Source: a virus (taxonomy: Duplodnaviria; Caudoviricetes). From it: a stretch of DNA of 64,000 bases. Below, one piece after another: positions 1 to 64,000 of the stretch (its first letter is position 1; the number at the start of each line of letters is the position of its first letter). The position numbers were made by a program, and so were the translations under genes. The stretch spans positions 128,001-192,000 of the IMG/VR virus record IMGVR_UViG_3300029288_000056; one strand, given 5' to 3'. Under the pieces are notes generated by a model. That model did no database searches and was not told where the DNA came from. It saw nothing but the letters and a program-made list of their open reading frames with translations.

Positions 1-398
1 TCGTCTTCCCTGAGTAAGCGAAACTTTCCACCATCTATCATCTCTTGAAATTCAGCATCGATCTTGCGTTGTTTTTCTTCCCTTTCACCTGCGATGTTGG
101 CGATCATATAGCGCACTGCGTCAGCTTCCCAAACTCCACAACAGCAGGTAGCTCTTGTCTTTTCAAATTCAAGCTTAATCTCACACTTAACTTTATTCTT
201 TTTGCAATAATAACTCCTGAATGTATCCATACTAAAGATCTCGCAAACCGGGCATTGATGTTGAATGTACTTTTTAACAAATAATTCATCGTTAGGCTGT
301 AGACCGTGGTACAAACGACTGAGCTCGTTACAGCCTCGGCATCTCGGAGGCAACCCAGTTACACTGTTTACCTCGTCACCACAATAAGTACATTTCAT
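1..398 (-). CDS. Cys-rich hypothetical protein, runs off the window edge (MKCTYCGDEV...)
   Basis: Hand-translated open frame from ATG 398 with an AAGGAG RBS; absent from the ORF track. Confidence 0.7.
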   Translation of the reverse strand, partial: MKCTYCGDEVNSVTGLPPRCRGCNELSRLYHGLQPNDELFVKKYIQHQCPVCEIFSMDTFRSYYCKKNKVKCEIKLEFEKTRATCCCGVWEADAVRYMIANIAGEREEKQRKIDAEFQEMIDGGKFRLLRED

Positions 399-414
399 TT
401 TATCTCCTTATTTG

Positions 415-497
415 CGGAGGAGGGGGGATTTGAACCCTCACGTCCTTTCGGACGGCGGTTTAGCGAACCGCTGCCATTCCAGTTAGGCGACTCCTCC
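415..497 (-). tRNA. tRNA-Ser(GCT), C33 variant
   Basis: GGAGGAG/CTCCTCC acceptor, G73, anticodon arm GCGGT-TCGCTAA-ACCGC, long V arm, GTTCAAAT T loop. Confidence 0.9.
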
Positions 498-502
498 AAG
501 CC

Positions 503-673
503 CTACGCTACCGGCCTTGCGGCCTTTACGTCGCAATCCTCATCCTTATCATCATATCCGTGATTCTTTAGATAACTACACTTCAATGTCTCGCTATTGA
601 AGTCAGTGCACTTTGCGGCGCAGCCGTTAGGAAAATATCGGCAAACAACATCATGCTTGTCATAGAATTTCAT
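503..673 (-). CDS. small hypothetical protein (MKFYDKHD...)
   Basis: 56-aa frame with AAGGAG RBS just after a promoter. Confidence 0.6.
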   Translation of the reverse strand: MKFYDKHDVVCRYFPNGCAAKCTDFNSETLKCSYLKNHGYDDKDEDCDVKAARPVA

Positions 674-690
674 TTATTCTCCTTTGTGGT

Positions 691-721
691 ATACTATCAT
701 AAGTGGTCTCAAAAGTCAAGC
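691..721 (-). promoter_or_regulatory. conserved phage promoter
   Basis: TTGACT-17-TAGTAT with extended TG. Confidence 0.8.
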
Positions 722-726
722 ACTTT

Positions 727-927
727 TTATACGTCATAATTCCGTACACTGAGGACCAAATAGACCAAGACGCCCGCAAACGCGATCAACAGCCAAGTTG
801 GGACCAACACAAGTCCCCATGGTAAGCACTCAAAGACTGCTAGCTTTAAAAATATCATACCGCCCTGTATAAGCCCGAAGTACCATAAAAAATTTATCTT
901 AAGTAGTAATCTTCTCATCTTCCCCAC
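727..927 (-). CDS. small membrane protein
   Basis: Two hydrophobic segments. Confidence 0.55.
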   Translation of the reverse strand: MGKMRRLLLKINFLWYFGLIQGGMIFLKLAVFECLPWGLVLVPTWLLIAFAGVLVYLVLSVRNYDV

Positions 928-1130
928 CTTATTGGAAGTTCACAATCATCAGGAAGTTCAACCAAATTATAATGCCAATTACTTGAGTATGGTCTTACAC
1001 CGTCAGGATCTTCCATTGTGCATCCAATACCTAGGAAAGCACAATAAACACAGGTGTTATTGGTAATTAGCCGTGTCTCCCGACAATAATGCCTAATATT
1101 CCTTGATTCTCGATCGGTTAAGTATCTCAC
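915..1130 (-). CDS. hypothetical Cys-rich protein, paralog of 2705..2983
   Basis: Shared R-x-L(T/S)..E...I..YC...CxxC pattern. Confidence 0.6.
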   Translation of the reverse strand: MRYLTDRESRNIRHYCRETRLITNNTCVYCAFLGIGCTMEDPDGVRPYSSNWHYNLVELPDDCELPIRWGR

Positions 1131-1632
1131 TTTTTGTCCTTAACAGCCTTTCCGCCACTTGCATAAGAGATATAGAATGCTCTTTACGGTGGCAGTCTAC
1201 GCAAAGAAGTGTCAGATTATCGTGGCTAAAGGCGTCACCACCGTCTTCTATCGGGACTATGTGATGAATGTTGTATAGATCGCTGTACTCTGCAGCCGCA
1301 AGACACCACCAGTCATATTCTGTGCCGCCCACCTCTAAGAACTCCTTGGACGGATGATATCCGTCTACAAACTTGTGCCCGCACTTCTGACAGGTCCCTC
1401 GATCGCGCCGAAAGATAAATCTCCTGATCGTCTTCCAATCGCACTCTACTCTAAAACGTTCAACTAACGCATCGACGCACGCGTCAGAACAGTAAGCCCA
1501 TCTTCTCGGTGTTAGGATCGGTTGGCCGCAATTATAACATATGTAACGGCCGTTTTCTTTCTTTTTGTGAATACCTTCTCTTTGTTTCCATGTTCCGAAG
1601 TCCATGGAGGAAGTCTTTCGTTTAGTGCGCAT
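1093..1632 (-). CDS. HNH endonuclease
   Basis: RD..CQKCG and IHHIVP..GG...NL.LLC..CH motifs. Confidence 0.85.
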   Translation of the reverse strand: MRTKRKTSSMDFGTWKQREGIHKKKENGRYICYNCGQPILTPRRWAYCSDACVDALVERFRVECDWKTIRRFIFRRDRGTCQKCGHKFVDGYHPSKEFLEVGGTEYDWWCLAAAEYSDLYNIHHIVPIEDGGDAFSHDNLTLLCVDCHRKEHSISLMQVAERLLRTKSEILNRSRIKEY

Positions 1633-1969
1633 ACATTTTAAAATCTTGAAGTTGATGCGGCGTCACAACCGTCAGTTCGTAACGACGATTGTTCTGCAGG
1701 TTAAGCACCTTATACACGTAAGTCTTTTCCTCTCGAAAATCCGTTACGTAGAGCAGTCGGTACTTAACCGGTGAACCGTCTTCATCCTTAACAAAGGCTC
1801 TGAACTTAGTGCCTTCTCCGACAGTTATCTCAAACTGACCGTTAAAGGCCCCGTCATCACACCAAACAATACTTACGAGTTCGGGCTCTACCAATAGGAC
1901 GTCGGCTGTCTCTTCATAAAAAGAAACAGATAGCGCGCTCACGAATAAAAATAGGATTAATAATTTCAT
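1622..1969 (-). CDS. secreted hypothetical protein
   Basis: N-terminal signal peptide MKLLILFLFVSALS. Confidence 0.6.
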   Translation of the reverse strand: MKLLILFLFVSALSVSFYEETADVLLVEPELVSIVWCDDGAFNGQFEITVGEGTKFRAFVKDEDGSPVKYRLLYVTDFREEKTYVYKVLNLQNNRRYELTVVTPHQLQDFKMYAH

Positions 1970-2178
1970 TTATTATCGAGTTTACCCAACACTAGTACTA
2001 TTTGATTATCTGGAGTGATGTAGAGATGTTCATCTCCCATAGAAATCAAACCAAAATGCCATTTCATTCTCATGTGTGGCAATTTAGCTCGTTCCTCCTC
2101 AGTTAATTCCCGCAAATATTGTGTTACGAAGGTGATTTCCGAATAAGGCTTTGCGCCTTCTGTAAAGCTAGTTGCCAT
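1966..2178 (-). CDS. hypothetical protein
   Basis: Coupled ORF with RBS. Confidence 0.6.
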   Translation of the reverse strand: MATSFTEGAKPYSEITFVTQYLRELTEEERAKLPHMRMKWHFGLISMGDEHLYITPDNQIVLVLGKLDNK

Positions 2179-2521
2179 CCTTCTCCTCCTCCGCTAAAAG
2201 CGCAGCATACTCTTCTGGATGCTCAACTTGCCATTTTTCGTATTCTGTAAACATACGATTCATTTCTTCTAGCGGCTTAAATATAGTCATAATCGCTAAA
2301 TCCATTATTCCTCCTAAGTGTAGTACTTTAAGAATATCACCCTTCTCTTTATTCCTCAATGCTATCATTCTACCATCCGGGAACTGAACAACGTCACAAA
2401 GATCACCATAATCTCGTCGCAATCCCCAAAGTTCTTCACCCGACACGGTCTCACCCGTAGTGGTTAAACCGCCGGGCACGTCTGTGAATCGATATGGCGC
2501 TATATCTCTTCCTTCTTGCAC
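2168..2521 (-). CDS. hypothetical protein
   Basis: Coupled ORF. Confidence 0.6.
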   Translation of the reverse strand: MQEGRDIAPYRFTDVPGGLTTTGETVSGEELWGLRRDYGDLCDVVQFPDGRMIALRNKEKGDILKVLHLGGIMDLAIMTIFKPLEEMNRMFTEYEKWQVEHPEEYAALLAEEEKDGN

Positions 2522-2712
2522 TTATCTTCCTTTTCGTCTAAGTATTCAAAGTACTTATACATATCGATGAATCCCGTACTCAAACAAAGCGTGCACTCTT
2601 GTCTCATTCCTTGACAAGCGGCACAGGGCACAACTGTCTCGTCGTGAGCTAGATGGTAGTTATCGAGATAATCGTGCCACTGTTGCGTTCTTCTGCTCAG
2701 ATAATCATTCAT
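2500..2712 (-). CDS. hypothetical zinc-ribbon protein
   Basis: CxxCxG..CxxCxxTG. Confidence 0.6.
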   Translation of the reverse strand: MNDYLSRRTQQWHDYLDNYHLAHDETVVPCAACQGMRQECTLCLSTGFIDMYKYFEYLDEKEDKCKKEEI

Positions 2713-2983
2713 TTATCGGCTTAAAGGGTAGTTTAAAGTCTAATGGGACTAAAACGTTACCGTTCCAATCATACTCAAGGGGAAGCTTATTAAAGCAGTT
2801 TTTAAATCCACAGTGTATTTCATCACCATTCTTGCGAGAATATGGCATCAATTTACAATCAATGCAACAAGACCAATGCCTATGAAAAGTACAATACCAT
2901 TTGATCTGCATAGCCTCCCACTTAGACAATAGTCTAAGTTTAGGGCGCGGGTCGTTTCCACCGTGCCCCCACCATTTATCCAA
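2705..2983 (-). CDS. hypothetical Cys-rich protein
   Basis: Coupled ORF; paralog of 915..1130. Confidence 0.6.
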   Translation of the reverse strand: MDKWWGHGGNDPRPKLRLLSKWEAMQIKWYCTFHRHWSCCIDCKLMPYSRKNGDEIHCGFKNCFNKLPLEYDWNGNVLVPLDFKLPFKPINE

Positions 2984-4436
2984 GAAGCCTTCCTCTGATC
3001 TCTTCTAGAGACTCTTCGCGGACTAACTCACCGTCGATGAATACGTCTTCCAGTAGGTCGTCCAATACCGCCGCTCTAGTCCCGGGGAACATACCATCTA
3101 TACAACGAGTCTGGCCTTCGAAGTCTCTCACGACGACCATTCCGCAATGACTCTTTTTAAACTTACCAGTGTCGGTTACGGGATCCTTAAACAGCTTTTT
3201 CTCTTCTCCACCAAAGACACCAAATGTCGTCTTGAGCGCGAAACCGAAAGTATCGCGGGTGTTGTATTGGTAAGTGAAGGACCCGATCCCATAAACCATG
3301 TTCGTCGAAGCAAACTTGTTTTCCAAAAGCCGTTGACAAATCTCTTCGCATCTCAAAAGCGTAATAGCGTCACCGTAAATACAACCGATATGTGAGTCGA
3401 GCTGTCGGTAGCCCTTCTCGGTTATAGTTCCACCAAAGATTTCCCAAAGGATCTGAAGAACACCTTTGCGCTCATTCTCGTCATCCGAGTTGGGGTCGCC
3501 GCAAATAATTGTAACTGGGTCGCCTGAGTCGGGGCGAATAACTACGCGCCCTTCTCGCGCCATAATGACGTCCTTCAAGGGACGGATAACTTCGTTCAAG
3601 ACTTTCCACAGGTTCCACGTATCAGAGACGATAGAAACGAAACCCTTAGGATAGACCTCGGTGATGAGCCTTTTATAAGACTCGAACTCGTTCTGGCCAT
3701 AGGCTTCCATAACACTATGTTCTGTTGCCGGTATTGAGGTGCCTACAAGGCTCTTCTCAATGTCAGCGCCGTAAAACTCTTCGAGATACATAATAGCCGG
3801 AATCGTGTCGGTCCCTGTGAACGAAAGAAGGTGCCCTGCGCCACTAGACTTACTTGCCTCAAGGCAAGACATACCTCTCATTGAAAAGTCGTGGCCTTGG
3901 AACTTTACAAACTCCATGTCCCCACCAGTTGAATCTGCATAGAAGTCTAACAGCTTCCGGTATTCGTATGCGATGGTCGCCGAAGTTGTAGGCTGCCAAA
4001 GCTCACAAGACATTAACGTCTCGATGTAGTTAGTCAGCCAGAAAAACTCAGGCTTAGTATTCTCGATCGTTAGGATAGGAATTCCAATAGGGATCCGGCT
4101 ACCTTCCTTAACCGCTCTGATTCGCAACGGCAAGTACCCGAGATCGTGCAGCGCCTCAATATGATCGGTTCGGGGGTTTCCGCCAAGAGTGTTTTGAATA
4201 ACTCTCCTATGTTCCCCCACCACTTCAGCCTTGGGACGACTAAAGAAATTCTCGTTAAAATAATCCATAAGGAACTTCTTGATGAAGGCCTGAAACCCAA
4301 AAGCTACAACCTTATCCACGTTTTTTAAACGGGAAATACGAGGAGTCCACGTAGAATAAATCATCTCTGTGTTCTTGGGATACTGCTCAAAATGGGACTG
4401 TTTGTAAAAGTCCGTTAGTAATGTAGGTGTAGTCAC
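2976..4436 (-). CDS. nadV: nicotinamide phosphoribosyltransferase family (Namat/NadV-like)
   Basis: TDFYKQSH, HDFSMRG, PATEHSVM, SIVSDT, RPDSGDP, IYGD, TRDTFGFA.K motifs. Confidence 0.92.
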   Translation of the reverse strand: MTTPTLLTDFYKQSHFEQYPKNTEMIYSTWTPRISRLKNVDKVVAFGFQAFIKKFLMDYFNENFFSRPKAEVVGEHRRVIQNTLGGNPRTDHIEALHDLGYLPLRIRAVKEGSRIPIGIPILTIENTKPEFFWLTNYIETLMSCELWQPTTSATIAYEYRKLLDFYADSTGGDMEFVKFQGHDFSMRGMSCLEASKSSGAGHLLSFTGTDTIPAIMYLEEFYGADIEKSLVGTSIPATEHSVMEAYGQNEFESYKRLITEVYPKGFVSIVSDTWNLWKVLNEVIRPLKDVIMAREGRVVIRPDSGDPVTIICGDPNSDDENERKGVLQILWEIFGGTITEKGYRQLDSHIGCIYGDAITLLRCEEICQRLLENKFASTNMVYGIGSFTYQYNTRDTFGFALKTTFGVFGGEEKKLFKDPVTDTGKFKKSHCGMVVVRDFEGQTRCIDGMFPGTRAAVLDDLLEDVFIDGELVREESLEEIRGRLLG

Positions 4437-4448
4437 GACACGCTCCTT

Positions 4449-5303
4449 TTAGTTATTGCTCTTTATTAGGCTGCATACTTTGATTTTATCATGTGGTATA
4501 GTTAGTATACTATCTGTCGTAAATATCTTCGTTATTAGGTCTGATTCCAAAAGCTTACCCTGATGGACCGAGTCTTCACAGTGGCCGACAATCAAGTAAA
4601 TCTTGTCAGCGCCAAGAGCCTTAAGCTTTTCTGCGCCTAGTAAAAACGTAAATCCCTTAGATGCCAAGTCGTCTACCATTACGACATTAAACACTTCTGG
4701 CGGCTCAGCGTCCCCGCCCACAATTGTTAAACTAGTAATCTTTCCGGTGGCAAAGTCTCGGTGTTTGAATCCGACAAGGTGTCGAAAACCGGGAAACAAC
4801 TTGGCGTATCGTTTCTCTGCGCTAGCATCCGGAAAGTAAATGAAGTCTCGCTCGTTGTTAAACTCAAATTCACCTTTTTCGCGCATATCGTGGAAAACCC
4901 CCTCAACTAATCCCTTAACTCGACAATTATTTAGCAGCGCTACGCACACATCAGAGTGGGGCTCATTCACGGTAACCTCTTCAAACCCCAGTGAGTTGAT
5001 CAGCTCACAAACATACTTGAGCGTAAAAGCGAAGCCCGCCTCAGCTCTATCTAAACGTGAGTAGGGCATATAAAGAATATTGAGAATGATAGCGTATCCT
5101 TTAAAGACTTGGTCTATATACTTTTTCAAAAACATCAAATGAATAAGGTCGGAGTCGTCCTCGTATTTTAGGGTGAACTCGATGACTTTAACCAACATAC
5201 GATACTCATCAAAATCTAAGGGAAGATCTTCAACTCTAAAGAACAGTTCGCCGTTCGGATACTTTTGGAAATTCATCTTCTTACCGTTTAGTAGGATCAT
5301 CAT
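4449..5303 (-). CDS. ribose-phosphate pyrophosphokinase family (Adps-like)
   Basis: YPNGE, YMPYSRLDR, EPHS, FPD.SA, VDDLASKGFTF, TTDS motifs. Confidence 0.9.
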   Translation of the reverse strand: MMILLNGKKMNFQKYPNGELFFRVEDLPLDFDEYRMLVKVIEFTLKYEDDSDLIHLMFLKKYIDQVFKGYAIILNILYMPYSRLDRAEAGFAFTLKYVCELINSLGFEEVTVNEPHSDVCVALLNNCRVKGLVEGVFHDMREKGEFEFNNERDFIYFPDASAEKRYAKLFPGFRHLVGFKHRDFATGKITSLTIVGGDAEPPEVFNVVMVDDLASKGFTFLLGAEKLKALGADKIYLIVGHCEDSVHQGKLLESDLITKIFTTDSILTIPHDKIKVCSLIKSNN

Positions 5304-5545
5304 TTCTCTTTTCGTTGAATAATTAGTTCACTACCACAATGAGGACACCATTTCCATATCGCATCAAAGTCAGGAGGATATGTAAATACCATAGCTAACA
5401 TTTGAGAATATGCACGCCTCCCCAACAATTTCAAAGCCGCTCTTATTGGCATCAAGCATCCATTAGGACAAACCGCCTCACACTTATCTCGCAATTCTAC
5501 ATCATGAATATCCTCGTCATTCTTAATCCTTAGATTATAATCCAC
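5300..5545 (-). CDS. hypothetical zinc-ribbon protein
   Basis: CPxC/CPHCG. Confidence 0.6.
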   Translation of the reverse strand: MDYNLRIKNDEDIHDVELRDKCEAVCPNGCLMPIRAALKLLGRRAYSQMLAMVFTYPPDFDAIWKWCPHCGSELIIQRKEK

Positions 5546-5931
5546 TATTTCTCCAGTATCAAGTGTTTAGTATCCTCAATCTTATCTAGAATATGTTGAG
5601 CTAATTCTTTCACGTAGTCTATAGCTTGGTGAGCCGTTTTATTATGCCACTGCGAATTATAGAAGTTAGGATTCCTGATGAGAAAGTTGCGTATTAGAGT
5701 CTTAACATGACGATAAAATTCCTCTTCACACTGGGTAGTGGAATTCTTACGCCGGTTAGTTTCTTTATAGTGCGCTTTTCTCCATTTATTAATCATTTTA
5801 GTGGGAGGGCAACCTCCATCATAGAGTTTCCAACGGCTGTCCGGATTAGCGCAAGGAACCTTCTCTTCCGCATTATAAGGTGCATGAGCGCGGCAGCGCC
5901 TACACTTCTCTTCCCTACTAATCATTCCCAT
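5545..5931 (-). CDS. hypothetical protein
   Basis: Coupled ORF. Confidence 0.6.
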   Translation of the reverse strand: MGMISREEKCRRCRAHAPYNAEEKVPCANPDSRWKLYDGGCPPTKMINKWRKAHYKETNRRKNSTTQCEEEFYRHVKTLIRNFLIRNPNFYNSQWHNKTAHQAIDYVKELAQHILDKIEDTKHLILEK

Positions 5932-6223
5932 TGAGTCTCTCCTTGATTATGGTACCTATCGTTTCCACGTTTTTTGTGTAGTAGGTTTTCATATTCGAAA
6001 TAACGTTGTTCGTTTTATCGTAGAAACAAACTTTCCGTTCCCCCACTGTCACAAAATGATTGCTTTTCTTAAACCGCTGTCTACCGTTAAGGTTCGTTTC
6101 GGTATCGTTCCTTATCACTTTCGAGGTGACCGCGGGTGTCTCGCCATCTGGCTCATAGCCATGTTGGAGAACTAAACTAACTACTTCATTTATTTTATCC
6201 ATTTTATATTTCACCCTCGACAC
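5918..6223 (-). CDS. hypothetical protein
   Basis: Coupled ORF. Confidence 0.6.
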   Translation of the reverse strand: MSRVKYKMDKINEVVSLVLQHGYEPDGETPAVTSKVIRNDTETNLNGRQRFKKSNHFVTVGERKVCFYDKTNNVISNMKTYYTKNVETIGTIIKERLNGND

Positions 6224-6872
6224 TTAATTGTTCTGTCAGTTGATATTCTATAAAAGCCCTTTTGCGCCTTTCTATTCTATTGCTATTTCTATTTTTACTT
6301 TTGTACGTGGGCAATTGAGCGTCACAATTAGGGCAAACTAGTCTTAAATTATCAAGAGACCAATTAGAACCGTTACCGTTAATATGATCCAAAACTAACG
6401 GAGTTGGTTGACCCATCCACTCTGTTAATCCACAGACTTCACATTTATGGCCGCGTTTATAGATTAAATATTTTCTAACTGGATGGCTGTTTGAACCGCA
6501 ATTAAGCCATGGAAAACCATTGTTAGCCTCAATCTTCTCACAATTTAATTTCCATTGATTATCTTTGTGGCACTTATTACTACAATACTTAGTATCATAT
6601 CTCTCCAACTCAGTGCCACAGACTATACAATATCTCTTACCTTTTGTTTTATTGTTGATCTCTCTTTTACTATTATTAAATGTCGCGGAACAATGATGAT
6701 CACAAAACTTATTCCTTCTCTTGTTAAACGGTAAAGTCTTGCCGCATTGCAAACATACAGGCGGATTTTTTATGTAAGCTTCATACACTTTTTCAAATCT
6801 TGATTTAATAAAATCATCAAGATGAGCTTTTTGATATCCTAATTTACCTGCTTCTGAATGCGTCATAACCAT
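6204..6872 (-). CDS. HNH homing endonuclease with zinc fingers
   Basis: CEVCG..EW.G.P.PL.LDHING...N....NLR.VCPNC. Confidence 0.9.
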   Translation of the reverse strand: MVMTHSEAGKLGYQKAHLDDFIKSRFEKVYEAYIKNPPVCLQCGKTLPFNKRRNKFCDHHCSATFNNSKREINNKTKGKRYCIVCGTELERYDTKYCSNKCHKDNQWKLNCEKIEANNGFPWLNCGSNSHPVRKYLIYKRGHKCEVCGLTEWMGQPTPLVLDHINGNGSNWSLDNLRLVCPNCDAQLPTYKSKNRNSNRIERRKRAFIEYQLTEQLSVEGEI

Positions 6873-6888
6873 AATAATTTCTCCTATG

Positions 6889-6975
6889 AGCCGGGGGTGG
6901 GATTCGAACCCACGTGACGATTTCTCGTAACCCGCTTACAAGGCGGGCCCAATCAACCAACTATGGGACCCCGGC
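6889..6975 (-). tRNA. tRNA-Thr(TGT) with an unusual long variable arm
   Basis: GCCGGGG/CCCCGGC, U73, CCCGC-CTTGTAA-GCGGG, V arm ACGA-GAAA-TCGT. Confidence 0.85.
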
Positions 6976-7135
6976 ATATTCTAATACTCTGCTAAAAAGA
7001 ATCCCACTTGCTCGTTCCAGTCCCCCGCGCCCATCTCTAAAGGATAACTCTCAGGATCGTGACTGTTTTCCGCAAGCCAGTACTTCTCGAAAGCGTTTAA
7101 GGCTGCGCGTTGCTCAGCTAAATATTCGTCAAGTT

Positions 7136-7561
7136 TCATACTATCCCCCACTCCCTAGCCTCGTCAGCGGTGATACTTACGACCTCGTCCTCACTCATTA
7201 GGCCTTCGTTGCGTGCCCACACGTTAATGCCGTAGGCCTCGCAATACTCATCCCAAGCGCCATGATTGCAAATGTTTTGCACACTTACCCGGACCATTAC
7301 GACTTCAGGTTCTTCAGGACGCTCTCCACCCTTATCATAAGCATCACTTTCGTCTTTGGCCCGGTGACATCGTTCCCGGTTTTCGTGCTTAGCGCGTTCC
7401 TCAGCCTCTTTGCGCGCGATCTCTCGCTGTCTCCTGCACTCAGCGTCGCGTTTGATGGACTCTTGGCGTTCCTCTTGCTCACGCTCAAATTGCGCAATCT
7501 CCTCTAGAGCGCTCTCTATTGAGATGTTCCAACCAAGGCCCAAACAATTTTCTGGATTCAT
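7136..7561 (-). CDS. hypothetical protein
   Basis: ORF with GGAGG RBS. Confidence 0.65.
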   Translation of the reverse strand: MNPENCLGLGWNISIESALEEIAQFEREQEERQESIKRDAECRRQREIARKEAEERAKHENRERCHRAKDESDAYDKGGERPEEPEVVMVRVSVQNICNHGAWDEYCEAYGINVWARNEGLMSEDEVVSITADEAREWGIV

Positions 7562-7569
7562 AATGCCTC

Positions 7570-7764
7570 CTATCCTAGAGAATTAAGAAATGCTATTGGG
7601 CTAGTCCCATTTTTATAGGCATCCCAAAGTTTATTAGTGCTTATGTGCCGCTCATTTATCACGTTAGTCAAGTCTTCTCCCACAACTGAAAGAGCGTAAT
7701 CCATATCAGATATCCAGTTGGAGAAATCATGATCCTCTCTCATTAATGTAGATAATAGACTCAT
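7570..7764 (-). CDS. hypothetical protein
   Basis: AAGGAGG RBS. Confidence 0.6.
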   Translation of the reverse strand: MSLLSTLMREDHDFSNWISDMDYALSVVGEDLTNVINERHISTNKLWDAYKNGTSPIAFLNSLG

Positions 7765-7773
7765 AATACCTCC

Positions 7774-8031
7774 TTATCGTAGTGTGCGAACATACTCCTG
7801 TAATTCTTTTAACTCCTCGACCTTCTTGCGAAAGCTCGGTATGCACTGTAGATATCGCTCGTAATATTCTTTGCCGTGTTCGTCTTTCATGTCCTTAAGA
7901 TAGCGGCAATGTTCGCCAAACATATGTGCGAAAATATCCCAATAACGATATGACTCCAGAGTTCTGTTCATCTTACAGAACCGTGCTGTCACCTTTTCTA
8001 GTTCCGCAATATATTCTTCTTTGTAGCTCAT
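7774..8031 (-). CDS. hypothetical protein
   Basis: ORF; start uncertain (8031 or 8094). Confidence 0.55.
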   Translation of the reverse strand: MSYKEEYIAELEKVTARFCKMNRTLESYRYWDIFAHMFGEHCRYLKDMKDEHGKEYYERYLQCIPSFRKKVEELKELQEYVRTLR

Positions 8032-8169
8032 TAGAATTTTCCCAAGGTCGCAAGTATGGTGAATAGACCGAAAAAGCCCGCCATAACATACCATAGTCCT
8101 CTAGTGAACGAGTTTCTTCGGCAAGTATTTCCTGCTATCGCGCACAGAACCATCATTAAAAAGAAGTAG

Positions 8170-8493
8170 TTATCCTGTGGCATCAGCGGTCTCCTTTGCG
8201 GCTTCTTCCTTCTTATAGTTGCGCGATTCTGCCTGAGAAATCAAGAGAGCCATCATATTCATAATCGCGTCGTGTGTACATTCCAGCTCAGAGATACGAA
8301 CGGCTAGTTCTTTGTTGTTTTCCCTGAATTTCCGCTCAGTCTGAATTTCAATAGCCGTCTTCAGTATTCTCTTGCGCTCTCTGATATGAGTAAAGAACTC
8401 ACCCCAGAACAGGTCGAGAGTTATCTGCAGTCTATCTTCGAGTGGTAATTTCGCGAGCCTTTCCAGTATCAATAATGTCGATGTGCCTTCCAT
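8170..8493 (-). CDS. hypothetical protein
   Basis: First gene after a promoter, RBS. Confidence 0.65.
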   Translation of the reverse strand: MEGTSTLLILERLAKLPLEDRLQITLDLFWGEFFTHIRERKRILKTAIEIQTERKFRENNKELAVRISELECTHDAIMNMMALLISQAESRNYKKEEAAKETADATG

Positions 8494-8513
8494 TTTTCCT
8501 CACTTTCGTTAAT

Positions 8514-8544
8514 AATATAACATAAGACAAAGGAAAAGTCAAGC
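8514..8544 (-). promoter_or_regulatory. conserved phage promoter
   Basis: TTGACT-17-TATATT, extended TG. Confidence 0.8.
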
Positions 8545-8564
8545 GTTATTTTACCATAAAAAAT

Positions 8565-8635
8565 CTGGCGGGAAAGGAATCGCACCCTTATTTCGAGGTT
8601 CAAAGCCTCGCGTCTTACTATTGGACGACCCGCCA
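8565..8635 (-). tRNA. tRNA-Gln(TTG)
   Basis: TGGCGGG/CCCGCCA, G73, CGAGG-CTTTGAA-CCTCG; T loop TGCGATT. Confidence 0.9.
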
Positions 8636-8644
8636 ATGTTACTT

Positions 8645-8675
8645 ATTATATCATAACTTTATTCAAAAGTCAAGC
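8645..8675 (-). promoter_or_regulatory. conserved phage promoter driving tRNA-Gln
   Basis: TTGACT-17-TATAAT, extended TG. Confidence 0.85.
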
Positions 8676-8678
8676 ACT

Positions 8679-8918
8679 TTAAAATCTGTACCTCTCGTAA
8701 CAGCCGAATTCGTGCCAATCGCGATAATTCCTTATGTTACAGGCGGACCTACAGCCTTGGCAAGACAGGTTGTACTCTCCGATCTTCTTTACCACAATAT
8801 TGTGCATGTCCGTCACAAAGGCCAAGTCCAATAGTACGCCCAGCTTCTCGGCGTTCGGTACCCTGAACAGATGGGCGGTCGCTGGGATAAGACAGTTGTA
8901 AACGTTTTTACTGTTCAT
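8679..8918 (-). CDS. hypothetical protein
   Basis: Coupled ORF. Confidence 0.55.
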   Translation of the reverse strand: MNSKNVYNCLIPATAHLFRVPNAEKLGVLLDLAFVTDMHNIVVKKIGEYNLSCQGCRSACNIRNYRDWHEFGCYERYRF

Positions 8919-9582
8919 TATTCCTCCAATCTGTTATTGCTTGAGGATATTCCCTGTCAGCTTGGGTGTATCCTGCCTTGCCCCAAAAGGGGATGCCCTT
9001 GCAGGTTGCCATTTTTTTAAGATATGCCCGAATATCTAAACTTACGGGTCTTTTGCCACTACCCGTTTCTGCCCCTGCTACAATCCAGTGTAATTCACTC
9101 ACATCACCTAGAACATGTTCCAGCAACGGCTCGCACATCACCCACGGGTGCGCGGGGTTCGCCTCTAACAACAGAGGTACCCTTTCGTCCCAGCGCGCTT
9201 GATTCTCGGCGGTTACACCAAGCCAGATGTTTGGCAGATCAAAGATGTAGGATTGCATAAGCATTTCCTCTTTAAATTCCGCCAACCGTTCTGCACGCTT
9301 GGTCAGTATCAAGTAGATGTTCTGTTTGTGCAGATTCATCTCATAGAAGGTACGCCAAATCTGCTCGTGAGTTACGGCCTCGTGGAACAGGTCGTTCCAG
9401 ATCGAGATGATGCGCGGCTTACCCTTACCAAAGCGCGCCAATTGCTTTTCGTCAAAGCGCGGAGTGAAGTCTTTATGCCACCTACGCGTATCGGCTTCAC
9501 TCCAACAGTGAACACACCCCTCTGAAACTGGGGTGCATCCCGGAACCAACATGATACCGTCGTCCCACATCTTACCTGCCAT
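8908..9582 (-). CDS. DUF5131 / phage Gp37Gp68 radical-SAM-like protein
   Basis: GCTPVSEGCVHCW, DLFH, LTKR, NIWLGVTAENQ, EPLL, GAETG. Confidence 0.88.
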   Translation of the reverse strand: MAGKMWDDGIMLVPGCTPVSEGCVHCWSEADTRRWHKDFTPRFDEKQLARFGKGKPRIISIWNDLFHEAVTHEQIWRTFYEMNLHKQNIYLILTKRAERLAEFKEEMLMQSYIFDLPNIWLGVTAENQARWDERVPLLLEANPAHPWVMCEPLLEHVLGDVSELHWIVAGAETGSGKRPVSLDIRAYLKKMATCKGIPFWGKAGYTQADREYPQAITDWRNNEQ

Positions 9583-9583
9583 T

Positions 9584-9985
9584 TTATCTCCCGTTCAAAA
9601 CATTAGTAACTTGCGTATCGTATGATGTCTCACATTCACAGCTTACCTCTTTTTTAACCACGTCGGCAATCTTGAACCATTCGACCTTAAACTTACCCTT
9701 GATATATTCAGTTACATCCGCGTCAAAACCTGCTTCTTTTAGTGCTTGTTTGTATGCGTTTGCCACCACTGATGATTTAAATTCATGGCTACCGCACTCA
9801 CTACTCTTCTCTTGACCTTTATTAAACCACTCTACTTCGTATAAATAAAATTCTTCTTCATGAAATTTACACTTGTCAGGTGCTATATCGGCGAAGAATC
9901 CTGCTTGATTCAACTTTTGCATAAACTCTTGTGCGAGATGTTGAGAATAAAAACATTTACTACCTATCTCCCTTAAGTTATTCAT
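9584..9985 (-). CDS. protein with two tandem SPOR-like repeats
   Basis: Two copies of GS..F.S...A.....L..AGF.A.....VEWF. Confidence 0.6.
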   Translation of the reverse strand: MNNLREIGSKCFYSQHLAQEFMQKLNQAGFFADIAPDKCKFHEEEFYLYEVEWFNKGQEKSSECGSHEFKSSVVANAYKQALKEAGFDADVTEYIKGKFKVEWFKIADVVKKEVSCECETSYDTQVTNVLNGR

Positions 9986-10313
9986 TATTTATCACCACCT
10001 TAGGATAAACTTTTCCTCTGTTCCAAAGCGACTTAACTATCGCATAATCAATCCTAGACTGAACCTCTACTGTCCTAGCGCCGCAGTCTTTGCAATAAAG
10101 CCAGAGATATTCGTCACATCTTACATCAAGGACGAAACCTTCTCCGTCGTATACTCCGTACTCATGGCCGTCGTTACCGTAGGCCGGCTTTTTGCGGCTA
10201 TGGCATACGGGACAGCGCTTGAAGGGCTTCTGCTTTTCAATAGCCCTAATCTCAGCGCTCGTTAAGTCTCTGCTTTTTAAGAACTTCTTATAGCGTTCCG
10301 AGAACTTTTTCAT
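9978..10313 (-). CDS. Lar restriction-alleviation-like zinc-finger protein
   Basis: K.CP.C ... C..CG.......WNR. Confidence 0.55.
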   Translation of the reverse strand: MKKFSERYKKFLKSRDLTSAEIRAIEKQKPFKRCPVCHSRKKPAYGNDGHEYGVYDGEGFVLDVRCDEYLWLYCKDCGARTVEVQSRIDYAIVKSLWNRGKVYPKVVINNE

Positions 10314-10546
10314 TACCTCTCCTTATTTTCAGCAAACTCCGAACATTCCCAAACCGGCGTTACCATACCCGTCAAGACACAGAAGTTGTAAAGAAGCCGC
10401 GCACGTGGACAATTCTCACTCATATCTTCTGGCTTAGGGTGAAACTTGAGGCAACTAAAGCAAAGGCAGTGCTCGCGATGCTGACCCTTAAGATCCTCGC
10501 GCACAAAGTTGATACTACCGTAATGATCGTATGACACGAACTTCAT
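10313..10546 (-). CDS. hypothetical Cys-rich protein
   Basis: ORF with RBS. Confidence 0.6.
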   Translation of the reverse strand: MKFVSYDHYGSINFVREDLKGQHREHCLCFSCLKFHPKPEDMSENCPRARLLYNFCVLTGMVTPVWECSEFAENKER

Positions 10547-10923
10547 TTAAGTCTCCCTTGTATTCTAAATTAGCATGCCCTACTGTATACGTGGCTATCT
10601 GTTTCACAGCGCTAAGCTCCAAACCTGATAAAGCACCCAACAAGATCCAAAAATCATACCTAGCAGAAAGGCCACCATTGCTAGTAGGCCGAGAACTGCT
10701 AGTATCCTAATAAGAAGAAGTTCCCACCACTTAAAGTCGCTCATAATTCCTCCGTGATTGGAATGCGTTCGTCCGGTTCGTAGTTGTTACAAACCGATAC
10801 TTTGCCAATTAGCCGATCAAGATCACAATCTGAATCCTTGTTGTATCGTGGATTTTTTTTACAGTCGTAGCATTGTTCGTTTACCATAGTCTTTGTCTAA
10901 AGAGAAGGCCTCCTGCCTATCCT

Positions 10924-11124
10924 CTACGCTTCCACGGGCTCGTGCCAGTCCAAAACGGCTGGCTCACCAACTACGCCTTTAGAATCACAATTGTAAACCT
11001 CGATGTGTTTGTCGCGGATAAACACGATCCACTCCTTGTTTTCGGGCTCGATCCACCCCACCCAATCAATTCCTTCCGGGTAGGCCTGATATCTCCCAAC
11101 ATCGAGGCGCGGTAACTTAGACAT
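10924..11124 (-). CDS. hypothetical protein
   Basis: Coupled ORF. Confidence 0.6.
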   Translation of the reverse strand: MSKLPRLDVGRYQAYPEGIDWVGWIEPENKEWIVFIRDKHIEVYNCDSKGVVGEPAVLDWHEPVEA

Positions 11125-11774
11125 TAATCCACCCCCTTCGGTATATACTTAAATTCGATTATAGCTTGAACGATAGGTTTAATCCATTCTACACAATAAC
11201 CTACTATCTGATAAAAAGTGCCAGACGACTTACTTATCGGTGTTACCTCAGAGATAAAACCCTTAGACTCTAGGTTTCTCGCGTAAATCTCGGCGATTCT
11301 CTTACTGTGGAAACTTCTCTTGCCTAACAGTATCTTGTCGCTTACCGGCGGTTTGTCTACTTTGTTAAATGTGTTCCATCCTTCCTGTGCTTCTCGAAAG
11401 GAATGATAGAATATATACGGATAAGTATGACATTTATTGCACTTAGGAAGATAAGTATCAGATCCAACCCAACTTACCGTTTCAATACGTATATCGTCGC
11501 TACCGCAGAGCTTGCACGGTCTTAAGATGGGGTGTTGATCCTCGGTCCACGCATAATAAGAGTCGTAGGGTTCATCGGTGCGTACGTCGTCTTCTGGCCG
11601 CCATCCCTTTTTGAATGGGCGCAATCCGTTTCTCTCTAATCGACAAATACACCGGAATGGATCTCCCTCATTACAATGGAATATACAGTCATCAATGGGA
11701 TTGTTCTTGTTCTTACACACACATTCATAGATTTTATTATACCAACCATCTTTCCAACTATTCAATTGATTCAC
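11124..11774 (-). CDS. Lar-like zinc finger fused to a SPOR-like repeat
   Basis: LRPCKLCGS..CNKC..EAQEGWN followed by GKRSFHS...A...L..KGF...VEW. Confidence 0.6.
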   Translation of the reverse strand: MNQLNSWKDGWYNKIYECVCKNKNNPIDDCIFHCNEGDPFRCICRLERNGLRPFKKGWRPEDDVRTDEPYDSYYAWTEDQHPILRPCKLCGSDDIRIETVSWVGSDTYLPKCNKCHTYPYIFYHSFREAQEGWNTFNKVDKPPVSDKILLGKRSFHSKRIAEIYARNLESKGFISEVTPISKSSGTFYQIVGYCVEWIKPIVQAIIEFKYIPKGVD

Positions 11775-12019
11775 CCCTCTTTAAAACAAACACAAACGTC
11801 GTTGGGATTCATATAATCATAATCGTCGTCAACAATAACCCAACAAATCTTTCTGTCACCCTGCGCGATCTCATCTGTTCCAAATGGGCCATGCCCTCTT
11901 CCCCAATGATAACACTTTGCACAACAAGCATCCGTCTGTATTAATATGTTTAATTGTTCAACTAGAACAGGCAGCTCATTGGCGGGCATAGATAAAAATC
12001 TAGGCTTATTTCCTATCAT
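11771..12019 (-). CDS. hypothetical protein
   Basis: Start reset to the ATG with AAGGAG RBS; the longer frame overlaps tRNA-His. Confidence 0.6.
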   Translation of the reverse strand: MIGNKPRFLSMPANELPVLVEQLNILIQTDACCAKCYHWGRGHGPFGTDEIAQGDRKICWVIVDDDYDYMNPNDVCVCFKEG

Positions 12020-12034
12020 AGATCTCCTTTGATG

Positions 12035-12111
12035 GGTGAGCGATGGGAGTCGAACCCACAAAATTACTCGGGTCACAGCCGAGCGCTTTAACCAATTTAG
12101 CTACGCTCACC
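12035..12111 (-). tRNA. tRNA-His(GTG) with encoded G-1
   Basis: G-GTGAGCG/CGCTCAC-C, CTCGG-CTGTGAC-CCGAG. Confidence 0.92.
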
Positions 12112-12115
12112 ATAA

Positions 12116-12244
12116 ACCAGAACAGAATTGCAGAGACAGTTTTTCGGCAGGATTCGAACCTGCGACCTTCGGATGGACTCCGCTGCTCTAACCAACTGAG
12201 CTACGATTCAAATGGCTGAATGTAATCCCTACAGCATTTCTGGT
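12116..12244 (-). ncRNA. tRNA-mimic RNA inside a long closing stem (possible Y RNA relative)
   Basis: Canonical D and T arms, 5-nt pseudo-anticodon loop, closing helices ACCAGAA/TTCTGGT and TGTAGGGA/TCTCTGCA, own promoter. Confidence 0.7.
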
Positions 12245-12251
12245 ATACTAC

Positions 12252-12282
12252 ATATTATCACAAGTCAGTTTAAAAGTCAAGC
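12252..12282 (-). promoter_or_regulatory. conserved phage promoter driving the ncRNA and tRNA-His
   Basis: TTGACT-17-TAATAT, extended TG. Confidence 0.8.
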
Positions 12283-12283
12283 A

Positions 12284-12469
12284 CTATTTATCGAGATAAA
12301 TCGCTTGAACAACCCACGGTTTCTCGGGTGCGCATATAGAATTTTCTTGATTATAGTTAGCAAAAAATCCCATCGTCTTTATACCAATACTTTTCATTTC
12401 TTTTGTCGCAAATTTAATATAACATTTTACTGCTTCTTCATTTACAAAATACTCAGTGTCGATTCGCAT
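12284..12469 (-). CDS. hypothetical protein
   Basis: Coupled ORF. Confidence 0.5.
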   Translation of the reverse strand: MRIDTEYFVNEEAVKCYIKFATKEMKSIGIKTMGFFANYNQENSICAPEKPWVVQAIYLDK

Positions 12470-12657
12470 TCTTCCTCCTTTTTAATATAATCAATATGTA
12501 GCTGCATATTTTCCCGCGACATGCCTTGCGGATATTCACAATACGTAGTCAGCTCCGGGTCCATACCGGCAATATCCTTTATGTTCTTTTCTGTAAGGAT
12601 TACACCAACTGGCTGATCCTCAGAACTATAGATTCGATTCCCCACTACTACTTTCAT
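12442..12657 (-). CDS. hypothetical protein
   Basis: Coupled ORF. Confidence 0.6.
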   Translation of the reverse strand: MKVVVGNRIYSSEDQPVGVILTEKNIKDIAGMDPELTTYCEYPQGMSRENMQLHIDYIKKEEECESTLSIL

Positions 12658-13430
12658 ATTTCTATCTCTCCTTTTAAATACTTTTCAAAATTCTCATCAC
12701 ATTCAAAATGTGGATTAGGAGCTTCACTTAAAATTAAGTTTTGCTGTAGAATGATGACTCTCTTCTGACTAAATCTGTCGTTACCACCGTATCGTTGGAT
12801 ATGCCACGAAGTTGCTTTCGGACAAATGGCAGCCACAAATAGTTCAGCTTTGGCTGCGCTACTAAAAATAAATGATTGCACTATATTTTTATTCATAGCG
12901 TTATCATAAATAAAGACTACAGTCTGTTTACCGTTCCAACAGTCCCCTACTAGTTTTTTGAATTCATCGGTACCATAATCTATCTTAAGTCTACCGTCTT
13001 TAGTCTTGGGATAAACAAGATCTTCAACATCTAAACCCGACCATTTTTGGCACTTTTTAGCATAACTAAAGAACTCATCTGTAGTGGAAAGATTAACATC
13101 TGGAAAAATAACCCGATTTAGATGCGCCATTACTAAGGATTCCTTAGTCTTCGCTTTGATATTATACTCAGCCGCATACTCAATATAATCTTCGTATATA
13201 GATTGCCTCTCACTGTCGAATGATGCCTTATATATTAAATAAGCCACAAATTCGTGTAGGAAATCGTTTTTCATCTTTTCTATTTTTTCTAGCGAATCAC
13301 TGTTAAACCCCATATTGTGCTTTTTATCGTACCATTGGTATTCATACACTCGTGATAGCGGGTAAAATCCTTCCCCGCCACATAATGGTTGTTTACCATC
13401 AAGATTGTCTGTCTGAGTGATTACAAACAT
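12654..13430 (-). CDS. hypothetical protein
   Basis: 258-aa ORF with RBS. Confidence 0.7.
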   Translation of the reverse strand: MFVITQTDNLDGKQPLCGGEGFYPLSRVYEYQWYDKKHNMGFNSDSLEKIEKMKNDFLHEFVAYLIYKASFDSERQSIYEDYIEYAAEYNIKAKTKESLVMAHLNRVIFPDVNLSTTDEFFSYAKKCQKWSGLDVEDLVYPKTKDGRLKIDYGTDEFKKLVGDCWNGKQTVVFIYDNAMNKNIVQSFIFSSAAKAELFVAAICPKATSWHIQRYGGNDRFSQKRVIILQQNLILSEAPNPHFECDENFEKYLKGEIEI

Positions 13431-13832
13431 TTAATTCTCCTCTACCCAACACGACATTGTGTTGTTGGTTAAAATTATAGGCTTTAGGTCGTAAAAACGG
13501 CCTACATACCGAATAGGACTAGGCTCTTCTGGAAGCATTTTTGTAATCAAAAAAGTATCTGTATGAAAGACGATGGGGTTGCCGTCATCCTTCATGGGTT
13601 TAATATAACCCAGCCGTTGAAGAATGTCGTCCAATTCATTGATGTTATCGCAGATCACGTTATGCACAAATCTATACATTTTTCCGTCTAGAGTGAGCGC
13701 AAGATGAAGATCAAAAGGTCGTGTAAATTTTGATTTAAATATCCACTTACCCGTTTCAACTTCATACTCTTTACAATAATGATTAACATTTTGTCCCATT
13801 ACAGGAACAACGTCTCGACGATCAATTATCAT
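13431..13832 (-). CDS. hypothetical protein
   Basis: ORF. Confidence 0.65.
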   Translation of the reverse strand: MIIDRRDVVPVMGQNVNHYCKEYEVETGKWIFKSKFTRPFDLHLALTLDGKMYRFVHNVICDNINELDDILQRLGYIKPMKDDGNPIVFHTDTFLITKMLPEEPSPIRYVGRFYDLKPIILTNNTMSCWVEEN

Positions 13833-14008
13833 TATCCCCGCCTATCCGAGACTAATGCCACCGAGTAGATAGCCTGTTTATCTCTTTTTCTTAATGTGGC
13901 TTTAGCATTAGTGAAAATAGATATGATCTTATCTAGTTCTCTATAATTAAAATCTATCCTACACCCGCGCTCTTTTTTATCAGCATTATAAAACGGCATA
14001 ATTTCCAT

Positions 14009-14425
14009 TTAACCCTCCTCTAAAAATCCAAATAAGTATCCTGCGTCCTCGAATTCCTCGATCTTCTCCGCAGAAAGGCCTCTAACATCCATAGTAACGT
14101 GAATCTTCCCTACTGGCACCCAAACGACGGGTCTAGTCTTTTCTACCGTGGCCTCTGTAAACCGAATGATGGTACCGTCCTCAAAGGCGACATATCCTTC
14201 ATCTCCACCGTGGCCACAACAAGCCGCCCGAACACCGGGAAGATGACCAAGACACGCATCCTCTCCACCCTCTAGGCCTTTTCTGCCGCAGCGAATACAG
14301 GCCGGTTCCGCGTCTATTTCTTCACCGTCTTTGGTGTACCACTTAACACCAAAGTTAGTGTAGATTTCTTGACCCCTCTTGAACATCACACCGGTCCCTC
14401 CTTGGACCACAATTGTGTCACTCAT
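14009..14425 (-). CDS. hypothetical phage protein
   Basis: DACLG.LPGV.AACCGHG motif. Confidence 0.7.
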   Translation of the reverse strand: MSDTIVVQGGTGVMFKRGQEIYTNFGVKWYTKDGEEIDAEPACIRCGRKGLEGGEDACLGHLPGVRAACCGHGGDEGYVAFEDGTIIRFTEATVEKTRPVVWVPVGKIHVTMDVRGLSAEKIEEFEDAGYLFGFLEEG

Positions 14426-14967
14426 ACCGGATCATCGAGACTGAATTCTTTACCCGCGCCTTTGCACCAAACATAGGAATCAAGTTGTGCCGGTGTTAGC
14501 CCAACCCTGTCCGCCTCTTTGATAAAAGCGTCCTCCAACTCCTTATACTTCTTGCCGGCTGGCGGCGTCGTTCTTGGCGCGTCATAGCCCATCTCTTTTA
14601 AGAAGCGTAGTATGTGAACATCAAGGGCTGCACACCTTACGTCGGGTCTGGTCCATAGCATAAAGAATCTCGCCGTCTTTGGACCTATTCCACTTATACT
14701 CTCCAGATCCTCGATCGTGCAAGTCTCAAGGTTGAAGTCTTTTTCGACAATTTCCCTTATAGCCTTTTCAATCTTGGTGTAGTTACCAGTTCGCGCCTCT
14801 TTAACTTTTTGACCGACAATATCGTCGTGCACCCAAGATTTTATCTCATTCTCAATATTACCGTTAGGGAACAACTTTGCCATAACATTATAAGCGAAGT
14901 CTGCGTTCTTCCCTGCGACGATCACACTGTAAATCAACTTATACAGCAGGTTATTTTCCACTACCAA
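14422..14967 (-). CDS. HhH-GPD DNA glycosylase (Ogg/AGOG-like)
   Basis: L..I.GIGPKTARFF, A.LDVHILR, Y.ELE.F, LD.YVW. Confidence 0.85.
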   Translation of the reverse strand: MVVENNLLYKLIYSVIVAGKNADFAYNVMAKLFPNGNIENEIKSWVHDDIVGQKVKEARTGNYTKIEKAIREIVEKDFNLETCTIEDLESISGIGPKTARFFMLWTRPDVRCAALDVHILRFLKEMGYDAPRTTPPAGKKYKELEDAFIKEADRVGLTPAQLDSYVWCKGAGKEFSLDDPV

Positions 14968-16345
14968 ATCCTACAGATCTTATTTCTTTACAATAATCCA
15001 GATTATTAATCGCAAACGCTAGGTCCTCACTGCATACTACATCACGCTTATTTTTGTCTGAGTTAATAATAGCGGAGTGAGCTACTTCTTTAACAAGTGC
15101 CCCTGAGAACAACTTTCTACCCCTTATTTTACTGACAGCATCTTTCACTTCGCCAATATCAATCTGATGATCTCCAAGATTCTTATTTAAAATGCTTACC
15201 ATATGCTCTCCTGATGGTGGTGGCATTTGTATAACCTTATCAAACCGGCCCGGCCTTTGGCTTAATGCATGCTCAATTACGTCCAGTCTGTTTGTTGAAG
15301 CCACCAAGACGTAGTTGTTATGCTTTACGGTACCGTCAAGATGGTTGAGTAAGTCGTGCATTGCCGCGGGAGAGCAACCTCCAGAGTCCCTATCTGCGCC
15401 CACAAGATCAATGTCATCCCAAATTACTAGAACCGGGGACAGATAGTCTATCACCTCAAAAACAGATCTTACGTCAAAATTAGGATAAGGGGCAACTACT
15501 AAAACCCTCAGTCCCTTTTCTTTTGCTTTGTATATAATAGATCCTATCAACATACTCTTTCCGTTACCGGGGTCTCCATGTAGTAGGATTTTACGGCCGT
15601 TAGTTATACCGCGCTTAGCCAGTCTTTCACTGTTGATTAAGAAGTACATTGAATTATCAAATATGACTTCCTTAACATCTTTAGGGCAAAAAACATCTTC
15701 GTCAGATATACTTTTAACCTCTAAGAATTTAAGTGGTCGGTGTGAGTTACCCTCTATCTCCAAAACGGAATCCCATATACTATTCTTTCCTATGTAAGTC
15801 TGGAGTTCGTCCATCAGCTTTTGTACATTCGCAGTGTCGCGATTGTAATATATTTCCGTAACCAAATAACCATCATCAATGTAAGTACATATAATGTAGG
15901 TATTATCCTCAAATTGTACCTGATGGCAACCACCGATAAAGAATTCTTTTCCACCAATAAAATTCTTACTCTTATTATACAGATAGTTAATGGTGGAATT
16001 CTGCTTATCAATCTCAAGACCACAATATTTTTTTACAATGTCGTTAATCGCCACAATAGTTAGGTTAAACATTTGAGGACAAGTAGAGTAGTTGTGTCTA
16101 TCTATAGTATCAACATTATCAAAAAATCCCATCGCCACAAAATCAGCTTTAGCTTTATCACGTATACTTTTTTCGTGCTCACGGTTCCAGATTGCAGATA
16201 TCACGGTAGCTAAAAGCTTCGTGCCATACTGATCGTCAGTTGGAAACTCCACATCCGGCATTTTACCATATTTATCAAAATGTGACGGGTCTTCCATTCC
16301 CTTCACGGCTATTGGGGGTCTTGGGGGTCTGTCATCAAAACTCAT
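14951..16345 (-). CDS. AAA+ ATPase
   Basis: GDPGNGKS, WDDID, STN, RPGRFD. Confidence 0.88.
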   Translation of the reverse strand: MSFDDRPPRPPIAVKGMEDPSHFDKYGKMPDVEFPTDDQYGTKLLATVISAIWNREHEKSIRDKAKADFVAMGFFDNVDTIDRHNYSTCPQMFNLTIVAINDIVKKYCGLEIDKQNSTINYLYNKSKNFIGGKEFFIGGCHQVQFEDNTYIICTYIDDGYLVTEIYYNRDTANVQKLMDELQTYIGKNSIWDSVLEIEGNSHRPLKFLEVKSISDEDVFCPKDVKEVIFDNSMYFLINSERLAKRGITNGRKILLHGDPGNGKSMLIGSIIYKAKEKGLRVLVVAPYPNFDVRSVFEVIDYLSPVLVIWDDIDLVGADRDSGGCSPAAMHDLLNHLDGTVKHNNYVLVASTNRLDVIEHALSQRPGRFDKVIQMPPPSGEHMVSILNKNLGDHQIDIGEVKDAVSKIRGRKLFSGALVKEVAHSAIINSDKNKRDVVCSEDLAFAINNLDYCKEIRSVGFGSGK

Positions 16346-16572
16346 TTTATTCCTCCGATTGAGTAACTACACCAATTTCCAGATACTAATTCTTTCAGCC
16401 TATCCGTAACTATGATATTCCCCTTTAAAATCATTCCATCAAAGCTCAAATCTGTTGCTTCACCAAGCACTTCCTTTACATCGCCGTTTTTGTCGTAAAT
16501 AACGACCGGTAACGATGTGGGTGTTTCTGTTAAAATGATAGGCGTATCAAATACCTTAATTTCAAATTTCAC
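16342..16572 (-). CDS. hypothetical protein, possibly related to the 53016-54379 cluster
   Basis: LPV....LGEA..L.FDG..L.G pattern. Confidence 0.55.
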   Translation of the reverse strand: MKFEIKVFDTPIILTETPTSLPVVIYDKNGDVKEVLGEATDLSFDGMILKGNIIVTDRLKELVSGNWCSYSIGGIK

Positions 16573-16751
16573 TTTTTAACCTTTTCATAGTCCCAACCGG
16601 GATCATTCGGGAAGATAGGAATATCTCCCACACCTTTCATATATATGAAGTAGACGTACTTACAGCCTATATCTTTACTATGTTGGCAGTCGGTACAGTC
16701 ATTAAAAGACACACAGTCGTTACTGATAATGGAAGCTTCGTCTTTATTCAT
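16569..16751 (-). CDS. small Cys-rich protein
   Basis: Coupled ORF. Confidence 0.55.
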   Translation of the reverse strand: MNKDEASIISNDCVSFNDCTDCQHSKDIGCKYVYFIYMKGVGDIPIFPNDPGWDYEKVKK

Positions 16752-16789
16752 TCATATCCTTTAACATGTTATTGATAGGGTATGTCCCA

Positions 16790-17035
16790 TTATTTTGGGC
16801 CATAGTACATCAAAAATAGACAAATATCAACGTCTTTAGCAATCTTAATCAGCTTATTTTCAACTTCACTGAACATCTCATTTAAGATCGTCTGTTTGTT
16901 AATAACATTCTGGTCTAAACTTTTGTTAGACTTGTTATCTTGCCGTATTCTAGTGATAGAATCAGTAAGCTCCTTAAGAGATTCTCTTGCGCTTACGGCT
17001 TTCTTATATAATTCGTCTGGGCTCATGATAGCCAT
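16790..17035 (-). CDS. hypothetical coiled-coil protein
   Basis: ORF with RBS. Confidence 0.6.
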   Translation of the reverse strand: MAIMSPDELYKKAVSARESLKELTDSITRIRQDNKSNKSLDQNVINKQTILNEMFSEVENKLIKIAKDVDICLFLMYYGPK

Positions 17036-17036
17036 T

Positions 17037-17483
17037 TTATTTTCCTTCATCTGTTTTAGTTTGTGACACTGTATCCGTTTCATCATCGATTTTTTGCATA
17101 GGATGTTCTAATCTTACCGCTTGAAATTTATGCCCGGCTAAAAGACCTACCATAAACCACGCATACCACATTGGCATACAGGGATCTTGAATTATAACAC
17201 CATCTTTTACTGATATATAATATTGTGCCACTCCCCATGCCAATACACTGTATACAAAATTATCTATTGGAGCGCCGACATTAACAGCACGAAAACTGTT
17301 ATAAGATATTTCCGCACCCATTTCTTCCTTGAGAAAACGTATTAAATCGCTCAGGCTTTCATTCTCTAAATACTCATCAGCATGTCCTATAAAAACATAT
17401 GCGTCATGCTCAATTTTAATAGGTTCTCTAGAATGCTGAAACTCGGATAAATATTTTGTGATTACATCTTCACCAATATCCAT
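17037..17483 (-). CDS. hypothetical protein
   Basis: ORF with RBS. Confidence 0.65.
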   Translation of the reverse strand: MDIGEDVITKYLSEFQHSREPIKIEHDAYVFIGHADEYLENESLSDLIRFLKEEMGAEISYNSFRAVNVGAPIDNFVYSVLAWGVAQYYISVKDGVIIQDPCMPMWYAWFMVGLLAGHKFQAVRLEHPMQKIDDETDTVSQTKTDEGK

Positions 17484-17484
17484 T

Positions 17485-18036
17485 TTATTCTCCTTTATGT
17501 TTTTGAACTATTTTAAACAACCTGTCATACAACCGATGATTGTATTCACTTGTTAATTCTTTTTCATATACACCTAACTGACGTAGAACGTAACTGGTAA
17601 ACTCAGCGATGTAGTCTTCACCGTCATCGCCTTCTTCTACTAGGTATTCATAGTAGTCTTCCCATTCATCATAGCCGTCGCTCATATACCGTTCTGAACT
17701 TATGTGAAAGGTGACATCGTACTCCCTACTCATTTGTACTAGCTTCTCTGCTATCTTTCTATATTTTACCATTCTATTTTGAATAATTCTGTTCAGCTCC
17801 GCCATGAGGCCGGGGAATTTTTCTCTTTCTATATCCTCAAGTTGCTTTTGCCACTTTTCATGCTCTACTTGATCCCGCATACTTCGTCTGCCCATCATTG
17901 CACCAAAGTCAGTTTCAAGGCCGGCATTTACAAAATGTCCAATAGAGTCTAAAAACATCTTTTCCGGTTGCATATTAGGATCATCAGCGTAGGGGTCCCC
18001 GTTTGCAAAAGGATCGTCGCCAATTGTTTTACGCAT
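17485..18036 (-). CDS. hypothetical acidic protein
   Basis: ORF. Confidence 0.65.
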   Translation of the reverse strand: MRKTIGDDPFANGDPYADDPNMQPEKMFLDSIGHFVNAGLETDFGAMMGRRSMRDQVEHEKWQKQLEDIEREKFPGLMAELNRIIQNRMVKYRKIAEKLVQMSREYDVTFHISSERYMSDGYDEWEDYYEYLVEEGDDGEDYIAEFTSYVLRQLGVYEKELTSEYNHRLYDRLFKIVQKHKGE

Positions 18037-18376
18037 TATTTTTCCTTTCAAATAAACCACAAGTTGAGACGCCTTCTATGACGGTCTCATGTTGTACACA
18101 ATAATTTTTCTCGCAAAACAGACAGTCAACGCAGGTATCCGCAGGTCTAATCTGTCTTGCACGGGCTGGCGACCACATTATCCATCCGTAAACCGAAAGA
18201 CCGATATACACTATCCACATCAGCGTGTAGGCGTACTCTTGCGCCATAAAAGTGAGAACTACCAGAATACCGTTCGATATTATCCAAACAATAAAGCACG
18301 CTCTTAGTTTGAATATGTTCAAAAAGTAAGCCCCTATGCTTCCCAGTGATGCTATCCAACTTAAAAGTATTAGCAA
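18029..18376 (-). CDS. half-size PnuC-like membrane transporter
   Basis: Three TM helices, W..SN motif, YGW..W end. Confidence 0.65.
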   Translation of the reverse strand: MLILLSWIASLGSIGAYFLNIFKLRACFIVWIISNGILVVLTFMAQEYAYTLMWIVYIGLSVYGWIMWSPARARQIRPADTCVDCLFCEKNYCVQHETVIEGVSTCGLFERKNNA

Positions 18377-18924
18377 TTTGACCTCTTGTTTTTGTAGCGA
18401 AGTGATCTTGCCTCAAGAACCATTTCCTCGATCGTGCTCGTTGTTTTAGAGATGGTCTGCATTAGTATCATACTGTTGGCAAATTTACAAAAAGATTCAA
18501 AGTCGTATATTATCTTTAGATCCGGTCGGTAGAGATTCGCATAAGACTCTATGATGTCCCGGTATTGAGCGTCGGGTTCCATCCCGATTACCGTCGGCTT
18601 TCTAAAAACGCAGGTGTGCCCAAAAAACATGAGGGAGTCCACATTAGGGGTGGTCTTCCCGAACCAACAGAAGATAAGCGACGCCTTGTTGAAACAGTAA
18701 GACTCCCACTTTACATGTTCTAGCATATCCTCCGTCGTGTGATCCTGAATTATCTTCTCATTGTAGTTGTTGTAGAAGACGGACTTCCATTGAAAGTCTT
18801 TTATGCGCTCATACAACTGGTCCTGCCAATGACTCTCATCTATTGACCCCAGTGCGAGTGTCATCATTGGGTAGGATCTCCTACTCAGCCGTCTACTTAT
18901 GTCTGGGGAGTGAATGTTTAACAT
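18370..18924 (-). CDS. nucleoside 2-deoxyribosyltransferase-like protein (degenerate)
   Basis: LGSI....WQ, V.WE....A.LI..WF...T. Confidence 0.6.
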   Translation of the reverse strand: MLNIHSPDISRRLSRRSYPMMTLALGSIDESHWQDQLYERIKDFQWKSVFYNNYNEKIIQDHTTEDMLEHVKWESYCFNKASLIFCWFGKTTPNVDSLMFFGHTCVFRKPTVIGMEPDAQYRDIIESYANLYRPDLKIIYDFESFCKFANSMILMQTISKTTSTIEEMVLEARSLRYKNKRSNC

Positions 18925-19913
18925 TACTTCACCTGCAAAGCACCGGAAGCGGTCCTAGTTAAGAGCCATTCCCTGCTATCACTCTTAATCACTAGGGCTG
19001 GATGCTCTCCTAAGATCGCCTTGATCATTCCATTGTTGAGTTCGTAGTTCTTTTTAATATCGTTGAATCCTTTCATTTCCGCGCTCAACAATTCGCGCCT
19101 CTCCATAACCTCAATATGTTCCGGAGCTTGGCTGACTGACGGCTTACCCTCAGTGAATTCTTGTGGATGACAGCAGTGAAAGTAACTGCAGGTTGCGCAG
19201 GTCTGCCAAGTCTCGTGACGTTTCGGTGGATCTTCATTAAGGATATGCGCAATAACCGTTTTGGCCTTTTCGTTTATCTTGCGATACTCATCGGGCACAA
19301 ATGGAATCAACAAGTCTTTCGGTGTGAACTGTAAGGGGTTGAAGTATACAATCGCGGTCTCATACATAAAGTCGTCGCGTTGTTTTGGTAGATCAAATTC
19401 CTTAGTCAAGATCGACCTGAAGTCCACATCAGTCATTGCACCCATGTAAGACTGCATTTGAAAGAAGTAGCACTGACTCCAAAATTCTTCCGCAGTTAAG
19501 AGATCGTCGCAGCTCTTTGGTGCGCTCATACTCGTGACCTTAGAGTCCATAGGCTTGTCGTCCCACGGATCTTCTCTGAAGCGATAGCCGTCTATCTCAC
19601 AAGTGAGACAGTCCGTCTCAAAACGATAGTGACGCGCCACGACTCGCCAACCTAAAGTCTCCAATAGATCCAGCACGACCGGCTCCATAACTCTGCCGCG
19701 ATAGAATATAACCTTTGTATCGTCGCTGTGTTGAGGAACCGTACCGTTGTTAGAGTAGTACAGATACCGCATACACGGATGGCCAACGCTGCTCGCGTGA
19801 ATAAGAGGTTTTCCTGCGACCATTCTTGCGATATCTTTTGCGCGTCTTTCTTCGCTGTCCTTAACGTATTGCGTCAAGACGAAGTTCTTGAATTGTTCTT
19901 GTACTAAATCCAT
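18924..19913 (-). CDS. Cas4-like PD-(D/E)XK Fe-S nuclease
   Basis: HASS.G.C.R..YY, IDG, DSK, QMQ.Y, CxxCx5C. Confidence 0.75.
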   Translation of the reverse strand: MDLVQEQFKNFVLTQYVKDSEERRAKDIARMVAGKPLIHASSVGHPCMRYLYYSNNGTVPQHSDDTKVIFYRGRVMEPVVLDLLETLGWRVVARHYRFETDCLTCEIDGYRFREDPWDDKPMDSKVTSMSAPKSCDDLLTAEEFWSQCYFFQMQSYMGAMTDVDFRSILTKEFDLPKQRDDFMYETAIVYFNPLQFTPKDLLIPFVPDEYRKINEKAKTVIAHILNEDPPKRHETWQTCATCSYFHCCHPQEFTEGKPSVSQAPEHIEVMERRELLSAEMKGFNDIKKNYELNNGMIKAILGEHPALVIKSDSREWLLTRTASGALQVK

Positions 19914-20558
19914 TTAGGCTCCTATTGCTATTTTAGATTTAAGACTATGGTACCGCTTCGTAAATTCGGTGTATACCTGCTCAAATGTGTATCCTATTTT
20001 AACGACCCTGTCAACCAAATCCTTACCACCGTTGTCGTGGGCCCTCTCTAAACATTGCTCCCAAGCCTTCAGTGAATCTCTTACGCACAGCCAAACGTCC
20101 TGATTGTAGACGTTACTCCACTCTTTAAACAGGATCTTCTCGGAACGCCACAAGATTTTGTCTTGCTTGTGAATCAATTCCCAGTCGGCATTGCCGTTTA
20201 TGTGTAAGGTGTCAAAGACGCCGATGTTGATTTTCTTTTGCAACTTCTTGTAGTCTGGTAGCAAGACTTTCACCGGCGAAGGTATGTCCGCAATAACGAA
20301 CTCGTCGCCATCGTGAAACAGAGCGCCCATCCTTGTGGCAAAGGGGTTGAACGGCCCGCCCAACAACATCTCACTGAGTATGTCTTCCATCACCACAGAA
20401 TGAAGTCCCGTACTATAGAACGGGCTCATATGCCCGGCACACCGTGGCATATTACATAGAGAAAAAATCATATCCGAGATTGTGATCTTCGGTTTCTCCG
20501 CTTGCGGATAAAAACGGTGGCCGCTTACAGTTCTGATGTAGATGTTATTTTTATCCAT
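19914..20558 (-). CDS. HD-domain 5'-deoxynucleotidase (YfdR-like)
   Basis: T.SG, L...PR..GH..FYS..HS, LFHD..E..I.DIPSP.K. Confidence 0.85.
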   Translation of the reverse strand: MDKNNIYIRTVSGHRFYPQAEKPKITISDMIFSLCNMPRCAGHMSPFYSTGLHSVVMEDILSEMLLGGPFNPFATRMGALFHDGDEFVIADIPSPVKVLLPDYKKLQKKINIGVFDTLHINGNADWELIHKQDKILWRSEKILFKEWSNVYNQDVWLCVRDSLKAWEQCLERAHDNGGKDLVDRVVKIGYTFEQVYTEFTKRYHSLKSKIAIGA

Positions 20559-20896
20559 TAGAGCATGCAGTAGTTATCTAAACGCCCCTCAACATGGGAA
20601 AGCCTTGCATCCAAATTTAATAGGAGTTTTGGGATGATATCTTCACTTAATAACCTAGGGTTACAGTCTAGACCGGAATCTAAAAGCTTGGTATATTCTT
20701 CAAGTTTCTCCCACAACTTTTCCATTAAGTATTCTTCACCACTCTCATTGATTCTTATTTGCTCCTCTAAAAGGCAAAGAATTATATCTGCTTGTTCAAA
20801 ATTATCGTCATTAATAAGTCGGCGAACGTGATCACTCAAGGTACATTTATATTCTTCTATGCTCTTAAGCCGTTCCTCTAGTCCTTGCTTATCCAT
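20558..20896 (-). CDS. hypothetical protein
   Basis: Coupled ORF. Confidence 0.6.
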   Translation of the reverse strand: MDKQGLEERLKSIEEYKCTLSDHVRRLINDDNFEQADIILCLLEEQIRINESGEEYLMEKLWEKLEEYTKLLDSGLDCNPRLLSEDIIPKLLLNLDARLSHVEGRLDNYCML

Positions 20897-21348
20897 TTTA
20901 CTTCCCTTATCTCCCCATTAGCTATGAAGTATGTCGCCGGGCATATACCTCCGCAACCTCTATAATCAAGTTTAAATTGCGGCTCTGGTATCTGTTCAAA
21001 GTCATAAAAGCATGTTAAGCATACGATGCCTCGTGCAGGATCATTATAGACTTTCACATAATCAGCATTAACTAGCCTGCTTAATTTAATAAAAGACAGA
21101 ACTGCTTCTGATAAACTTTCTCTCGATACCAACTCACCGATCTCCGGTTTAGTTTCACGCAACAGATGACGCAGTCTTTGTATATCGGCCTTTGTAAGAA
21201 GACATTCGTCATATTCTATAGCACAATCCCCGCTCATGCGGGATAACATAACGTCGGTAACATTCCTGTCTTCTTCATCTCTTACAACACCGATAGAGAG
21301 AATAGTTCCTTCCTCTGTTCGGCCATAGGTGTGACACATTTGTAACAT
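20878..21348 (-). CDS. hypothetical protein, paralog of 21975..22232
   Basis: Shared IGVVRD.ED.V...DI.RLR.LLRE.K. Confidence 0.65.
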   Translation of the reverse strand: MLQMCHTYGRTEEGTILSIGVVRDEEDRNVTDVMLSRMSGDCAIEYDECLLTKADIQRLRHLLRETKPEIGELVSRESLSEAVLSFIKLSRLVNADYVKVYNDPARGIVCLTCFYDFEQIPEPQFKLDYRGCGGICPATYFIANGEIREVKWISKD

Positions 21349-21350
21349 TG

Positions 21351-21704
21351 TTACTCCTTCTTTTCTCTTGGTATACGGCGACGTGGCTCCATTAAGATTA
21401 GTCCGCCACGAAATTGTTCATAAAGTGCATCGAATACATCGCGCAATTCTTCGATTTCTTCTTCCTTTTTGGCGAGTTTTTCGCGGCACGCTGCAAGTTC
21501 TACAGGTAGACTAATTTGCTCAAGGTCGGGCACTGATATTGTAGTTAAGGTTCTTAGTGCATCTTCAATCGTTTCAGCGAGATCGGTACCAACTCTAGTT
21601 GTATGGTACCCTATTTCACGTTTCATAAATTGTTGCGGCGGGCAAGTAATCTGAATACTTACAGAAAAGTCGTCGCGAGTCGGATATTGTACGTCTTCTT
21701 CCAT
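21351..21704 (-). CDS. hypothetical protein
   Basis: GGAGG RBS. Confidence 0.65.
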   Translation of the reverse strand: MEEDVQYPTRDDFSVSIQITCPPQQFMKREIGYHTTRVGTDLAETIEDALRTLTTISVPDLEQISLPVELAACREKLAKKEEEIEELRDVFDALYEQFRGGLILMEPRRRIPREKKE

Positions 21705-21712
21705 AATTCCTC

Positions 21713-21997
21713 CTAAGGAATTTGATAATTTGAAATGTTGATAAAATTAGTCATCATGAAATGGCTTCCGCCTCCCATTTCCACATAACGATATCGTGGC
21801 TCCGCGACTGGGATTACATCTACAGGCTTAATGTCTTGTAACCGTGATAGAGTGATATTATCCGCCACCATCATCACGATTCTCATACTTCCGCAGTAAG
21901 CACACTTATCATCTACGATATCTCCTGCGCCGCAACTTGGGCACTTGGGAGGGTCGTAAACTTTGGGCGTCGTCTTATTTTTCTGTGGTGTGTGCAT
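21713..21997 (-). CDS. zinc-ribbon protein
   Basis: CPSCG..CAYCG. Confidence 0.6.
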   Translation of the reverse strand: MHTPQKNKTTPKVYDPPKCPSCGAGDIVDDKCAYCGSMRIVMMVADNITLSRLQDIKPVDVIPVAEPRYRYVEMGGGSHFMMTNFINISNYQIP

Positions 21998-22232
21998 TGT
22001 TATCCTTTATTTCTCTTAATAAATAGCGCAGTCTTTTTATATCTTCTTCGGAAAACATATATAATTCAAAATCATTAAAATCGTCTTTGTTGTTTAATTC
22101 TAATGTTACATATTCAACATCACTGTCTTCTTTATCACGAACTACACCAATATATAATTGACGATCACCGCGATGCTTTTTAGCTTCAGTATCGCCACTA
22201 GTATTGCCACCAACAACTTCCATTTGATCCAT
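21975..22232 (-). CDS. hypothetical protein
   Basis: Paralog of 20878..21348. Confidence 0.6.
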   Translation of the reverse strand: MDQMEVVGGNTSGDTEAKKHRGDRQLYIGVVRDKEDSDVEYVTLELNNKDDFNDFELYMFSEEDIKRLRYLLREIKDNNAHTTEK

Positions 22233-22233
22233 C

Positions 22234-22770
22234 TTAAATCTTCTTCCCGTGCCGATAAGGGCGCGTTTTGTTGTAGTCCATTTTAAGCCTCAAGGCCTCT
22301 TCTAACTTGATGCCGTTCACCATACAATACCCGTCCACGACCTTAACAATCATCATTAGGAAGTAGGCGTTAAAAACGGCTAAATTCGAAATCTTCTTAT
22401 GTAGCTCTTTGCATAGTGCAGAGAAGGTTGGAGGGATGGGTGCAAGAATGGTCTTCTTTATTAACGGTCTCTCCACGAAAGAGTACAGCAATCCCGGGTT
22501 GTCTTTGTAGATATCCCCCAAAAGATCGAATATTCTAACAAGTAGGTCCGCAAGTTCGACAGGGATTCCCTCGGGCTTCGGATTGTCATCTTTGTAATAA
22601 ACCAAGTCTAAGGGCTTGTGAGCGCGATACTCTTCAAAGGCTTCAGAAACCTCACTATGAAAAAGACAGATCAATTCGTCTTCTGCGCGAGGCTCGTCCC
22701 ACCATCCATGCTCGACTGCGGTTTGGTGGCACTCACTAATTAGTTGCTTATAGTCCATACTTCTCCTCAT
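22234..22770 (-). CDS. MazG-like NTP pyrophosphohydrolase
   Basis: HGWW, HSEVSEAFE, ELADL.R..D, KM.YN.TRP.RHGK. Confidence 0.85.
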   Translation of the reverse strand: MRRSMDYKQLISECHQTAVEHGWWDEPRAEDELICLFHSEVSEAFEEYRAHKPLDLVYYKDDNPKPEGIPVELADLLVRIFDLLGDIYKDNPGLLYSFVERPLIKKTILAPIPPTFSALCKELHKKISNLAVFNAYFLMMIVKVVDGYCMVNGIKLEEALRLKMDYNKTRPYRHGKKI

Positions 22771-22969
22771 AAGACTTAATGGTCTTTTTTGCTTCCTCTA
22801 GCTCGTTGTAAAGGCGATTAAGTTCTTGAATCGCCTTATTACCGTCGCGATACCAGCTGCGATCTTCCGGCTCAGTTAAGACACACTCCCAGCCGTCTGG
22901 TCCTTTTAATATAGAATATTCACTGAAATACTCAGGATCACCATCAGCGATATAATATGCTTGTTCCAT
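22748..22969 (-). CDS. hypothetical protein
   Basis: GGAGG RBS. Confidence 0.6.
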   Translation of the reverse strand: MEQAYYIADGDPEYFSEYSILKGPDGWECVLTEPEDRSWYRDGNKAIQELNRLYNELEEAKKTIKSYEEKYGL

Positions 22970-22977
22970 ACTTCCTC

Positions 22978-24408
22978 CTAATATCCTACTACACGGTTAT
23001 CCGAGCTCTTGAGCTCTCGTAGTGCGTTACGCACTTCTTCTACTTTGATCTTTTTGTTGTTATGCTTAATACTGTCGATGATGGCGGTATGTGCTACTTC
23101 TCTCACCATGGCTCCAGAGAGCTTAGTTTCTCTCATTATCTCTTCAGACACCTTCTCTAACTCTTCTGGAGACAGATCGAAATTGCGCAAATTCTTAAGT
23201 AGTATGTACTTAACACCTTCAAGATCTGGCTTGTTTATCTTGATCACACGGTCAAAGCGGCCCGGTCTCTGGCTGAGAGCGGATTCGATAAGCTCCAGTC
23301 TGTTAGTAGACGCAACTAGTGTATAGTCGGAATGTCTTCTAGCGCCATCCAGCTCCCCAAGAAGTTTACCTAAAATCGTGCTTCCAACATTTATATCACG
23401 GTCCAACATTATCATGTCGGCGTCGTCCCAAACTACAAGAACGGGAGAGAGGATATCTATAATTTCAAAGATAGCATCAATATCCACTCTGCTGCCTCGT
23501 GGATATATAACTAGAGTCTTAATGTTCTCGTCGTACGCGCTCTTGATAAGGTACTTTACCGTCATCGTTTTTCCGTTGCCGGGATCCCCATACATCAAGA
23601 TCTTACGTCCATTGTCGATACCCTTTTTCTTACACTTCTCACGGTTTTTAAGGAAGAATATCGTATTGCTGTAAATCATATCCATGGTCTTCTTGCTTAT
23701 GTACAGGGCGTCCTTGTCAATGAGTTGAACCTTGTCCATAAACTCAAGAGGGCTAGCGTACCCGCCGCCAAACGAAAGAACCGCGTTCCATATGGGGTTC
23801 TTTCCATAAAACTTCTTGATTTCCTCAAGCAGTTCTAAAGCGTCTACCGTGCTATCAGAAAAAATAATAACTTCCAAATCTCCGTCGCTATTAATTAACG
23901 TGCCGAGAACAAACAGCTTCTTGTTCCACTTTATTTTATTCAAAGTGAACGCCTTGAAGATGTGTCCCCCTGCAACCTCGTCACTGCCGGAAAAATCCAG
24001 TGATAATAGAGTGTCCGAGACTCTAGCGTCCTCGTGTTCTACAGTTTCTAAGAAGTCTTGTAAAGCTACCAAGAATAGATGATGGCAATATGCTGAGATT
24101 TCTTCGTTGTAATATTCGTATTCATGGTCTTTCTCTAGAAAACCGTGCTCTTGAAGCATTTCTATACAACGGTCTTCCCAGCGCGGACGTGGAGGTTTTG
24201 TTTGCCCCCATGTCTCATAAATAACTGCCTTAAAATACTCAGCAGCGTATTTAATCAAATTCTCAATGTTTGGTTGTGGTGGCATTTCTGGGTACAAAGA
24301 TTCATCCACAACTTCTAACTCTTCTTCGTCGTAGTCATCTCTAGTTGGTCTTCTCGACATAAGTTTCTTCAACCCCTTCGGTTTGTTGGGCGTACAATTA
24401 AGCTTCAT
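22978..24408 (-). CDS. AAA+ ATPase, paralog of 14951..16345
   Basis: GDPGNGKT, WDDAD, RPGRFD. Confidence 0.88.
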   Translation of the reverse strand: MKLNCTPNKPKGLKKLMSRRPTRDDYDEEELEVVDESLYPEMPPQPNIENLIKYAAEYFKAVIYETWGQTKPPRPRWEDRCIEMLQEHGFLEKDHEYEYYNEEISAYCHHLFLVALQDFLETVEHEDARVSDTLLSLDFSGSDEVAGGHIFKAFTLNKIKWNKKLFVLGTLINSDGDLEVIIFSDSTVDALELLEEIKKFYGKNPIWNAVLSFGGGYASPLEFMDKVQLIDKDALYISKKTMDMIYSNTIFFLKNREKCKKKGIDNGRKILMYGDPGNGKTMTVKYLIKSAYDENIKTLVIYPRGSRVDIDAIFEIIDILSPVLVVWDDADMIMLDRDINVGSTILGKLLGELDGARRHSDYTLVASTNRLELIESALSQRPGRFDRVIKINKPDLEGVKYILLKNLRNFDLSPEELEKVSEEIMRETKLSGAMVREVAHTAIIDSIKHNNKKIKVEEVRNALRELKSSDNRVVGY

Positions 24409-24985
24409 TTTTAAGTGTCTCCGCTCTAGCTATCGATTTAAGATCGTCATAGGCGATTCTAAAATCATCGTTCACTATTATATAGTTGCACTTCTGTGAA
24501 TACTCAAGCTCTTGTTCTACTGCCTTAAGGCGATTTTCAACTATATTATCAGTGTCGCCCCGTTTTTTCATTCTACTTCGCAAAGCCTCAGTGGTTGGTG
24601 TCCTAACAAAAACCGACACCGCTCTCTGTATTTGCTCCACATACTTTGGCGCACCTTGTGTGTCCCTCACGATAATGGCTGGTGCAGCAACTTCTAAATC
24701 GGACTTTAATGTGCCGTAGTAGTTATTCGCGTAAAGCATCCATTCAAAAAACAGATCGATATTTTGTTTGAAGTCTTCAGGTAAGATGAACCTGTACTCG
24801 CTCCGATCGTCCACTCTTGGCTCTCTTGTCGTTATGCTTTTTGGATTGCACCAAACCGGGTGCTCCAATAGAAACCGTCTCACGAGAGTCGTCTTGCCGC
24901 TACCACTACAACCCGTTACCACGATGAGGGGGCTGTTACGTCTTAGCATGAGGATTATCAAATTCTTCCGCGGTGCAAATCTCAT
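24398..24985 (-). CDS. gmk: guanylate kinase (start may be 24949)
   Basis: GCSGSGKT, S.TTR.PR, Y.NNYYGT, R..RG.D, IVNDD. Confidence 0.88.
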   Translation of the reverse strand: MRFAPRKNLIILMLRRNSPLIVVTGCSGSGKTTLVRRFLLEHPVWCNPKSITTREPRVDDRSEYRFILPEDFKQNIDLFFEWMLYANNYYGTLKSDLEVAAPAIIVRDTQGAPKYVEQIQRAVSVFVRTPTTEALRSRMKKRGDTDNIVENRLKAVEQELEYSQKCNYIIVNDDFRIAYDDLKSIARAETLKNEA

Positions 24986-25241
24986 GCTCCACTGCGTAAT
25001 CCCTAAAAGCTTTTTGTGCGTCTTCCTCTAAACCGGAATCTTGTAGGTGTTTCAGTATTGTTCTAAATATTATCAAAGTTTCAAGCCGTATAACGGCTTC
25101 TATACCAACAACATACTGATTAACAACGTCTTCAAAATACCTATAGCTCATCGCATAAGACTGTCCATCATCGAGAAACAGTTGAACTATCAGGTCCCTC
25201 GTTTTGTTCTCTAAAGGTACGTCGCTAACTACTACTTGCAT
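24936..25241 (-). CDS. hypothetical protein, tandem paralog of the next gene
   Basis: Shared M.VVV.D....LIV.L...FR.Y..H.I.T..E. Confidence 0.65.
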   Translation of the reverse strand: MQVVVSDVPLENKTRDLIVQLFLDDGQSYAMSYRYFEDVVNQYVVGIEAVIRLETLIIFRTILKHLQDSGLEEDAQKAFRDYAVEHEICTAEEFDNPHAKT

Positions 25242-25573
25242 TTTGAATCCCCATCAAACATACGGGTTTTAAAATTTAAACACTTCTCAATTTCCTTCTC
25301 TGTTCCGATTCTATGATCTAAAATATATACCCTAAACGTTTCGTACGCTATGTCCACCCTATTAAAATGAGTACTTCTTAGATATGCCATAATCAATCCG
25401 CTTAGATGCATAATCGTCACATTCTTAAGGGCCTTAATCTTCTTTTTATCATCTTCACCAGCTGTCGAGTATATACCACCTAACTGGTATTTAAAGCTAT
25501 TTTCAGACACCTCAAGACTCACTATAAGCCTCTTGTCTTTGCCCTTCTTTGAGTCTGTGACCACTACCCGCAT
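25232..25573 (-). CDS. hypothetical protein
   Basis: Start reset to MRVVVTD; TAATG coupling. Confidence 0.65.
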   Translation of the reverse strand: MRVVVTDSKKGKDKRLIVSLEVSENSFKYQLGGIYSTAGEDDKKKIKALKNVTIMHLSGLIMAYLRSTHFNRVDIAYETFRVYILDHRIGTEKEIEKCLNFKTRMFDGDSKCK

Positions 25574-25929
25574 TAGTCTCTCTTTATGTTGAACGGAACA
25601 TAGTCTATGCAGTACTCGGTGTCCCAAATGTGGCCCTTAGAACACGATGGAAGTAAGAAAGCATTATCGTCAGTGTCTAAGATTCGTTGCGTGCATAAAT
25701 TACAGTAAGACTTTTCAATCTCTTTCTCCTCGAGCCCGGGAACCGACTCCCCATCCCTAACCCGTGCCATAACATAGTCGGATATAGCCACACAGATATT
25801 TTGTGCTGTCTCTTCTGGTGTCCTTCCGTGAGTGTGTAGCTCCTCAATGCCGGGAACATAAGCTCGGTATTCCGCCTTACCTCCGTTTTCCACTATAATG
25901 GCGTTGATGTTAAATAAATAGGCTTTCAA
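25573..25929 (-). CDS. orphan HicB-like antitoxin with Cys-rich C-terminus
   Basis: Y.AYVPG.....T.G.T.EE...N...AI..Y.....G..VP. Confidence 0.75.
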   Translation of the reverse strand: MKAYLFNINAIIVENGGKAEYRAYVPGIEELHTHGRTPEETAQNICVAISDYVMARVRDGESVPGLEEKEIEKSYCNLCTQRILDTDDNAFLLPSCSKGHIWDTEYCIDYVPFNIKRD

Positions 25930-27632
25930 AATAGTTTTCCTTGTTTTTTATAAGGTTCTAATCTCTTGTTAATAATCTCAATATACTCAGGGTTGAGTTC
26001 GTAGCCGAGGTAGGATCTACCCAGTAGTAACGCCGTTAACGCACTAGTACCTGCACCCATGAAAGGATCAAACACTATACCGCGGCGTATTTCTCCGTTG
26101 CATTCGCAGGTCGGTCTGAATCCTACCGTCACGTGCTTAGTCGCAAAAGGCTTAGGCCCGGTTGCGTTATCATCATCGCCGTACAATCCGTCTTGCGCAC
26201 TGTTGTACAGCTCTTCGGCCTCTCTCTTAACGATCCTCACATGAGGCGCGCCGCAAACTGCACAAACGTTCTCGGGACAGGTCGCCAAGATACATGGGGC
26301 GATCAACTCAATTGGGTAGGTGGCAAAGTGTGAACCCTCAAAGTTAGCCGTAGCAACATTCCACACGTCCGCCTTATTGGTTGAACTCATTCCTAAAATC
26401 TCGTACATGAAATTGAGGAATCTTGTCAACCCCTCGTCTCCACCGGGAAAAGATCCGTCAGCAAAGTATCTTAGTATCTTAGTCTGTAAATCGGTTGTAG
26501 ACCAAACTGACCACTTGTTGTGGCCAGAAGGATTCTCAGCTTTAATCAGGCTAGTCTTTCCAGTATTACGAGACACTGGCAACGTACCCTCGCCATCAAC
26601 CCTTATCGCTTCGCTGTCAAAGTAATAGTCGTGACCTTCCCAAAGATTGAAGCGTTTCCATTCCTTAACTCTTACGCCGCAACTTTCCACGTAAGAAGTT
26701 TTCCAATCTGCCGGTTCCTCTTTACTCTCGTATCCGTTTGCGCTAATCCAGACATACTCAGGTTCTTGCTGTCTGTAGGTCCCCAGCTTGTCTCTGTGCG
26801 TGTAGAACAACGGCGTGCCTGCATGTTTCGTAAACTGAAAAATGTACTCGTGAGACTTTGTACATCTGTTAGTTACGCTTTCCGGCATCGGGGTGATCTT
26901 GCTCCAAATAACGTCACTTCTCAACCACCAACCCTGTCGGAAAATCTCATGTCCCGCCGCTTGTTCACACTCGGGGCAAATTAGTCTGCCGTCTGGGTAC
27001 TTACCCCACTTCATTTGGTGGGCCACATTTCCACAACCTACGCATCTAAGAAAAGGTTGCTGAAGCGCTAATGCGAGTCTCCACGGAACACCGCAAAGAT
27101 CTCCCTTTTTAAGGCCGGGGGTCTCGACGGGGTGAGTTCTACCCTCTAATGTCGTTCCCTGCCCATACTGACAAATCCTATTCGTATCTGTGCGGCCAAC
27201 TACGTTGTTTCCAGCATAGGTATCCCCGATGTTTAACCAAAAGACGCCGTCTTTTCGAAGTATGCGCCAACACTCACTAAAGACTTGGACCATGTGATGC
27301 ACGTACTCTTCGGGAGTGTGCTCAAGACCGAGTTGTTCATCAACTCTCTTGGCGCCACACTTGGGGCAAACAAACAACGCGCCTACGCCTATCGACCCAA
27401 TGTTACCAGATTGAATCGGTGACATCTTTTCTGGATCGTACAGACTGGTCTTATGTATACAGTTAGGGTCTCCACCTTCCCAAGTTGCAGTCCCGTAGTC
27501 CCGCAAGCTCCAGTAGGGTGGTGAAGTAACGATACAGTTTACAGTCTCGTCTGGAATATCTCCGAATCCGTTCAAAACGTTACCTTGAAAAACTTTGTTA
27601 GTCTCCAATTTACCTCGCAGTCCATGCGTCAC
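25926..27632 (-). CDS. N4-C/N6-A DNA methyltransferase, beta class, with zinc-ribbon insertions
   Basis: TSPPY, HFATYP, DPFMGAGT, GYELN. Confidence 0.92.
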   Translation of the reverse strand: MTHGLRGKLETNKVFQGNVLNGFGDIPDETVNCIVTSPPYWSLRDYGTATWEGGDPNCIHKTSLYDPEKMSPIQSGNIGSIGVGALFVCPKCGAKRVDEQLGLEHTPEEYVHHMVQVFSECWRILRKDGVFWLNIGDTYAGNNVVGRTDTNRICQYGQGTTLEGRTHPVETPGLKKGDLCGVPWRLALALQQPFLRCVGCGNVAHQMKWGKYPDGRLICPECEQAAGHEIFRQGWWLRSDVIWSKITPMPESVTNRCTKSHEYIFQFTKHAGTPLFYTHRDKLGTYRQQEPEYVWISANGYESKEEPADWKTSYVESCGVRVKEWKRFNLWEGHDYYFDSEAIRVDGEGTLPVSRNTGKTSLIKAENPSGHNKWSVWSTTDLQTKILRYFADGSFPGGDEGLTRFLNFMYEILGMSSTNKADVWNVATANFEGSHFATYPIELIAPCILATCPENVCAVCGAPHVRIVKREAEELYNSAQDGLYGDDDNATGPKPFATKHVTVGFRPTCECNGEIRRGIVFDPFMGAGTSALTALLLGRSYLGYELNPEYIEIINKRLEPYKKQGKLF

Positions 27633-27831
27633 AAATATAATAAATATCCCCGTTTAATTCTAAGTCTCTTCCTATTCTAGGAACGCGGCATTGTATAGTG
27701 GTGTCCAACTCACAGGTCCACGGAGGGACCTCGGTCTTACCCTGTTTTACGTCCTCGTCCCAACCCTCACGAACAACCCAATGTCCGCAGTTTCCGCAGT
27801 GCTCAAGTTTTACATAGCGATAGTTGTGCAT
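27610..27831 (-). CDS. small Cys-rich protein
   Basis: ORF. Confidence 0.55.
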   Translation of the reverse strand: MHNYRYVKLEHCGNCGHWVVREGWDEDVKQGKTEVPPWTCELDTTIQCRVPRIGRDLELNGDIYYICDAWTAR

Positions 27832-27848
27832 ACTCTCTATAACAAAAT

Positions 27849-28205
27849 TTACTCACCCGTGTCCCCTACCCAACGGCCATTCTCGTCTTTAACTTCTACT
27901 TTAATCTTAGTCATCTGTTCGTCAACTTCTTTTTCAATGTCTTTCAGAGTACCCATTCGTCTTGAGGCTTCGACTCTCAACCAAGCCTTGAAGGCCGGAG
28001 TCTGTGCCATTCGTTTGAAGGCGAGTCTCCTATTCTGCATCTGAGTTCGCTCGTCCTCAGCCTGTCCGCTCGCACCGCTGGGTTCGTGAATACAAACAAC
28101 AGCGGTCTCAACTTTGTTTCTGTTTTGACCGCCGGCTCCGGATCCGCGTTTAAATTCCCACTTACAATCTTTTTGGGTAACACTAAATAAAAGCTCTTTA
28201 CTCAA
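27849..28205 (-). CDS. peptide chain release factor-like GGQ protein
   Basis: RGSGAGGQNRNKVETAV..H.PSG.....ER.Q.QN. Confidence 0.9.
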   Translation of the reverse strand: MSKELLFSVTQKDCKWEFKRGSGAGGQNRNKVETAVVCIHEPSGASGQAEDERTQMQNRRLAFKRMAQTPAFKAWLRVEASRRMGTLKDIEKEVDEQMTKIKVEVKDENGRWVGDTGE

Positions 28206-28659
28206 AATATGCTCCTTGCAATGAAGGGATGATTAGTTCAGGCTCTATCATATTAACCCACGGTTCGTCATTATTTTCAATTATTATATCGGCAAATTCT
28301 CTTTGCTTGAAGAAAATTTCACGAGCTAGCCATTCCCAAAAAGGTCTTTGATTGAATGGTATGAACAGCTTACCATCGTCTTTCTCTTCTATAACTTTCC
28401 TAAAAGGAAAACCCATCCAATATACATCATGTTTTCGTAAATCCATTGGTATGTAAACGATCTTATCGTAATGCGATATTCTTATACCATGTTCAAAACG
28501 CATGTGATCCTCATAAGTGGAGATAGTTGGCTTATGATCGAATAAAGCGAATATCTCGCCATAAACATACCACATCCACAGCCAATCCTTAATTATATTT
28601 AGTTTTCGCCCGGTGCTAAGTTCCATTAGTCCAACACATACTTCCAAGCGGCAGCCCAA
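28198..28659 (-). CDS. hypothetical protein
   Basis: ORF; likely start at MELSTG. Confidence 0.6.
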   Translation of the reverse strand: MGCRLEVCVGLMELSTGRKLNIIKDWLWMWYVYGEIFALFDHKPTISTYEDHMRFEHGIRISHYDKIVYIPMDLRKHDVYWMGFPFRKVIEEKDDGKLFIPFNQRPFWEWLAREIFFKQREFADIIIENNDEPWVNMIEPELIIPSLQGAYFE

Positions 28660-28811
28660 GACTTTCTATGAGCCTCGTCAATTTCCTTAAACTTTTCGTC
28701 GAGTTGCTCATGCATGTAGTCGTGAAACGCCTGAACCTTTTCGGGTGTGTCTAAAATACCCTCTGCTTTTTCAAACTTATGGGTGACAATTAATTTTCTT
28801 TGTGTTTTCAT
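28626..28811 (-). CDS. hypothetical protein
   Basis: Coupled ORF. Confidence 0.6.
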   Translation of the reverse strand: MKTQRKLIVTHKFEKAEGILDTPEKVQAFHDYMHEQLDEKFKEIDEAHRKSWAAAWKYVLD

Positions 28812-29149
28812 ATTTTTACCTCGTATATTTTAAGCCCAAGTTTTTGAGCAGTTAATAACATGTGTGCGCTTCCTCTACTGACACCGTTCCAAACTAAAAT
28901 AAGGGCCTCGGCATAATGCGCCATTTCTACATTTCTTATCAGGCCCGCCGCACGACCGAATTTGGCCCAATCAGCAGGGAACTCCTTAACCGGAATGCTG
29001 GCATCTATAGCCCATTTTCTACCTAGTTTGTCAACGCCTTCGGCCATGCCGCAGACTACCTCGGTGATTTCGAAACCAGATTTGAGGGTCGCATTACAAA
29101 CTACGCCAAAGTCCTTAATTGTGCGACTGCCTGCGATGATCGTTTTCAT
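28808..29149 (-). CDS. SLOG / YspA-like (DUF2493) protein
   Basis: IIAGSR, G.A.GVD, FPADW..GRAAG.IRN.EM, W.G.SRG. Confidence 0.85.
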   Translation of the reverse strand: MKTIIAGSRTIKDFGVVCNATLKSGFEITEVVCGMAEGVDKLGRKWAIDASIPVKEFPADWAKFGRAAGLIRNVEMAHYAEALILVWNGVSRGSAHMLLTAQKLGLKIYEVKI

Positions 29150-29634
29150 ACTCTTCCTCGTTCATATACGTCATTAATCCACCACATTATATGATTCATA
29201 GACTTCTCAAAACACTCGGGCGACGCGTCTAAACCGTGAAAGTCTACCCAGATAGTTCGCTGAATGTGGGGTTTGTCAAATTCATAGTGAATCTGTACCT
29301 TCCAAACACCATCTGAAAACAGAGAGGGAATATTTTTAATCGCTATTTTCAACAGCCTCGGTGAAAATCCTAAGCATAGGTGGCCATGACAGGATTCGGG
29401 TAGCGAACCAACCCTACCGTAGGTATCACCCTTCTTATGCCCAGTACACGATCCCATCGAAACTACCCCGTCGTAGCTGTTGATTTTAATCAGCCAAGGG
29501 ATGAGCTCTTCGTCCAATGAGTACGTTGCTTTCGCTTTGAGCTCTTTAGCTTGTGGAATGTCTTCTTCTAATCTTTTCTTTAACAGCCGTTGTAGCCATT
29601 TTGGTATCGCACCTGATTTAGTATAACTTTTCAT
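29146..29634 (-). CDS. TYW3-like protein
   Basis: LD..L...L..INS..G....SC.GH resembles the TYW3 N-terminus. Confidence 0.45.
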   Translation of the reverse strand: MKSYTKSGAIPKWLQRLLKKRLEEDIPQAKELKAKATYSLDEELIPWLIKINSYDGVVSMGSCTGHKKGDTYGRVGSLPESCHGHLCLGFSPRLLKIAIKNIPSLFSDGVWKVQIHYEFDKPHIQRTIWVDFHGLDASPECFEKSMNHIMWWINDVYERGRV

Positions 29635-29670
29635 CCGGTAATCCTCTCAACTTCTTCTTTACCTAACATT

Positions 29671-29741
29671 AGCCCATCAGAGGATTCGAACCCCCACAAA
29701 CTGAGTACGGATCAGTTATTCTACCATTAAATTAGACGGGC
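29671..29741 (-). tRNA. tRNA-Thr(CGT), C33 variant
   Basis: GCCCGTC/GATGGGC, U73, ACTGA-TCCGTAC-TCAGT. Confidence 0.85.
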
Positions 29742-29852
29742 GACTATCTATTCTCCAATAATACCTACCGTTTTCTTCCCAGTGAATCAAATAAAGATTG
29801 CGAACAAGATGATATGTTCGTAAAATTTTTGCCTCAATCATTTCCCTTTTGT

Positions 29853-30137
29853 CTAACAACAATATGTTCCCCAATCAATCTCAATAAACTTATTCAAATA
29901 AAATTTAAACGGTGCTGTTGTTAAGTATTGAACTAGCATTTCATTGATATTTATTGTTATAATCATTTCTTCGGTAGTTTTATCTATCCATTTATAAGCA
30001 ATTTCTCCGCCTAATCTTAAGATCTCACCATTAACTAAACAACAATTATCAAACCCTACATATACAACACATTGTCTTTTCATCTCCCACTTATGCGGAA
30101 GACAAAACCAATTAAACTGCTCTTGTGATGTAAACAT
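29853..30137 (-). CDS. hypothetical protein
   Basis: AT-rich ORF between tRNAs. Confidence 0.45.
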   Translation of the reverse strand: MFTSQEQFNWFCLPHKWEMKRQCVVYVGFDNCCLVNGEILRLGGEIAYKWIDKTTEEMIITININEMLVQYLTTAPFKFYLNKFIEIDWGTYCC

Positions 30138-30138
30138 T

Positions 30139-30209
30139 TGTCGGCCCCCAGAATCGCACTGAGATCTTCTGTGCTTCAGACAGATGTTCTTCTGTTGAAC
30201 CAGACCGAC
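30139..30209 (-). tRNA. tRNA-Phe(GAA), atypical D and T loops
   Basis: GTCGGTC/GGCCGAC, TCTGT-CTGAAGC-ACAGA; no D-loop GG; T loop TGCGATT. Confidence 0.8.
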
Positions 30210-30213
30210 TAAT

Positions 30214-30296
30214 TGTCAGAGGCGGGATTTGAACCCGCACGCCCTTTCGAGCGACAGAACCTCAGTCTGTTGCGGCTGCCATTACGCCACTCTGAC
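30214..30296 (-). tRNA. tRNA-Leu(GAG)
   Basis: GTCAGAG/CTCTGAC, A73, ACAGA-CTGAGGT-TCTGT, long V arm. Confidence 0.92.
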
Positions 30297-30298
30297 AT

Positions 30299-30420
30299 TG
30301 GACACCAACAGGACTTTCACCTGCAATTGCTATTACTATGGCTCGCTCTCGCGTTTTACCATGTGTTCATAGTCGGAGCATTTACTTGACCCCGTGTTTT
30401 ATATTTTCACCATGGTGTCC
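30299..30420 (-). ncRNA. tRNA-scaffold RNA with an expanded middle (~120 nt)
   Basis: GACACCA/TGGTGTC acceptor, D-like arm, T arm GCAGG-TGAAAGT-CCTGT. Confidence 0.65.
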
Positions 30421-30422
30421 TA

Positions 30423-30568
30423 AAGCACTGGCAAGGATTCGCACCTCACATAGACTAATTTTCATGTCGTCCTTCGTTATGCTTTCTGTCCGCTGGCTCA
30501 TAGCTCCAGCCGCGTGAGCGCCGACCATACTTGCATGCTAAGTCGTCTACCTATTCCGCCACAGTGCT
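30423..30568 (-). ncRNA. tRNA-scaffold RNA with a large insert (~145 nt)
   Basis: AGCACTG/CAGTGCT acceptor, GCGGAATAGGTAGACG D arm, T arm with TGCGAAT loop. Confidence 0.7.
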
Positions 30569-30575
30569 TTTAAAA

Positions 30576-31067
30576 CTATGCGTCTTCTTCAAACAGGTCG
30601 CTTCCAAGATAAGTTTCTGCCATTTCGTAGTCTAGCCCGTTTAACAACATACTGTTTTCTGTAGTAACTAAATCAATGATCTCATATCTCGCGAATTCTT
30701 TATCAACTAAACCGTACTTATCCCATCTTGGGCGATAATAATAAAAATAAACGTTACCACTCCTGCTTATGTGTGCGTAAAGATCATAACAATATGGGCT
30801 AGTGCAAATCACATTTGGGTTGTCGTCGTTCATACGCTCATCCGTACCGCCTATGTTGCGCGGACATTTGTAAATGCATGGGTCTTTGAACCTGTTAATC
30901 ACGACCTTCTTTCTATCATCTGTCAATAGAATAGTAGGTATCGGTCGCTCTGACGGCTTTGATTCTATACGGCCGCCCTCAATCATTCCACCAACGTGCT
31001 GAGTTGCGGTATAAGACCCGCCTAAACTACGAGTTCCATACTCGTTCTGTGGGGACATCTGTTTCAC
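30576..31067 (-). CDS. hypothetical protein
   Basis: GAGG RBS, GTG start. Confidence 0.65.
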   Translation of the reverse strand: MKQMSPQNEYGTRSLGGSYTATQHVGGMIEGGRIESKPSERPIPTILLTDDRKKVVINRFKDPCIYKCPRNIGGTDERMNDDNPNVICTSPYCYDLYAHISRSGNVYFYYYRPRWDKYGLVDKEFARYEIIDLVTTENSMLLNGLDYEMAETYLGSDLFEEDA

Positions 31068-31080
31068 CTCTCTTTCATTT

Positions 31081-31154
31081 TGCGCCCCGAGAGAATTGAA
31101 CTCTCAACCTCCCGCTTAAGAGGCGGGTGCTCTATCCAATTGAGCTAGAAGCGC
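31081..31154 (-). tRNA. tRNA-Lys(CTT)
   Basis: GCGCTTC/GGGGCGC, A73, CCCGC-CTCTTAA-GCGGG. Confidence 0.88.
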
Positions 31155-31391
31155 TTACTTTTCTACTCCATACACATTTCTTAAAGCTTCAAAGAATTCT
31201 TCTTGATGCTGCTCATTCCAACTTAACACATCTTCTCTCAGTTGTTGAGCGCAAATCATTGTTGCTAAAAATCCTTTGAAGTCTGCAAAACTTTTCGGAG
31301 TATTCCCTTTTTGTTCGCAGAACTTCTTATAGTCCTCGTGCATCGGTTCTGCTATTTTCATTCTATCTAAAAATTCAGGATAGGACATCAT
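31155..31391 (-). CDS. hypothetical protein
   Basis: ORF. Confidence 0.6.
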   Translation of the reverse strand: MMSYPEFLDRMKIAEPMHEDYKKFCEQKGNTPKSFADFKGFLATMICAQQLREDVLSWNEQHQEEFFEALRNVYGVEK

Positions 31392-31393
31392 AA

Positions 31394-31819
31394 CTATCCT
31401 TTCATTTCATCGTACTTATTTTTCAAATCGCCCAACTTTTTATTCAATTGGTTAATCTCCTCTTCTCGGACAGCCACACGGAGTAGTTTAGTGAGTTTTT
31501 GAACCCATTCTCCGTTATGAAACTCAATCACATTAAATGCACGGCTATCACAACTATACCAATGAGTTGAAATTTCTCTCGCCTCGAGTAGTTTTTTATC
31601 ACCCTGAGTAACAATGACACCGTCCGCTTTTTCGATAAGAAGCCCATCAATCTCAAGGGGATAATCAGCGCGAATAAAACGCAGGGACTCGAATATTACT
31701 TTTGCAATCCACTTCCCTCTTTCGCGTAAATTATCAACTCTTGTCTCTTCTCGATCAACTTTCCACTTTTTGACAGTTAGTGGAAGATTCCTGATCGCGT
31801 TAACTATTAGTTCAATCAT
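31394..31819 (-). CDS. hypothetical protein
   Basis: Coupled ORF. Confidence 0.65.
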   Translation of the reverse strand: MIELIVNAIRNLPLTVKKWKVDREETRVDNLRERGKWIAKVIFESLRFIRADYPLEIDGLLIEKADGVIVTQGDKKLLEAREISTHWYSCDSRAFNVIEFHNGEWVQKLTKLLRVAVREEEINQLNKKLGDLKNKYDEMKG

Positions 31820-32168
31820 TATTCACTCCCTCTTTCTTAGTCCCGATGTAAACACCTTTAGCAATCCGATGTACAATATAATCCCCAAGCTCTGTTTCGT
31901 CTTCCGTAAAAACTTCGCCATCCTTTTTGCGAATCGGTAGCCGCTGCTCGCGCATTCTTTTAAGGTGGGTCCATAGCGCGTGTATCTTATCCATGAAGTC
32001 TTGCTCACATTCCATGCTTGACGGCTTATCACTATTTTTCCGAGTTCGCAAAACATCATCAATTCCATTATACACAATCAGCCATCGCCAGTTTGTGGAT
32101 AGGTCAAGATCGAGCTCTTGAATCTGAGTACTGTCTGGGTCGAACCCAAGAACTCCACGTACCCGCAT
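31812..32168 (-). CDS. hypothetical protein
   Basis: ORF. Confidence 0.55.
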   Translation of the reverse strand: MRVRGVLGFDPDSTQIQELDLDLSTNWRWLIVYNGIDDVLRTRKNSDKPSSMECEQDFMDKIHALWTHLKRMREQRLPIRKKDGEVFTEDETELGDYIVHRIAKGVYIGTKKEGVNND

Positions 32169-32409
32169 GGCTTTTCAAGTTAACTTCCAAACGAACAGTC
32201 ATTTCTTCTAATTTCCAAATCAACCAAATATGGCCCAGACAATCCGGTGTAATCATCGTTGGCTCTGGACAAAGTGAGCCAAGCCAGTTAAGCTTTTCCT
32301 CAAGCCAATCCAACCCTTCGGCAGAAAGTGCTTTTTGTCGTTCACTCTCTTCTGGAAATGTCCATCCGTCTTTTAGTGCCCGTAACTCGTCAATCCGATC
32401 TTTTATCAT
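32104..32409 (-). CDS. hypothetical protein
   Basis: Start reset to MIKDRIDEL with AGGAG RBS. Confidence 0.55.
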   Translation of the reverse strand: MIKDRIDELRALKDGWTFPEESERQKALSAEGLDWLEEKLNWLGSLCPEPTMITPDCLGHIWLIWKLEEMTVRLEVNLKSHAGTWSSWVRPRQYSDSRARS

Positions 32410-32416
32410 ATCACTC

Positions 32417-33061
32417 CTAGTTATCGAACCAAAAAACGATTCTAACGTCTTCCGGTTTACCCAAGGCTTGTAGTCTTGGGATACATCTGCGATGAAAATG
32501 CTCTGTCTCTTTATAATAGGTTGTTTCCCAAAACACTTGCGTATAGTAATGACTTTCCTTGGGCGGGTTTTCGAGTAGCTTATCCATCTCTTCGTTACTG
32601 ACCTTAACGACGGCACCACCAACGTCGCCTGCATAAGTCTGAGGCGCCCTACCCCATTTGAACCGCTTATATTCCTCTAAATCGACAAAGCCGCATAGTG
32701 TGGCTTTTTGCTGCCAGTCAAAGGCCATCAGTTCTCTCAGGTACAAGAAGCTGTGTGAATGGCCGTCAATACCGTAACGATCCGACAGTCGCTTTACTCC
32801 CGCCGTGACGTCTTCAGGGAGGTCTCTTGGCACCGAGATGGGCCAGAAGACCCTTCTTTCTTCTCCGTAAGGGCCTCGCTCGTTTCTCACGCCGGCAAGT
32901 ATAGCAAAGAGATTGTAGTTTCTTTCGCAATAAGGCTCGTCTATGTAGAACTCGCTCCAGTCGTACTGTGGCAAATACATGTCGTTCTCGAACCGCTTAC
33001 CGGCCTTAACCCATTTTCCATTACGTATGTACTCAGCGTACGCGTGTATATCGCAACCCAT
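32417..33061 (-). CDS. conserved phage hypothetical protein
   Basis: MGCDIH, RNY.LFA.LAGVR, HSHS, RIVFWFDN signature. Confidence 0.8.
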   Translation of the reverse strand: MGCDIHAYAEYIRNGKWVKAGKRFENDMYLPQYDWSEFYIDEPYCERNYNLFAILAGVRNERGPYGEERRVFWPISVPRDLPEDVTAGVKRLSDRYGIDGHSHSFLYLRELMAFDWQQKATLCGFVDLEEYKRFKWGRAPQTYAGDVGGAVVKVSNEEMDKLLENPPKESHYYTQVFWETTYYKETEHFHRRCIPRLQALGKPEDVRIVFWFDN

Positions 33062-33062
33062 T

Positions 33063-33371
33063 TTAGTCTCCTTTTATAACATAGTTTTCAGAAAAGTCAA
33101 GCTCTATTTTTGGGATCTTAGGGACAAACTCTATCCAGTTATTCTCCGTCTCGTCACAATCTTTCAGCACCAGCACTCGGTTTCTATTAACTACCTCCAC
33201 AATCATCGGTTCCTCAACCTCACCACAGATCTCTTTCCAAGCTTTTTGGGCTAATTTGATGGCGCGCTTTTTGTCTCTCGCAGCCACTAGGAAGCCTTGA
33301 TTGTTCGGCTCTGGTGGATCCAACAGATCGCCGGCCGTTTCGCTCTCGAACCATATCTCATAGAGAATCAT
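33063..33371 (-). CDS. hypothetical protein
   Basis: ORF. Confidence 0.6.
   Translation of the reverse strand: MILYEIWFESETAGDLLDPPEPNNQGFLVAARDKKRAIKLAQKAWKEICGEVEEPMIVEVVNRNRVLVLKDCDETENNWIEFVPKIPKIELDFSENYVIKGD
33073..33102 (-). promoter_or_regulatory. weak or degenerate copy of the conserved promoter
   Basis: GCTTGACTTTT-16-TATAAA inside an ORF 3' end. Confidence 0.45.
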
Positions 33372-33420
33372 TTAATAACCTTTCTCTGCTCTACTTTGCC
33401 GCAAATCTTACATTTTTCTA

Positions 33421-33858
33421 TCATGAGTTTTCATCTCCAATATCTTCCTCAGTTATATCTAATGACACTATAGTAACTATTTTGCCGGGGATATATTTCA
33501 TTTTCTCACAAGCTAATCTAACATCGCCGCCATCAGCATTTACTATGATTCTATTTCCCCCAATTCTTAGAGTGTAATCCGTCTTTCCAATGTCGTTAAA
33601 ATATTTTTCTACAGTTTCTTCGATACCAATAAAATAATCTGGTATTGTTAATACTAAATTCTTCGCACAATAAAGTCCATGAATAATGACAGACCAACCG
33701 TTCTTGTCCTTTTTATTTAAAAACAAATGATAACGCCCCCAAAATTCCCCACAACCACTTTTGATACACTCATGGTTATACTGGCATTCGATTACGGCAC
33801 AACCTTTTTTGGGGTCAAAGTTATCTATACGGTGCCCATAATTATGTTTACAATTCAT
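33421..33858 (-). CDS. hypothetical protein
   Basis: ORF. Confidence 0.55.
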   Translation of the reverse strand: MNCKHNYGHRIDNFDPKKGCAVIECQYNHECIKSGCGEFWGRYHLFLNKKDKNGWSVIIHGLYCAKNLVLTIPDYFIGIEETVEKYFNDIGKTDYTLRIGGNRIIVNADGGDVRLACEKMKYIPGKIVTIVSLDITEEDIGDENS

Positions 33859-33859
33859 T

Positions 33860-33941
33860 TGTCGAGGGAGGGAATCGAACCCTCACGCCCGAAGGCTTCG
33901 GTTTTTAAGACCGAAACGGCTGCCAATTACGTCACCCCGAC
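33860..33941 (-). tRNA. tRNA-Leu(TAA)
   Basis: GTCGGGG/CCTCGAC, A73, TCGGT-CTTAAAA-ACCGA. Confidence 0.92.
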
Positions 33942-34489
33942 AATTTAATATAACTTATATTCTGTTCACTAAAATACAACTCGGTTAGCGAAATTATGTT
34001 AAAATTCTTATTTTGCTTTATACAAACAACCACTTGTTCTTTTAAGAATTCATGGAGCTTACTATGTGCACTTCTTGTTACCACCAATAGATTACCAGTA
34101 ATGTTATTTGTATTATCACCATCTATATGATGGACCACTTCTCCGGTTTTAAGTTTCCTTCCTAAAATAGACTCTGCAAGTTCTCTATGCGCATATCTAT
34201 TACTCTTGCCACCATGATCATTTTTAAGCCAGCCCATATACTCATAATTATTATCACAATTATTAGAGATTGATTTTCTTAGAACATTACATTCTTGACA
34301 TAATCTTGATCCTTTACGCTGGGAGATATAATTATCACCACATGCAGCACATTGTTTATGATATATTGTATGCCCTTTTTCTAGGTATCTCTGTTTCGCC
34401 CTTTCCCTTGCATCTTTCTTATGACAATCACAGCACACTCTTCTACCGAGAGCTCTAGGCCCTCCACATTTAGTACATATTAAGTCCAA
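33932..34489 (-). CDS. HNH homing endonuclease
   Basis: HR.LAE..LGR.L..EVVHHIDG...NN...NL; stop codon inside tRNA-Leu. Confidence 0.88.
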   Translation of the reverse strand: MDLICTKCGGPRALGRRVCCDCHKKDARERAKQRYLEKGHTIYHKQCAACGDNYISQRKGSRLCQECNVLRKSISNNCDNNYEYMGWLKNDHGGKSNRYAHRELAESILGRKLKTGEVVHHIDGDNTNNITGNLLVVTRSAHSKLHEFLKEQVVVCIKQNKNFNIISLTELYFSEQNISYIKLSG

Positions 34490-34963
34490 TTATCTTTCCT
34501 TATCTCTACAAATCGAGTCTAGTAGGTAAATTCCGTGATATTGCATCCTTCTCGCAGTTATGAGTGCTTGGCGAACAGCATTGGCAAATTCTTCAAGCTG
34601 CGACTCTTCACCTTCTGGTGAAGAGCACTCTTGACGCCAAATCCCGAAGAGGTGGCCAATAACATCAGGATAATTAAGAAGATTATTCCCTATCCTATGG
34701 AATTCTTCTCGAAGATCATCAAACCGCTTAGATATTTCCCTAGTTCTAGGTGTGTCGGGAAAAATATCCGGAGTAAGATCATAACCGGAATGACAAAAGT
34801 ACCCGTCACTGACTTCTACAATCCTGTTATCTTTAATCTCACGGATCTCTTGTAGCTTAGCATCACAAAAAACCTTGTCACCAACACTGTAGCTCATTTC
34901 TATCTCCTTTATTCTATTTATTTCTCCCCTATAATCCCAAATAAAATGGTGTAGTTTTTCCAC
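34490..34963 (-). CDS. hypothetical protein
   Basis: ORF; likely start at MSYSVGD. Confidence 0.6.
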   Translation of the reverse strand: MEKLHHFIWDYRGEINRIKEIEMSYSVGDKVFCDAKLQEIREIKDNRIVEVSDGYFCHSGYDLTPDIFPDTPRTREISKRFDDLREEFHRIGNNLLNYPDVIGHLFGIWRQECSSPEGEESQLEEFANAVRQALITARRMQYHGIYLLDSICRDKER

Positions 34964-35291
34964 CCGGATACAATTGATCCTTGTCTGTCTTCCAGTGCCT
35001 TAGACATTCAGTCATCATACTCATGGCGGAAAATGCAATCATACCTTTCTCATGTTCCGAAGCCGCGTCATAAATATCCTTACCATCTAGCCAATTATTC
35101 GGAAGTTGCGGCCATCCAGCATAACCCTTGGCACTCTCAAAGTATCTTATAACACTACGCATCCACTCTTGAAATGCATCATAGTGTCTAAGTTCAATAC
35201 CATTGAGGATGGTTTTGTTTAGCCCGTTATAATAGTTGTAATAACAAAGCTCTTCTGCTTTATATTCCTTTACATTATGTGGCAAATTCAT
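34929..35291 (-). CDS. hypothetical protein
   Basis: ORF. Confidence 0.6.
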   Translation of the reverse strand: MNLPHNVKEYKAEELCYYNYYNGLNKTILNGIELRHYDAFQEWMRSVIRYFESAKGYAGWPQLPNNWLDGKDIYDAASEHEKGMIAFSAMSMMTECLRHWKTDKDQLYPGGKTTPFYLGL

Positions 35292-35300
35292 TTTGTCCCC

Positions 35301-35837
35301 TTACTTTATTAGCCATACCTTACAGTTCCTAAACCCTTCCGGCTGATTGTCACCCAGTAAAAGGATGGTACCTCCTAGTGGATGATAGCCACGAGCTGTG
35401 TAAACCGCGATTGATCCGTCCGGAAACTCTACCAATAGCTCTGCTCCAACCCAAATATCACGGCTGCAGACCAAACACGAATTCGGCCGTGTAAACATCT
35501 TCATCTGAAACTCGTCCCATATTTCGGTGATGTTGGAGTCCTTCGTATACATCAAGTAGTCCGTAATGCCGGGAAGCAGTTTGTATTTGTCGCCCCACGT
35601 TACGATCTTATCCTCAACCTTAAGGGGTGTGCGAGTTTCGCTCTTAACTTCCAGAGATGACATAACAAGAGACAGAAACATTATCGTTAGGCACCCTATA
35701 AAAGTGAGACCTATCACGAACCCGTAAATGAACGAGTCTCGTTCTTGTGCGGTTTTCCTATCATGTAGGAGCATTAAAAATCCGACTCCTGCTATTACAA
35801 ACCCGACAAGACCAAGTATAAAAAAGTATAGTCCCAC
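35301..35837 (-). CDS. membrane protein
   Basis: Two N-terminal TM helices. Confidence 0.65.
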   Translation of the reverse strand: MGLYFFILGLVGFVIAGVGFLMLLHDRKTAQERDSFIYGFVIGLTFIGCLTIMFLSLVMSSLEVKSETRTPLKVEDKIVTWGDKYKLLPGITDYLMYTKDSNITEIWDEFQMKMFTRPNSCLVCSRDIWVGAELLVEFPDGSIAVYTARGYHPLGGTILLLGDNQPEGFRNCKVWLIK

Positions 35838-35845
35838 GTCTCCTC

Positions 35846-37684
35846 CTATGTTCGTTTCTGTCCGTACAATTCGAACAGAATATCACCGATTAGTTTGTCG
35901 ATCTTTCCCATGTCGTGCTCTGCTGGCAACGTGGACTTCTCGTGAGCCAGAACGATCTCATTCTCAAGATCTTCTTTCATCACAAAGATTTGGTCCAGAG
36001 TATACTCGCCGTTTTTGATTGCGATCAGTTGCTCGGCGTCGATACCCCGACGATCCACATTAATGACTCCGGTCTTGAGGGCTTCAATGCCTTGTCTCAA
36101 CATCAGCACGAGGTAGCAGGCGTTTTTACTATTGCCATGAATAGCTGGCCGTCCATTATTACGCGTAATTAACGTACCATTAGGAACATCGAAGCAAACA
36201 ATTCTATGGTCAGAAACTAGTTTTTCCTTTATATTGTAGCCCGCTTTCTTGCCGCGGGAATCATATTTTATTTCTGCGTTATGCGGCAAAAAGTTACGTT
36301 TATAAATACAATGAAAACCCTTTGTGATATTAGACTTCATAACCTGATACATAGTCGTATCACCATAGGGGCCACCCTTTGTGTCATAACCACCATATAC
36401 TACACAAGGAATACCAGCTATAATCATAATCGCTTGCAAATCATCGGCTAATCGTTTATAACTTGTATAAATTATATCATTCTGCTTTTTTCTTGTGCCA
36501 TCTCCGGCCATCCAAGCATCCCACAGTATCATGGATTGGCGTGCAGATAAATTAAAACACCATAATGGGACATGTTTATAATTTGAGCCGTTATCCCTAT
36601 TACATCCACAATCTTCTAAAATTTGTTTAGCTATTTTCCCATGTAATACCCAAACGGCGCATTTCTCATAATTATAACTTTTAATTGGAAACACACTCAT
36701 GAGATTATCTATTATCTTGCGGTATTCTCCGCATTTCTTTTGGGTAAAAGAAACACACTTAAATTGTCCGTTTTCACGAAATTGAGCAGACCCATCTGAT
36801 AAATATAAACCAACTAGTTGTATGTATTCATCAGATATGTCGTATTCTTTCTGCTTAATATTCGGTATCGTTCTAATATGAAAGCAATCATCTCTTGATT
36901 TCATAAGATTTTCTAATGATATTAATTCCCAATTAGCAGTGCTCTCATTATAAATAATAGAGTGATTATTAGACTTTTGACGATGCGCGTGGGCTAATAG
37001 TAACCTATGGTTAGGTGTTACAATCGCGCGTGAGCTATGGGTATCTATTTGATACATAAAGCCGCTATATAATTGGTCCGTTTTACTATTATAATGTTGA
37101 AATTCTAGCTCCCCATTACTAATATTGAGTGTGGCTAATCTTGTATTGGGATTTATTTCGTCAAATTTTTTCCACCCTGAATCGGTTAGAAATTCGGTTG
37201 TTACCTCTTCGTAACAGTCGTAGCCGTATTTCTCCTCGTATTCTTTTCTTACTCTTCCGCGCTCACCTTGTCTCAACTTACCGATCAGCTTTTGGTACTG
37301 ATTATAGGCAAAGCCTCTGAAAGTACCGAACAGCTTCTTAGTGATGAACAAGTCTCTATTTTCCATCAGCCTTTCCCAGATCTCGTGCTTATAAGACACG
37401 AACTCATCAGGAAAGAATAGAGTATTCAGGATGCTCGGATTCGAATTGCTCAAGAGCTTCACGTACTTTTGGATCTCATAGATTAGAACGTCGTAGTCGT
37501 CTCGTTGAATTTCTACTTGTTCCCATCTGTTAAGTTCCCAAAAGTCTTTCGGATCAAGGTAAGACACACCAAAGACGTCAGTATCGTGATGTGAAGTCTT
37601 AATGCCAAACACATCACTACCGCGATAACTCAGGAACAATGGTGTCCTGAGCGCTTCAATCTCAAATGGAATCTCTAGTTTCAT
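35846..37684 (-). CDS. Pol-beta-type nucleotidyltransferase (YcgL/RlaP/NrdC.11-like) interrupted by an intein
   Basis: GS.VFG.....DTD, NP.IL, YGYD|intein|SKNA. Confidence 0.85.
   Translation of the reverse strand: MKLEIPFEIEALRTPLFLSYRGSDVFGIKTSHHDTDVFGVSYLDPKDFWELNRWEQVEIQRDDYDVLIYEIQKYVKLLSNSNPSILNTLFFPDEFVSYKHEIWERLMENRDLFITKKLFGTFRGFAYNQYQKLIGKLRQGERGRVRKEYEEKYGYDCYEEVTTEFLTDSGWKKFDEINPNTRLATLNISNGELEFQHYNSKTDQLYSGFMYQIDTHSSRAIVTPNHRLLLAHAHRQKSNNHSIIYNESTANWELISLENLMKSRDDCFHIRTIPNIKQKEYDISDEYIQLVGLYLSDGSAQFRENGQFKCVSFTQKKCGEYRKIIDNLMSVFPIKSYNYEKCAVWVLHGKIAKQILEDCGCNRDNGSNYKHVPLWCFNLSARQSMILWDAWMAGDGTRKKQNDIIYTSYKRLADDLQAIMIIAGIPCVVYGGYDTKGGPYGDTTMYQVMKSNITKGFHCIYKRNFLPHNAEIKYDSRGKKAGYNIKEKLVSDHRIVCFDVPNGTLITRNNGRPAIHGNSKNACYLVLMLRQGIEALKTGVINVDRRGIDAEQLIAIKNGEYTLDQIFVMKEDLENEIVLAHEKSTLPAEHDMGKIDKLIGDILFELYGQKRT
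36131..37216 (-). mobile_element. intein with LAGLIDADG endonuclease (362 aa)
   Basis: Starts CYEEVTTEFLT.SGWK, TPNH block B, LVGLYLSDG and AWMAGDG, ends HGN before Ser+1. Confidence 0.88.
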
Positions 37685-37690
37685 AGTCTT

Positions 37691-37720
37691 ATTCTATCAC
37701 ATTTCTTAGAAAAGTCAAGC
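37691..37720 (-). promoter_or_regulatory. conserved promoter, probably giving a leaderless mRNA
   Basis: TTGACT-16-TAGAAT, ATG 6 nt downstream, no RBS. Confidence 0.7.
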
Positions 37721-37724
37721 GTTT

Positions 37725-38255
37725 TTATAGACTCAGTATCGTAAAGGGTGGCTTAACATAACAGTCGTGTTCAACCGCGGCTTCTAGGGCCTCAATCAGT
37801 CTTTCCTCTGGTGTCATCCCAAGTACTTTGGCGGTCGTAAAAAGGGACCCTATGGAATAAAACGCTCCCGATCCTATGGCCGCATACTCCCTTGTAGACT
37901 GTACAGCTGATCCATCCTTACCCATCCAAAATAACTTTCCTTGAGTCCCTATCAGTAGTTCAACACCAAGTTCGTCGTCGTCTTTAAATTCGTGTTCCGC
38001 TAGACATTTTCGCATAGCTGCAGAGAAACTTGAGCACATGTACGAATCCAGATCCTTCTTTACTTTTGGCGGAACAAACGCGTGCCGTATAATTTGAGAA
38101 AATCTCAACAAACCTGCACAACCAATTATAAAATCACCCTTAACACAGATCTTGGGCACATTTGTTAGGGAATAAAAACCGTCCTCCCTAGAAATCATAC
38201 CGTCTGTGCCCAAATAAACTTTACCTTCACTAATGATACCTGCTATTGCTGTCAC
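37725..38255 (-). CDS. HslV / proteasome-beta-like Ntn protease
   Basis: N-terminal Thr, G.DG, K, G.AG, AIGSG. Confidence 0.82.
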   Translation of the reverse strand: MTAIAGIISEGKVYLGTDGMISREDGFYSLTNVPKICVKGDFIIGCAGLLRFSQIIRHAFVPPKVKKDLDSYMCSSFSAAMRKCLAEHEFKDDDELGVELLIGTQGKLFWMGKDGSAVQSTREYAAIGSGAFYSIGSLFTTAKVLGMTPEERLIEALEAAVEHDCYVKPPFTILSL

Positions 38256-38262
38256 TTATCTC

Positions 38263-39153
38263 CTAGTCATAAAAGTAGTTTCCGTCGAATAGGGTGGGGT
38301 TCTTGTCGGACTCGCTGACGTACCCACCCGTTTCAGGGTCAAACTTGTATATGTGAGTCTTCTCGTCACCATAAGTCGCACTATAGGTAGAATCACTATA
38401 ACCGCCGCCGTAACCGCCGCCGTAACCACTCCAGCCCCCGTAAATACGGCTTTTGTAACCAAGGCTAACGGCTGCGCACATGTTATCCCAGAACTTCTTT
38501 GTAGCGTTCTTCATGTTAGCCAGACTACCCTTGAGTGAAGCCGAAGAGAAAGCGTCCAAAGAGTTGTAAATATTTCTTGACTTCATCGCGCAAGAGTACT
38601 CAGCCATCGTCATCACGGTATCGTCTGAAATATCAGTCATGGTATTCTTATCCAAAGAGAGACCGTAGTCGTATCTTGGATAAGTATACGCAGGATATGC
38701 GGGATACGATTGCTTCTTTTGCTTCTTTATTTTCTTCGCTCTGATTCTAGAGCGTATTTTCTTTCCTCGTCTTTTTCGGCTCATTATAAGCTCCTCCTCT
38801 GTAAGCTCGTCGTCAAGTCCCTCGATTAGCCAATCTACCTCGTGCGCACCATTCCCACCGTCGTCCTCACCGTCGTCCTCATAATAAAGAAGGTCGCCCG
38901 GTCTCAGTATATCGCAAGACATACAAGCCCGTCGATAGCCTTTCTCGGTTAGGATAATGTCGTAGCTCTCAACCCACGTATCGCATTGAGGGCACCGTTC
39001 TACACCCATATCAGAGGCAATGAACTCCAGCTCGAAGAGTTCCATTCCGAGCGCGTCGGCTTCCTCGAAACCCAAGTCCTGAGTTCCGATTAAAGCCCAA
39101 ACAACATCCTCAGCTTGCTCCCTCATCTTCTGTGTTATTACTGTCATCGCCAT
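38263..39153 (-). CDS. hypothetical protein (zinc finger, acidic/basic tracts, GYGG repeats)
   Basis: ORF following a promoter. Confidence 0.7.
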   Translation of the reverse strand: MAMTVITQKMREQAEDVVWALIGTQDLGFEEADALGMELFELEFIASDMGVERCPQCDTWVESYDIILTEKGYRRACMSCDILRPGDLLYYEDDGEDDGGNGAHEVDWLIEGLDDELTEEELIMSRKRRGKKIRSRIRAKKIKKQKKQSYPAYPAYTYPRYDYGLSLDKNTMTDISDDTVMTMAEYSCAMKSRNIYNSLDAFSSASLKGSLANMKNATKKFWDNMCAAVSLGYKSRIYGGWSGYGGGYGGGYSDSTYSATYGDEKTHIYKFDPETGGYVSESDKNPTLFDGNYFYD

Positions 39154-39171
39154 CTTTTCCCTTTCTACTAC

Positions 39172-39202
39172 AATATAACATAGAACGAGTAAAAAGTCAA
39201 GC
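39172..39202 (-). promoter_or_regulatory. conserved phage promoter
   Basis: TTGACT-17-TATATT, extended TG. Confidence 0.8.
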
Positions 39203-39203
39203 G

Positions 39204-39722
39204 TTATTTTTCAACAATTTTGCAGCACCACATATCGGCCCAGTGCAAAAGTAAAGTCATGGGTTGCTCTTTTTGAGCATAAGAAGCGTTGTCGGGAACG
39301 TAAAGCCCATCATGGGCCCGAATCGCTTGAACCTCGTCAACATTTAGATCCACCTTTCCAGCCAACAGATGAAGGCTTCGTGTCGGGGTATCTATGTACG
39401 TCAGCGCGGCGTTTACTCTGTGTGCCTTCCCGTCCCACAAATACAGAGGCTTGCCCGGTTCGCCCACCTTCCCGAGGTCGTGAAACAGTCCGCAAATAAC
39501 ACAGGACTCGTCGGTTATTTCGGGTCTCATCAGGTTCTTAAGTTTTAACACGGTCTCTGTCACGTTAAGAGAATGGACTATAAGCCCGCCCGGTTGGCAA
39601 CAATGGAATTTCGTGGATGCGGGAGCTGTCTTCCAAACAGTGTTTTGGTTCAACCAATTTAGGAAGTTTACGACCTGCTCTTTGCGCGGGCCCAACATCT
39701 CAACTAACTGTTCGATATGCAT
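39204..39722 (-). CDS. HD-domain phosphohydrolase
   Basis: APAS.KFH...GGL..HS.NV, HDLGK, I.AHDG, LH.AD. Confidence 0.88.
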   Translation of the reverse strand: MHIEQLVEMLGPRKEQVVNFLNWLNQNTVWKTAPASTKFHCCQPGGLIVHSLNVTETVLKLKNLMRPEITDESCVICGLFHDLGKVGEPGKPLYLWDGKAHRVNAALTYIDTPTRSLHLLAGKVDLNVDEVQAIRAHDGLYVPDNASYAQKEQPMTLLLHWADMWCCKIVEK

Positions 39723-40009
39723 TTTTCTCCTTCATAGAGTTCTATTGTTATTCTTACTTTACGATCACCGTTAATGATCTCAAATACACGCGGTCCCTCG
39801 GTCATAATTTTCCAGCCTTCGTATCCTAAAGCCGTCACGCCGTTGGGGTAACGAAAACTGTCGCCAATAAGGATTTCTCCGATACATTCATCAATCTCGC
39901 GCCTTACATTCCAAATTTGCTTTACTGCGTCACTATTATTCGCAAGTAACTTATACTTCTCTGGTACCTTTACATCGTAGGTAAATTCACCCATCTTAAT
40001 CACCTCCAA
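39704..40009 (-). CDS. hypothetical protein
   Basis: ORF; likely start at MGEFTY. Confidence 0.55.
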   Translation of the reverse strand: MEVIKMGEFTYDVKVPEKYKLLANNSDAVKQIWNVRREIDECIGEILIGDSFRYPNGVTALGYEGWKIMTEGPRVFEIINGDRKVRITIELYEGEKCISNS

Positions 40010-40011
40010 AA

Positions 40012-40033
40012 CAAAAAACAGCCGTGCGGCTGT
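40012..40033 (-). terminator. intrinsic terminator
   Basis: ACAGCC-GCAC-GGCTGT followed by a T run. Confidence 0.75.
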
Positions 40034-40084
40034 CTTTATGGGTTGTGTAAAATTTAGTTTATGCCGCTATCACCTATAACAATA

Positions 40085-40588
40085 TTATAAGTGAAATATC
40101 CCATCAAAGTCCTTTCTTGATCTCCACTGAAGGAGCGCTCTCATTAACATGTTTTCCTTAGATTTGGTGTACTCACTGATCGTCGTTAGATCGCCTATCC
40201 GGCTTGCTAAGTCGGCTAGGGCTTTTTGATAAGCTGAAGCCTTAGGGTTGTCGGTCCTAATGAGTACCATGTTTTCCAGTATCTCAGCCCTATTTAGCTG
40301 CCACATTAACAGTATAATTCTGCCCACGAGGTATTCTTCAAACGCGTTTTCGGCCACATAGACCGTTCTTACCGCATTCGCAAAATCCTTAAACATCCTC
40401 TCATCCTCTACATCAGGCAACACGACATTGTGTGGTACAAATAACTTAATTCTCGGCTTGTTACGCGACCGTGCTACAGGACCATTGATCGCGTTTCGTA
40501 TATCTTCGGCGGTTGCTTTTTGTGCTTCTTGAATCTCTTGAGGTTGAGAAGGGACAAGGTCTTTACTCTCTTGTTCTTCTTCGGACAT
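40085..40588 (-). CDS. hypothetical protein
   Basis: E..LV.RI...W.L.RA..E helical motif. Confidence 0.65.
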   Translation of the reverse strand: MSEEEQESKDLVPSQPQEIQEAQKATAEDIRNAINGPVARSRNKPRIKLFVPHNVVLPDVEDERMFKDFANAVRTVYVAENAFEEYLVGRIILLMWQLNRAEILENMVLIRTDNPKASAYQKALADLASRIGDLTTISEYTKSKENMLMRALLQWRSRKDFDGIFHL

Positions 40589-40630
40589 AACACACAGTCT
40601 AAGTTATAAACACATTTAAAGTCGACACGG

Positions 40631-40924
40631 TTAATCTTCTTCATTTTCTTCAGAAATTTCTGCAGAATCTTCATGTCTAAGTTGTTCACAGGTTTTTGGA
40701 ATAACAAATGCTTCAAAACGATATCCCTTGCCTGTCTCTGGCCTATGAGATATTGCGGTTCGCAATTTTCCATTATTAACAGCTATGGGTATTCCGAGTC
40801 CACCAATGACGGCGGTCTTATCGGCGTCAACATAACACCAAGATCGCTTACATTTGCAGTAGACTTTTTCTTTTCCACTGATGGCGCGAACATCTTCGCA
40901 ATCAGGGCAATACAGTAGTTTCAT
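40631..40924 (-). CDS. hypothetical zinc-binding protein
   Basis: MKLLYC..C.D, C.C. Confidence 0.65.
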   Translation of the reverse strand: MKLLYCPDCEDVRAISGKEKVYCKCKRSWCYVDADKTAVIGGLGIPIAVNNGKLRTAISHRPETGKGYRFEAFVIPKTCEQLRHEDSAEISEENEED

Positions 40925-40926
40925 AA

Positions 40927-41199
40927 TTAACCTTCTATTTTCGGTTTTCTTGTGTATTTTCTCTTCTTAACCGCTTCCACGGGTACTTCGGTTTTTTCAG
41001 GCTCAATCTCTCTATTTCCAACGACCTTGGGTCTACAGAAGTTGAGCTTATTTTTTTCATGGCTACAGCGGCCGGTTTCGTCCATATAGAACTGGCATGC
41101 CGGTCGTCTATGCGGTTTGGTTGAAGAGATAACTTCTGGATTTTCACCAATAGCCTCTAGAAAATCACAGTGATACACGAATAGATAATTGTTAAACAT
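40927..41199 (-). CDS. hypothetical protein
   Basis: GGAGG RBS. Confidence 0.6.
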   Translation of the reverse strand: MFNNYLFVYHCDFLEAIGENPEVISSTKPHRRPACQFYMDETGRCSHEKNKLNFCRPKVVGNREIEPEKTEVPVEAVKKRKYTRKPKIEG

Positions 41200-41237
41200 A
41201 GTCTTCCTCCTACACGGTTACGTATCTTCACGATACA

Positions 41238-41420
41238 CTAAATTCTTCTCTTTATAATAGAAATATCATTTGTATAAACAGGGTGTATTTCACCTGTACT
41301 AGTTGCCCATATAATATCACAGTAATAATACCCCGGTGATACATTTGTTTCGGTAGGTGTGAGATTAAATATGGCTACACCCTGACTACCTCTGGTAGTG
41401 ACGTCAGCATTTTTAGTTAA
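41238..41420 (-). pseudogene. start-less fragment resembling a BppU-type baseplate Ig-like domain
   Basis: Frame reads LTKNADV..GVAIFNLTPTET..PGYYYCDI.W...G; no start codon. Confidence 0.4.
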
Positions 41421-41460
41421 AATAATATTAAAATAAAGACCATTGTTGATAAATGGGTAT

Positions 41461-41489
41461 AAAAATACACCCTTTTTAGAGGGTGTATT
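41461..41489 (-). terminator. intrinsic terminator after def
   Basis: 10-bp inverted repeat AATACACCCT/AGGGTGTATT plus T run. Confidence 0.7.
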
Positions 41490-41511
41490 ATATCATCGGG
41501 GAAAACTGTTT

Positions 41512-42075
41512 TTAATTAGTTTTTAATTGCTCTATTCGCTTCCTCAGCTGCCGCACCATGTTACCAACCTTGATGCGTTCCATCGTGCTGATTCTCTCAA
41601 GCATCGTTATTCCGTTAAGGTGGTCAACTTCATGATACGCAATACGCGCTTCAAACTCTGTAAACTCGGTTTGAACCCTGTTACCACTGATGTCGTTAAA
41701 CTCAACCGTCAGTTTGGTGGGTCGCTGCACTGTTATGTAAAGGTCGGGAAAACTAAGGCATCCCTCGTAGTCCCTGATCTTTATTCCGTCTTCACTGATG
41801 ATTGTCGGATTTGTCAGTGTGGCGTACCCGACAACCTCGTAGCTGTCTTTAACCGGCTTTACTCTGGCCACGATGCACATTTGTTTGTTTATGCCGATCT
41901 GATTCGCAGCTAGCCCCATCGCTTTCTTTTCAAGAAAGACACTGACCAGCTCTTTTTCAAGTTCAGCCACGGTCTCGTCAAAGGCCTCAATTGGCTGACA
42001 GACTTCTTTTAGGATAGGATCTCCAAAGTACCTAAGTGGCATTTTTACCCTTTCTGTTTTCGTATCGGTTTCCAC
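41512..42075 (-). CDS. def: peptide deformylase
   Basis: GLAANQIG, EGCLS, HEVDH. Confidence 0.95.
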   Translation of the reverse strand: METDTKTERVKMPLRYFGDPILKEVCQPIEAFDETVAELEKELVSVFLEKKAMGLAANQIGINKQMCIVARVKPVKDSYEVVGYATLTNPTIISEDGIKIRDYEGCLSFPDLYITVQRPTKLTVEFNDISGNRVQTEFTEFEARIAYHEVDHLNGITMLERISTMERIKVGNMVRQLRKRIEQLKTN

Positions 42076-42211
42076 ACCCGACTCCGCTCAGAAGTGTGTG
42101 TACTTCGTCGCACATATGGATATTGGTAGTATAAAATGAATTGCAGCTCATTCTATAGTACCTCACAACATATTTCAACCAAAGCCCTGCAAGGCTCACG
42201 AAAACAGTCTA

Positions 42212-42242
42212 ATACTATCATAAACTTGTGCAAAAGTCAAGC
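42212..42242 (-). promoter_or_regulatory. conserved phage promoter
   Basis: TTGACT-17-TAGTAT, extended TG. Confidence 0.8.
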
Positions 42243-42248
42243 GTTATT

Positions 42249-43700
42249 TTAAACCTCAACCCCGTAAACGTCGCTCCAGTCGTCCATTGTCAAGACTGGT
42301 GTACAAATTCCGTTTGCGTCGGGTGCGATTTCAATCTCATCATCAAGGAATATGTCGGCCCGGTTAATGATTTTTCCAGCACTGATGGTGAACAAGCTTT
42401 GTGATGCCCCAGAACCGGATCTCATTTGACCTACTGAAAACGGAGAGGCTCCAACGAAGGACCCGTTAACTATCCACTTACCGTAACCGGACTTTCCGCC
42501 TTCTGACGGTCTGTGGAAATGGCCTATCTTGGTGTACTTCGGTGGTCTTCCTGTGAGCTCAGCAAACTGTCCGATTGCTCTATCAAGGCCGTAATAAGGG
42601 AACTGCAGGTGGGAACGGATACTGTCACCATGGAAGATAAGGTGTCTCTTGCCCGGGAACTCAGGTATCTCGTAGATCAGACCTTCGCCGGTAGAGACAT
42701 AGATGTTTACCCCTTCACACGGCTTAGACCCTCGCCAAGGCAGAAACATACGTTGAAGATTTCTGTAAACGGCGTAGTCAAAGTTGCTGCGTTTGTGATG
42801 ATTCTTGTTCGTCCTTCCGTGGTTTCCATAGACGCAAAAGATGTCTATTGGAATATCCGGGTAGCGCTCAGCAACAGACCCAATGACGCGCGCCAGCTCG
42901 TCGCAAGCCATATACATTGCGTCAAAAGGCTCGAGATCTAAGTACCGTTGTTGGCCGGGATAGATGTCTATACCTTCAATGAAGTCGCCGAGTAAGTCAA
43001 TGACAATTCTAGACGGCATATAGCCGGTATCGAGCGCGTCTTGAATCTTGTGGAAGTGCTCGATCCATCGGTCAACTTTTTGCGGAATGATCTTTGAGTT
43101 GTATTCCCACATTCCCAAAACGTCGCCAGACTTGAAACATTCACCAATTTGCCAATCACCCAAGAGACAGTTCGTGACAAACTTGCCGTCTGTGTGTCGT
43201 GTCTCTTTGCGCTTAATTCTTAAACGTGACGGTCTTCGCAACGACGCTCGAAGGATGGCGTCATCAAATCTAGCCCACCAATTCACGAGTTCATCGTTCT
43301 TTTTACGAAGTCTTTCAATTTCGTCCCAATAAGGGCGTAGGCCCTCGTCGTCTTCGTAACCGATGTCTCGCGCTTTCTCTCTCAGGCTGTTTAAAGACCT
43401 GCCGTAAAAACCTTCTTCAAATATTTGCTTACACTTGTCATTAATTGATCCTGAAATAGAGTTAAGCTTTCCCCTAAACTCTTCTTCTTGTTCGTCAGTC
43501 CACGTCAACCCCGCATAGTTGTCGTTTTCAAAGTCGTTTCCAATACCTAATACCGCGATGCGCTTTTCAATCGACTTATACGACCGATCTAATACTCCTG
43601 AATTAGCTAGGTTGATACATTTTTCAGTCTTCGTTCTTCCTGTTACGGTTGGATAATGCTCTTTTAATAAACAATCTTCTTCTTCGGTCCATAAATTCAC
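42249..43700 (-). CDS. calcineurin-like metallophosphoesterase with Myb-like N-terminal repeats
   Basis: WT.E.. twice; GDWQ.G, GD..EG, GNHGR, HGD, GHFH. Confidence 0.82.
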   Translation of the reverse strand: MNLWTEEEDCLLKEHYPTVTGRTKTEKCINLANSGVLDRSYKSIEKRIAVLGIGNDFENDNYAGLTWTDEQEEEFRGKLNSISGSINDKCKQIFEEGFYGRSLNSLREKARDIGYEDDEGLRPYWDEIERLRKKNDELVNWWARFDDAILRASLRRPSRLRIKRKETRHTDGKFVTNCLLGDWQIGECFKSGDVLGMWEYNSKIIPQKVDRWIEHFHKIQDALDTGYMPSRIVIDLLGDFIEGIDIYPGQQRYLDLEPFDAMYMACDELARVIGSVAERYPDIPIDIFCVYGNHGRTNKNHHKRSNFDYAVYRNLQRMFLPWRGSKPCEGVNIYVSTGEGLIYEIPEFPGKRHLIFHGDSIRSHLQFPYYGLDRAIGQFAELTGRPPKYTKIGHFHRPSEGGKSGYGKWIVNGSFVGASPFSVGQMRSGSGASQSLFTISAGKIINRADIFLDDEIEIAPDANGICTPVLTMDDWSDVYGVEV

Positions 43701-43750
43701 TATAAAACTCCTTGTATAGGTTATACTCTACTTAACACGATCTAAGTAAA

Positions 43751-44083
43751 TTAGTCCCAAATTATATACGGTAAAGCTAAATTGTATTTTAATACGTTAT
43801 CTACGTAAACATCGATCTCGCACTTACTGTTTGGAACAGTAACATCTTGAGACGCACCGGAATGAGCCTTTAAGACGAATTTTAAAGTCTTATAGTCCTC
43901 AAACACCGTGCTATCTTCCTCGGCCGCCGTGATGTAGATTTCAATCTTCGAGTCCACGTCGGAGGAGTTCATCATCTTAACATGTAGCACAGTAGTCTTG
44001 TCGCTATTGTAAGACGGGGACAAAGAAATATACTCTGCGAATGTAAACGAGAATAACAACAATAGAATGGCTAGTATCTTCAT
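43751..44083 (-). CDS. secreted hypothetical protein
   Basis: Signal peptide MKILAILLLLFSFTFA; start reset outside the tRNA. Confidence 0.65.
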   Translation of the reverse strand: MKILAILLLLFSFTFAEYISLSPSYNSDKTTVLHVKMMNSSDVDSKIEIYITAAEEDSTVFEDYKTLKFVLKAHSGASQDVTVPNSKCEIDVYVDNVLKYNLALPYIIWD

Positions 44084-44100
44084 ATTATCACTTCCTTTTG

Positions 44101-44189
44101 CGGAGAACGCAGGACTTGAACCTGCAAGGCGCAGTTGAATACGCCGGTGGACTTCCAATCCACTGCCTTACCAATTAGACTAGTTCTCC
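44101..44189 (-). tRNA. tRNA-Ser(GGA)
   Basis: GGAGAAC/GTTCTCC, G73, GTGGA-TTGGAAG-TCCAC, long V arm. Confidence 0.92.
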
Positions 44190-44713
44190 TATCCGAAACT
44201 TTCTTGCTCAACCAGATCTCTTAGTTTCTTTTTCAGCGCTATGGCGTCCGTGGTGAGCTTGTCGTCATCTTCTTTGGCATATTCAAACCAAATAAGACAA
44301 AAGTCTTGTTGAAACTCAAACCACGCCGTTATCATGTCTTTATGATGTCCAATGATGCCGCAATGAGGATACTCGCAAATCCACAAATCGTTTTCCTTGT
44401 ACATTTTCACTAAAATCGGTTCATAAAAATAAAGCCTAACAGTGTTATCCGTCACCATTGATATTTCATTATCGCCGCTTTTTATAACTTCCTTAACTAC
44501 TTCAACTTCAGGTTCATCCATCCATAATTTCTCCATGTTTAGCCCTAAATGGCGCGACATACGAAAAGCAAACTCAGATTGTATATTAGGAACTACACCT
44601 TCCGCGTCTAACTCATAGTCTTTCCACCAATCCGGCAAAACATATTCAAGTAGCCATTCCTTAGTATAACCGGCTTTAGATAAACAATCGTACATTTTTT
44701 GTAATTCTATCAT
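44189..44713 (-). CDS. hypothetical protein with HicB-like C-terminal half
   Basis: W.CEYP..GI.G....A...F pattern. Confidence 0.55.
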   Translation of the reverse strand: MIELQKMYDCLSKAGYTKEWLLEYVLPDWWKDYELDAEGVVPNIQSEFAFRMSRHLGLNMEKLWMDEPEVEVVKEVIKSGDNEISMVTDNTVRLYFYEPILVKMYKENDLWICEYPHCGIIGHHKDMITAWFEFQQDFCLIWFEYAKEDDDKLTTDAIALKKKLRDLVEQESFG

Positions 44714-44868
44714 AATACGGGCTCCGCTTTTTCTTCTCCTGTAATTATATACTTAAACGGATATTCTTCTTTTGGTTCAACATAAACAAAGGTCTTTTCT
44801 GTGTCAGAAAACACCCAACCTCCGCATTTACTACAGTCTCTTGCGGGATTCCAGCAATTACAACTCAT
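44710..44868 (-). CDS. small zinc-binding protein
   Basis: AAGGAG RBS before MSCNC. Confidence 0.55.
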   Translation of the reverse strand: MSCNCWNPARDCSKCGGWVFSDTEKTFVYVEPKEEYPFKYIITGEEKAEPVL

Positions 44869-45063
44869 ATGAACTCCTTTAAAAATAGTTAGGTGGTGTG
44901 CTAACCTGCGACCTCTTTCAGCTAACATCTTCTCCTAAATCTTACGGCGGCTGGACATGATGGTGAATCTCTTTTGGCCAATCCCGAACGCTCAGTCCTT
45001 TTGGAATGCACTGTGAATCTTACCTAGGCAATTCACAGGAGAGCCATCGTTCCGTAACCATTG

Positions 45064-45145
45064 CGGAGGAAGAGGGATTTGAACCCCCAAGCCCTTGCGG
45101 GCGGCAGATTTCAAGTCTGCTGCGTTACCGTTACGCTATTCCTCC
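45064..45145 (-). tRNA. tRNA-Ser(TGA)
   Basis: GGAGGAA/TTCCTCC, G73, GCAGA-CTTGAAA-TCTGC. Confidence 0.92.
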
Positions 45146-45180
45146 AGAACTCTATGGAATATCTCTTGTTCTATTTCCCA

Positions 45181-45591
45181 TTATTCCTCCTGTGATCTAA
45201 CTTCTGATACTGCCGTTATCTGTAGGTCGTACTTGAGTGTAACAACAAGCCCGTCTTCCGATAGTTTACACTCATCATTAGGACAGAAGAACGGAAACTC
45301 ATCTTCACCCCATAGATTGTTGGGCTCTTGATCTTCAATCTCTATTCTTATTTCGGTGCCGCATTTAGGGCACTTAACGATTAAGTCGTAAGGTGTGTCT
45401 AAATACTTCACTCTGTCCATATCGATTTTGCGGTCTGTGCGAATTATAGTAGTTATCGGTTTTGCAATACAATCATGAGTTGGTTGGTTGATAGTGCACC
45501 CACCGCATTCCATCATATTAGTGCAATTATAGACCGCGTATAATCCTGCAAACTCACCCATGTAAGGGCACTTATACTTTATTTCTTCCAT
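45181..45591 (-). CDS. Cys-rich hypothetical protein
   Basis: Start reset to MEEIKYK with RBS. Confidence 0.6.
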   Translation of the reverse strand: MEEIKYKCPYMGEFAGLYAVYNCTNMMECGGCTINQPTHDCIAKPITTIIRTDRKIDMDRVKYLDTPYDLIVKCPKCGTEIRIEIEDQEPNNLWGEDEFPFFCPNDECKLSEDGLVVTLKYDLQITAVSEVRSQEE

Positions 45592-45603
45592 TAGATCTCC
45601 TTT

Positions 45604-45685
45604 CGGAAGACGCTGGATTTGAACCAACATGGCCTTGCGGCCGCCGCTGTTCGGGAGCGGTGTCTTACCGTTAGACTAGTCTTCC
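45604..45685 (-). tRNA. tRNA-Ser(CGA), C33 variant
   Basis: GGAAGAC/GTCTTCC, G73, CCGCT-CCCGAAC-AGCGG, long V arm. Confidence 0.88.
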
Positions 45686-46384
45686 TTATTCTTCTCGCTC
45701 ATCAACGATCTCCAATATCTTCTTCATAACTTCAGATCCCACCGTTAGTGGTGTCTCCCACCACAGGCTTGGGGTACGGCAAGTACCGTACTTAAACCAA
45801 AGCGGAGCGGCTTGCCAAGCTGGTATCTCACTTATTATCTCAAGCCTTTCCTTAGTCGTTACATTCATCAGCTCTTTGTGAGACAATTGCGAACTGGCAA
45901 ACATGCTTATTGCGTTCTTAATCGCATCGCGGCTTCGCCAAACGAAGTAGTTACCTACGTCCTCAGTCGGTACGTTAAAAACTCTAGCATCAAATGTTGC
46001 ATTACTGACTGGGCTTAAAGCACCATCCACCACTTTAAGTATCTCACTGTTAAAAGCCGCAGTTACAATAGATGCGGTAACAGAGGCTATTTTCTGAGTC
46101 CTACCAGCGAACCAATTTTCACTTTCGAATGTTCGGTAGTTCTTCACGAAGATAGATATCTCATCTGACTGTATGAACGCAATTTCTGCACCCATAATAC
46201 TCTGCATGGCGCTCTTCGCTGCTTCACAAAGAGCCTCGTGTATTCTTAAATCATACGGGTGTTGAAACCTCTTACAATAAGTGTGGAAACACCTACCATC
46301 AACACGAATCATTACGGGAGTGCGCGGCATAAGAACGCCGTCGGCACTCTTCTCGTACGCCTTCATCCTGTCAGATAGTTCCAT
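45686..46384 (-). CDS. Thg1-like 3'-5' polymerase (tRNA-His guanylyltransferase family)
   Basis: RMK.YE, RVDGR.FH, QSDEIS, FDAR, YF.WR.D..KN. Confidence 0.92.
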   Translation of the reverse strand: MELSDRMKAYEKSADGVLMPRTPVMIRVDGRCFHTYCKRFQHPYDLRIHEALCEAAKSAMQSIMGAEIAFIQSDEISIFVKNYRTFESENWFAGRTQKIASVTASIVTAAFNSEILKVVDGALSPVSNATFDARVFNVPTEDVGNYFVWRSRDAIKNAISMFASSQLSHKELMNVTTKERLEIISEIPAWQAAPLWFKYGTCRTPSLWWETPLTVGSEVMKKILEIVDEREE

Positions 46385-46832
46385 GGTCCCCTCCTAGTAG
46401 TTCCAACATTCTTTTGTTTCCGGTTTTCTTGCACTCTTCTATAATATGTTTCATAATCGCCTCACGAAGATCCTTTTCATACTTCCATTCTGCTTTCCGG
46501 CCTAATGAACACCCGATAGTCTCGGTGAAGAATGAAGGATGATCGTAACGCACATGCGGGCAGTCTTCACAATAAGGAGTACAAGCAATGTATTTGTTGA
46601 AAGGCGGCTTAAAGATCGCATCCCGCACCTCTTGTATTGTTCTGTACACCTCGTCTAGCTTCGCGCCGCAAAAAGGACAGTAGTTCAGTATGAATGCTTC
46701 GGTAGCGACGTTACCATATTCGACTCTAGTTGCGAATACGCGGCACTTCCTACCCTTGCTGTCTTTAAAATCGTCATCTCTGATGTGCCCTGCAAGCATC
46801 ATCATCGTCATACCTTCACAACAGTTTTCCAT
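46371..46832 (-). CDS. Cys-rich hypothetical protein
   Basis: Start reset to MENCC; NYCPFCG. Confidence 0.6.
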   Translation of the reverse strand: MENCCEGMTMMMLAGHIRDDDFKDSKGRKCRVFATRVEYGNVATEAFILNYCPFCGAKLDEVYRTIQEVRDAIFKPPFNKYIACTPYCEDCPHVRYDHPSFFTETIGCSLGRKAEWKYEKDLREAIMKHIIEECKKTGNKRMLELLGGDHGTI

Positions 46833-46847
46833 TTTTACTCCTTTAAT

Positions 46848-46933
46848 TGCCGGAGGCGAGAGTCGAACTCGCACGCCCTTGCGGGCACTTGCTTCTAAGG
46901 CAAGCGGGTCTGCCTAAGTTCCCCCACTCCGGC
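46848..46933 (-). tRNA. tRNA-Leu(TAG)
   Basis: GCCGGAG/CTCCGGC, A73, CTTGC-CTTAGAA-GCAAG. Confidence 0.92.
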
Positions 46934-47402
46934 ATTTCTTTCCAGCGCCACTATTATTGGGTTCTAATGCGTGGCAATTTGGGCATAAAATTTCTAAATT
47001 TTCCAATCTATTATCACTAGCTACACCATTTTTATGATGTATTTCCAGTGGAATATTTCTTCCCATCCAGTTATCTAATCCACATAATTCGCATTTTCTT
47101 TCTTTTAATCCGTCCTCAAAAAGTTTGTTTTTAAGTTTATAAGAGCTAACACAACTAGATGTTTCTATATAACATAACGCACTCATTTTATGGGGAGACG
47201 TATACCCTTTATGCCCCATATTCCCGGCATAAACTATTCCAAGTCTTTTAAGATGAGAATTTAAAGTAATTGGTCTACAATTAAATTCCACACACATAGA
47301 CGCCTTACTTCTATTCTCTGCTACCCACTGTTTTATTTCGTCTGCTCTTTCTAAAATATCAGTTCTCAAATATCTATTCCTTTTTAAGCTTGCCATCCAC
47401 AA
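46914..47402 (-). CDS. HNH homing endonuclease
   Basis: CELCG..W.G..IPLE.HHKNG..DNRLENL.LCPNCH; stop codon inside the tRNA. Confidence 0.9.
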   Translation of the reverse strand: MWMASLKRNRYLRTDILERADEIKQWVAENRSKASMCVEFNCRPITLNSHLKRLGIVYAGNMGHKGYTSPHKMSALCYIETSSCVSSYKLKNKLFEDGLKERKCELCGLDNWMGRNIPLEIHHKNGVASDNRLENLEILCPNCHALEPNNSGAGKKCRSGGT

Positions 47403-47781
47403 GTCTCCCTAACTCTGCGGCCACCGCTAAGTCGTCCGATTTAACATACATATTCATAATGTCGCGGATCCTAATCGCGTCTTCCTTCCGTACAATCAGT
47501 TCGTAATCAACCATATGGTACTTGCGGTGATTCCACACGTATTTGATGGCTTCCCAAATTCTTTTAAAAACTCCGTCGTTCTCAATCGTTTGCATCCTAA
47601 CGATTGGCTCGTCAACAACTTGCCAACCACTCTCATAGGCTTTCTTCTCGTATTCTATGATCATTGCATGGCCTGTATCATAACAAGCACACCAAATCGT
47701 CTCGCGCACATACTCGGTCTCACCCGGAGATTCTGGTGTTCCGTCCGACAACAGGCCGTTAGGTTCAGTTCTTATTTCCAC
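47374..47781 (-). CDS. hypothetical protein
   Basis: Coupled ORF. Confidence 0.6.
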   Translation of the reverse strand: MEIRTEPNGLLSDGTPESPGETEYVRETIWCACYDTGHAMIIEYEKKAYESGWQVVDEPIVRMQTIENDGVFKRIWEAIKYVWNHRKYHMVDYELIVRKEDAIRIRDIMNMYVKSDDLAVAAELGRLVDGKLKKE

Positions 47782-47947
47782 GACTCTCCCTTATTTTTTC
47801 TACTCTCGCTATAACTTCATCGTATTCGTCATCTTCAAATAAACTCATAATGCGATTCCATTCTGCAATACTGACGCCGAGCCGCTCAAGTGTGTCCTCT
47901 AACATGGCCCTCATCTCGTCTTTTTCTTTCCTAGTAAAACAACTCAT
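47765..47947 (-). CDS. hypothetical protein
   Basis: Coupled ORF. Confidence 0.55.
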   Translation of the reverse strand: MSCFTRKEKDEMRAMLEDTLERLGVSIAEWNRIMSLFEDDEYDEVIARVEKIRESRGNKN

Positions 47948-48294
47948 TTTACTACTCTAACATCGCCTAAACGATCTCCGCCATGTTCATAAATCTGGAA
48001 TCTTCCCTCGATATGAGATCCGACCGGTGCTCTCTCGATAACCCTGTCGTCGTACATCTCATAGTTACCGACCGTAGTCTTAATGTACCCACAATTAGTG
48101 CGATTAAAAAGTCCACCAGTATTCCAACTGAAGCGGGCCTCTAACACCGTACCTAAGTCTCGCCATTCATATACTGGCTCGGGCATGTTGCAGCCACCAC
48201 TTAAAGCAAAGATCCAAAGGCCGACGAATACAACCAATATAAGGATCGCAAATGCAACATTAAACACTTCGTCTAACATAGTCATCCTTTCCAA
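47944..48294 (-). CDS. membrane or lipoprotein-like protein, paralog of 56394..56714
   Basis: TM then GC; shared W.D.GTVL..TT.GNYE. Confidence 0.6.
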   Translation of the reverse strand: MERMTMLDEVFNVAFAILILVVFVGLWIFALSGGCNMPEPVYEWRDLGTVLEARFSWNTGGLFNRTNCGYIKTTVGNYEMYDDRVIERAPVGSHIEGRFQIYEHGGDRLGDVRVVK

Positions 48295-48341
48295 CTCGTA
48301 AGGATTACTTACAAGTTCAAAAACTAGTGTTGGTCAAGCTT

Positions 48342-48666
48342 TGGAAGCGCCGGGTACTGCCCCCGGGTCCGATAAAAGGCTCCTACAAAATTCACTCACA
48401 AGCTTAGCATCTACCTGATGCAAGGTACTAACTTTTTTGTTTTGCCACTTAATTTCGCAACAAGACCGTGGCCTTCTCATTGCTAGATTGTTTTCCGAGC
48501 GTTACTCCTGCCAACAATCAATTTCGGGTAACGCCCTAGTTTCAAGAACTAGGAAGTAGTTTTTAGGCTGCTTTTATTGTTCTGTCGGTTCTTTAACGAC
48601 CACTCCAACAGAAAGGTCGGCTTGCATTCTGTATCTCCATTCTACCGTCGAATCTGAGTCGCTCCC
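48342..48666 (-). ncRNA. ssrA: tmRNA
   Basis: GGGAGCG/CGCTTCC-A with G3:U, GATTCGAC, pk1-like region, resume context ATAAAA-GCA, GGAC plus T arm. Confidence 0.92.
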
Positions 48667-48683
48667 TTTTTAATTCTATAGAT

Positions 48684-48714
48684 AGTTTATCACACTTCTA
48701 CGCAAAAGTCAAGC
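48684..48714 (-). promoter_or_regulatory. conserved promoter driving tmRNA
   Basis: TTGACT-17-TAAACT, extended TG. Confidence 0.8.
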
Positions 48715-49344
48715 GTTATTTTCATTTAAAACAGAGTTTAATATCACAGTATTTTGAAATAAATATTCAAATTGCTCCTCTTTACCATAAGTTTTAAGAT
48801 GGCATTCTCTACATAATGTAATTCCATTGTTAACATCAAGTCTTAAATATGGATATTGAGTAAACCCCTTGATGTGATGTACCTGTATTTTTTTATTTGA
48901 GTAACATGATTGACAAATATAATAATCTCTCTTTCTAATCCAATATTGCCATCGCTGATATTCAAAACTTTTTCTAATTTGTTTTTCTTCTGGCGTAATA
49001 CCACCTTTCCAATTATGGTGATTTTTACCAGAATGTTTTTCTTTAACCCTCGAATCCATCCATGATTCTCTAACCCCATTTCTTGCATTTTCTATTTGTT
49101 CTTTTGTTAAAATCCTCCCTTTTAATGTATCACTTATTCTTTTACGAGTTTCTTCAGAAACTATTCTATCCTTTGCTATTTTACCAATCTTTTCGCGGGT
49201 TTCTGGTGTATGTTTTCTGCCCAAATGCCATTCTCTATTCTTTTGTTTTGTTTCTGGCGATTGATGTTTACCCCTATTACTATGCCCATTAATAAATCTT
49301 CTCCCGGGTTTTGCATCTTCTCCACACCCGCATTCGCACTTCAT
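48709..49344 (-). CDS. NUMOD3 plus HNH homing endonuclease
   Basis: C.CGCG, H(S/T)PET..K repeats, NWKGG, RD..CQ, VHHI..NGITLC..CH. Confidence 0.9.
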   Translation of the reverse strand: MKCECGCGEDAKPGRRFINGHSNRGKHQSPETKQKNREWHLGRKHTPETREKIGKIAKDRIVSEETRKRISDTLKGRILTKEQIENARNGVRESWMDSRVKEKHSGKNHHNWKGGITPEEKQIRKSFEYQRWQYWIRKRDYYICQSCYSNKKIQVHHIKGFTQYPYLRLDVNNGITLCRECHLKTYGKEEQFEYLFQNTVILNSVLNENNA

Positions 49345-49958
49345 TTATACATTGCCCTTATGGTTCCCAGAGTTGTTGTTTCTATATTAGAATTACCCGC
49401 ATTGGTTATTAAGGCGCGAGCAGTTCCTTTTCCATAATTAGGATGCTCCCAACCATCCCCTATATTTGCCCAATCATAAGGGCCGAAACCGGTATTATCC
49501 ACACCAAAAGCATCACAGTTTGGATAATCATACAAGAAACAAATGCCAATTAAAAATTTCCCAGAACATCCTATGGTTAAATTAAACTGAGGTTCAATAA
49601 CTTGTGTAATCCAATTACCACCAATATTTGGATTGTATATCAACTGTCCATTAATTGGCCAAATTATATCTGTAGGCACATTATTAATTACATTCCAACA
49701 ACCAACGCTAAAGCCCTGATAAGTGCTGTCGGGCCAACCCTGTGACCAAACATAATACTTGATGCCCTCAAGATACCAATTGGGAATTTCGTCTTCAACT
49801 GGTGGAACATCATATTGGTCGCCAACATATGAATTACTACCAACCATCGGGAACCAAGCATTGGCAATATTACCGTTATCTCGCGATAATTCACCTTCGA
49901 TTAAATATCCAAAACTTAATCCAATTATCATTAGTACTAATATTATAATCTTTTTCAT
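49341..49958 (-). CDS. secreted protein with a C-terminal sorting-like motif
   Basis: Signal peptide; C-terminus IETTTLGTIRAMYK. Confidence 0.65.
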   Translation of the reverse strand: MKKIIILVLMIIGLSFGYLIEGELSRDNGNIANAWFPMVGSNSYVGDQYDVPPVEDEIPNWYLEGIKYYVWSQGWPDSTYQGFSVGCWNVINNVPTDIIWPINGQLIYNPNIGGNWITQVIEPQFNLTIGCSGKFLIGICFLYDYPNCDAFGVDNTGFGPYDWANIGDGWEHPNYGKGTARALITNAGNSNIETTTLGTIRAMYK

Positions 49959-49967
49959 TCTCTCTCC

Positions 49968-50156
49968 TTAATATTCATCTTCGTCCTTCTTGTTTCTTTC
50001 TCTCCACTCACCGTATTCAGATTGTGAAATCATCGCCCCTGTAACCAGAAGCACACCTAAGAACCACAATGAATCCCAACCCACCGAAAAATGAACACAT
50101 CCTATACCAGTCCACAAAACGATTGAGTTGATAACTACCCACCACCAACGTTTCAT
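49968..50156 (-). CDS. small membrane protein
   Basis: Two TM segments, RBS. Confidence 0.6.
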   Translation of the reverse strand: MKRWWWVVINSIVLWTGIGCVHFSVGWDSLWFLGVLLVTGAMISQSEYGEWRERNKKDEDEY

Positions 50157-50169
50157 CTTTCCTCCTTTT

Positions 50170-50251
50170 TTGCCCCGAAGGGAGTTGAACCCTTATGCCC
50201 GAAGGCACTGCGTTTTGAGCGCAGCACGTCTTCCAATTTCGTCACAGGGCA
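50170..50251 (-). tRNA. tRNA-Leu(CAA)
   Basis: TGCCCTG/CGGGGCA, A73, CTGCG-CTCAAAA-CGCAG. Confidence 0.88.
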
Positions 50252-50592
50252 CTAAACTAGAATTATTCTAAAATGTTCTATCGCATGCTTAGCGAATACG
50301 TTGGCCGCCTTTACCACATGGCTTCCAAAAGGGACCGCTATGTCGATATTCGCGTCATAGATCAGCCATCCTACCATCAATGCGACGATTATGGCCGCTA
50401 AAGCGATAAGTCTTTTCACTTTTCCTCTTTCTCGATGCGATCCATTATGGTCAGCACATTCTTATAGGCGTCTTCGCTGTCTGATTGAAGGAAGGACTTA
50501 TCCCAAAATTTTATCGATGATGTCTCTCCTATCAGCTTTTTCAACTCATCCCTCAATGCTGTCCACTTATCCATAGTTATCACCTCAAAGAG

Positions 50593-50622
50593 ATTGTAAC
50601 ATACTTATCCTAAAAGTCAAGC
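50593..50622 (-). promoter_or_regulatory. conserved phage promoter
   Basis: TTGACT-16-TACAAT, extended TG. Confidence 0.75.
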
Positions 50623-50805
50623 GTTTTCTTCTCGGCTGTCCATTATCGTCAGTTCCGCGTCCACGGCGCTACACCCTTTGCATTGGTATTCTTTCTTAAC
50701 GGCGGGGTTTGGATGCTCGTCACTCAAGGCGCACGGGACCTTCAGTACGTACTGGTGGAACCCCAGTCTCTCGCAGTAATGATTTTTTATTTTTCTCAGT
50801 TGCAT
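50617..50805 (-). CDS. hypothetical protein
   Basis: Coupled to nrdJ. Confidence 0.55.
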   Translation of the reverse strand: MQLRKIKNHYCERLGFHQYVLKVPCALSDEHPNPAVKKEYQCKGCSAVDAELTIMDSREENA

Positions 50806-53015
50806 TTGCTATATCCGCAATCAAGACATCGCCAGCATCCAGAATCACTTTGCATCTTTTTACCGCATTCTGGACAGACTTCACCCTGACCGATCTCTTC
50901 CCTCTCTACTTCAAGATCGAGATGCTCAACAATGAGCCTTCCTATCGCGTCAGGGCAGCTTAAAATCTGCTTACCTTCGTACCAACAAGGCTTCGGACAG
51001 ATCAGCCCCAAACTCATATTGGCGATTTCTTTCGGTGAGACCCCCGCTCGGATGGCAGTCGAGATGATTCGTCCGCCCCATTCCAAGAACGTCTTGATAC
51101 AGTCGCCGGACTTCCCGAGTTGGGCGAATACCTCACACAGACCTTGCTCGTCGGAGTTCATTGTAACGTACAGATTTCCGCAAGCCGTTGTGACTTTTGG
51201 TGTAACACCGACAAGGACATCAGGTCGAGGTCGTGGCATAAAACCGTTGGCCGACATAACGACGGACTTCTCCTCTGCACCCTTACCTAAAGTGAGTACT
51301 TGTTCGAGCCTACTTCCGTCACGATAGACGGTTATACCTTTGCACCCCGACTTAAAAGCGGTTAGGTACGCGTTGTAAACATCGTCTCGTGTAGCCTCGT
51401 TAGGAAAGTTGATCGTCTTAGAAACGGCGTTGTGCGTATACAATTGAAAGGCCGCTTGCATCTTAATGTGCCACTCGTAGTCAACGTCAAACGTCGTAAG
51501 GAACACAGCCTTAACGTCCTCTGGGATCCCTTCAATGTCTTTAAGACTGCCTTTCCTCTTTACTTCTTCAATCATTTCTTCAGAATAGAATCCCCGCTCC
51601 TTAGCTACTTGTTCAAAGAACGGATTAACAATCGTAAACGTCCTGTCAAGGATATGTCTGTCGTACGCCAAGGAGAAGTACGGCTCAATTCCAGAGGAGC
51701 AGCCCATAATCGTGCTGATCGTACCGGTTGGGGCAATCGTAGTTAAGGTTGCGTTTCTCATGGGAATATCGTAAGTACTATTATCATAATTCATTTGGTT
51801 AATTTCAAAATAAATAGACTTATCCCAGTTCTCAAAACATCCTTTCTTTTCGGCTATCTCGGAGCTCTTCTTACTGGCCATGTCTGTAATCCGCTCCATT
51901 AAATTCTTAGCCAGACTGACCGCCTGTTCGCTATTATACGGAATCCCGAGCTTAACTAACATATCGGCCCAGCCCATTACGCCAAGACCGATCTTACGGT
52001 TAGCTACCGTTTTTTCCTCTATTGCGGGCAATGGGTAGTGGTTCGCATCAATAACATTATCTAGGAAGCAAACTGATAGTTCAACGACCTGCTTAAGTCT
52101 GTTCCAATCAACCGTTCCGTTAGACACGAAGTTAGAAAGGTTGATGCTGCCAAGGTTACATGACTCATGGGGTAGGAGAGGCTGTTCGCCGCAAGGATTT
52201 GTTGCTTCTATTCTTCCTAACGAAATCAGTGGGTTAGAGTTGTTAATTGTGTCAATAAATACAACGCCCGGCTCCCCATTGTTCCAAGCTGAGTCAACGA
52301 TCATATCGAACAACTTGCGTGCGGGTATACTTCCGCACTCCTGCCCGTTTCTGGGATTTATGAAATTCCACTCTAAGTCGTCCTCAACGCACTTCATAAA
52401 ATGATCCGATATTGCGACCGAGATGTTGAAATTTTTAAACGATCCTTCTTCTTTTTTACAATTTATGAATTCTACAATGTTCGGGTGAGAGACGTTGAGA
52501 ATACCCATGCACGCTCCGCGTCTACTTCCGCCCTGTTTTACGACGTCAGTGGCGGCGTCAAACACTTTCATGAATGAGATCGGCCCTGAGCTTACTCCCT
52601 TCGTACTGCTGACCACGTCGCTGCTGGGACGAAGTCTCGAAAAGGAGAAACCAGTTCCACCACCCGCCTTTTGAATAAGAGATGAGTCTTTCACGGCGTC
52701 AAAGATGCTTTCCATGTTATCTTCTACTGGTAATACGAAGCATGCCGAAAGCATACCGTTTCTCTTACCGGCGTTAAAAAGGGTGGGTGAGTTCGGGCAG
52801 AAGTCTCCGTCGCTCATTATCTCATAGAACCGATCCTCTAGTTCTTTAATTTCCTCTTCGGTTGCATCGTACTCCGACTCTACCGCCGCGATTGCGCGCG
52901 CAACTCTTCGCCACATCTCGGATGGTGTCTCAATGAGATTACCGTGCTCGTCCTTTCGCAGGTACCGTTTGTTGAGGATAGTGAGTGATGTTTGATCTAA
53001 AACAAGTTTATCCAT
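50796..53015 (-). CDS. nrdJ: class II (B12-dependent) ribonucleotide reductase with TSCPD domain
   Basis: PNSPTL.NAG, TNPCGEQPL..ESCNLGS, TIAPTG, SCPD, C-terminal zinc ribbon. Confidence 0.95.
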   Translation of the reverse strand: MDKLVLDQTSLTILNKRYLRKDEHGNLIETPSEMWRRVARAIAAVESEYDATEEEIKELEDRFYEIMSDGDFCPNSPTLFNAGKRNGMLSACFVLPVEDNMESIFDAVKDSSLIQKAGGGTGFSFSRLRPSSDVVSSTKGVSSGPISFMKVFDAATDVVKQGGSRRGACMGILNVSHPNIVEFINCKKEEGSFKNFNISVAISDHFMKCVEDDLEWNFINPRNGQECGSIPARKLFDMIVDSAWNNGEPGVVFIDTINNSNPLISLGRIEATNPCGEQPLLPHESCNLGSINLSNFVSNGTVDWNRLKQVVELSVCFLDNVIDANHYPLPAIEEKTVANRKIGLGVMGWADMLVKLGIPYNSEQAVSLAKNLMERITDMASKKSSEIAEKKGCFENWDKSIYFEINQMNYDNSTYDIPMRNATLTTIAPTGTISTIMGCSSGIEPYFSLAYDRHILDRTFTIVNPFFEQVAKERGFYSEEMIEEVKRKGSLKDIEGIPEDVKAVFLTTFDVDYEWHIKMQAAFQLYTHNAVSKTINFPNEATRDDVYNAYLTAFKSGCKGITVYRDGSRLEQVLTLGKGAEEKSVVMSANGFMPRPRPDVLVGVTPKVTTACGNLYVTMNSDEQGLCEVFAQLGKSGDCIKTFLEWGGRIISTAIRAGVSPKEIANMSLGLICPKPCWYEGKQILSCPDAIGRLIVEHLDLEVEREEIGQGEVCPECGKKMQSDSGCWRCLDCGYSKCN

Positions 53016-53411
53016 TTAAAAATCCTTTATCCAATCTATAGGAATAGGGTTAAATTCGTTGTAATGAAAAATATGTATGTTTTCTATATACCAAAAACGC
53101 TGTGAGTCTTCATTCTGGCTTACTAACATTATGTTCAGTCGCATAACGACGTCGTTGTTGGTGTTGTTTTTAAGGCTCCATTCGTCATACTCTGCTATCG
53201 CTTCGTATCCACTCAAATTAAGATCAGCATAAACACCATCTCCCCTTACTTCAACTACGTTTAATTCACCTATCTCTGTCTCTACTATCTTTTCTAATTC
53301 GTAACGTGTGTAAATTATCTTCGCCATCACAAAATCCGCATCGTAGTTATTAACGGCTTCTATAAGCCGCTCCTCATACTCTGCACCACGGAATTTATAT
53401 ACGACAGTCAT
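53016..53411 (-). CDS. hypothetical protein, tandem family
   Basis: IGELNVVEVRGDGVYADLNL. Confidence 0.6.
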   Translation of the reverse strand: MTVVYKFRGAEYEERLIEAVNNYDADFVMAKIIYTRYELEKIVETEIGELNVVEVRGDGVYADLNLSGYEAIAEYDEWSLKNNTNNDVVMRLNIMLVSQNEDSQRFWYIENIHIFHYNEFNPIPIDWIKDF

Positions 53412-53752
53412 TAACGGTGAAATACATTAGGACTATAAAGATATACCGACTCTGGATAATGTATAGTCTTACTACCCGTTTCGTCAGTTACGATCTTTGT
53501 GCTAATAATTAATCTAGCTTCGGATACCTTGGTAAAATTGAAACTCTCAACAAGGTTTATTTCGGCGTATATGATGTTATTCTCTACATACAAAGACGTA
53601 ACATGCCCAACATCGTCGTATTTAAAATCACAATCATCCAAACTAACAAAGACGGCCTTAATAGCTAAGACGTTAAAGTTACTGACCGCGGTTAAGAACG
53701 TACCTCTCGATAGTATAGGTATGTCATCTAAGTTACAGACCTTAAAAATCAT
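53411..53752 (-). CDS. hypothetical protein, tandem family
   Basis: VGHVTSLYVENNIIYAEINL. Confidence 0.6.
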   Translation of the reverse strand: MIFKVCNLDDIPILSRGTFLTAVSNFNVLAIKAVFVSLDDCDFKYDDVGHVTSLYVENNIIYAEINLVESFNFTKVSEARLIISTKIVTDETGSKTIHYPESVYLYSPNVFHR

Positions 53753-54081
53753 TACGCCTCCATTAAGAAGATAAAATCAATATAATCTATTATGTTTCCC
53801 TCGTGCGTCGCCTTAAGTAGTTTGTAAGTGAAGTGAGCAACCTTTAAGTTCTCACTCTTCATCTTATTAAAGGCAGTATCGTTCACATCAAGTGTAACAT
53901 ACACTCTAACGTCTACAGTCCTAATATTACTAACTACACCAAAAAATGATGCTCGCTTTTCTTTGTCTTGATAAAAGACGGGAATGTTATACAACTTCAG
54001 CTCGGAATTCTCGATAGCCTGCTTAAACGCGGCATCCTCGTCCGTCAAGACGCCCAATTGAAATTCTTTAATAAGAGCCAT
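53752..54081 (-). CDS. hypothetical protein, tandem family
   Basis: IPV..FGVVSNIRTVDVRVYVTL; start reset to MALIKEF. Confidence 0.6.
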   Translation of the reverse strand: MALIKEFQLGVLTDEDAAFKQAIENSELKLYNIPVFYQDKEKRASFFGVVSNIRTVDVRVYVTLDVNDTAFNKMKSENLKVAHFTYKLLKATHEGNIIDYIDFIFLMEA

Positions 54082-54379
54082 ATTCCACCTCAATGTTTGG
54101 TATAACCCACATTCCCCATTCGAACTGCTCGTTAGGGAAGACAAACTCTAGTGTGTCTTTCATTGCTAGCGCGTTTTTAGACCACTCGTTAATTGGGATC
54201 GGTATTCGAGTGGCCGTATCATCAAGAGGAAAGGTCTGGATAAACCCAATATACCTTTCACCGTTTGTGTCCTGCATACAATTAACCGGTATCTGTATGA
54301 TACCGCTGTCGATTATCTCTCTCATTGTGAGAGTCGTTCTTGCACCAAAGACTACACTGCAATTAATGTTGATTATCAT
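54068..54379 (-). CDS. hypothetical protein
   Basis: IPV....YIG; coupled to clpX. Confidence 0.55.
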
Positions 54380-55578
54380 GCAGCTTTTTCTATCATTGGA
54401 CCATCAACGACGAAGTTCGTTTGTGAAGTGTTGGGCAGGTCGTAAATCCAATTCACAAGGACCCTCTCAAGTATTGATCTCAAACCACGTGCTCCTGTGT
54501 TTCGTTCAACTGCTTCCTCTGCAATCATTTGCAGTGCTTTGTCTCTAAATTCCAGCTTTTTACCCTCACTAGCAAATAGCCATTGATACTGCTTGACCAA
54601 TGCGTTCTTAGGTTCGGTCAAGATTTGTATCAACTCATCGCGGCTTAGTTTGTTAGTCGAGGTTATAATCGGAAGCCGGCCTATCAACTCCGGTATAAGT
54701 CCGAAGCTATGAAGATCGTCCGGCTCCAGTTGAGTTATAAGCTCATTAAAGTCGTCGCCTTTCTTGGGCGCGAGTTTGGAACCGAACCCGATAACCGTTT
54801 CTTTGCAGACTCGTTTTTTAATGACGTCTTCAATCCCTTCAAAACTGCCGCCGCAGATAAACAAGATCTTGCTGGTGTCGATCTGAATACACTCTTGTTG
54901 TGGGTGTTTACGCCCACCTTGAGGTGGAACACTTGCAATCGTCCCCTCTAATATCTTTAACAACGCCTGCTGCACACCTTCCCCTGAAACATCACGAGTA
55001 ATAGAGGCGTTTTCCCCTTTGCGACCGATCTTGTCAATTTCGTCTATGTAGATGATTCCCTTCTCTGCCCGATCAATGTCATAATCGGCGTTCTGGATAA
55101 GTCTGACTAGAACGTTTTCAACGTCGTCACCAACGTAGCCCGCCTCAGTAAGGGTCGTAGCGTCGGCGATTGCGAAAGGAACGTTCAATTTCTTTGCGAG
55201 GCACTGAGCTATCAGAGTCTTGCCTGTCCCTGTAGGACCAGTGATTAAGACGTTGGATTTTTCACATTCGATATCCTCAAACCCTTCAACTACGGGAGAG
55301 AGAATGTGTTTGTAGTGTTTGAATACGGCGACGGCCACATCTCGCTTTGCTCTTTCTTGACCGATAACGTACTGATTGAGGTACTCATGAATAGCGCGAG
55401 GAGTAAAGTCGTCACCTATCTCAATAGTAGTCTCGTCTTTCTTGGTGAATCTCTTTCTTAATTCCACTTCACCTAAAACCATCATGTCATTAAAACAATG
55501 TCCACAATAAAGGCCTAGGGGTGTAGACACTTCTACTGGCTCTTGGTTGCAAATACTGCATAAAATTTTTTCGCTCAC
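54376..55578 (-). CDS. clpX: ATP-dependent Clp protease ATPase subunit ClpX
   Basis: Zinc finger, [26 protein letters not shown] loop, IGF loop, GARGLR. Confidence 0.95.
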
Positions 55579-55586
55579 ACAACCTC

Positions 55587-56222
55587 CTAAGTTGCTATTA
55601 TCTTACAGTTCATTTTAATACATTGGATTATTTCGCCCGATGTATTAAACTCGCTATTCTCATTCTCATACATTGTAACATAAAAACCTAAGGAAGTCAA
55701 GCGCGAAATTAGGTCTTTTCCGTGTCTTCTTAAATGATCATTCTGCACTAAAAGGTTGGCCTTCTCGTCTTCTGTTGCATTTTCTCTTTCAATAGTATGG
55801 TCAATCAATGGCGGTAACTGTAACAAAAGAACCCCATCATGTCTCAAGACTCTAAAGATCTCCGTCAGTGCCACATCGTCATCTTTCACATGCTCTAAGA
55901 CATGGCTGCAAATAACTATATCAAAAGTGTCAGATGCGCATGTAAGGTACTCTAAATCCATTACAAAGTCTAACCCCTTGTACTTCCTCACATCAACAGA
56001 GATAACTTCTATGTTTGTCATTGCCCTGATATTTTGGAGAAGCGGAATGAACGGCGCAATGTGAAGTACAGTAAAGTGTCTCTTCTTTGATAGACCTTGC
56101 AAAAACAACCATAAAAGCCGTTGTCTTTCTAGTGAGCCACAATGAGGACAGCGAGCATTAGGCCTAGCGCCCTGCTCCAACCACTTGTCCACTTTCTCGT
56201 TACAAATTGGACACTTCATCAT
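55587..56222 (-). CDS. class I SAM-dependent methyltransferase
   Basis: [24 protein letters not shown]. Confidence 0.85.
55672..55702 (-). promoter_or_regulatory. gene-internal promoter upstream of clpX
   Basis: TTGACT-17-TACAAT, extended TG. Confidence 0.7.
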
Positions 56223-56397
56223 TCTTAACTTTCGTAAACTTTTGCCACTTCAGGTCGGGGAACTTCATGCCATGCCCGTCGCAAAGTACGGCTTGGCTAA
56301 CCGAAGCATCGTACCACTTTGCAGCTTCCTCACCTTCAAGAATCAGGATGGTCCCGTCTTCGAAATCAAGTTGAACTCTAACGGTTTTAGCGTTCAT
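56200..56397 (-). CDS. hypothetical protein
   Basis: Coupled ORF. Confidence 0.6.
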   Translation of the reverse strand: MNAKTVRVQLDFEDGTILILEGEEAAKWYDASVSQAVLCDGHGMKFPDLKWQKFTKVKNDEVSNL

Positions 56398-56714
56398 TTT
56401 ATCTCCTCTATATCGGTTAACTGGATTCCTCGAAAACGTTCTTCGGTTAAAACTTTTCCTTTATAGTGATGCCCAACAATGATATGATTTAAGATCTGTT
56501 TATCATCCCTACCGTACATAACCTCATAATTACCCGAGGTGGTGATAATTGTATAGGTATATTCAGATGTTGAGATTTGCAATACCGTCCCAATGTCTTG
56601 CCATTTCCCCAATGTAGAGTTAAGCGGATGGCCTTCACACCCTATCAGAAGATTAGTGGCCATAAACATATAGAGGCCAGCTAAGAATATTGGAACGATT
56701 TTAAAGCCTTTCAT
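56394..56714 (-). CDS. lipoprotein-like protein
   Basis: LIGC lipobox-like; paralog of 47944..48294. Confidence 0.6.
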   Translation of the reverse strand: MKGFKIVPIFLAGLYMFMATNLLIGCEGHPLNSTLGKWQDIGTVLQISTSEYTYTIITTSGNYEVMYGRDDKQILNHIIVGHHYKGKVLTEERFRGIQLTDIEEIK

Positions 56715-57100
56715 TTTAGCTCCTTATAACTGGGAATTATACCGTCACTCTTTGCAAATAGCAATATCTGTTCTATGCGATTTCTGATTTGAGATTCAAA
56801 ATCAACACTGTTATCGAGGACACCCCACCCATCAATATAGGGGACAAAGTTTTTACCTCCGCCACCATTTTTAGGTGTCCATACCCCATCAACCCACCAA
56901 TCGCCACCTCTTTTTGTATAATCGTATATGGTGATTCTAAAAGCATCATCACTGTTTATTATAATACCATCATCAGACACCAAACTGCACGACATTACCG
57001 CGGATACACACGGATAGTAGGCATCAGATTTTAAGTGATAGGACGGTTTATCGCCAAAAATGGACTTAACTAAATCATAAATCTCTTGTAACTTATTCAT
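56711..57100 (-). CDS. hypothetical protein
   Basis: Coupled ORF. Confidence 0.6.
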   Translation of the reverse strand: MNKLQEIYDLVKSIFGDKPSYHLKSDAYYPCVSAVMSCSLVSDDGIIINSDDAFRITIYDYTKRGGDWWVDGVWTPKNGGGGKNFVPYIDGWGVLDNSVDFESQIRNRIEQILLFAKSDGIIPSYKELK

Positions 57101-57390
57101 TTTATCTCCTTTTGGTATATCGTTTCATCGTAACGCACTTGATAGCGACAGGATGGGTACCAAACATTCAATGATGGAGCCTTAACGGCCTCTGTCACGT
57201 TAACGCCGACACCAGTTAACACCCTAGTAGCTACATCAAGAAAGTCTTGATGTCCCGTTTTTCCCTCTTTAGTACATGAGCCGGGCGAAATACTGAATGC
57301 GACGGATTGTTCACTGGTGGGGAATATATACAGGCAGCCAGCCTTCTTAAGGGTATCTACTACTAACCTAGTTGTAGTATTCATTTGCAC
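57097..57390 (-). CDS. hypothetical protein
   Basis: ORF. Confidence 0.6.
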   Translation of the reverse strand: MQMNTTTRLVVDTLKKAGCLYIFPTSEQSVAFSISPGSCTKEGKTGHQDFLDVATRVLTGVGVNVTEAVKAPSLNVWYPSCRYQVRYDETIYQKEIK

Positions 57391-57401
57391 CTTTCAAATT
57401 A

Positions 57402-57467
57402 GTTGTGGAAGAAGGATTCACACCTTCACCATTCCCATGGAATATTCTAATTAAACTATTCCACAAC
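57402..57467 (-). ncRNA. 66-nt mini-cloverleaf tRNA-like RNA
   Basis: 9-bp acceptor, 4-bp D arm, ATTCC-ATG-GGAAT, GAAGG-TGTGAAT-CCTTC. Confidence 0.6.
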
Positions 57468-57469
57468 CT

Positions 57470-58672
57470 CTATTCGTCTTTTTCCTTAAGCAAGAACTGG
57501 TTAGAAATCGCCTTGAAGCTCTTCTTGCTGAACGAGCAATCTACGTCGTTCTGGTTTCTGAACACAAGTCCCTCTCTCCGGCCGGCTGGGTAAATCACGG
57601 AATTCCCGTCAGCCATACTCAAGAGGTTGCCAATTATAGATCCGCGAGACTGATTGAATCTAGCTATGAGATCCTTGTCAATCTCAGCGCGGTCTATGAC
57701 GGCTTTTCGTTCCTGAGTAGCCTTGATCAAGTCTGCGCAAGCATCCTTAAATTCTGGTCTAGCCGAAATCACAAAGTCAGTTTCAATTACAGGAACAAAC
57801 TCAAGTCCCAATTCCGCAACAACAGACTTCATTTCGTCAAGGCTCAAGAACTTTTGAGTACTTATGTTGAAGACGTTGAACACGAACAACTTCTGTCCAG
57901 CAATCTTGTACTTGTTACCCTGAATTCCTTCGCCCACGATTTCACCCTGAATAGCGAAGTCGAAGCCGTTCTTTTCCCTGTAAGCCCGCATCTTCTCTTC
58001 TATATCATTCCAAAGAGCGACCTTCCAGTAGACGTTGTTTTCCTTCTTGCGAGGCTTGTAGCCCGTCACCTTATTCCAAATGGATCTAATCCAAGAAATC
58101 TTCTCCGGAAGATCCATCCGCTTCCAAGCGAGGTTTCTACTGCACACATCAAACATGTCCTTATGCAACATGAATGTGACAGAAGTTCCATCTAACTTCT
58201 CGGTGATGTAGAATCTCTCATCTATGAGGCCTTCGATTTCGCGGCCAAGATTCTGAATTCGCTCTTCGTCGGTCTTAGGCACACAACCGGGGAACAAACC
58301 TTTCGCATCTCCCCCGAGGCTTGCTGAAACCTTCGGCTCATAGAGCACAATGCCCAAGGCGTCAGTAACATCGTCGTCCTCGTTCCACTTACCCTTCGGC
58401 AAGATGGAAAGAGGAAAGCAAATACCCTGTGAAATTTGGCCGCGCAATTTTATGCTCTTAATACGAAACTTGCGATCCCTCAAGAACTCAAACTCTGGCT
58501 TCTCAGGAAAGACGGAATCAATTTCGCAAAATATGATTTTATCTCCCGCCTTATAAGCTTCGGACTTAAGAACAACGACGGCCCATCCTCCAACACGAAC
58601 ACCCTCTATAGAGTCGGCTCCCTCAATTGGGAATACCTCGTCCACTCGTCTAATTGTAGCTAATTTACGCAT
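57470..58672 (-). CDS. RNA ligase, DRB0094/Rnl5 family
   Basis: RKLATI..PIEGAD.IE, LRGQISQG, TEKLDGTS, QGE..G, EGLVFR, FK. Confidence 0.92.
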   Translation of the reverse strand: MRKLATIRRVDEVFPIEGADSIEGVRVGGWAVVVLKSEAYKAGDKIIFCEIDSVFPEKPEFEFLRDRKFRIKSIKLRGQISQGICFPLSILPKGKWNEDDDVTDALGIVLYEPKVSASLGGDAKGLFPGCVPKTDEERIQNLGREIEGLIDERFYITEKLDGTSVTFMLHKDMFDVCSRNLAWKRMDLPEKISWIRSIWNKVTGYKPRKKENNVYWKVALWNDIEEKMRAYREKNGFDFAIQGEIVGEGIQGNKYKIAGQKLFVFNVFNISTQKFLSLDEMKSVVAELGLEFVPVIETDFVISARPEFKDACADLIKATQERKAVIDRAEIDKDLIARFNQSRGSIIGNLLSMADGNSVIYPAGRREGLVFRNQNDVDCSFSKKSFKAISNQFLLKEKDE

Positions 58673-58696
58673 TTTAAGCTCTCCTTATGATGCTTC

Positions 58697-58990
58697 TCAA
58701 TGACTTTTCCAATAATCAGTGACGTTTGGCATTTCTCCACGTTTAGCCTTTTCGACAGCCGGGAGTTCATACTTAATAAGCATTTCAAGTTCTCTTACAA
58801 CAGAATCAAAATCAATGTCACTACTTATAGGGTGATCTTCTGGCCATCTTTTCCTATAATCCTCTGTGCAAGGGTTAACAGCGAAGAATTTTTCTGCTGT
58901 TTGCCATACACCAAACCCCTTTTCGGTAGGAAGAATGTAAAATCCTAACTCAAGAGCCTGCTTAATTATTTTGGCCTGTCTATTAAACAT
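58697..58990 (-). CDS. hypothetical protein
   Basis: GGAGG RBS after a promoter. Confidence 0.6.
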   Translation of the reverse strand: MFNRQAKIIKQALELGFYILPTEKGFGVWQTAEKFFAVNPCTEDYRKRWPEDHPISSDIDFDSVVRELEMLIKYELPAVEKAKRGEMPNVTDYWKSH

Positions 58991-59011
58991 TTTTCCTCCT
59001 ATTTTCAAGTC

Positions 59012-59042
59012 ATAATATCATAGGTCGTTACAAAAGTCAAGC
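59012..59042 (-). promoter_or_regulatory. conserved phage promoter (divergent pair)
   Basis: TTGACT-17-TATTAT, extended TG. Confidence 0.8.
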
Positions 59043-59102
59043 ACTTTTTTCGGAATTAGTTCTAGAAAGTTTCCCATATGTTATACTGTAAGCGAAGATT
59101 TA

Positions 59103-59133
59103 GCTTGACTTTTTGGCCATCTTATGTTATATT
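59103..59133 (+). promoter_or_regulatory. conserved phage promoter for the deacetylase gene
   Basis: TTGACT-17-TATATT, extended TG. Confidence 0.8.
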
Positions 59134-59153
59134 GTATTCATAGAAAGGAAGTT

Positions 59154-60365
59154 ATGGATTCTAAAACACAGAAAAACGAACTACAATTTGAGCTGGCACC
59201 TGAGGCTATAGCGCTTATACAGAGTGCTCAAGACTTCCTGAACCAGTTTAACCAATCATCCGAAGAGTTTAATCAGCTCTCAAGTTCTACAATTGCGAGT
59301 ATAGCTAATCGGTTGAAGATTTTCAGAATGAACCCCACTGAAGATCAGCAGATAGCTCTTCTTAATAATCTGTTAGACATATTCAGTGAGATTGAGACTA
59401 ACTACAATGACGCGATATTGAACTTCGCCAACTACGTAGGCAACGCTTCGCTAGAATTGGCAGGTAGGTTTATGGGCAAGGATCATGGACCGATACCGGG
59501 TAAACTCAAGGTAGTTTTCTCACCAAAAATGTCTGCTACAAATCCGGGGGCTTATTCCCCATCAGCAGGTAAACCGGCCAAGGCCGTAAACGACTGGCTG
59601 TCAATACCAGACATTGCTAAGTACATCACGGTCGTTGAACCACAAGCTGCAACGCCAGAAGAAATATCAGGCGCCCATAATCAGTTCTACGTTTATGGAA
59701 TCCTGAATAGGGTTATCGCGAACGGATTTGGTAACTATAACGCCGAAGTCGCAGCTTCACTACCTTATACAAGTGGCGCAATGATAACGGCAGCGTTGAT
59801 CGCTCTAGAGGATAAGACAGCAGTTTGCGCACCAACTTCTGGGTTTCATCATGCAACTTACAGTGGTGGTGGAGGCTTCTGCACATTCAACGGATTAATG
59901 GTTGCAGCAGTTGAACTCCTGAAAGAGGGTCTAGTAAAAAAGGTGGGTATCCTCGATTGTGATGAGCATTACGGAAACGGAACGGATAACATCATTAGAA
60001 AGCTTGACCTTGGTGGTAAGATAATGCACTTCACAATGGGCGATCTTTTCACAAACGCCGCACAAGCAAAGTACTTCTTGTCGGTTCTACCGGAGATAGT
60101 GGAGCACATGGCTCAGAACTGCGACATCATCTTCTATCAAGCCGGCGCGGATCCTCACATCAACGACCCACTTGGTGGTTGGCTAACAGACGAACAGCTT
60201 CAAGAGAGAGATAGAATCGTATTCACTACGGTTAAGAAATATAACACGCCTCTCGTGTGGAACTTAGCCGGTGGATATCAGGTCGGTGTTAACGGAGATC
60301 TCGAAAAGGTCCTTAGGATTCACCGCAATACAATTAAGGAAGCTATCAACGCTTACGCTTCATAA
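59154..60365 (+). CDS. Zn-dependent histone-deacetylase-family amidohydrolase with a helical N-terminal extension
   Basis: GFHHA, GGFC.FN, DCDEHYGNGT, YQAGAD, AGGY; start reset because ATG 59124 lies inside the promoter. Confidence 0.88.
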   Translation: MDSKTQKNELQFELAPEAIALIQSAQDFLNQFNQSSEEFNQLSSSTIASIANRLKIFRMNPTEDQQIALLNNLLDIFSEIETNYNDAILNFANYVGNASLELAGRFMGKDHGPIPGKLKVVFSPKMSATNPGAYSPSAGKPAKAVNDWLSIPDIAKYITVVEPQAATPEEISGAHNQFYVYGILNRVIANGFGNYNAEVAASLPYTSGAMITAALIALEDKTAVCAPTSGFHHATYSGGGGFCTFNGLMVAAVELLKEGLVKKVGILDCDEHYGNGTDNIIRKLDLGGKIMHFTMGDLFTNAAQAKYFLSVLPEIVEHMAQNCDIIFYQAGADPHINDPLGGWLTDEQLQERDRIVFTTVKKYNTPLVWNLAGGYQVGVNGDLEKVLRIHRNTIKEAINAYAS

Positions 60366-60399
60366 AAAAGTCCTCTAGTTTATCTAGAGGATTTTTTTT
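60364..60399. terminator. bidirectional intrinsic terminator
   Basis: A6-g-TCCTCTAG-tttat-CTAGAGGA-T8 between convergent genes. Confidence 0.8.
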
Positions 60400-61450
60400 G
60401 CCCAAAAGCTTTTAAAACTTCGTCAGCTATCATTCTCGGCGTTATTTCTTGCCAACATCTTCCATAACCGTATTCGTCCGGGTGCTGGCAAGGTTCGTCC
60501 CATTTTTTCCAACAAGGTATACACGGCAGTTGGGACGACTCCAAGATTCTAACGCGGGGATGATACTTTGTTCTTGCATAAGAGGATGAAGGCCCAAACA
60601 GACCGACGGTCGGTGTTTGAAAAGCGGCACCCAAATGAAGGGCTGCGCTATCACAAGAAACAATCACATCGGCTAAACTAATGAGCGCAACAAAGTCGTC
60701 TATGGTTGGGGTTATTCCAGTCATAACTCTCGTCTTGTAGCCCTTAAGCCAATTGAAGTCAGCTACATTAGGGTCTTCGTTCAACGACATTATTTGATCC
60801 GGATAACCAATCATAAGACAGTTGGCCGTCTGTGCGATTATCTCAGCCGCCTCTAGAAGCTGTCGCGGAGGATAGGTCCTCAATAACGAACTCGCAGCTA
60901 ACTGCCAAATCACTAAAGGCCTGTTATCCCAGTGAGATGTGTAGAAGTTATTATGTATTCCTAGAGTCTTCCCCTTAAACCACGATATGTACTTTGAGAC
61001 GTTTTCTTCTTTTGGATAACACTCTAAAGTATGGTCCGTCAGTTCTAACCCAAACTGTTGAGCTATAACATCAATACCATCCCCACTGAAATCATGTAGA
61101 AGTCCATGATCCATAACTACGAGGTTTTTACCCAGTAGTAGATCCTTCTTGATGGGGAACAGCCAAATGTTTTCTAGGTTAGGATTATTTTGCAGAACGG
61201 TCGCACCATAGGAGGAGACCAGACTGACCTTCTTGCCAAGGGCCCTAAGTGTTGGAGTAAACATTAGTGCGTCCCCAATTGCAAGCTGCATAGCAATAAC
61301 GACGTCGTTAAGACCCGTCGTTTGTTGCCAATCTAGAAGGTTAATACCTTCCCAATCATCCTCTATTGTTTCTCCGGGAGCGCAATCTTTGAAGTTATAC
61401 GGTGTTAAGTATACGTCTTGGCCACAGCGAGAAAACGTAAATAAACTCAT
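60380..61450 (-). CDS. glycosyltransferase family 9 (heptosyltransferase-like)
   Basis: AIGD.L..TP.LR, NNP, DS..LHL.AA..P.VGLFGP, C.PC. Confidence 0.85.
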   Translation of the reverse strand: MSLFTFSRCGQDVYLTPYNFKDCAPGETIEDDWEGINLLDWQQTTGLNDVVIAMQLAIGDALMFTPTLRALGKKVSLVSSYGATVLQNNPNLENIWLFPIKKDLLLGKNLVVMDHGLLHDFSGDGIDVIAQQFGLELTDHTLECYPKEENVSKYISWFKGKTLGIHNNFYTSHWDNRPLVIWQLAASSLLRTYPPRQLLEAAEIIAQTANCLMIGYPDQIMSLNEDPNVADFNWLKGYKTRVMTGITPTIDDFVALISLADVIVSCDSAALHLGAAFQTPTVGLFGPSSSYARTKYHPRVRILESSQLPCIPCWKKWDEPCQHPDEYGYGRCWQEITPRMIADEVLKAFGQKKSSR

Positions 61451-62037
61451 AGTTCAAAATGAGCAGAAAATACTTTGCGAATTCTCTCTTGAACGGTTTG
61501 CTCTGAGAAATTAGAGTTAACAACCGTTATGCGTTCCGGGTTACTGTATGCAAGACTTTGGTATCCGCATTGAATGTTGAACAGTGAATTAGAGAGCGAC
61601 TCTCTGTCATCCGTCCCAGCCTCGTCTCTCTTCTCAATACGCTCTATAGCTTTATCAACCTCAATGTCTAACAGGATGGTGAGACTAGGTTTAATTGTGT
61701 AGAACCGTTCGTACAAGTCGTTATAGTAGTTAAGCCCAGCGCCGTAAATTTGGTAGGCGTAGAAGCTGTCAAAGTAGCGGTCTATTATAACAAATCCTTT
61801 TCTTCGCCCAGTGAGAAGTGGTTCGATCTGGTTGGTAAGGTTGTGTAGGTCTGCCAAATAAAGAAGAGCCTTAGTGTCTTGGTCGTAGTCCTTCATCGTC
61901 AGATCCTTAATATCCTTAACATAAGGAGCTTTCAGCGCCATAGCTTGGTGACCGTTTTCTTTCAACCACTGAGCTAACAGGGCAGACTGGTACGTCTTAC
62001 CCGAACCGTCAATTCCTTCTAATGTAATGAGCTTCAC
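61447..62037 (-). CDS. tmk: thymidylate kinase
   Basis: [16 protein letters not shown]. Confidence 0.92.
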
Positions 62038-63038
62038 GTAGTCACCTTATTTGCTATTTTTTCTCTAACCTTTGCTTCGATCTCGTCGGAAATGTCTGGG
62101 TGTTCCTCTAACCATTCCTTGGTTTTTTCAATCCCATGGCCTATTCTCGTTTCCCCGTAACTGTACCACGTTCCTGATTTGTCCACAATCTTATATTCAA
62201 CACCAAGCTCTATGATCTCCCCTAACTTACTGATACCTTTTCCATACACGATATCGAACTCCGTCGTTTGAAACGGAATGGCTAGCTTGTTCTTTGCGAT
62301 CTTAACTTTGGTCCTTCCGCCGGAAATTGTGTCTCCCGTAGTTATCTGCCCTGTTCTACGAATATCAATACGGACAGATGCATAGAACTTAAGTGCGCGC
62401 CCTCCTGTCGTTACGGTTGGATCACCATACATGACGCCGATCTTCTCGCGCAATTGGTTAATGAAGATACAGCAGGTATTTGTCTTACTGATAACGAACG
62501 TGAGTTTCCTTAAGGCCTGAGACATAAGTCTTGCATGAAGGCCCATGTGTGAGTCACCGAAGTCTCCCTCAATCTCAGCCTTAGGAACCAAAGCTGCTAC
62601 CGAGTCAATAACAATAACATCAAAGGACTTGGATTTAATCAAAGACTCCACAATACCTAAAGCTTGCTCTCCAGAGTCAGGTTGAGACACGTAAAGCTTA
62701 GTAACGTCAACCCCTAGAGCTTGAGCATAGGGAATCGAAAGCGCATTTTCTACGTCGATGAAGGCTGCGTATCCACCATTTTTTTGAGCGTTAGCAATGA
62801 TGTGAAGGCTTAGAGTCGTCTTACCTGATGCGTCAGGCCCGAATATTTCAACTATTCTTCCCCTAGGGACGCCACCTATGCCTAAGGCGTTATCCAGACC
62901 AATACTGCCGGTACTGATAACATCGACGTCTTTGGTTACTTGAGACTCACCCATATACATAACAGAGCCTTTACCATAATTCTTTTCTAATGCTTCAATT
63001 GCGTCTTGTATTGCTTTAAATTTTTCACTGTCTTCCAT
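62034..63038 (-). CDS. recA: recombinase A
   Basis: [35 protein letters not shown]. Confidence 0.97.
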
Positions 63039-63054
63039 TTTTATTCTCCTATTT

Positions 63055-63783
63055 TTATATGCGGTCCAAATATATATCTGTGCCGGGATACTTGTTTCTT
63101 AGTTCTTCGTCCTTCTCCCACCAATATTCTTCGTAAAACTTATCTTCAATTTCTCTTTCTTTTTCCCACTCTTTTTCATCCCATTCTTTTCTGTCTTCCT
63201 CGTCATTTGCATATCTTATATTTAGCTCAATGTGTCCGCACTCTGGATCACTATGTAGACTGATCTCAATTTTTCTAACGCCGAAGTATTCCTTAATCTT
63301 CTCTATAACGGGCTTCAGGTCGTCCACCAGACCTCTGCGCATCATCAGGTACTCTACAAGCTCTTCTTTTGTCATAACAATCCAACATGACTCTGGCGGA
63401 ACGATTTTGTCACTTAAGAACTCGCGAACCTTAGCTAGTTCCTTTTTACTGTTCTCGAGTATTTCACTATCTTCGTCAGACTTTACAGAATAGAACATTC
63501 TCTCAAAAACGCTTAGGCGATACTCATCCCAAGTCATGTCATAACGCCCAAAATCTATTTCTTTGATATGATTAAACTCATCCTCATCACACAAGTCGTC
63601 AGATGATTGCCCCCAAAGAACGTATTCACCATCTTCATCCTTCATGTAAAAAAGTTCACACAACTCTACATCACCGGATAAGTGCTGTACAAAGGCATAC
63701 ATCCAATGATGCTCTAGTTCACGGAACTCACTGGCATTATGCAGTAGGTCTCTCTCGTCATAAACCTTAATAAAAACGCTCAT
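63055..63783 (-). CDS. acidic hypothetical protein
   Basis: 242-aa ORF. Confidence 0.7.
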
Positions 63784-63998
63784 GTTTTCTCCGTATCTGT
63801 TAAGTCTTTATTCTCTTCCTCTAACTTCCTCCAAGAACCATGCATATGCTCTCTTAAATTCAGGAAGGGATTTTCGTTATCTCCGCTACCCCAACATTTA
63901 TCACAGATACAAGGTCTTATAACATTATAGAACGCCGTCCAAATACTATTATTAAAATAGTATAATTCTCCCATACCGTTACATTTTAGACAAGTCAT
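63780..63998 (-). CDS. DnaJ-type zinc-finger small protein
   Basis: CxxCxGxG twice. Confidence 0.55.
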   Translation of the reverse strand: MTCLKCNGMGELYYFNNSIWTAFYNVIRPCICDKCWGSGDNENPFLNLREHMHGSWRKLEEENKDLTDTEKT

Positions 63999-64000
63999 TT

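Follow-up and report, generated by a model that had tools for sequence, protein, structure and literature searches.

A 297-kb phage (virus record of 297,328 bp, CheckV completeness estimate 94%) encodes a 129-nt RNA in which a normally ordered tRNA-like core is mounted on a two-helix terminal stem, and we conclude that this element very probably belongs, as a Y RNA, to the Ro60 system that the phage itself encodes. We observed a defined anatomy, a promoter belonging to a phage-wide family, a family of RNAs within the genome that have the same stem, a linkage of this stem family to Ro60, covariation, and the occurrence of conserved RNAs of the type in further phages. In all but its distance from Ro60, the element has the features by which Y RNAs are broadly defined, and it is a putative ligand of that protein.

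Anatomy of the element

The element is read on the minus strand, at bases 12244..12116 of the window, the 64,000-nt stretch of the virus record that was analyzed (bases 128001-192000), and these positions correspond to 140244..140116 in genome coordinates. Its two ends pair in an outer (terminal) helix of 7 bp, seen in the sequence and in the fold, with the 5′ strand ACCAGAA at 12244..12238 and the 3′ strand UUCUGGU at 12122..12116; this is the pairing, ACCAGAA with TTCTGGT in DNA letters, that an earlier sequence-only reading of this stretch had proposed. Inside the outer helix lie a 5′ internal loop, AUGCU (12237..12233), which all seven Y-like RNAs of the genome have in common with the YrlA consensus of Rfam, and a 3′ internal loop, AAUUCUG (12129..12123). 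The inner helix, identified by fold and covariation, is formed by a 5′ strand at 12232..12225 (DNA GTAGGGAT, RNA GUAGGGAU) and a 3′ strand at 12137..12130 (DNA GTCTCTGC, RNA GUCUCUGC), and comprises 8 bp, or 9 bp if U12-A116 is counted; the inner pairing TGTAGGGA/TCTCTGCA quoted earlier is contained within it. A long stem built from the 5′ and 3′ ends and carrying the Ro60 site is a mark of Y RNAs, and the element has a stem of this build, with a putative site, in its 7-bp and 8-bp helices with the AUGCU/AAUUCUG loop between them. On the 5′ side, a conserved UACAU junction and then a small hairpin (UUCA/UGAA with loop GCCAUU) precede the tRNA-like core (12224..12207, by sequence reading), and on the 3′ side the core is followed by a junction, AAAACU (12143..12138), that is A-rich in relatives too.

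The core (12206..12144) matched the Rfam tRNA model (RF00005) with 41.4 bits against a gathering score of 29. In this alignment it is unpermuted, with a D arm (12201..12185), a short arm with a 5-nt loop at the anticodon position (12183..12169), a variable region of 5 nt and a T arm (12163..12147), in that order; the D and T arms are those that had been quoted as near-perfect. The D arm is standard, with A14, G15, G18 and G19 present and U8 and A9 also in place, the variable region ends in C48, making a G15:C48 pair possible, and the T arm is likewise standard, with the loop UUCGAAU. All of the elbow nucleotides (U54-U55-C56 and G18G19) are present by reading of the alignment, so that a cloverleaf with D and T arms and conserved elbow nucleotides is found over model positions 5-66 only, the part of the model covered by the match.

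At its two functional ends, the core departs from a tRNA. In place of a 7-bp acceptor stem with a free 3′ end, there is an acceptor remnant of 3 bp (UCG/CGA) buried inside the stem, and in place of a 7-nt anticodon loop, the arm at the anticodon position has 4 bp, one G.A mismatch and the 5-nt loop GUCCA; both the 3-bp acceptor stem and the 5-nt pseudo-anticodon loop had been recognized in the sequence-only reading. ARAGORN called 14 tRNAs in the window and none at the element. Because the full acceptor stem and the anticodon loop are missing, the element is not a tRNA, and it is not a YrlA in the Rfam sense either. It cannot decode, since it lacks both a usable anticodon loop and a free acceptor end, and it can reasonably be inferred from its sequence that it would not be chargeable.

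The 129-nt RNA had a predicted folding energy of −43.0 kcal/mol, compared with a mean of −32.2 kcal/mol (sd 3.6) for shuffled sequences (z = −3.0; 0 of 200 shuffles equal). The minimum-energy fold retained both stems and lacked the cloverleaf; what speaks for the cloverleaf is the match to the Rfam model together with covariation.

Promoter and transcription unit

A consensus scan placed a promoter directly upstream of the element on the minus strand (12280..12252), with a −35 element TTGACT (12280..12275), a 17-nt spacer and a TG-extended −10 element TAATAT (12257..12252) that ends 8 nt upstream of the A with which ACCAGAA begins. The upstream promoter claimed from the sequence is thereby borne out as a member of a large family: the 9-mer GCTTGACTT, which includes the −35 element, occurs in 47 copies on the coding (minus) strand of the genome and in 4 on the other, compared with an expectation of about 1.5 per strand. 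As a rule, these copies have an A-rich stretch before them and a TG-extended −10 element after them. The element's own copy is at genome position 140282.

Immediately downstream, a gene for tRNA-His(GUG) with an encoded G-1 (12111..12034, minus strand; ARAGORN and Rfam) starts 5 nt from the end of the element, and a scan of the window found no terminator between the two. The element and tRNA-His are probably on one transcript. A standard phage promoter would then give rise to a two-gene precursor of element and tRNA-His, in which the RNase P cut at the 5′ end of the tRNA-His would set the 3′ end of the element and leave a tail of 4-5 nt. The accessible part of Chen et al. 2014 (PMC4201824) describes Yrn2, tRNA-Asp and Yrn1 of D. 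radiodurans as one precursor, which provides a precedent for a Y RNA that is co-transcribed with a tRNA.

The phage encodes Ro60 and seven RNAs with a common stem

There is no Ro60 gene in the window, as had been stated from the sequence. A Pfam TROVE search of the whole record, following the earlier suggestion to look for Ro60/TROVE elsewhere in the phage, recovered a Ro60 orthologue of 520 aa (G000:240170-241732, minus) on the same strand as the element and about 100 kb away. This protein matched the Pfam families vWA_Ro60 (1e-16) and TROVE (3.2e-5). Its best PDB match was D. radiodurans Rsr (2nvo, 3.9e-19, residues 15-502 of 520), the next was the Ro60 of Thermus phage phiLo (9l5y/9kop, 9.8e-16), and human and Xenopus Ro60 came after these. 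The element therefore occurs in the same genome as a Ro60/Rsr orthologue, as expected of a Y RNA. Chen et al. 2014 use as an operational mark that a Y RNA gene is Ro60's neighbor and shares its strand; here the strand agrees and the distance, about 100 kb, does not.

The Ro60 gene is itself accompanied by RNAs of this kind. The RNA directly after the Ro60 stop codon matched the YrlA family (RF02553) over the full model with 52.8 bits (E 2.4e-10; gathering score 69), and its parts are in permuted order, namely T arm, closed acceptor hairpin and D arm. A second RNA follows immediately after the YrlA-like RNA, and it has no tRNA-like part; its stem is nearly equal to that of the element, with the same outer helix, 93% identity in the 5′ strand over 27 nt and, by reading, 13/14 identical positions in the 3′ strand.

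By a motif scan of the genome combined with a closing-helix test, we found seven RNAs with this common stem, all on the coding strand; an eighth motif match without a closing helix was dropped. The seven Y-like RNAs lie on the minus strand at genome positions 275487..275361, 241845..241773, 240106..239974, 239966..239846, 239065..238981, 140244..140116 (the element) and 29645..29559, with four of the seven grouped around Ro60. In 7/7, the AUGCU loop, the inner helix and the UACAU junction are kept. The outer helices are perfect, 6-7 bp long and covary between copies (UAGAGAA/UUCUCUA in two RNAs, GAUGGGA/UCCCAUC in one, UUCGGGA/UCCCGAA in one, ACCAGAA/UUCUGGU in two and CCAGAA/UUCUGG in one). 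Three of the seven gave full-model RF02553 scores (52.8, 43.6 and 28.1 bits), and there are two true YrlA-type RNAs in the phage. The likeness to Y RNAs suggested from the sequence is thus strengthened on three sides: by a Ro60 gene in the genome, by a stem that is a near copy of that of a Ro60-adjacent RNA, and by the layout of that stem, which is that of the YrlA Ro60-binding stem.

The same motif accompanies Ro60 in relatives. An alignment of two Ro60 proteins was used to fetch 6 viral and 20 bacterial loci, whose Ro60 proteins are 39-50% identical, and the motif with a 6-bp closing helix was present on the Ro60 strand at 22/26 of these loci, usually as tandem sets that directly follow the Ro60 stop codon. 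The four loci without the motif by the closing-helix test were L179, L009, L010 and L014. In the viral relative G002, a small RNA of the same kind is located in a tRNA array far from Ro60, and the dispersal of Y-like RNA genes is therefore not unique to this phage.

Several further genes of the phage concern RNA. We found RtcB (in a frame of 750 aa, the match being split; its distance from Ro60 is about 50 kb), three RNA-ligase-family matches and an ATP-dependent ligase that adjoins Ro60, and the window alone contains 14 tRNAs and a tmRNA. An RNase PH domain of the PNPase type was not found in the phage genome. A groundwater run of another study contained the identical element (12055-12251, 0 differences).

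Relatives of the type in other phages

Pattern scans of viral and metagenome contigs recovered at least five distinct sequences in which the stem carries a normally ordered tRNA core. Besides the element in its own window, these are L019 (in G004) and L023 (in G005), each on the same strand as Ro60 and about 0.5 kb downstream of it, L075, which is identical to L062, and L017 (contig G006), which is identical to L055. The copies in G004 and G005 sit within an array of Y-like RNAs and adjoin Ro60 in the sense of Chen et al. 2014; G006 is a 12-kb fragment with no Ro60 match within the fragment. The looser of the patterns returned 9 viral stretches and at least 116 metagenome stretches, and screening of 124 matches left 7 rows that represent 4 distinct relatives. 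The other screened matches, which were set aside, were mostly ordinary tRNAs with a chance upstream motif, together with a recurrent separate group. When strict DNA patterns were run on the viral contigs, one had no match and the other matched the G004 copy only.

Among deposited phages, we found little beyond the tRNA parts. A blastn search with positions 11000-13500 against 50,697 deposited phage records matched 168 of them, and the 30 matches listed cover only the tRNA-His gene or the tRNA core, the stems never being covered. Judged at the sequence level from these 30 of 168 matches, there is no close relative of the element among the deposited records.

Model R1 delimited the distribution of the type. 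In the element's own genome it scored the element at 115.3 bits and found no second copy, the next match (47.6 bits) being an ordinary tRNA(CAU). Among the matches inspected in G001-G005 it recovered the G004 and G005 copies only, with the type not found in G001, G002 and G003, three of the six viral relatives. Fourteen other, higher-scoring whole-model matches in G001-G005 were inspected and read as 12 ordinary tRNAs (9 of them called by ARAGORN), one small Y RNA and one odd region, L011. At 20 bacterial and 4 viral Ro60 loci, the type was absent by this model (best score 43.6 bits, 16 matches inspected).

Covariation and loss of decoding

The five sequences preserve their pairing while changing its letters. 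On a plain MAFFT alignment, RNAalifold recovered both stems and the D, anticodon-position and T stems, with 30 pairs in total, 17 of which showed compensatory change. In the R1-fitted alignment, 90.6% of cells were paired, compared with 74.7% (sd 2.2) in shuffled alignments, none of 500 shuffles reaching the observed value, and sliding the partners by 1-3 columns reduced pairing to 38-48% (maximum 47.9%). The inner helix (helix 2) was paired in 95.6% of cells, with compensatory change in 5/9 pairs. The outer-helix columns were paired in 74.3% of cells in the R1-fitted alignment, a low figure that is due to register shifts in the alignment, the helix being perfect in 5/5 sequences taken singly. 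These counts come from 5 sequences, representing about 4 lineages, and from a partly model-fitted alignment, and they are descriptive rather than a formal test. The sequence-only reading had envisaged unconserved flanks around a decayed tRNA as the finding that would speak against it; what we see in the relatives is that the flanking helices are conserved and covary.

We then compared the anticodon-position loops, which are GUCCA in the element, GAAA in L019, UUAAUAG in L023, CUAAACA in L075 and CUACGAA in L017. Their lengths are 5, 4, 7, 7 and 7 nt and their sequences are unrelated, and it is this variation in length and sequence from which we conclude that the RNAs do not decode. ARAGORN called 2/5 cores, in two close relatives, with the anticodons AAU and AAA, neither of which is known from bacterial tRNAs. 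The element and L019, from phages whose Ro60 proteins are 43% identical, agree in the sequences that flank the shortened arm, which indicates an old shortening and not a recent decay.

Along the series, the acceptor end is variable too. The acceptor stem has 3 bp in the element, 5/7 bp in L023 (by count) and 6/7 bp in L019, where G-CCA follows at the canonical 3′ position. The four sequences without a 3′ CCA have a 5′-side hairpin whose loop contains CCA (GCCAUU, UCCAACAAC, UCCAACAUC); besides the element, L023, L075 and L017 have such hairpins, and their stems differ in sequence. The occurrence of CCA in the 5′-side hairpin loops was spotted post hoc and may be a chance coincidence.

Alternative explanations

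A first alternative is a precursor that releases a free, anticodon-less, tRNA-shaped RNA, with flanks that serve only as leader and trailer and are removed by RNase P and 3′ nucleases and with a product that acts alone, for example as a decoy or ligand of tRNA-binding enzymes, bound by Ro60 or not. The 6/7-bp acceptor of L019 with its G-CCA at the canonical 3′ position would suit such processing, as would the position of the element within a tRNA transcription unit, and the accessible part of Chen et al. 2014 (PMC4201824) reports that the YrlA RNA of M. smegmatis is cut by RNase P and then receives CCA. However, the acceptor remnant of the element amounts to just 3 bp, and its flanks are not arbitrary but form the conserved stem that is seen beside Ro60 genes; a role as a Y RNA is, moreover, compatible with processing. 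We consider this explanation unlikely. Less likely still is a decoy or sponge that works independently of Ro60 against a host tRNA-targeting defense nuclease or a tRNA-modifying enzyme, with the stem serving for stability only. The heavy investment of the phage in tRNA and RNA repair (14 tRNAs and a tmRNA in the window, RtcB and three ligase-family matches) and the intact elbow nucleotides are in line with this possibility, but anticodon nucleases recognize the anticodon loop, which is missing or unconserved in this type of RNA, and toxins that act on the acceptor end would meet no free 3′ end. Such a decoy would also leave the conservation of the stem and its linkage to Ro60 unexplained.

That the element is a decayed tRNA pseudogene with flanks that pair by chance is very improbable. 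It is true that ARAGORN makes no call and that the acceptor stem and anticodon loop are defective, but in phages with Ro60 proteins of only 39-43% identity the two stems and the truncated arm persist, with compensatory changes, the genome has seven copies of the stem, 0/200 shuffles fold as well, and the element has its own family-type promoter. Several observations nevertheless count against the Y RNA reading itself. The element is about 100 kb from Ro60, its RF02553 scores are 17.1-20.3 bits against a gathering score of 69, and its version of the YrlA sequence motif, CCAGAAAUG, is a variant; the type was also not found at the 20 bacterial Ro60 loci or in 3/6 viral relatives, and the base for covariation is small.

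Proposed function

If the element is a Y RNA, its stem, which is that of the Ro60-associated Y RNAs of this Ro60 clade, would be the expected docking site for the phage Ro60, and its tRNA-shaped module would be offered to a partner. By analogy with Yrn1 and YrlA, the module might tether Ro60 to a reader of tRNA shape or to host PNPase, or might shield the RNA from nucleases. The setting would likely be RNA quality control or repair during infection, a role made plausible by RtcB, by the three RNA-ligase-family proteins, by the ligase beside Ro60 and by the many tRNAs and the tmRNA. Jumbo phages in general have been linked to RNA surveillance and repair, according to the accessible part of Iyer et al. 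2021 (PMC7824862).

A more detailed picture, which taken jointly we regard as possible though doubtful, is that the giant phages of this group run Ro60 with a library of Y RNAs (at least seven here) scattered among tRNA genes, with one docking stem that tracks each phage's own Ro60 and heads that are interchangeable. The element would then represent a conserved head type, a full-length, normally ordered tRNA body from which the anticodon has been removed and which presents NCCA beside the acceptor end; one of the five sequences has it at the true 3′ position, and the other four carry it in the loop of a hairpin. Heads of this kind might bring Ro60 to enzymes that read the acceptor or elbow, such as RtcB, ligases, the CCA-adding enzyme or RNase P. 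If this picture were correct, the phage would possess a tRNA surveillance and repair particle directed against host nucleases that cut tRNA. Whether or not this picture holds, the present case shows that Y RNA genes may sit far from Ro60, within tRNA arrays, where searches of the Ro60 neighborhood would miss them.

Comparison with known Y RNAs

No RNA of this description appears in the literature searched or in the accessible parts of the papers cited here. Among the closest known systems is that of Thermus phage phiLo, in which, according to the accessible part of its report (PMC12135203), the phage Ro60 is a partner of two phage-encoded Y-like RNAs and forms a RYPER-like complex with the PNPase of the host. 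Both phages encode their own Ro60 and their own Y-like RNAs, and the present phage, too, lacks a PNPase-type RNase PH domain. In phiLo, Yrl1 and Yrl2 lie directly upstream of Ro60, and the same part of the report mentions no tRNA-like module, whereas here seven RNAs are spread genome-wide. The Salmonella rsr-yrlBA-rtcBA operon, in the accessible account of it (PMC7790460), likewise unites Ro60, several Y RNAs and RtcB in one genome, but the phage genes are not in one operon and RtcB is about 50 kb from Ro60.

As outlined in the accessible part of Chen et al. 2014 (PMC4201824), Y RNAs have one stem for Ro60 and a second module for other factors, and the YrlA RNAs, described from Salmonella, M. 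smegmatis and 22 phages, are permuted tRNA mimics. The element is like a YrlA in its stem of outer helix, AUGCU loop and inner helix, and in carrying a tRNA mimic with D and T arms. The YrlA consensus stem has a 6-bp helix, an AUGCu loop, a 7-bp helix and an 8-nt 3′ loop, a layout equal to that of the stem family in this genome. The tRNA parts differ. YrlA is permuted (T arm, closed acceptor hairpin, D arm) and its stem replaces the anticodon stem, whereas the element has the normal order, with a short, closed hairpin as its anticodon-position arm and with a stem that is attached at the acceptor end; the sequence-only reading had already set this unpermuted order apart from YrlA. The search with the YrlA model proposed in that reading did align the element, with RF02553 matches of 17.1 and 20.3 bits, but these remain below the gathering score of 69. 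The 20.3-bit match is in addition a false join of the element's T arm to the D arm of tRNA-His. The motif GNCGAAN0-1G, which lies near the YrlA 5′ end in the same account by Chen et al., reads CCAGAAAUG in the element and UCGGGAAUG in the phage's YrlA-like RNA (52.8 bits), both of them variants.

A closer counterpart of the topology is Yrn1 of D. radiodurans, whose D-like and T arms are described as being in the opposite orientation and whose 'anticodon arm' has 5 bp and a 6-nt loop (accessible part of Chen et al. 2014, PMC4201824). Like Yrn1 as so described, the element has a terminal stem formed by its 5′ and 3′ ends (the putative Ro60 site in the element), is probably co-transcribed with a tRNA, and carries within its stem a D-like region, an anticodon-like arm (5-bp stem, loop of fewer than 7 nt) and a T arm. 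The D-anticodon-T order in both places the stem at the acceptor end and not at the anticodon end. The element topology matches that of Yrn1 as described in Chen et al. 2014, not that of YrlA. There are also differences: Yrn1 is said to have neither a full D arm nor a variable arm, and its tRNA likeness is called 'less evident' (PMC4201824), whereas in the element the D and T arms are complete, the variable region has 5 nt and the nucleotides for tertiary pairs are present. The stem of Yrn1 is described there as metazoan-like, and that of the element is of the YrlA type, with the AUGC loop.

Yrn1 tethers Rsr to PNPase, according to the accessible part of the preprint by Wang et al. 2018 (10.1101/312249), and what the tRNA module binds or does is presented as still open in the corresponding parts of Chen et al. 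2014 (PMC4201824) and Wang et al. (10.1101/312249). In that account by Chen et al., the well-defined class, YrlA, mimics tRNA in permuted form, and Yrn1, the one normally ordered example in the accounts cited here, is described as a weak mimic (PMC4201824). The element and its four relatives would be clear, complete tRNA bodies in normal order on a putative Ro60-docking stem. The presence of both the permuted and the normal topology in one phage suggests that the tRNA shape itself, and not one particular build of it, is selected, and matched RNAs of both topologies would provide a means to ask what the tRNA module binds.

Further Y-like RNAs and promoters in the phage genome

Six additional Y-like RNAs of the phage genome G000 were found to have a docking stem in common with the element, the unpermuted Y-RNA candidate of the window. 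All lie on the minus strand and outside the window, at G000:C1 275487..275361, where a tRNA comes next, and at 241845..241773, 240106..239974, 239966..239846, 239065..238981 and 29645..29559. Four of the six are grouped near the Ro60 gene; by head structure, permuted tRNA mimics of the YrlA type account for two, and the remaining four carry other hairpin heads. The 5′ stem motif was also matched as GAGAAAUGCGCC...UAUUACAUGG near window position 36663 (G000:164663, minus strand), with no closing helix within 190 nt, and this match is probably a chance occurrence within coding sequence.

Across the whole of G000, the coding strand holds 47 members of a promoter family composed of GCTTGACTT and a TG-extended −10; the opposite strand holds 4, and 1.5 are expected per strand. 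One example within the window is the GCTTGACTT copy at 12274..12282 (minus strand). Most copies have a ribosome-binding site a few bases to their 3′ side.

Genes near Ro60 and other RNA functions

We observed an ATP-dependent ligase gene (DNA_ligase_A_M plus an OB-like domain) at G000:C1:241967-242947 (minus strand; L157:10967-11947 in the stretch around Ro60), with tRNA-Trp, a small Y RNA and Ro60 directly downstream; a functional link between the ligase and Ro60 is possible. A TnpB-like gene with OrfB_IS605 and Cas12f1-like TNB domains (L157:15167-16378, equal to G000:C1:246167-247378, minus strand) is located ~4.4 kb away from Ro60. Elsewhere in the genome, the match to RtcB (G000:C1:291176-293347, minus strand) is split into two pieces, covering model positions 1-50 and 46-425, that are separated by ~900 nt inside a single open frame of 750 aa, a layout suggestive of an intein or of some other insertion in frame.

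The phage also encodes a tmRNA (window 48341..48666, minus strand; Rfam, 72.9 bits), and that of the related contig G005 (L013:6629-7044, 130.4 bits) immediately follows the G005 Y RNA array. G001, a 480-kb viral record, carries a tRNA with the amber-suppressor anticodon CUA (L195:64-136, plus strand of L195; G001:C1:173183-173255), labeled tRNA-Pyl by ARAGORN; its presence hints at readthrough or recoding of TAG in that phage.

Related tRNA-like and Y RNA architectures

In the viral contig G003, Rfam reports a 123-nt 'tRNA' (L011:5804-5926, plus strand; 50.7 bits) with a complete acceptor stem (GGGGGGG/CCCCCCC), a D arm and a T arm, and with an insert of ~60 nt in the anticodon position that bears the Y-stem 5′ strand motif GGAUGCUGGUAGGAGUACAUCC. 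Sequence 3′ of the tRNA end, CCUACC...CUUUGCCG, matches this motif; the fold is ambiguous, and the locus could represent a tRNA and a Y RNA that overlap, or a hybrid of the two.

A nearly identical tRNA-like core, with GCUUAACUGGUAAAGC as its D arm, UUCAGUUCGAAUCUGAA as its T arm and a variable anticodon-position loop of 7-8 nt, recurs in five viral stretches (L016, L018, L020, L021 and L024) and, among the metagenome matches listed, in L046, L059, L070, L111, L126-L128, L133 and L134. The long stem beneath it, AAAUACAUUA / UAAUGUAUU, is unlike that of the element, and the group, from other phage contigs, looks like a further class of tRNA mimics carried on a stem.

Shortly 3′ of Ro60 in a Phycisphaerae MAG, a bacterial Y RNA (L175:3852-3969, plus strand) has a stem as in the element. 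Its head contains hairpins followed by a T arm in last place, beside the 3′ strand; a D arm could not be recognised. Compared with Yrn1, the arm order of this planctomycete Y RNA is Yrn1-like.
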